From: a virus
Lineage: Duplodnaviria > Heunggongvirae > Uroviricota > Caudoviricetes
Virus record (IMG/VR): IMGVR_UViG_3300021310_000004
Direction: 5' to 3' (one strand)
Length of the DNA stretch: 12,503 bases
Shown in pieces: positions 1 through 12,503 of the stretch. Numbering within the stretch: the first letter of the stretch is position 1; the number at the start of each line of letters is the position of its first letter. The translations under genes were made by a program, and so were the position numbers. The notes below the pieces were generated by a model. It searched no databases. It was given only the letters and a program-made list of their open reading frames with translations, and had not been told where the DNA came from.

Positions 1-1
1 A

Positions 2-1318
2 TTTCATACGAAGAGCCATATTATATGTTATGTTAAACGTAGCTCTAGAAGCCATCTTGGCCCCCCACATAACAGGACGACCAATCTGCTCCGTCATGGA
101 GACACCCTTCCACGCTTCCGCTTCTTGAAGTGGTTTCGTCAACAGTCGGAATGGGCGTGTCAGTTTTTTTACCGGATTAGAAAGCTTTGCATATTGGCCT
201 TGTAATGCTTGTGCTCTCATTAACTTATTTTGAAGTGACCTTACTTGCTTAGAAACACCAAGCAGTTCCTCAAATTTTGCGTCTTTTGGATCAAGAGCCT
301 TTAATTGGCGCTTTGCGTTTCGAAGGAAAATGTCATACATCTCAGCATGCTTCTTGGCATCTTCTCCCAAATTAATAAAGTTAATGTTATTGCCATTTAT
401 GCTGTATTGGAACGCGCTTCTATTAAATATTCCACCAGTATTGTACCGGCCATTTGCATTCGTTAATTTTACAGCCTGCGATTCCGGACGCATATTCCAT
501 TTCATAGTAAAAGAGTTAGAATCTGCGTTCATTTTCCGAAATTCTTCAAGCGTCGTATTGATTCGGCCGGATTTAATGAATCCCTCTACCTGCTTCTCAT
601 TAATGGTTACTGCCAAATCGCTGCTGATATTACCGGTTTCTTGATTCACGAAGTTCTTATAAATGTCAAACGTTGCATTACCATTTCGTTCTACTTTGAC
701 AACCGAAATCGAATCGTGTATAGATGTTCCACTAGTGGTCGATTCAAAATCATTCAAAACAACTCTAGACTGGTATGCCACTCCATTTTTATACTTCGTA
801 CCATCAACAAAAGTACCTTGATTTATGATTTGGCCATCAATGTTCATCTGTTTAACCGGATTCGCTCCATTTGTTCCAAATTGAACAACGTTTTTTAGGC
901 CCAAATCGGCTGCGTCATCAGTGGACTTCATATTCGAAATGGAAATACCCATTTCAGAAGCATAAATTTCCATCTTTGTCCAATCGCCACTTTTCTTCAT
1001 CTGGTCGATTTGAGTTGCGATGGAATTCATTGTCTTTTCGTATTCTTTGGCCACGTAAACTTGTGACCATGCCACACCAAGAGCAGCTGTAGCAACAGGC
1101 ATTACTGCTTGCTTTGTAGTAGACTCTACCTTCTTTGTATCAGCGTACATCGCTATCGACAAACCGGATCCTGGCGCTTGTCTAACCTCTCGCTTTACAG
1201 ATTCTTTAGCTTTATCATACGCATCATGCGTCATGCTAGAAAAAGTCTTAGCGCGATTCAAGGCATTTTCAGAGATGTTTGTTGCATTTTGTGTATATGT
1301 ATATAATCCGCTCTTCAT
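2..1318 (-). CDS. Large hypothetical protein, 5' part only (439 codons, runs off the left edge; not in ORF track)
   Basis: ATG at 1318 preceded by SD AGAAAGGA. Manual translation MKSGLYTYTQNATNISENALNRAK...ITYNMALRMK stays open to position 2. A class-B motif lies 35 nt upstream. Confidence 0.85.
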   Translation of the reverse strand, partial: MKSGLYTYTQNATNISENALNRAKTFSSMTHDAYDKAKESVKREVRQAPGSGLSIAMYADTKKVESTTKQAVMPVATAALGVAWSQVYVAKEYEKTMNSIATQIDQMKKSGDWTKMEIYASEMGISISNMKSTDDAADLGLKNVVQFGTNGANPVKQMNIDGQIINQGTFVDGTKYKNGVAYQSRVVLNDFESTTSGTSIHDSISVVKVERNGNATFDIYKNFVNQETGNISSDLAVTINEKQVEGFIKSGRINTTLEEFRKMNADSNSFTMKWNMRPESQAVKLTNANGRYNTGGIFNRSAFQYSINGNNINFINLGEDAKKHAEMYDIFLRNAKRQLKALDPKDAKFEELLGVSKQVRSLQNKLMRAQALQGQYAKLSNPVKKLTRPFRLLTKPLQEAEAWKGVSMTEQIGRPVMWGAKMASRATFNITYNMALRMK

Positions 1319-1352
1319 GATATATCCTTTCTGTATATTTTTAGCTTTCAAT

Positions 1353-1378
1353 TAAATATGATTCGATTTTATGGATAC
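1353..1378 (-). promoter_or_regulatory. Class-B motif copy 1 (GTATCCA-N11-CATATTTA)
   Basis: Matches the copies at 3000-3025, 7473-7498 and 10531-10556 with identical spacing and is oriented toward the downstream ATG. Promoter function is inferred. Confidence 0.7.
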
Positions 1379-1412
1379 AAAAAAAGCAGACCCTTTATGA
1401 TAAGGGCCTGCT
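1379..1412 (-). terminator. Intrinsic terminator of the lipoprotein gene
   Basis: Minus strand AGCAGGCCCTT-ATCATA-AAGGGTCTGCT followed by a T-run, with one G-U wobble. It starts 9 nt after the stop codon. Confidence 0.85.
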
Positions 1413-1420
1413 CTTTAAAA

Positions 1421-2971
1421 CTAGTTCTCGGATTTTGCGCCTTGATTATCCGTAACTTCTTTTGTTGCGGAATCTGTCGCTGCATCAGGTTTTTGCGTCT
1501 TCGTTGTCTCGCTTTGTTCGGCATTTTTCGTGGAATTTGTTTCATCCGTTGCGGATTCAACATTTGCTTCTATATCAGTCTCAGCACTCTCCGGAGAAAC
1601 AACTTCATCCGGAACTTTTGGTTCCGCTGTTAAGAGCTTATATCCATCGAACCCGTTACCAGCCTCTTTAAACGTAATAATGTAGGTTTCCCCTGTAACG
1701 AGCTCTGGCTTTTGCGCACTCTTTAAGTACTTCATATCAAGAGTCTCGTTATTATTTACGTTCGTAGCCTGCAACGTATATTCCGAACGGCTTTCAACAA
1801 TTTTCGCTGCACTAATAGAATCAATTCGATACGTGCCAGTATACACACCACCATTTTCTGGACTCAATGCTGTTGGGTGCGTAATAGAAATATTCATCTT
1901 CTCCGGATCTGTATTGGTAACCTCATCATATGTCAAGCCATCGCGTTCAATTACTTTGCCGTCATAATCTAATAACTCACCTTCAACTAAGAAATCATTC
2001 TCGTCAAAGTGCATTCCGATAGATGTTCCGTCTACGCCACCATCCTTGTTATAAGTGTAAATGGTCTTGTTATAATCTTCAGCAGCTAATTTAGTGTAAT
2101 CGGTAATATCTTCATCAGCAACGTAGCGATAAAATCCGCCACCGCCGATGTTATAGTAACCGGTTGTTACGTAATCCGGAATATTAAGCTCCGCAATTAA
2201 TGGCGTAATGAATGTAAAAGAACCAAACATGTAAGTTTCCGCACTGGAAAAATAGTGAATATTTGCAGTGAGATCTACCAATACTCGTTCCGTTCCCCTA
2301 CGAACATCGCAGCTATATACTTTGCCAGCTTCTAATCCAGTGACAGTACCAGACATTGACATATTAAGTGGTGTAATTCGCTCATCACCTACCTGGACCA
2401 AATAAATGGACTCCACATCTTCCATTCCGTCAAATCCAACGGCATCTGATGTTGGCATCGTATGTCCGCCTCCATCGCCTCCGGAATAACGGTAGTTTCC
2501 AGATAAATCCTGCTTCAACCCCATAACACCTAGCGTGTACCCATTATCAAAGAACTTCTCTAACGCATACTTTGTAGGGATATTATTAGACGACTTGTAA
2601 ATCATCTTATCTGTTGCGTACATGGTTGGAATGGTTGCTTCATCTAGATCCTTGTTAACCCATGTGACTCTCGATGGATCATATCCAGCCTTATTTTCAT
2701 GGATATTTTCCATGGTATTATTTGCCTGTAACAGTGGATAGTATCTCGTCTGTTTTACTTTAGATTCTTTACCAGTGAGTGATGTTTCTTTAACCGTTAC
2801 ATCTCGTACGATGTAATAAGCATCTGATGGTAATTCGTCTTCGGATAAATAAAATGGCGGTTCCGTTGCTGCCGCACTAGTGCTACTTGATTCTCCGCAG
2901 CCAGTAAGCGATGCAATCATCCCGACAAGCATACAGCCAACTAAAGCTATACTTACAATCCTACGTTTCAA
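1421..2971 (-). CDS. Hypothetical lipoprotein, 516 aa, with an S/T/A/E/K-rich C-terminal tail
   Basis: TTG start with SD AGGAGG. Signal peptide MKRR plus a hydrophobic stretch ending in lipobox LTG-C (Cys25). No family recognised. Confidence 0.85.
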   Translation of the reverse strand: MKRRIVSIALVGCMLVGMIASLTGCGESSSTSAAATEPPFYLSEDELPSDAYYIVRDVTVKETSLTGKESKVKQTRYYPLLQANNTMENIHENKAGYDPSRVTWVNKDLDEATIPTMYATDKMIYKSSNNIPTKYALEKFFDNGYTLGVMGLKQDLSGNYRYSGGDGGGHTMPTSDAVGFDGMEDVESIYLVQVGDERITPLNMSMSGTVTGLEAGKVYSCDVRRGTERVLVDLTANIHYFSSAETYMFGSFTFITPLIAELNIPDYVTTGYYNIGGGGFYRYVADEDITDYTKLAAEDYNKTIYTYNKDGGVDGTSIGMHFDENDFLVEGELLDYDGKVIERDGLTYDEVTNTDPEKMNISITHPTALSPENGGVYTGTYRIDSISAAKIVESRSEYTLQATNVNNNETLDMKYLKSAQKPELVTGETYIITFKEAGNGFDGYKLLTAEPKVPDEVVSPESAETDIEANVESATDETNSTKNAEQSETTKTQKPDAATDSATKEVTDNQGAKSEN

Positions 2972-2999
2972 TATTTTTACCTCCTAAGTGATTTATGTA

Positions 3000-3025
3000 T
3001 AAATATGTTGCGAATTTTTGGAAAC
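3000..3025 (-). promoter_or_regulatory. Class-B motif copy 2 (GTTTCCA-N11-CATATTTA)
   Basis: Same bipartite motif and spacing, 29 nt upstream of the lipoprotein start. Confidence 0.7.
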
Positions 3026-3036
3026 ATAAATATAAT
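3008..3036 (+). promoter_or_regulatory. Sigma-A-type promoter for hup
   Basis: TTGCGA (3008-3013), 17 bp spacer, TATAAT (3031-3036), upstream of the hup SD. Confidence 0.75.
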
Positions 3037-3091
3037 GGTCTTTAGAAGGCATAAACAAATGTTTGCCGCTTTTTAAAAGGAGGAGATTACT

Positions 3092-3367
3092 ATGAACAAA
3101 GCAGAACTTATTACTGCTATTTCTGATACAACGGATTATCAGAAGAAAGATATCGATGCAATTATTAACGCTTACACTAAAGTCGTAACAGACGCATTGA
3201 AATCTGGCGACAAGGTTCAGCTCGTAGGATTCGGTACCTATGAAGTTGCTACACGTCCAGCTAGAATCGGTCGCAACCCACAGACCGGAGCAGAAATGAA
3301 GATTCCTGCAGCGAAGGTACCTAAGTTTAAGCCAGGCAAAGCATTAAAGGACGCTGTTAATAAGTAA
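3092..3367 (+). CDS. hup: Histone-like DNA-binding protein HU
   Basis: MNKAELI start, signature VQLVGFGTYEV and RIGRNPQTGAEMKIPAAKVPKFKPGKALKDAV, 91 aa, SD AAGGAGG. Confidence 0.97.
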   Translation: MNKAELITAISDTTDYQKKDIDAIINAYTKVVTDALKSGDKVQLVGFGTYEVATRPARIGRNPQTGAEMKIPAAKVPKFKPGKALKDAVNK

Positions 3368-3371
3368 GTAC

Positions 3372-3401
3372 AAAAAAGGCCTCTCAATTGAGAGGTCTTT
3401 T
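3372..3401. terminator. Bidirectional terminator between convergent hup and recD2-like genes
   Basis: AAAAAAGGCCTCTC-AATT-GAGAGGTCTTTT, with an A-run on one side and a T-run on the other. Confidence 0.85.
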
Positions 3402-3424
3402 ACTATACTTATGTACCTGGATAA

Positions 3425-5617
3425 TTACATCGCTTTCTTTTTCTGACTTGACTCCGATGTCTCTTGTAAGAATTCCAATACCCTGGTTCGTCGTTTTACA
3501 AAATATTCGTTTTTCAAACAGCTTTCGAGCGCGTCACCCGTGTACAACAATATGACCTTCTTTTTCGCTCTTGTAATTGCTGTGTACAACAAATTACGAT
3601 TCATCATACGCTTTACATTCTCTTCGCCGGATAGATATATAATAATTACACCGTTTTCTGACCCTTGCGATTTATGAATCGTATAAGAATATGCATATCT
3701 AGCATCATTTAACACGGAACGCTTCATTGTCCGTTCATCTGTACCATCGAACAAAGTGACTTCGTCGTCATCTAAATCCTCAATGACCGCCACCTCTCCA
3801 TTTGTATAAATCGGCACTGATCTTGTTTCGCCGTTTTCGTCCATCTCGTTGACGTATTCATTCCGAATGAACATAATCTTATCGCCATTCATTAATTCAT
3901 CGGAGATATCCTCTCCGAGCTCTTTATGCGTGTTTCGATGTGTTCTAATGTTTAGCGCGTCGCATCCGGCGGCACCTTTTTTTGATGCCTCAATCAACTG
4001 GCAATAGAATGGTTCGTCTTTCTTGTAATACATATCCATTAGCCTGGATAATATGGAATACGCATGAAATTCGTTCTTAGCTCTTCCGATTGCAAAGTCG
4101 TCAGCTTTAATTGGCTCCTTACCTTTTAATACCCGTTTTCCGTTATCGATAATCGTTCCTTCACTTCTAAAGTTCTCCGTTAATCGATACACCGGAAACA
4201 ACCCGGATGAAATAACATCGTGCAAACAGTTGCCAGGACCAACAGATGGTAATTGATCTTCATCACCAACAATTAAGAACCGGCAATTCTCCGGAATTGC
4301 ATTTAGTAACATGCTGAACAAATGTGTGTCACACATGGAGCCTTCATCTAAGATAATGAGTCCAGCTTCTAATGGGTTGTTATTGTTACGTTCCGCGCCA
4401 TTATCTTGGAACGGATTGAACTCCAACAATTTCTGGATCGTTTTTGCTTCCATACCGGTTGACTCGGACAATCGTTTTGCAGCTCTGCCCGTTGGCGCAC
4501 ATAACAATACTGGTTGCCCAGGATTCTTCTTTTGGTAATAAATGATAATCCCATTTATGACCGTCGTTTTTCCCGTTCCTGGTCCACCGGTCAATACCAT
4601 GATTCCATTTTGTTCGAGCATATGGAACGCATTTCTTTGTCCCGTGCCGTACCTTGTATGTAACATATCTTCTATAGCTTCAATCTCGGCGTCTTCTATT
4701 ACGATTCCACTTTTGAGTCCCTCATCGATTCGCTTTAGTCGAATCGCAATATTCATTTCCTCATCATGAATCGATTTAAAAGATACGTACCCATTATTAT
4801 TATCCAAATGGAATATGCGATTTGTAGTAACCTCATTTGCTACGCACACAATCGGAATGTTACATCGATAGATGCTTTTTATGGATAAACGATTTACCCG
4901 TTGGCCAAGATCCTTAGCTTGAATATAAGTGTGCCCTTCATTTCCAATCTGGAGCAGCGCATAACTAATTAAACCGGCTATGCGACGTTTATCTAGTTCA
5001 TCAATATGCAAATCATGTGCGATATTATCAGCTACTTGGCGCTTGATGTCGAACTTGATGCATTCTGTATATGGATCCTTTTTGAATTTTGCAATTGCAC
5101 CGGTACCATATTCTTCATCGATTTTCTCGATGCTTGAGTATGACACTTCGTAAGGCGCAAAGAATTCTTCCAGATCCGAAATCGTGGACACATAATACCA
5201 CTCGTCGAGAAATGCAGCGATTGACTTGGCTGATATGCCGCCCTTGAATTCAGACTCTAATCGCTCCTTAAATACAGGCCTAGGCATTGTAAAGACATCT
5301 GCTCCAAACTGAGATACAATGGCCTCTACGCGCTTTTTCCCGATACCACATCCTTTAATCTTATTGGTCATATATCTAGCGACCTGATCCGACCGGCTAA
5401 AATATGGCTTAAGCCGGGTGGCCTCGAACACGCCGTTTTTAATATCGCCTGTAAGAACAACTGGCATATATAGATTTAATCTAGAGTTGAAATACAAGCA
5501 CTCCATGGATCCGGTGTTCTGTTCCTTTGCGCTATCCGCATCCAGCTGAACGCGGAATATAACCTTTGCACCGCAGACCTTTTTTGTTATGCTTGTGATG
5601 ATTCCTTTGATTTCCAT
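3425..5617 (-). CDS. recD2: RecD2-like SF1B ATP-dependent helicase, 730 aa (start moved from 5773 to 5617)
   Basis: Walker A GGPGTGKTT, LCAPTGRAAKRL, Walker B ILDEGSM, VGDEDQLPSVGPG, YTIHKSQGSE, RNLLYTAITRAKK and an N-terminal HhH-like GIGKKRVEAIV. ATG 5617 has SD GAAAGG, whereas the longer ORF crosses a terminator and motif A. Confidence 0.92.
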   Translation of the reverse strand: MEIKGIITSITKKVCGAKVIFRVQLDADSAKEQNTGSMECLYFNSRLNLYMPVVLTGDIKNGVFEATRLKPYFSRSDQVARYMTNKIKGCGIGKKRVEAIVSQFGADVFTMPRPVFKERLESEFKGGISAKSIAAFLDEWYYVSTISDLEEFFAPYEVSYSSIEKIDEEYGTGAIAKFKKDPYTECIKFDIKRQVADNIAHDLHIDELDKRRIAGLISYALLQIGNEGHTYIQAKDLGQRVNRLSIKSIYRCNIPIVCVANEVTTNRIFHLDNNNGYVSFKSIHDEEMNIAIRLKRIDEGLKSGIVIEDAEIEAIEDMLHTRYGTGQRNAFHMLEQNGIMVLTGGPGTGKTTVINGIIIYYQKKNPGQPVLLCAPTGRAAKRLSESTGMEAKTIQKLLEFNPFQDNGAERNNNNPLEAGLIILDEGSMCDTHLFSMLLNAIPENCRFLIVGDEDQLPSVGPGNCLHDVISSGLFPVYRLTENFRSEGTIIDNGKRVLKGKEPIKADDFAIGRAKNEFHAYSILSRLMDMYYKKDEPFYCQLIEASKKGAAGCDALNIRTHRNTHKELGEDISDELMNGDKIMFIRNEYVNEMDENGETRSVPIYTNGEVAVIEDLDDDEVTLFDGTDERTMKRSVLNDARYAYSYTIHKSQGSENGVIIIYLSGEENVKRMMNRNLLYTAITRAKKKVILLYTGDALESCLKNEYFVKRRTRVLEFLQETSESSQKKKAM

Positions 5618-5641
5618 ACGATTAGCGCCTTTCTTCCTATA

Positions 5642-5678
5642 TACAATACGTATCATTTGGACATATTTTGTGACAAAA
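5642..5678 (-). promoter_or_regulatory. Class-A motif copy 1 (TTTTGTCACAAA-N9-AATGATACGTATTGTA)
   Basis: 27 of 37 positions are identical across three copies (5642, 6596, 10400). It lies 25 nt upstream of the recD2 start. Confidence 0.8.
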
Positions 5679-5714
5679 AAAAGACGCGGCTCAGTTTTAC
5701 CCGAAGTCGCGCCT
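5675..5714 (-). terminator. Intrinsic terminator of the exonuclease-like gene
   Basis: Minus strand AGGCGCG...CGCGTCT outer stem plus an imperfect inner stem, then a T-run that merges into motif A. Confidence 0.65.
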
Positions 5715-5738
5715 ATGTAATAAGGAAGAATCCGTCCG

Positions 5739-6560
5739 TTACGCACTATGTTTGATTTTTTGAACCACCTCATAAATAGAAGCGGATTTTGTCTTATTCA
5801 TAATATACTCCGTAAACGAATCCATATCAACCTCATCAAATTGCTTACCATAATCCTTAAAATACAAATTATCGCAGTCCAACAATATGAGACCTGATTC
5901 TGTGGTAAACACGATATGCCGGCCATGTTCGTTCTCAACATAGGTAGCATTTTTCACGAAGCCATCTTTCACGGCCGCATCCGCTTTTGGTAGTCTTTTA
6001 TAAAGAGCATCAAGCGCTTTCGTATAACCAGCCAAGTTTGCCGTTACGTTAAATACGCTGCACAAATCATTGAACGTATATCCGCTATTATTTACATCCG
6101 GAAGAATTACCGTCTTGAATAATGTCTTTACATCAAATCCGCCAATCGCTGCTAAAGGCACGCCGGTTGTTTTGGCCGCCTTAAACAGAAACGGATAAAT
6201 AAATCTCTTCGTATTGAATCCACAAATGTACGTATTCGTACCTAAAAACTGATTCAGTTCCTCAAGAACGTCTTTTAGGTTACAACCATTATCAATCATT
6301 GGTTGTGTGATGCCGGAAGCTTTAGATGCCTCGATTGAGATCACCTTTTTCGTCTTAATGATCTTCGCAAAAGTTGCTCCAGAAATCAGATTGTCTCCAG
6401 CATCTAGTTTTACGGCACGAATTCCACAGATCTCATCTACCTCTGGATCAAATCCGGTGGTTTCGATTTTAATAAAACATAAAGAGGCCTCTTTATTTCG
6501 AACTCTAGCCAAGATCTTCTTATATGTCATATCGTTTTGAGTTTTATAGTATCTTACCAT
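5739..6560 (-). CDS. DnaQ/PolC-type DEDDh exonuclease-fold protein, probably catalytically degenerate, 273 aa
   Basis: ExoI-like FIKIETTGFDPEVDEICGIRAV, SKASGITQPMI, L.EVLEEL.QFL and ExoII-like GFNTKRFIYPFL. Several catalytic positions are substituted. SD AAGGAGG. Confidence 0.8.
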   Translation of the reverse strand: MVRYYKTQNDMTYKKILARVRNKEASLCFIKIETTGFDPEVDEICGIRAVKLDAGDNLISGATFAKIIKTKKVISIEASKASGITQPMIDNGCNLKDVLEELNQFLGTNTYICGFNTKRFIYPFLFKAAKTTGVPLAAIGGFDVKTLFKTVILPDVNNSGYTFNDLCSVFNVTANLAGYTKALDALYKRLPKADAAVKDGFVKNATYVENEHGRHIVFTTESGLILLDCDNLYFKDYGKQFDEVDMDSFTEYIMNKTKSASIYEVVQKIKHSA

Positions 6561-6595
6561 TTTTTGCCTCCTTCATTTTCTATAATAATCCTACC

Positions 6596-6632
6596 TATAA
6601 TACGTATCATTGAACCATGCTTTGTGACAAAA
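6596..6632 (-). promoter_or_regulatory. Class-A motif copy 2 (TTTTGTCACAAA-N9-AATGATACGTATTATA)
   Basis: Same conserved blocks and spacing, 36 nt upstream of ATG 6560. Confidence 0.8.
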
Positions 6633-6672
6633 AAAAGCACCAAACAATGGATTTTCCATCGTCTGATGCTTT
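6629..6672 (-). terminator. Intrinsic terminator of the 235-aa SSB-like gene
   Basis: 18-bp stem (6634-6651/6655-6672) whose three non-Watson-Crick pairs are all G-U on the minus strand, followed by a T-run overlapping motif A. Confidence 0.9.
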
Positions 6673-6676
6673 AATA

Positions 6677-7384
6677 TTATTCTTCCGGAGTCTCGATTTG
6701 CACTGTACCGATAACGAACACATCTCTAGCTACTAATTGCTGTTCTGTGATCTCTCGGCCGTCCTTGAGCGTTGTGTATCGTGTGTTGATCCACCCGGTA
6801 ACATCTAACCAGGTACCCTTGGTAAGTTCATTCTTGATGATCTGAACATCGTGTTCACCCTCCTTGTTTCGATGGATGGCAACCGGAGTCTCGGATACGT
6901 AATCAATCTCAAAGAACTCCTTATCAGATTCCTTATTCGGGTTCTTAACTTTCTTATGAACATTCGTATACAGGTACACCAGAATAATCTCGTTCGAAAT
7001 TACAACTGTTTTTGTGATGCGTCCGCGAATGTTCATATTCTTACGGTCGAAAATCTCTTTACCGCTTGCAATTCGGCTGGACATCGTAAGTCCATATACC
7101 TCAACCTGATCTCTTGCAATATCATAATTTCGCTTCTTTTGTGATACGCCGGAGATAACGACCATATCACCAAGCTCAAACATCTTATCGTACGTAGATC
7201 CAAGTGCCCCTTCAAAGTACACGGAAATTCTCGTGTATTTTGCAGCCTGCCCGCGACCCTTCTTAACAGATACGGTAAATACATGCTTGTTTTTGAGCTG
7301 TTTCTTAAAAATTAGCTTGCCTGAAATGATAACGCTGTTATGGAATTCAAATTCGTTACCACTACTTTTGATTACATTTGACAT
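6677..7384 (-). CDS. Tandem-OB-fold SSB-like protein, 235 aa
   Basis: Two SSB-like repeats: NSVIISGKL...LGDMVVISG and NMNIRGRI...LTKGTWLDVTGWINTRYTTLKDGREITEQQLVARDV. SD AGAAAGGA. Confidence 0.7.
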   Translation of the reverse strand: MSNVIKSSGNEFEFHNSVIISGKLIFKKQLKNKHVFTVSVKKGRGQAAKYTRISVYFEGALGSTYDKMFELGDMVVISGVSQKKRNYDIARDQVEVYGLTMSSRIASGKEIFDRKNMNIRGRITKTVVISNEIILVYLYTNVHKKVKNPNKESDKEFFEIDYVSETPVAIHRNKEGEHDVQIIKNELTKGTWLDVTGWINTRYTTLKDGREITEQQLVARDVFVIGTVQIETPEE

Positions 7385-7472
7385 GAATTTTAGTTCCTTT
7401 CTATCATATTTTGTTCGTTCGCTCGGACTTTCATCTCGGATATAAGTAACCGAGAATTCCCGTCCGCATTCT

Positions 7473-7498
7473 TAAATATGAACCTGGTTTTTGGAAAG
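7473..7498 (-). promoter_or_regulatory. Class-B motif copy 3 (CTTTCCA-N11-CATATTTA)
   Basis: Same motif and spacing, 89 nt upstream of ATG 7384 and 1 nt from the upstream terminator T-run. Confidence 0.7.
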
Positions 7499-7499
7499 T

Positions 7500-7528
7500 A
7501 AAAACTCCGCCAGTAATTGGCGGAATCT
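7500..7528 (-). terminator. Intrinsic terminator closing the sigma/ClpX-like operon
   Basis: Minus strand TCCGCCA-ATTAC-TGGCGGA followed by GTTTTT. Confidence 0.85.
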
Positions 7529-7548
7529 GTGTTGTTGGTTATTCTGTA

Positions 7549-7689
7549 TTATTGAGTTTTCTTGCGTAGTCGTTCGATTGGACATGCACCTTCTTTTACG
7601 CTATCCATACAATCATTATTATTAGAAGAGACCATGCACTTTCCTTCTACGCAAGAAGGATACTCTTTGATTGCCTTGTTCCAATCCAT
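7549..7689 (-). CDS. 46-aa Cys4 microprotein (not in ORF track)
   Basis: MDWNKAIKEYPSCVEGKCMVSSNNNDCMDSVKEGACPIERLRKKTQ. SD AGAAAGGA sits directly after the stop of the upstream ATPase gene, and a terminator follows. Confidence 0.7.
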   Translation of the reverse strand: MDWNKAIKEYPSCVEGKCMVSSNNNDCMDSVKEGACPIERLRKKTQ

Positions 7690-7710
7690 TGTATTGTTCC
7701 TTTCTATATA

Positions 7711-8868
7711 TTAATTCAAATATTCTTCCGGCTTATCATCCCAAACCATGCTTTGTTCGAACCAGTTCTGTTCCTCTTCCATACGTACGATTTTTTCTTC
7801 TTCAGACAATCGCTGGAATGGTTCCCATGTATATGTTGCGTCGTGTAGTTTATTGATCGTGATAGACAATTTCTTAACATCGTGATTTACGATCGCATTC
7901 GTGTACGCTTCCAATACGGTCTCTCGCAACGCAGCATCAATTAATCTACATCCGTATTTAGAATTCGCCATCTGTACCAGTTCTTCTTCGGCGCTATCAA
8001 GAACGGTAAGGGAATCCAGGTTAAAGTTCTGCGCGATATTCCGAACGGTTTTTGTGATGACCATTTTGATATCATCTATTCCAAGTTTATTGTAATTAAC
8101 AATATACGGAAAGCGTCCGATTATTTCGTTTGACGCTCCAGCATCAACCATATCGTTTCTGGTCAATGGAAGATATGGATTATCCTTCTCTGTGTTCCAA
8201 GTTGAGTTGATGCCGATTGGATTCTTCTTCTCCTCTCTTCTATTGCGAAATGATTCAAATGATCCAAGGCCAACGAACATCAATCTATCTGTTTTTATTG
8301 TTCCGCGATCATTCGTATATACTTCGCCACCCTCAATCATGCTAAGCAAAGATGCCTGTACATCACCATTTACGTTTGTTCCATTGGAGTCGTACATTGG
8401 GATTACCTTCTTATCGAACTCGTCTAAGAATACGATTCCCATAGGATTCATATCACGTCGCTTAATAAATGGCGCTAAAATAGAAACTGTATCATTTCCC
8501 TTGAATCCATTTGCGGTAACAGATGACATATCGTAAATGTAAACGGAAAGAGATGGTACTGCTTTTGAAAAATACTTTTGAATCGCACGATACGTCTCGG
8601 TCTTTCCGGATCCAGACGGCGCACTGATAATCATATTATTGCGAATCGGAGAGTCTTGCAGCAGAGCGTTTAAATAAGAATAAACGTTTGCACATACCTG
8701 CTTTAATCCATCCTGACCAATTACGTCTTCTTTGACACTATTATAGAACGTTGAAAATGGGACCTCCTCCAACCAATGGGAGATTTCGTTTTTAACAAGG
8801 ATGCTGTGCATGTCACCTGTTAATCCTTTCTGTGGTACTGTTGTAAATTCTGTAATATTACTATCCAA
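7711..8868 (-). CDS. ClpX/HslU-like AAA+ ATPase lacking the N-terminal zinc-binding domain, 385 aa
   Basis: VIGQD, Walker A APSGSGKT, pore-loop ANGFKGND (ClpX EAGYVGED), Walker B IVFLDEFDK, GDVQASLLSMIEG, TDRLMFVGLGSF, EIIGRFP and sensor-2-like YGCRL. TTG start with SD AAGGAGG. Confidence 0.88.
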   Translation of the reverse strand: MDSNITEFTTVPQKGLTGDMHSILVKNEISHWLEEVPFSTFYNSVKEDVIGQDGLKQVCANVYSYLNALLQDSPIRNNMIISAPSGSGKTETYRAIQKYFSKAVPSLSVYIYDMSSVTANGFKGNDTVSILAPFIKRRDMNPMGIVFLDEFDKKVIPMYDSNGTNVNGDVQASLLSMIEGGEVYTNDRGTIKTDRLMFVGLGSFESFRNRREEKKNPIGINSTWNTEKDNPYLPLTRNDMVDAGASNEIIGRFPYIVNYNKLGIDDIKMVITKTVRNIAQNFNLDSLTVLDSAEEELVQMANSKYGCRLIDAALRETVLEAYTNAIVNHDVKKLSITINKLHDATYTWEPFQRLSEEEKIVRMEEEQNWFEQSMVWDDKPEEYLN

Positions 8869-8932
8869 TATTTTGTCCTCCTTTTCATGCTCTAATAATA
8901 AGTAAAAAGACCGGTTTTTCGGCTGTTTGGTT

Positions 8933-10159
8933 TTAGAAAATATCTAAAATATCTTCCAAATCGTCCTCATCTTCCTGCTCGAAAACAAGTCCGCGACCAG
9001 ACAAAAGCTTGTCGCCGCGCTTCTCCCGGACGTTATATGATTTCTTCAACTTCTGCAGTGCTCCGGAGATAATCTGCTGAATTTTGATACGATCAATTCC
9101 GGTCATCTCTTCGATCTCATAGGCCTTCATCGGACGCGTTTCAATAAACTGATTACCATCACACTCTAACCCGAGATTAAGGCACAACAGTGTGCGTTCT
9201 TCATCGGTAAGGTTCCCCAGATGCTGCATCATGTCGCTACGTTTCTCCTGATCCAATAAATTGGATTCTGGCATTGCGAAACTCGTTTGAGCAATCATTC
9301 CGCCACTGTTATTAAAATCTGGAGAATCGATCGTTGTCATTGTGTTCTTTGCATATACACGAGCCAACGCTTCCGATACTTCCTTTACGGACTTATTTGT
9401 CATATGAGCAATAAGCGCAGTAGTTGGCACGATTCCTCGTTTCTCGCATTCGCTAAGTGCATTGATAACAAGTTTATTCGTACGCATATCCTGCTTATTT
9501 GGTTCTCCGGTTCTTTTCGCTTCAAATTCAAACACGGAGCCCGACAATATCTTCGCATTAAAGAATGTAGTAAGCTGGTATCCAGTGCTTGGATCGTATC
9601 GGTCAATATTTTCCCAAATATAGGCTGCGCACTGGTTCAATGCTTCTACAACTCGGTTGTAGCGTTCTGAGTCTGAAATTGGCTGCTTCTTATAATAATT
9701 CTCACATACGGTACGAACATAGTTTCTAATCGTCAGCCATAATGCATTCTTAGCAAGTTCAAATGCATCCTTGTATTCCGGACCATATAATTCCTTATTC
9801 ATGTCCTGGATAAATGTGATCAAGAACAATTTTGCATCGTTGCAGTTTCGCTTTGCAAAATAGGTTGCATATCGAATCGCTTCTCTTTTTGATTTTGCAT
9901 CATCTTTATAAAGAAGCGTTAGCGCCTTATTCTGGTCAAATTCCTTGTCTTCATATGTTTTGTCCAGCCCGTAGCGCATCCAGTCATTCAGAGCCTCTTC
10001 TTCTTTTGCGCGTTTCTTTTGAGGCTTCTTTTTAGGAACATCAATTTCATCCAAGACACTCATCGACTCATCCAGCTCAGATTCGTGTTTTGTTTCGTTT
10101 TTATGAACTTCGTCATAATAATCAACATCATCGTAACGTTCATCATCTAATACGTACAT
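8933..10159 (-). CDS. Divergent sigma70-family RNA polymerase sigma factor, 408 aa
   Basis: Region 2-like IWENIDRYDPSTGYQLTTFF, region 3-like PTTALIAHMTNKSVKEVSEAL...TIDSP and region 4 LGNLTDEERTLLCLNLGL...AYEIEEMTGIDRIKIQQIISGALQKLKK. SD AGAGGT. Confidence 0.85.
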   Translation of the reverse strand: MYVLDDERYDDVDYYDEVHKNETKHESELDESMSVLDEIDVPKKKPQKKRAKEEEALNDWMRYGLDKTYEDKEFDQNKALTLLYKDDAKSKREAIRYATYFAKRNCNDAKLFLITFIQDMNKELYGPEYKDAFELAKNALWLTIRNYVRTVCENYYKKQPISDSERYNRVVEALNQCAAYIWENIDRYDPSTGYQLTTFFNAKILSGSVFEFEAKRTGEPNKQDMRTNKLVINALSECEKRGIVPTTALIAHMTNKSVKEVSEALARVYAKNTMTTIDSPDFNNSGGMIAQTSFAMPESNLLDQEKRSDMMQHLGNLTDEERTLLCLNLGLECDGNQFIETRPMKAYEIEEMTGIDRIKIQQIISGALQKLKKSYNVREKRGDKLLSGRGLVFEQEDEDDLEDILDIF

Positions 10160-10177
10160 ATTTTCTTACCTCTCTAA

Positions 10178-10369
10178 TCAAAACCACTTCATCGTCCGAC
10201 CGTTCTTGTATTGTTCATTTGCTACCGAATGCATCCATGCGATATCGGCCATTTCAATAAAGTCCTTGTTTTTTTGTTCCTGTATTACATAATTCACGGC
10301 TTCTGTCGGAGTTTTGAATGTACCGTCACGCAGTACCTGATCTAATAAATCATATGTATCTTTTTGCAT
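10178..10369 (-). CDS. Small hypothetical protein, 63 aa (start moved from 10444 to 10369)
   Basis: ATG 10369 has SD GAAAGGAG. MQKDTYDLLDQV...MKWF ends 18 nt before the sigma start codon. Confidence 0.7.
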   Translation of the reverse strand: MQKDTYDLLDQVLRDGTFKTPTEAVNYVIQEQKNKDFIEMADIAWMHSVANEQYKNGRTMKWF

Positions 10370-10399
10370 GATCCGGCTCCTTTCAAAATACCATTCACA

Positions 10400-10436
10400 T
10401 ATAATACGTATCATTGTTTGTCGTTTTGTGACAAAA
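10400..10436 (-). promoter_or_regulatory. Class-A motif copy 3 (TTTTGTCACAAA-N9-AATGATACGTATTATA)
   Basis: Same conserved blocks and spacing, 31 nt upstream of the first gene of the sigma operon. Confidence 0.8.
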
Positions 10437-10530
10437 TTTTCCATCCTTTTTTAACACATTATGTATTGATTAATGTAGCTACATATGTAAAGAAGTAAAT
10501 CCATTCGATGAACTTTTTAAATCGTTATTA

Positions 10531-10556
10531 GTTTCCAAATATTAATTTCATATTTA
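10531..10556 (+). promoter_or_regulatory. Class-B motif copy 4 (GTTTCCA-N11-CATATTTA)
   Basis: Same motif on the plus strand, so it flips with gene orientation. It lies 40 nt upstream of ATG 10596. Confidence 0.72.
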
Positions 10557-10595
10557 AAACATGTAAAACAAACCATATAGAAAGGAATATAAAAA

Positions 10596-11447
10596 ATGGC
10601 AAAAGAAAACTACGTATCGCTCCGTGGCCAATTACGCCAGGAAGCAAAATACATTGTCGATCCAGATACAGGTGCATTTAAAAAGGCTGTCTTCAGACTT
10701 ACCGTATTGCGCCGTGATACACGAGATCGTGCAAACAATTTTTCACCAAAATTTGACAAACCAATCATTTCTACAGAGGATTTTGGCATCATCAAACAGA
10801 TCCAAAAGCTGCAGGTTGGAGACATCGTTGAAATAAAGGGTGTCTACAAAACAAAGTACATCAAGAAACAGTGCAAGTGCCCAAAGTGCGAATCGGTAAA
10901 TGTTTTTGACACCCCGTTCCCAACAATCACTCCACTGTTCGTTGGAAAGTGTACCGAGCTTGGCACAAATGTCGAAGGCACCGACTATCTGAAGGACTGC
11001 GCTGAGATTTCGAATATTGTTAAATTGATTGGCCGAGTATGTATCGATAAGGAGGATTTTCAGTACGGCGAGACAGATCGTGGAGATCGTTATGTGAAGT
11101 ATAAGATTGCCGTTAACCGTAAATTCTTCGATGCTAGTTCAGAGGGCCTGGATGATCATACCGATTACCCGGTTGTTTATTCCTACAACGATGTTGCAGA
11201 CTCTGATATGGCGATGTTAAAGAAGGGCACTCTTATTTATCTGGATGGATATCTTCATACAATGAATTATGATGCCGAAGTTGAGTGCTGCGAGTGCGGC
11301 GAATCTTTTAAGGTTCCAATGCAGCGCATGAATGTTACTCCATATGCGAACGAATACTTGCGCGACTACATCGAAGATGGTATGGAGTCTACGCATAAGG
11401 AAGCAATGGAAGATCCGGCCCCAATGCATGATGGTGACCTGGGATAG
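10596..11447 (+). CDS. Tandem-OB-fold SSB-like protein with two CxxC knuckles, 283 aa
   Basis: Repeats ENYVSLRGQL...LQVGDIVEIKG and SNIVKLIGRV...YKIAVNRK...TDYPVVYSY...LKKGTLIYLDGYLHT are SSB-like. CPKC (95-98) and CCEC (231-234). SD AGAAAGGA. Confidence 0.8.
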   Translation: MAKENYVSLRGQLRQEAKYIVDPDTGAFKKAVFRLTVLRRDTRDRANNFSPKFDKPIISTEDFGIIKQIQKLQVGDIVEIKGVYKTKYIKKQCKCPKCESVNVFDTPFPTITPLFVGKCTELGTNVEGTDYLKDCAEISNIVKLIGRVCIDKEDFQYGETDRGDRYVKYKIAVNRKFFDASSEGLDDHTDYPVVYSYNDVADSDMAMLKKGTLIYLDGYLHTMNYDAEVECCECGESFKVPMQRMNVTPYANEYLRDYIEDGMESTHKEAMEDPAPMHDGDLG

Positions 11448-11456
11448 GAGGTACAA

Positions 11457-11687
11457 ATGAATAACATCGACGCTAGATGGATTAAAGAGATCATTATTGC
11501 TGTTGTTCTTGGATTTTTATCCGGAGAGCTCGTATCAAAACTTCTTGGTCTTGTATTAAGAGGTGGTCAATGGGAGCTATTCTTATCCTGCTTTGTTCCG
11601 CTTTTTATGGTTGGCGGACTGCTTATCGTCCTCATGAGATATACGAAAGAAGAAGACGATATTATTAATGGCAACTCTAATGAGTAA
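11457..11687 (+). CDS. Small membrane protein with two predicted TM helices, 76 aa
   Basis: Two hydrophobic stretches (IIIAVVLGFLSGELVSKLLGLVL and LFLSCFVPLFMVGGLLIVLM). SD AGGAGG overlaps the upstream TAG. Confidence 0.8.
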   Translation: MNNIDARWIKEIIIAVVLGFLSGELVSKLLGLVLRGGQWELFLSCFVPLFMVGGLLIVLMRYTKEEDDIINGNSNE

Positions 11688-11719
11688 AAAAAGGACGTAC
11701 CTAAATTGGTACGTCCTTT
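11686..11719. terminator. Bidirectional terminator
   Basis: Perfect 12-bp stem AAAGGACGTACC-TAAATT-GGTACGTCCTTT, with a 7-A run on the left (minus-strand U-tract) and TTTATT on the right. Confidence 0.9.
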
Positions 11720-11902
11720 ATTCTCGCATTCATGTGTCGCGAGCTTAACCATTTATAATGAAAGCTCCTCGCTTTTGTTGCCCACCCTATCGAGCAACAC
11801 GGTTTTATCGATACCTTTTGTAACGTGATTTGCTATTTCGGTCGAATCAATAGACCGGAGCGGTTTTCACTTGCAAGATTCGAGTCCAAAGGTAACCCGC
11901 AT

Positions 11903-11916
11903 CAAACCTTTGTTCT
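11903..11916. promoter_or_regulatory. Putative Firmicutes-type LexA (SOS) box, just downstream of the predicted start site
   Basis: Minus strand AGAAC-AAAG-GTTTG matches GAAC-N4-GTTY. Confidence 0.6.
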
Positions 11917-11925
11917 TATATTGGT

Positions 11926-11954
11926 ACTCTATCAAACTTTTGTTCGCTTGTCAA
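11926..11954 (-). promoter_or_regulatory. Sigma-A-type promoter with a LexA box in its spacer
   Basis: TTGACA (11954-11949), 17 bp spacer, TG-A-TAGAGT (11931-11926). Confidence 0.7.
11933..11946. promoter_or_regulatory. Putative LexA (SOS) box in the promoter spacer
   Basis: Minus strand CGAAC-AAAA-GTTTG. It forms a direct repeat, 30 bp apart, with the box at 11903-11916. Confidence 0.65.
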
Positions 11955-11993
11955 ATTATTTTTACAAAACGATAAAAAAGTCCGGTTTCTTTC

Positions 11994-12022
11994 TTGATTT
12001 GGCATAACAGATTTGCTAAGCT
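11994..12022 (+). promoter_or_regulatory. Sigma-A-type promoter for the toxin-like mRNA
   Basis: TTGATT (11994-11999), 17 bp spacer, TG-C-TAAGCT (12017-12022). Predicted +1 is near A12029. Confidence 0.55.
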
Positions 12023-12111
12023 TCTGATAGTGCCACCTAGAGAAAACGGTAGCGGTTTGGCCTTTCAACGTATGGTTTTCATACGCCTTCCTGCGAATTG
12101 GAGGTGTCGCC

Positions 12112-12129
12112 ATGAGGAAAGTACAGTGA
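12112..12129 (+). other. 5-codon upstream ORF (MRKVQ) with a strong SD
   Basis: GGAGGTG at 12100-12106, ATG at 12112, TGA at 12127-12129, directly followed by the AAGGG SD-like element of the toxin ORF. Confidence 0.45.
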
Positions 12130-12139
12130 AAGGGTCATA

Positions 12140-12259
12140 GTGGATTTGTTGAAACTTATTGGTGCTCTTGCATCAGTCGTCAGTGCAATCGTCGCACTCG
12201 TCCGTCTGATATGGGATATCCATAAAGATGGACAACAAAAAAGCAACCGCCGTCGCTAA
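12140..12259 (+). CDS. Putative type I toxin, 39-aa single-TM peptide (not in ORF track)
   Basis: GTG start. MDLLKLIGALASVVSAIVALVRLIWDIHKDGQQKSNRRR has a hydrophobic helix plus a charged/basic tail, with a convergent antisense promoter downstream. Confidence 0.72.
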   Translation: MDLLKLIGALASVVSAIVALVRLIWDIHKDGQQKSNRRR

Positions 12260-12275
12260 GGTAAGGTTGCTTTTT
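12237..12275. terminator. Bidirectional hairpin overlapping the toxin stop; terminator of the antisense RNA
   Basis: 11-bp stem AAAAAGCAACC/GGTTGCTTTTT with a 16-nt loop that contains the toxin TAA. Confidence 0.75.
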
Positions 12276-12326
12276 CTCAGTAACTATTAACCAAGGCCAA
12301 CCGTCTATCGAGGTGGCACTTTTGTT
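12237..12326 (-). ncRNA. Putative ~90-nt cis-antisense antitoxin RNA
   Basis: Bounded by a near-consensus promoter (12333-12360) and the U-tract terminator. It overlaps the toxin 3' end and has an internal GCCACC/GGUUGGC hairpin. Confidence 0.65.
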
Positions 12327-12332
12327 GTCTTA

Positions 12333-12360
12333 ATTATAACATCATAGAACGATAAGTCAA
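12333..12360 (-). promoter_or_regulatory. Strong sigma-A-type promoter for the antisense RNA
   Basis: TTGACT (12360-12355), 16 bp spacer, extended -10 TG-T-TATAAT (12338-12333). Confidence 0.8.
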
Positions 12361-12503
12361 ATGGCATCTCATAACCTGATAGGGTAAATTTACTGTAGGA
12401 ATAAACGAATAGAATCATCCCAGAACATCAGGATCCTGACAAGAGCATGGTACTCCATTTTTTGATTACTTGCAATTGGGTGTTGCGAATTACACCAAGC
12501 TGT

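Follow-up and report, generated by a model that had tools for sequence, protein, structure and literature searches.

Genes and signals of the locus

The window, the whole 12,503-nt stretch of DNA analysed here, contains an operon for a divergent sigma-70-family protein of 408 aa (P0001) and copies of two motifs, denoted class A and class B, that lie 5' of genes (Table 1).

Table 1. Motif copies, promoter and terminator signals and the genes of the sigma operon, by position in the window
Feature	Position	Strand	Remarks
Class B copy 1, GTATCCA-N11-CATATTTA	1353..1378	-	34 nt 5' of ATG 1318, 1667-aa protein
Class B copy 2, GTTTCCA-N11-CATATTTA	3000..3025	-	28 nt 5' of TTG 2971, 516-aa lipoprotein
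Canonical sigma-A-type promoter, TTGCGA-17-TATAAT	3008..3036	+	HU gene
Class A motif	5645..5676	-	5' of RecD2-like helicase (probable start ATG 5617)
Class A motif	6599..6630	-	5' of 273-aa RNase_T-like gene
Class B copy 3, CTTTCCA-N11-CATATTTA	7473..7498	-	88 nt 5' of ATG 7384, 235-aa OB-fold protein
Intrinsic terminator	7502..7528	-	ends sigma operon; T-run enters box of class B copy 3
46-aa ORF	7549..7689	-	last gene of sigma operon
385-aa ClpX-like AAA+ ATPase (AAA_2)	7711..8868	-	directly after sigma
P0001, 408-aa divergent sigma-70-family protein	8933..10159	-	candidate class B reader
63-aa ORF	10178..10369	-	first gene of sigma operon; no family match; position kept in relatives (63-71 aa)
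Class A motif, TTGTCACAAA-N12-GATACGTATT	10403..10434	-	5' of sigma operon
Class B copy 4, GTTTCCA-N11-CATATTTA	10531..10556	+	39 nt 5' of ATG 10596, 283-aa SSB

The class B motif is a real signal and not a product of chance. The pattern STWTCCA-N11-CATATTTA has exactly four matches in the window and none in 200 dinucleotide-preserving shuffles; these sites account for every CATATTTA octamer of the window (n = 4, none in coding DNA) and are also the only matches to a longer consensus, GTTTCCAAAA-N8-CATATTTA, with up to three mismatches allowed (0.06 expected). All four copies are intergenic and read toward a start codon 28-88 nt away. An exact pattern search thus recovered the four intergenic copies, with their invariant octamer and 11-bp spacer, that an earlier note had described from the letters alone; the distances of 29-89 nt given there hold to within a base or two, and both strands are used as reported, with three copies on the minus strand and one on the plus strand. 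The upstream block proposed in the earlier note, STWTCCA, is present in all four copies but is too short: the conserved block consists, from 5' to 3', of a T-rich stretch, GTTyyCA and AAA(A), followed by 7-8 variable bases and CATATTTA.

The surroundings of the copies are promoter-like. Copy 1 lies immediately 3' of the terminator of the lipoprotein gene, and copy 3 immediately 3' of the terminator of the sigma operon, with which it forms a terminator-promoter cassette. Copy 2 stands back to back with the canonical promoter of the HU gene, and copy 4 lies within the divergent region shared by the SSB gene and the sigma operon. Both of the latter sites are thus located in divergent intergenic regions where we found no other promoter candidate for the lipoprotein and SSB genes; since no upstream transcript is possible there, a start signal at the DNA level is needed at these two positions.

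Conservation and privacy of class B

A wider survey covered 28 kb of the element, which is represented by a 78-kb contig, and four related metagenomic contigs, 76.5 kb of phage DNA altogether. In this set, the 9 kb of intergenic DNA contain 22 copies of CATATTTA, against 1.4 expected (about 16-fold over shuffles), and the 68 kb of coding DNA contain 7, against 6.7 expected. All 22 intergenic copies face a downstream gene on the same strand, with 20 located 27-88 nt from the start codon, one at 123 nt and one, in tandem with a second copy, at 318 nt. With two conserved blocks at a fixed spacing, intergenic and co-oriented with a gene, class B has the bipartite layout of promoters for alternative sigma factors. 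The GTTyyCA(AAA) box is found exactly 11 bp from the octamer in 18 of the 22 copies and is missing from the other four; it is a frequent, facultative element. By visual count in the alignment, a run of at least five T directly precedes about nine copies, one of these runs being that of the called terminator. The octamer is invariant 5' of orthologous genes in L005, L007, L008 and L018, where the flanks diverge, and class B is kept even in relatives whose sigma factor shares only 39-46% identity.

In the L014 divergent pair, one box is shared by two octamers, each at a distance of exactly 11 bp, suggesting a site independent of orientation and not a directional -35 element. Such symmetry is operator-like, and class B might be not a promoter but an operator or another DNA site, for repression, replication or packaging, whose position 5' of genes is incidental. 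We consider this very improbable given the co-orientation of all copies with the downstream gene, their placement after terminators and, for the great majority, within a narrow range before start codons, the asymmetry of the motif with its AT-rich, -10-like octamer, and the divergent regions in which the lipoprotein and SSB genes have no other promoter candidate.

The hosts of these elements are probably rumen or gut Clostridia of the family Lachnospiraceae. The two-part pattern has 15 matches in the 76.5 kb of phage DNA, or about 200 per Mb, whereas 301 Lachnospiraceae genomes together contain about 222, that is, roughly 0.7 per genome with a maximum of 6, a frequency about 700-fold lower; this comparison tests the likely host family rather than the host strain, and a reversed control pattern gives scattered matches in the same genomes too. 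Class B is therefore private to the element and not a host promoter class. Furthermore, canonical TTGACA/TATAAT promoters are present in the element for HU and an ncRNA, so that class B is not merely the form that host promoters take in this DNA.

The same scan bears on the possibility that a host alternative sigma factor, such as the sporulation factors E, K or G, reads class B and that the element genes follow the developmental program of the host. With its initial CATA, the octamer is similar to the -10 consensus of Firmicute sigma-E/K/G, and the likely hosts are Clostridia, but the many chromosomal copies expected of such a promoter class are not found at this family level, where the pattern stays at background, and we know of no sporulation -35 consensus that the upstream box fits. 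Class B was therefore rejected as a sporulation promoter, and we regard reading by a host alternative sigma as exceedingly improbable.

The sigma factor, its operon and the reading of class B

The 408-aa ORF is a genuine, albeit very divergent, member of the sigma-70 family, as the earlier note had proposed. It comprises an acidic N-terminal extension, regions 2, 3 and 4, and a conserved acidic-hydrophobic C-terminal tail. All 50 matches listed for P0001 in a Foldseek comparison with the PDB are sigma factors (sigma-S, sigma-A, sigma-B, sigma-32 and others), and the alignments to sigma factors of holoenzyme structures span 280-370 columns. The best named family is FliA_WhiG (E=1.9e-8), followed by RpoS (E=4.9e-8), with residues 182-385 covered. 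Region 2 is apparent from the alignment of residues 182-373 to the FliA_WhiG model and of residues 147-373 to TIGR02937, and the segment DRYDPS..TTFFN fits the pattern of regions 2.2-2.3, with members of the P0001 family scoring under the cut-off of Pfam Sigma70_r2. For the helix-turn-helix of region 4, a profile of four homologues matches RpoD region 4 chains (4g6d, E=0.0098), nearly all of the 19 PDB matches listed for it being sigma factors; Pfam Sigma70_r4 gives E=0.064 for P0001 and E=6e-5 for its relative P0008. The profile also reaches bona fide sigma factors with regions 2, 3 and 4. The divergence is considerable: at default thresholds P0001 has no match in Pfam or PHROG, all its NCBIfam scores fall below the curated cut-offs (34 bits against 190 for FliA/WhiG), and no homologues were found outside this phage lineage.

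All relatives have the sigma gene followed immediately by the AAA+ ATPase gene, even at the locus of P0019 (28% identical). A class A motif, and never a class B motif, stands 5' of the operon throughout the five lineages; this fits a cascade from class A through the sigma factor to class B. In four of the five, the upstream neighbor of the operon is divergent, so that the first sigma molecules cannot be supplied by read-through. The motif, its placement, its conservation and its privacy are established, as is the sigma nature of the ORF; we infer that class B functions as a promoter, where its start site lies and, above all, that the 408-aa sigma is its most likely reader. Under this scheme, class B would be a private promoter read by the host core RNA polymerase equipped with the element's own sigma, with CATATTTA as the -10 region; setting TATTTA at -12 to -7 would place the box at about -32 to -26, like the -35 block of sigma-28-type promoters. 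The GTTyyCA box would boost the promoter without being essential, and transcription would start about 5-9 nt 3' of the octamer. The sigma itself would be made from a class A promoter, presumed readable without it, and class B would then switch on the genes for the SSB, the OB-fold protein, the lipoprotein, the 1667-aa protein and others. We give this cascade about an even chance of being correct.

The sigma factor and both motifs co-occur in all five lineages, and the evidence does not favor pairing of the sigma with class B over pairing with class A. Class A is as conserved and as private as class B, and a canonical 17-18 bp spacer can be read between its TTGTCA block and the TGnTACGTA region, so that a sigma factor with regions 2-4 could just as well target it. 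Class B may be a promoter that is read by another factor or RNA polymerase of the phage, from a gene in the remaining 50 kb of the 78-kb contig, with the 408-aa sigma reading class A in ECF-like autoregulation. ECF sigma genes commonly sit behind their own promoter, as class A always sits 5' of the sigma operon. The -10 part of class A differs between lineages (GATACGTATT, GCTATGTATT, GACACGTATT and ATACGTGTTA), and region 2 of the sigma varies as well. The presumed DNA-reading helices (regions 2.4 and 4.2) vary considerably among relatives, and yet CATATTTA remains constant. Moreover, L018 encodes a second sigma factor, of the ECF type, so that two-factor systems exist in the lineage. Against such autoregulation, another source of the first sigma molecules would have to exist, and class B, the more abundant of the two motifs, would have no candidate reader. 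The 78-kb contig showed no homologue of the L018 ECF protein, and the 29 ORFs scanned included no second sigma-like or RNA-polymerase-like protein. The argument from the first molecules is weakened by the partition-type gene that the element carries, which would make steady-state inheritance of the sigma possible, and another factor may be encoded in those 50 kb. On balance, we rate autoregulation through class A as unlikely.

A different role for the box is envisaged if the host primary sigma reads class B with the help of a phage activator bound to GTTyyCA-AAA. In T4 middle promoters, a MotA box lies 12+/-1 bp from the -10 element and AsiA remodels sigma; the 11-bp distance of the box here, the key -10 positions in CATATT (A at 2, T at 6) and the shared box of the L014 pair, as for a bound protein, all resemble this arrangement. 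Yet the four boxless copies, which have neither a -35 element nor a TG extension, would be dead for the primary sigma, the octamer is invariant at all eight bases, a rigidity well beyond that of host -10 elements, and, were class A read by the host, no promoter class would remain for the dedicated sigma. None of the 29 ORFs scanned (28 kb of the element and L018) matches a MotA/AsiA-like family, and class B was rejected as a T4 middle promoter. We consider activation of this kind quite unlikely.

The cascade could also take a more elaborate form, in which the sigma, the 63-aa protein, the ClpX-like unfoldase and a Cys4 microprotein constitute a self-contained switch, with constant synthesis from class A and release controlled by the tail. 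The invariant tail of the sigma, LLSGRGLxF...LDDIIxI, might dock the co-encoded unfoldase or act as a degron for it; on release, the sigma would read what is essentially a -10-only octamer, and the GTTyyCA-AAA box would work in either orientation. This variant is speculative and decidedly improbable; if true, it would represent a promoter logic between the T4 late and sigma-28 types in phage-plasmid-like elements.

As for the broader claims of the earlier note, the promoter-like behavior of class B is borne out (intergenic, co-oriented, often directly after a terminator, the sole conserved candidate in two divergent regions), as is its privacy to element genes at the family level. Its view of class B as the promoter of the 408-aa sigma survives in part: the motif is promoter-like and the ORF is a sigma factor, but no result favors class B over class A as its target. 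The second-tier regulon fares similarly, the sigma operon lying behind another motif class, as a two-tier cascade requires, with the same reservation on the reader.

Comparison with known systems

A phage sigma factor with a private promoter is a well-known, textbook arrangement, and conceptually class B repeats the SPO1/T4 paradigm. If the pairing of the sigma with class B is correct, it would provide a regulatory map for large phage-like elements of rumen Lachnospiraceae, a wholly uncultured lineage, with transcription units and temporal classes readable from sequence, as well as a compact, apparently orthogonal sigma/promoter pair that might become a genetic tool for Clostridia. The P0001 family is far from known sigma factors in its N-terminal extension, C-terminal tail and fixed AAA+ unfoldase partner, and its biochemistry could inform the understanding of promoter recognition.

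In T4 late promoters, TATAAATA is read by gp55, a minimal sigma without region 4, together with gp33 and the sliding clamp. Class B shares with these an invariant AT-rich -10 octamer as the core signal, which stands alone in four of the 22 copies, and the interspersion of its copies among genes served by other promoter classes; unlike gp55, P0001 has region 4, and most copies are boxed (18 of 22), so class B was rejected as a T4-type late promoter. T4 middle promoters are similar in that a box some 11-13 bp 5' of the -10 element replaces the -35 hexamer, and differ in their MotA/AsiA proteins, in the more flexible host -10 and in the absence here of a box from some copies.

The sigma-28 (FliA/WhiG) consensus is TAAAGTTT-n11-GCCGATAA (PMC2859248), and in the Pseudomonas aeruginosa fliC promoter the -10 block is at -15 to -8 (PMC12784957). 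Class B has the same construction, an upstream block of 7-8 bp, 11 bp and a composite -10 block of 8 bp, and FliA/WhiG is the best-scoring named family for P0001; the "short spacing" that the earlier note took for an anomaly is hence none, sigma-28 promoters being written 8-N11-8. In contrast, the score of P0001 is far below the family cut-off, the class B regulon consists of phage rather than flagellar genes, and neither block matches the consensus, so that class B was rejected as a sigma-28 promoter despite the fitting layout.

In the cascade of Bacillus phage SPO1, host sigma-A serves the early genes, gp28 the middle genes and gp34 with gp33 the late genes (PMC13401047). The scheme proposed here is similar in that a sigma encoded by a Firmicute phage and expressed from an earlier class of promoters would redirect the host core to scattered private promoters. 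SPO1 carries the HU-type protein TF1, and an HU-type protein is present in this element too. The SPO1 sigmas are small, with gp34 lacking whole domains, whereas P0001 has 408 aa, regions 2-4 and extensions at both termini; there is no sequence relation (P0001 has no phage match), the promoter consensus is different, and one sigma is seen here.

The promoters of the phage sigma factors of phiEco32 and 7-11 were studied by Guzina and Djordjevic 2015 (PMC4331800). As in the present case, conserved low-copy private promoters were derived from intergenic comparison and assigned to the phage sigma by inference, although the 7-11 promoters were checked through homology with the experimentally characterized phiEco32, whereas class B is known from sequence. 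Both phages are enterobacterial podoviruses with an ECF-like sigma. Their promoters served to sort genes into temporal classes, as the motif classes described here would.

Class B copies in the window and across the lineage

The four copies of the class B motif, STWTCCA-N11-CATATTTA, that the earlier note had placed at 1353-1378, 3000-3025, 7473-7498 and 10531-10556 are confirmed: the pattern has four matches in the window, all at these positions, and none in 200 shuffles. Three copies are on the minus strand and one on the plus strand. The octamer CATATTTA does not occur elsewhere in the window, and a scan of the window with a longer consensus, at up to three mismatches, yielded no further copies. 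As proposed, all four are intergenic and read toward start codons, 28-88 nt away; the downstream genes encode a 1667-aa protein, a 516-aa lipoprotein, a 235-aa OB-fold protein and a 283-aa SSB. Copy 1 is preceded by a hairpin with a T-run (identified by eye), and copy 3 by a called terminator whose T-run extends into the upstream box of the motif. Copies 2 and 4 are located in divergent intergenic regions, out of reach of upstream transcripts, so that a start signal is needed at both. No Rfam families or tRNAs overlap the class B copies. Copy 2 overlaps, back to back, the canonical promoter of the HU gene (TTGCGA-17-TATAAT), and occupancy of one site by polymerase may shut out the other.

The window forms one end of an ENA metagenome contig (L001) of 78,149 bp. 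The sequence of this element analyzed here amounts to 28.2 kb of the 78 kb and consists of L001 and L014, which were joined via exact-protein look-ups and overlap by 3,444 nt with zero mismatches; together with four related metagenomic contigs (L005, L007, L008 and L018; sigma identity of 76%, 46%, 46% and 39%, respectively), it forms a lineage set of 76.5 kb. In this set, the intergenic DNA (8,961 nt) contains 22 copies of CATATTTA, compared to an expectation of 1.4 and a maximum of 6 over 300 shuffles, and the coding DNA (67,575 nt) contains 7, compared to 6.7 expected. Each of the 22 intergenic copies faces a start codon on the same strand, at a distance of 27-88 nt in 20 cases, 123 nt in one and 318 nt in one, the last copy being in tandem with a second one. 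Past the right end of the window, genes for a 208-aa RelA/SpoT-domain protein (small alarmone synthetase type) and a DUF6718 protein have a boxless CATATTTA 123 nt upstream.

The octamer is unchanged across all lineages and precedes orthologous genes (SSB, OB-fold protein), and its flanks diverge. The box is found at exactly N11 in 18 of the 22 intergenic copies and is missing in the other four. The resulting profile consists of a T-rich stretch, G-T-T-y-y-C-A, A-A-A, 7-8 variable bases and the octamer, mostly followed by A, with the box consensus shifting from GTTTCCA in the clade of the window to GTTCTCA in more distant clades. Among octamer variants, only one has been seen behind a proper box, in L008 (GTACCCA-N11-TATATTTA, T for C at octamer position 1), where it stands before a 180-aa gene. 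L014 contains the arrangement TAAATATG-N11-GTTTCCA-N11-CATATTTA, in which two divergent octamers are symmetric, 11 bp on each side of a single box, suggesting that the box may work in either orientation.

Coordinates of features discussed in the text
Feature	Location	Strand
Class B copy 2 and HU promoter	window 3000-3036	- (class B), + (HU promoter)
RecD2-like helicase, alternative starts	window 5617-5773	
Terminator-like hairpin and class A	window 5636-5700	
ClpX-like AAA+ gene	window 7711-8868	
Invariant C-terminal tail of the sigma	window 8933-9010	
Conserved structured ncRNA	window 11690-11954	-
Same ncRNA on L001	L001:2180-2446	+
ncRNA in relatives	L007:765-1011; L008:6540-6774	
RelA/SpoT-domain and DUF6718 genes	L001:375-1338	
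Variant octamer with box	L008:2470-2500	
Two octamers around a single box	L014:6558-6602	
ECF sigma fusion gene	L018:394-2280	

Origin of the DNA and class B in host-family genomes

No close relatives of the window were detected among INPHARED phages or in IMG/VR. The best protein matches show about 30% identity to uncultivated faecal phages, a phage tail domain is present in one relative, and the nearest match of the HU gene is the HU of rumen Lachnospiraceae (63-68%). The 76.5 kb of phage DNA contains a degenerate two-part class B pattern 15 times, and 301 sampled Lachnospiraceae genomes contain it about 222 times in total (about 0.7 per genome, maximum 6), with scattered matches to a reversed control pattern there as well; per base, the pattern is about 700-fold rarer in these genomes than in the phage DNA. 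Equal frequency of the motif upstream of chromosomal genes, which would have pointed to a host sigma or regulator, is not observed in this family-level sample, which may lack the actual host. By this comparison, class B is not a host signal. We also considered that five host-family genomes with phage-like motif matches might encode relatives of the phage sigma; this was ruled out, these genomes carrying only ordinary sigmas, none akin to it. A literature search on a promoter role of CATATTTA in bacteria or phages returned nothing relevant. Class B is very probably the promoter of some private factor.

The 408-aa sigma factor and the geometry of class B

The candidate reader of class B, the 408-aa protein P0001, which the earlier note had taken as a sigma factor, is a real sigma-70-family protein, although it has no Pfam or PHROG match at normal thresholds, the only Pfam match being to Sigma70_r4 (E=0.064). 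A profile of four homologues matches RpoD region 4, and its PDB matches are nearly all sigma factors. In NCBIfam, FliA/WhiG (1.9e-8) and RpoS (4.9e-8) match residues 182-385, all under the curated cut-offs. The AlphaFold model reaches a mean pLDDT of 61, a modest quality overall, with a confident helical core, and the 50 Foldseek matches listed for it in the PDB are all sigma factors (among them sigma-S, sigma-A, sigma-B and sigma-32), with 259-378 columns aligned. An exhaustive profile search with the family recovered 165 proteins; the distant members tested match Pfam r2, r3 and r4, and one distant match, P0060, is a clear FliA/WhiG sigma. P0001 belongs to the sigma-70 family, with regions 2, 3 and 4, and is of the group-3 type; its N-terminal extension is acidic.

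A tblastn search of INPHARED phages gave no match to P0001, and no relatives were found in IMG/VR, genome contigs, JGI metagenome contigs or 401 Lachnospiraceae genomes; in the databases searched, the family is confined to metagenomic phage contigs. Relatives with listed neighbours, down to 28% identity, share the gene order small ORF, sigma, ClpX-like AAA+. The C-terminal tail past region 4 is invariant in the sigma family (LLSGRGLxF, an acidic run, L-D-D-I-I-x-I) and, together with the ClpX-like AAA+ gene, could reflect a docking or degron relationship.

The 11-bp spacer had been regarded as too short, an objection that does not hold given that sigma-28 promoters likewise have n11: the E. 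coli sigma-28 consensus is TAAAGTTT-n11-GCCGATAA (PMC2859248). In an open complex from P. aeruginosa, A-11 is flipped out and the -10 block extends from -15 to -8 (PMC12784957). By positional arithmetic, setting the TATTTA of the octamer at -12 to -7 puts the box between -32 and -26, a position that differs from that of the upstream block of sigma-28 promoters by no more than one or two bases. The conserved T-T-G immediately ahead of the box and at its first position is equivalent, by our own arithmetic from the profile, to a TTGTTy hexamer and a spacer of 16 bp. With the box and the hexamer so placed, the geometry would permit class B to be read by a sigma with regions 2-4.

Class A and the candidate reader of class B

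Class A (TGTCACAAA, 12-14 bases, (G)AyAyGTATTA) is as conserved in the lineage, and as private to it, as class B; in each of the five lineages, the motif in front of the sigma operon is class A and never class B. Class A is also found before the helicase, an RNase_T-like gene, a partition-type actin and a 441-aa gene that matches only a PHROG transposase. It includes a near-perfect TTGTCA block and, in three of the four lineage groups, a TG one base ahead of a TA-starting hexamer, at 17-18 bp, an arrangement that could be used by the primary sigma. The RecD2-like helicase was called from ATG 5773, overlapping the upstream gene; given the terminator-like hairpin and class A between the two possible starts, and the good ribosome-binding site before ATG 5617, the latter is probably the true start (730 aa; 718-720 aa in relatives). 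Canonical TTGACA/TATAAT promoters are present in the element for HU and for a conserved structured ncRNA of about 200 nt. The ncRNA promoter is TTGACA-17-TAGAGT, and its bidirectional terminator is common to a 76-aa gene; 13 of the 50 predicted pairs stay paired despite changes on both sides, and there is no Rfam match.

These observations are compatible with a cascade in which class A would drive expression of the sigma, and the sigma would in turn read class B. The upstream neighbour of the sigma operon is divergent in four of the five lineages, so that the first sigma molecules need a promoter that the cell already reads. If class A is this host-read start, the single phage sigma seen would be left with class B as the one abundant signal lacking a reader. 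Just as possibly, class A is the autoregulated promoter of the sigma itself. As a counterpoint to the cascade, the putative DNA-reading helices of the sigma differ between relatives but the octamer is constant, and the two octamers sharing one box in L014 hint at an orientation-independent site. The recognition helices were also compared with motif variants; the box shifts between clades, the octamer does not, and the comparison is too weak for assigning a class.

The sigma-promoter interpretation is therefore partly supported: the absence of class B from the sigma operon and its divergent neighbour favor P0001 as the reader of class B, and class A is an equally possible target, so that we give the pairing of P0001 with class B an even chance. 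The search for other candidate readers covers 28 of the 78 kb of the element. Shortly before two class B copies, L018 has a gene for a 628-aa protein in which an ECF sigma domain at the N-terminus is combined with an extension of 430 aa. No homologue of this fusion was detected on the 78-kb contig, and two sigmas for two motif classes are accordingly unsupported for this element. A phage sigma paired with a phage-private promoter class is an arrangement already known from SPO1, T4 and phiEco32.

Follow-up and report, generated by a model that had tools for sequence, protein, structure and literature searches.

A Putative Regulatory Trio of a Small Protein, a Sigma-70-Family Factor and a ClpX-Family AAA+ Unfoldase in Large Mobile Elements of Lachnospiraceae

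Gene Row and Flanking Signals

The stretch of DNA analysed here (12,503 nt, hereafter the window) contains a row of four minus-strand genes. The first (10178..10369, ATG at 10369, ribosome-binding site GAAAGGAG) encodes a 63-aa small protein and is followed by a sigma-like gene (8933..10159, 408 aa), a gene for a ClpX-family AAA+ protein (7711..8868, 385 aa, TTG start), and a cysteine-rich ORF with a good ribosome-binding site (7549..7689, 46 aa); the gaps between them are 18, 64, and 21 nt. A class-A motif (TTGTCACAAA-N10-ATGATACGTATTAT, positions 10403-10434 of the segment 10393..10441, minus strand) is found 24 nt upstream of the first gene, and the row is closed on the same strand by an intrinsic terminator-like hairpin with an 11-pair stem and a trailing T-run (7502..7528). 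The original prediction had described these ORFs as a four-gene operon; the order, gaps, and flanking signals were all recovered, but the conserved core comprises three genes (see below), and transcription as a single unit is less clear. The sigma/AAA+ gap (8869..8932, minus strand) contains, in addition to the AAA+ ribosome-binding site, a weak hairpin with a T-run (-7.7 kcal/mol), which may be an attenuator. The same gap carries a strong terminator followed by a class-A or class-A-like promoter in the related loci L005, L006, and L016, so that relatives have either a full terminator with a separate class-A promoter or a spacing of 12-18 nt. Because of the hairpin and of these arrangements in some relatives, a common transcript of the four genes is plausible, though not certain.

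The row lies within a cluster of replication genes, for SSB-like and OB-fold proteins, an exonuclease, and a RecD2 helicase. A giant protein and several other neighbours were assigned to no family of Pfam or PHROG, and no private RNA polymerase was recognised among them; blastn of the region against phage and plasmid collections gave no match, and Rfam and tRNA scans of the window found nothing.

Sigma-70-Family Factor

Profile and fold comparisons place the 408-aa protein in a rare clade of the sigma-70 family and identify regions 2, 3, and 4 in it. It consists of an acidic N-terminus, a helical N-domain (residues ~60-160), the three sigma regions, and a conserved C-terminal tail. All curated cut-offs failed: no Pfam match was found at E<=0.01, PHROGs gave no match, and the NCBIfam matches (FliA/WhiG, 1.9e-8; RpoS, 4.9e-8), which cover residues 147-385 with alignments starting at residues 147-185, were below their cut-offs (34.3 bits at best vs 189.6). 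The assignment to the sigma factors therefore rests on profile-profile and fold evidence. In hhalign, the family matched a clade carrying Pfam Sigma70 r2/r3/r4 with a probability of 100% (E 8e-42). A profile search against 1.84 billion representative proteins returned ~35 clusters of full-length relatives and then classical sigma factors, with Pfam Sigma70_r2 in 16/20 and r4 in 13/20. Each of the top 50 Foldseek matches in PDB was a chain of sigma-S, -A, -B, or -32 (probability 1.00, E 1.5e-5, 260-370 columns), the query model being of moderate quality (pLDDT 61). Searches of IMG/VR and, with a peptide pattern, of a genome collection found no relatives of this sigma.

Region 2 is the best-conserved DNA-contacting part of the family, with a YDPxxG...TTFF block and an invariant T198 (33 sequences). 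Residues ~222-275 align with region 3 of group 1-3 sigma factors, and the protein thus differs from the ECF (group 4) factors, which have regions 2 and 4 without region 3. Region 4 was matched by Pfam Sigma70_r4 at E 0.064 in the 408-aa protein alone and in 5/33 family members, the family profile matched RpoD region 4 structures at E 0.0098, and the hhalign alignment extends over this region. The predicted -35-contacting residues of the 4.2 helix vary among lineages (RIKIQQ, KDTIQR, RGVVQQ, SKDVAQ). The presence of all three regions, as well as the location of the two segments quoted originally as diverged recognition segments (LTTFFNAKILSG and RIKIQQI) in stretches aligning with regions 2.3-2.4 and 4.2, agrees with the original prediction.

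Several features could speak for a sigma-like protein that does not initiate transcription, acting instead as a decoy or inhibitor on the core RNA polymerase of the host or, via its acidic C-terminal tail, as an adaptor coupled to replication. These are, besides the failed cut-offs, the loss of the region 2.3-2.4 tryptophan pair (TTFFNAK where STYATWW stands) and the long non-sigma extensions, with a conserved acidic-hydrophobic C-terminus. However, the tryptophan pair is also missing from group 3 and group 4 sigma factors, regions 2, 3, and 4 are all retained under purifying selection, and two private promoter classes (see below) require a reader. We consider a non-initiating role very improbable.

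ClpX-Family AAA+ Unfoldase

The 385-aa ATPase is, judging from its matches and motifs, a ClpX-family AAA+ unfoldase without the zinc-binding N-domain, in agreement with its initial description as ClpX-like. It matched PDB ClpX chains (E 2e-22), Pfam AAA_2 (E 1.8e-12), and the NCBIfam ClpX model (E 1.1e-19), the latter below cut-off (70.6 bits vs 359, NF003745); PADLOC reported generic AAA+ similarity only. Shared with ClpX are Walker A (SAPSGSGKT) and Walker B (IVFLDEFD), an aromatic pore-1 loop, and a sensor-2-like GCRLI. Where ClpX has the IGF tripeptide for ClpP docking, four lineages show IGI, IGL, TGF, and IGL in the alignment, a putative docking loop. Unlike ClpX, the protein is encoded by the element, has GFKG in the pore loop where H. 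pylori ClpX has GYVG, and lacks the C4 zinc-binding N-domain: matches start at residue ~42-48, and no Cys4 motif was found in the first 45 residues.

Small Proteins

The 63-aa gene is called at the same length on public contigs with identical sequence. Wherever a related locus shows the upstream side, a member of its family lies directly 5' of sigma, and the family profile (A6) matches all sigma-bearing loci but L018, where the contig starts only with sigma itself; relatives are present even in L025, L027, L037, and L041, the match in L027 being weak (E 0.039). The predicted structure is a three-helix bundle (pLDDT 85). No Pfam, PHROG, NCBIfam, or PADLOC family was found, the model had no PDB fold match at E<=0.001, and neither family nor fold searches recognised an anti-sigma domain or fold. 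A predicted complex with sigma scored 0.00, which was counted neither for nor against binding.

The 46-aa ORF, with the cysteine pattern C-x4-C-x8-C-x8-C, is also called on the identical contigs. Tblastn detected no homologue in any related locus; the ORF is missing even in a relative whose sigma is 76-77% identical, and in L005 and L007 the corresponding gaps could not accommodate it. The Cys4 microprotein, originally proposed as a part of the system, is therefore placed outside it; it is lineage-specific and probably a recent addition.

Conservation of the Trio

In 11 lineages, with sigma identity down to ~23%, the three genes follow one another in the same order (small protein, sigma, AAA+). 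Synteny thus supports the predicted linkage of the sigma and ClpX-like genes in homologous elements and indicates that the conserved core is a module of three genes, not four. From the same comparison, the trio appears to be co-inherited and carried by large elements, phage-like or plasmid-like, of Lachnospiraceae from rumen and gut. Every member of the sigma family with a visible downstream side, over the range of ~23-100% identity, is followed by the AAA+ gene, at a distance of 3-18 nt in L018, L025, L027, L037, and L041. In L005 and L006, a separate class-A promoter precedes the AAA+ gene. Synteny and motifs together suggest that it is co-regulated with sigma, via a common transcript or via its own class-A promoter.

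The unfoldase had also been described as dedicated to sigma, and this part was not supported, since the AAA+ family, with >912 members at E<=1e-10, greatly exceeds the ~40 clusters of sigma, and 22/23 close genomic copies have no sigma of the 408-aa family within 10 kb. For the same reason, the adjacency may be due to membership in one early or middle gene module and not to a shared mechanism. The AAA+ protein would then be a general unfoldase or protease adaptor acting in host takeover, in remodelling of replication complexes, as ClpX does on MuA and lambda O, or in assembly. Such a role is also in line with chromosomal AAA+ copies in Lachnospira multipara, an AAA+ gene 8 kb from an unrelated sigma in the complete related phage G001, the location of the module among SSB-like, OB-fold, exonuclease, and helicase genes, and the interpretation of jumbo-phage ClpX and ClpA homologues as translocases or assembly chaperones (PMC7824862). 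Against it stands the invariable position of the AAA+ gene after sigma, often within 3-18 nt, and the clustering of sigma-linked copies on the AAA+ tree (4 changes; 0/500 shuffles as low). An AAA+ protein without a mechanistic tie to sigma is a real possibility, yet we would not expect it to be the case.

Promoter Classes

Two motif classes proposed from the window proved to be real, conserved, and promoter-like in placement. Class A (TTGTCACAAA-N10-ATGATACGTATT) occurs in three exact copies with 0 expected (200 shuffles), and class B (TWTCCAWAWA-N7-CATATTTAW) in four copies, also with 0 expected. In addition to the sigma row, class A precedes, on the minus strand, the genes for a DnaQ-like exonuclease (motif region 6589..6637, gene 5739-6560) and a RecD2-like helicase (5635..5683, likely start of the gene at 5617), both times as an exact copy of the motif. 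Class B precedes the minus-strand genes for a 235-aa OB-fold protein (7472..7504, TTTCCAAAAA-N7-CATATTTAA), a 516-aa lipoprotein (2999..3031), and the giant 1667-aa protein (1352..1384), as well as, on the plus strand, the divergent SSB-like gene (10524..10557, gene 10596-11447). Neither class is of the housekeeping type, as canonical sigma-A promoters stand at other places of the window, upstream of HU and within a TA-like locus.

Class A is found at the same position before the sigma row in L005, L006, L007, L016, and L019. Orthologous copies of the class-B site before the OB-fold gene are present in L005, L006, L007, and L016, and the site before the SSB-like gene is kept in the sigma-bearing loci showing that side, including L025 and L027. 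The co-occurrence of sigma with both motifs, expected from the original prediction, holds for class B, which is present in every sigma-bearing lineage with DNA examined, including those with ~23-29% sigma identity, and precedes at least 12 genes in L037. It does not hold for class A, of which none was seen in L025, L027, and L037. In the lineages compared, class B never precedes the sigma row; the upstream sites there are of class A, of a TTTACA-N13/14-TGTCCTATAT class (in L037, in place of TGTCACA), or sigma-A-like. The downstream block of class B, CATATTTAA, is invariant, and its upstream box varies.

Several other readings of the motifs were rejected. Class A is not a dimeric operator of two palindromes, as it is the asymmetric block YGTATTA, not the second palindrome (ATACGTAT), that is kept in L005, L006, L016, and L019. 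A host ECF regulon reading class A was not found in the 2.6-Mb genome of Lachnospira multipara, where the only copies are three before the captured AAA+ gene. Class-B-like matches in loci of Bacilli and Erysipelotrichaceae lie inside coding sequence and are due to chance. An IMG/VR search for class A yielded only four single matches, at chance level.

The complete relative G001 (119.5 kb, AAA+ 40% identical) has no class A, and neither a sigma of the 408-aa family nor the small protein was found in it. Class B is its dominant promoter type, with 25 CATATTTAA sites vs 1 in the control, mostly in promoter positions; the only sigma, RpoD-like, is itself preceded by a class-B-like site. Class B can therefore be read without the 408-aa family. 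Class A, with the two-block geometry of an alternative sigma and located before the sigma's own row, is absent from G001, and autoregulation would fit instead.

Proposed Mechanism

Starting from the protein identities, the synteny, and the existence and placement of the motifs, all established by the analysis, we propose that the trio most likely reprogrammes host transcription. The sigma would bind the host core RNA polymerase and redirect it to an element-private promoter class, for which class B (sTTTCC-N12-CATATTTAA) is the leading candidate, with a chance a little short of even; class A is a less likely target, and recognition of neither class is less likely again. The choice of class B is supported by its presence in all sigma-bearing lineages examined, by its absence before the sigma row, and by the parallel between the conserved region 2 of sigma and the invariant CATATTTAA, with variation in the 4.2 helix as in the upstream box. 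The sigma row would be transcribed from another, earlier class, here class A, and the leading reading is a cascade from class A to sigma and further to class B. The AAA+ protein would most likely work as an unfoldase on a switch protein (the small protein, sigma, or host sigma-A), in presumed contact with sigma, and probably docks host ClpP through the IGF-like loop. Overall, a cascade built on the trio, with sigma, the promoter classes, and the unfoldase, seems the best explanation, and we lean slightly towards it.

A competing scheme is a self-amplifying switch in which class A is the target of sigma, both before its own row and before the AAA+, exonuclease, and helicase genes. This would follow the logic of ECF-type modules, with an autoregulated sigma, a co-transcribed small partner as the anti-sigma, and partner removal of the Clp type; class B would be read by a primary-type sigma (host sigma-A, or the RpoD-like factor in G001) with an extra factor at the ~-30 box. 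Class A does precede the sigma row in six lineages and, separately, the AAA+ gene in L005 and L006, and the abundance of class B in G001, which lacks both class A and the 408-aa family, is in line with this scheme. Moreover, A(-11) and T(-7) are retained in CATATT, the core of class B, which is compatible with the RpoD-like sigma of G001 and its canonical region 2, the class before the sigma row differs between sub-clades (TGTCACA... vs that in L037), as expected of promoter-sigma co-evolution, and class A (TGTCACA-N17/18-CGTA) resembles the ECF41 promoter TGTCACA-n16(+/-1)-CGTC (PMC3426412). However, the predicted -35 contacts of the 4.2 helix differ among lineages with an invariant TGTCACA, L025, L027, and L037 carry sigma with no class A seen, the sigma has region 3 and is not of the ECF type, and a start-up supply of sigma would be required. 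On balance, such autoregulation is possible but rather unlikely.

A further, improbable reading is that the trio forms an obligate unit of a new kind, in which a ClpX-type unfoldase directly contacts the transcription machinery, stripping or unfolding the small protein from sigma or host sigma-A from the core polymerase, and the conserved, acidic, SSB-like C-terminal tip of sigma tethers it to the adjacent OB-fold and SSB-like replication proteins. If true, transcription of the element would be licensed by proteolysis as well as replication.

Relation to Known Systems

Sigma factors encoded by phages, like the control of sigma activity by Clp, are already known. Temporal sigma cascades acting on the host RNA polymerase have been described in Bacillus phage SPO1 (gp28, gp33/34) and in T4 (gp55, with gp33 as a small partner). 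The system considered here resembles them in an element-encoded sigma-70-family protein with non-housekeeping promoter classes before gene blocks and, as with T4 gp33/gp55, in a small protein encoded beside sigma. It differs in that the 408-aa sigma forms a separate rare clade with an N-terminal domain, a conserved C-terminal tail, and the AAA+ gene always next, and no sequence relation to SPO1 gp28, gp34, or T4 gp55 was found. Proteolytic gating is likewise a textbook idea, ClpX (ClpXP) being involved in the turnover of RseA, RsiW, and sigma-S with RssB. The analysis adds a rare sigma clade, overlooked by standard annotation (Pfam) and always accompanied by the small protein and the ClpX-type unfoldase.

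In T4 middle promoters, the MotA box is ~12 bp upstream of a sigma-70-type -10 element, and sigma is appropriated by AsiA/MotA. Class B may share this geometry, its box being ~12 nt upstream of the -10-like element with the above A(-11) and T(-7), but CATATTTAA is longer and far more conserved than the sigma-70 -10 hexamer, and the loci examined gave no homologue of MotA or AsiA. With the ECF41 type (Wecke et al., 2012), class A shares an identical -35 heptamer, a CGT-containing -10 block at 17-18 nt, and the position before the sigma's own row; unlike in ECF41, the -10 block is longer (TGnnnCGTATTA), and the hallmark neighbours (COE genes) are absent. Sigma factors have also been reported in group 2 jumbo phages (PMC7824862).

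Sigma factors of phages and plasmids are a main route to takeover of host transcription, and in this respect large Lachnospiraceae elements are almost uncharted, although the family is dominant in gut and rumen; the 408-aa sigma is a candidate for the factor that reads their two conserved, element-private classes of promoter. The AAA+ protein of L005 is almost identical to the chromosomal copies in Lachnospira multipara, and this cultured rumen bacterium may therefore serve as a tractable host for the switch.

Gene row and its conservation

The minus strand of the window carries four ORFs separated by intergenic gaps of 18, 64 and 21 nt: a small-protein gene (10178-10369; 63 aa, with its ATG at 10369 behind a GAAAGGAG site), a sigma factor gene (8933-10159, 408 aa), an AAA+ ATPase gene (7711-8868; 385 aa, TTG start), and a Cys-rich ORF (7549-7689, 46 aa). 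A hairpin of 11 pairs followed by a T-run (7528-7502, minus strand) lies at the 3' end of the row, and gene calls on identical public contigs contain the same four products. The original prediction described this row accurately, including the promoter-like class A motif upstream, the hairpin, and the presence of a second motif class, B.

The order small protein-sigma-AAA+ is kept in 11 lineages: that of the window, related loci L007/L008, L005, L006, L016, L018, L025, L027, L037 and L041, and the 95-kb JGI contig of P0016; the lowest sigma identity is ~23-29%. As this order is kept, the sigma and the ATPase are not unlinked in homologous elements, the finding named beforehand as speaking against the prediction. 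In 7 of the 11 lineages the trio is flanked by a divergent SSB-like gene with a 75-aa partner, and downstream, where sequence is shown, an OB-fold gene, an exonuclease gene and a RecD2 helicase gene usually follow. Two pairs of cysteines (CPKC and CCEC regions) in the window's 283-aa SSB-like protein (10596-11447) hint at zinc ribbons placed within a double OB-fold protein.

Every related locus that shows the upstream side of the sigma gene encodes a member of the 63-aa protein family immediately before it, and in some loci the two genes overlap. The model of the 63-aa protein is a confident three-helix bundle (pLDDT 85), and no family or fold match was found in Pfam, PHROGs, NCBIfam, PADLOC or PDB. 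Although the 46-aa Cys-rich ORF lies behind a good ribosome-binding site, the claim that this Cys4 microprotein is a member of the system had to be dropped. No homologue was found in any related locus, and the corresponding gaps are too short to hold it in L005 (96 nt) and in L007 (83 nt), whose sigma is 76-77% identical to that of the window; the ORF therefore stands outside the conserved system. Additional genes were seen in two loci: a ~62-aa ORF between the class A motif and the small-protein gene in L016 (1160-1420), and a 167-aa gene between sigma and AAA+ in L006.

Sigma factor

The 408-aa protein had no Pfam or PHROGs match at E<=0.01 (Sigma70_r4 reached 0.064 at best). NCBIfam sigma models cover residues 147-385, far under their own cut-offs (FliA/WhiG, 1.9e-8; RpoS, 4.9e-8; RpoD-type, 7e-7). 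With a profile built from four close relatives, a search of 1.84 billion representatives yielded 165 proteins (E<=0.001), ~35 of them full-length relatives (350-490 aa) and the remainder shorter proteins aligned only at positions 170-375. Among 20 of the latter, Pfam domains Sigma70_r2, r4 and r3 were present in 16, 13 and 8, respectively, and hhalign joined the full-length relatives to the shorter set with a probability of 100% (E 8e-42, 263 columns). The top 50 PDB matches of the AlphaFold model, which is of moderate quality (pLDDT 61), were sigma factor chains only. By these NCBIfam, profile, hhalign and fold-search results, the protein belongs to the sigma-70 family and has regions 2, 3 and 4, as had been claimed; it is not an ECF-type sigma.

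The clade is rare and overlooked by annotation. Its members have an acidic N-terminus (YDDxDYYDE) and a confidently modelled helical N-domain at residues 60-160, the STYATWW block is replaced by TTFF, and the region 4.2 recognition helix varies. Past region 4 a conserved tail (window 8933-9010) runs from KRGDxLLSGRGLxF through an acidic run to DDIIxI[F/Y]. Two OB-fold/SSB-like genes adjoin the sigma gene, and the tail recalls the acidic tips of SSB proteins, a likeness that we presume and take as a lead.

ClpX-like ATPase

Pfam AAA_2 (1.8e-12) and the NCBIfam models ClpX (1.1e-19; 70.6 bits vs a cut-off of 359) and HslU (6e-14) matched the 385-aa ATPase, and its family profile matched ClpX structures at 2e-22. 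Conserved features are Walker A (GSGKT), Walker B (IVFLDEFD), a GFKG pore loop that aligns with GYVG, an IGI/IGL/TGF loop at the aligned position of the ClpP-docking LGF/IGF loop, and a GCRLI segment aligned with the sensor-2 region; the ATPase lacks ClpX's zinc-binding N-domain. Judged from sequence, the protein is probably a ClpX-type unfoldase in mode of action, in line with the original description, and not a ClpX orthologue.

Dependence within the trio is one-way only: the sigma comes with the AAA+ protein, but the AAA+ protein occurs mostly without the sigma. The AAA+ family has >912 members at E<=1e-10, chiefly from Lachnospiraceae isolates and MAGs, and 22 of 23 close genomic copies have no sigma of the trio's family within 10 kb. 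In the AAA+ tree the sigma-linked copies group (four label changes; none of 500 shuffles gave so few), and 20 sigma-less copies form a separate clade. A functional tie of the ATPase to the sigma and small protein is putative, being argued from the strict one-way co-inheritance, short gaps and common promoter class; the case against it is the abundance of copies lacking a sigma, together with the setting among replication genes, a context known for ClpX-type remodelling too (MuA, lambda O). The interpretation of the row as a regulatory hub is supported in part: the sigma, the ClpX-like ATPase, their linkage and the motif classes stand, and a dedicated unfoldase and the membership of the Cys4 microprotein do not. 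In earlier work (PMC7824862), phage homologues of ClpX and ClpA have been taken for translocases or assembly chaperones. Sigma factors on phages, promoter classes private to an element and control of sigma activity by Clp are each already known; the novelty lies in a rare sigma clade that invariably comes with a small helical protein and a zinc-finger-less ClpX-type unfoldase.

Promoter classes

Both predicted motif classes were found before neighbouring genes. Class A (TTGTCACAAA-N10-ATGATACGTATT; general form TGTCACA-N12/13-TGnnnCGTATTA) has three exact copies in the window vs 0 in 200 shuffles, preceding the four-gene row, the exonuclease gene and the helicase gene. It stands before the small-protein/sigma row in the window, L007, L005, L006, L016 and L019, as well as before exonuclease and helicase genes and, in L005, the S26 peptidase gene; in L005 and L006 a terminator and then class A precede the AAA+ gene itself. 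The -35 heptamer TGTCACA is identical to that of the ECF41 promoter signature, TGTCACA-n16(+/-1)-CGTC (PMC3426412).

Class B (TWTCCAWAWA-N7-CATATTTAW; general form sTTTCC-N12-CATATTTAA) has four window copies vs none expected, before the SSB-like, OB-fold, lipoprotein and giant genes. All sigma-bearing lineages with DNA examined, including L025, L027, L037 and L041, share the invariant core (in L037, as YYATGTTTAAT before at least 12 genes), and class B never precedes the sigma row. The L037 row lies behind a third motif, TTTACA-N13/14-TGTCCTATAT, which precedes two further genes as well; sigma-A-like sites with palindromes were seen in L025 and L027.

The sigma is the obvious candidate reader of class A or class B. 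Class B is tentatively put first, at a little under an even chance: it accompanies the sigma in every lineage, the invariant core agrees with the conserved region 2, the sigma row always lies behind another class, as the logic of a cascade would have it, and the -35-contact residues differ among lineages sharing the invariant TGTCACA. However, class B is used without a sigma of the trio's family in G001, a complete 119.5-kb provirus-class IMG/VR record (AAA+ 40% identical). This record has 25 CATATTTAA-type sites vs 1 in the control, before most gene blocks, ~21 of the 25 lying 30-45 nt upstream of ribosome-binding sites; class A, the small protein and a sigma of the trio's family were not found in it. 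Its single sigma (97410-98450) is RpoD-like with canonical recognition residues, and lies itself behind a class-B-type site, TTTGTTTG-N13-CATATTTAG. The joint absence of class A and the sigma family from G001 argues for class A as the target, as do its two-block geometry of an alternative-sigma promoter, its position before the sigma's own row, and its differences between sub-clades; we consider this reading rather unlikely, and less probable still that the sigma reads neither class.

Canonical sigma-A promoters occur elsewhere in the window, before the HU gene and in a toxin-antitoxin-like locus; thus, classes A and B are not of the housekeeping type. The near-canonical HU promoter (TTGCGA-17-TATAAT, 3008-3036; gene 3092-3367, plus strand) overlaps the opposite-strand class B motif of the lipoprotein gene (2999-3031). 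At 11994-12360, a strong sigma-A-type promoter (TTGACT-16-TATAAT with TG, 12360-12333, minus strand) points convergently at a hydrophobic peptide of 39 aa whose tail is basic (12140-12259, plus strand), with no called genes in the ~1.2 kb around; type I toxin-antitoxin loci are laid out in this way.

Carriers and candidate host

The element is described here as phage-like. The window matches a 78-kb metagenomic contig, and L005 encodes a tail-domain protein and an S26 peptidase. L037 has a TnpB-like gene, a primase gene and a type IV secretion coupling protein gene (4248-5588, 5811-7199 and 19414-21236); therefore, some trio carriers may be conjugative or plasmid-like rather than phages.

Lachnospira multipara has two chromosomal AAA+ copies nearly identical to the one in L005, and this match suggests the species as a host. 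In strain LB2003 (G002:C8:50128-51531; L038, L122) three tandem class A copies precede the AAA+ gene, the only ones within the 2.6-Mb genome, in which no sigma of the trio's family was found. The most plausible reading of this arrangement is a fragment captured recently, uninformative on the sigma's promoter class. At the corresponding position in a second strain (L034), a 97-aa gene lies behind a CATATTTAAG site.
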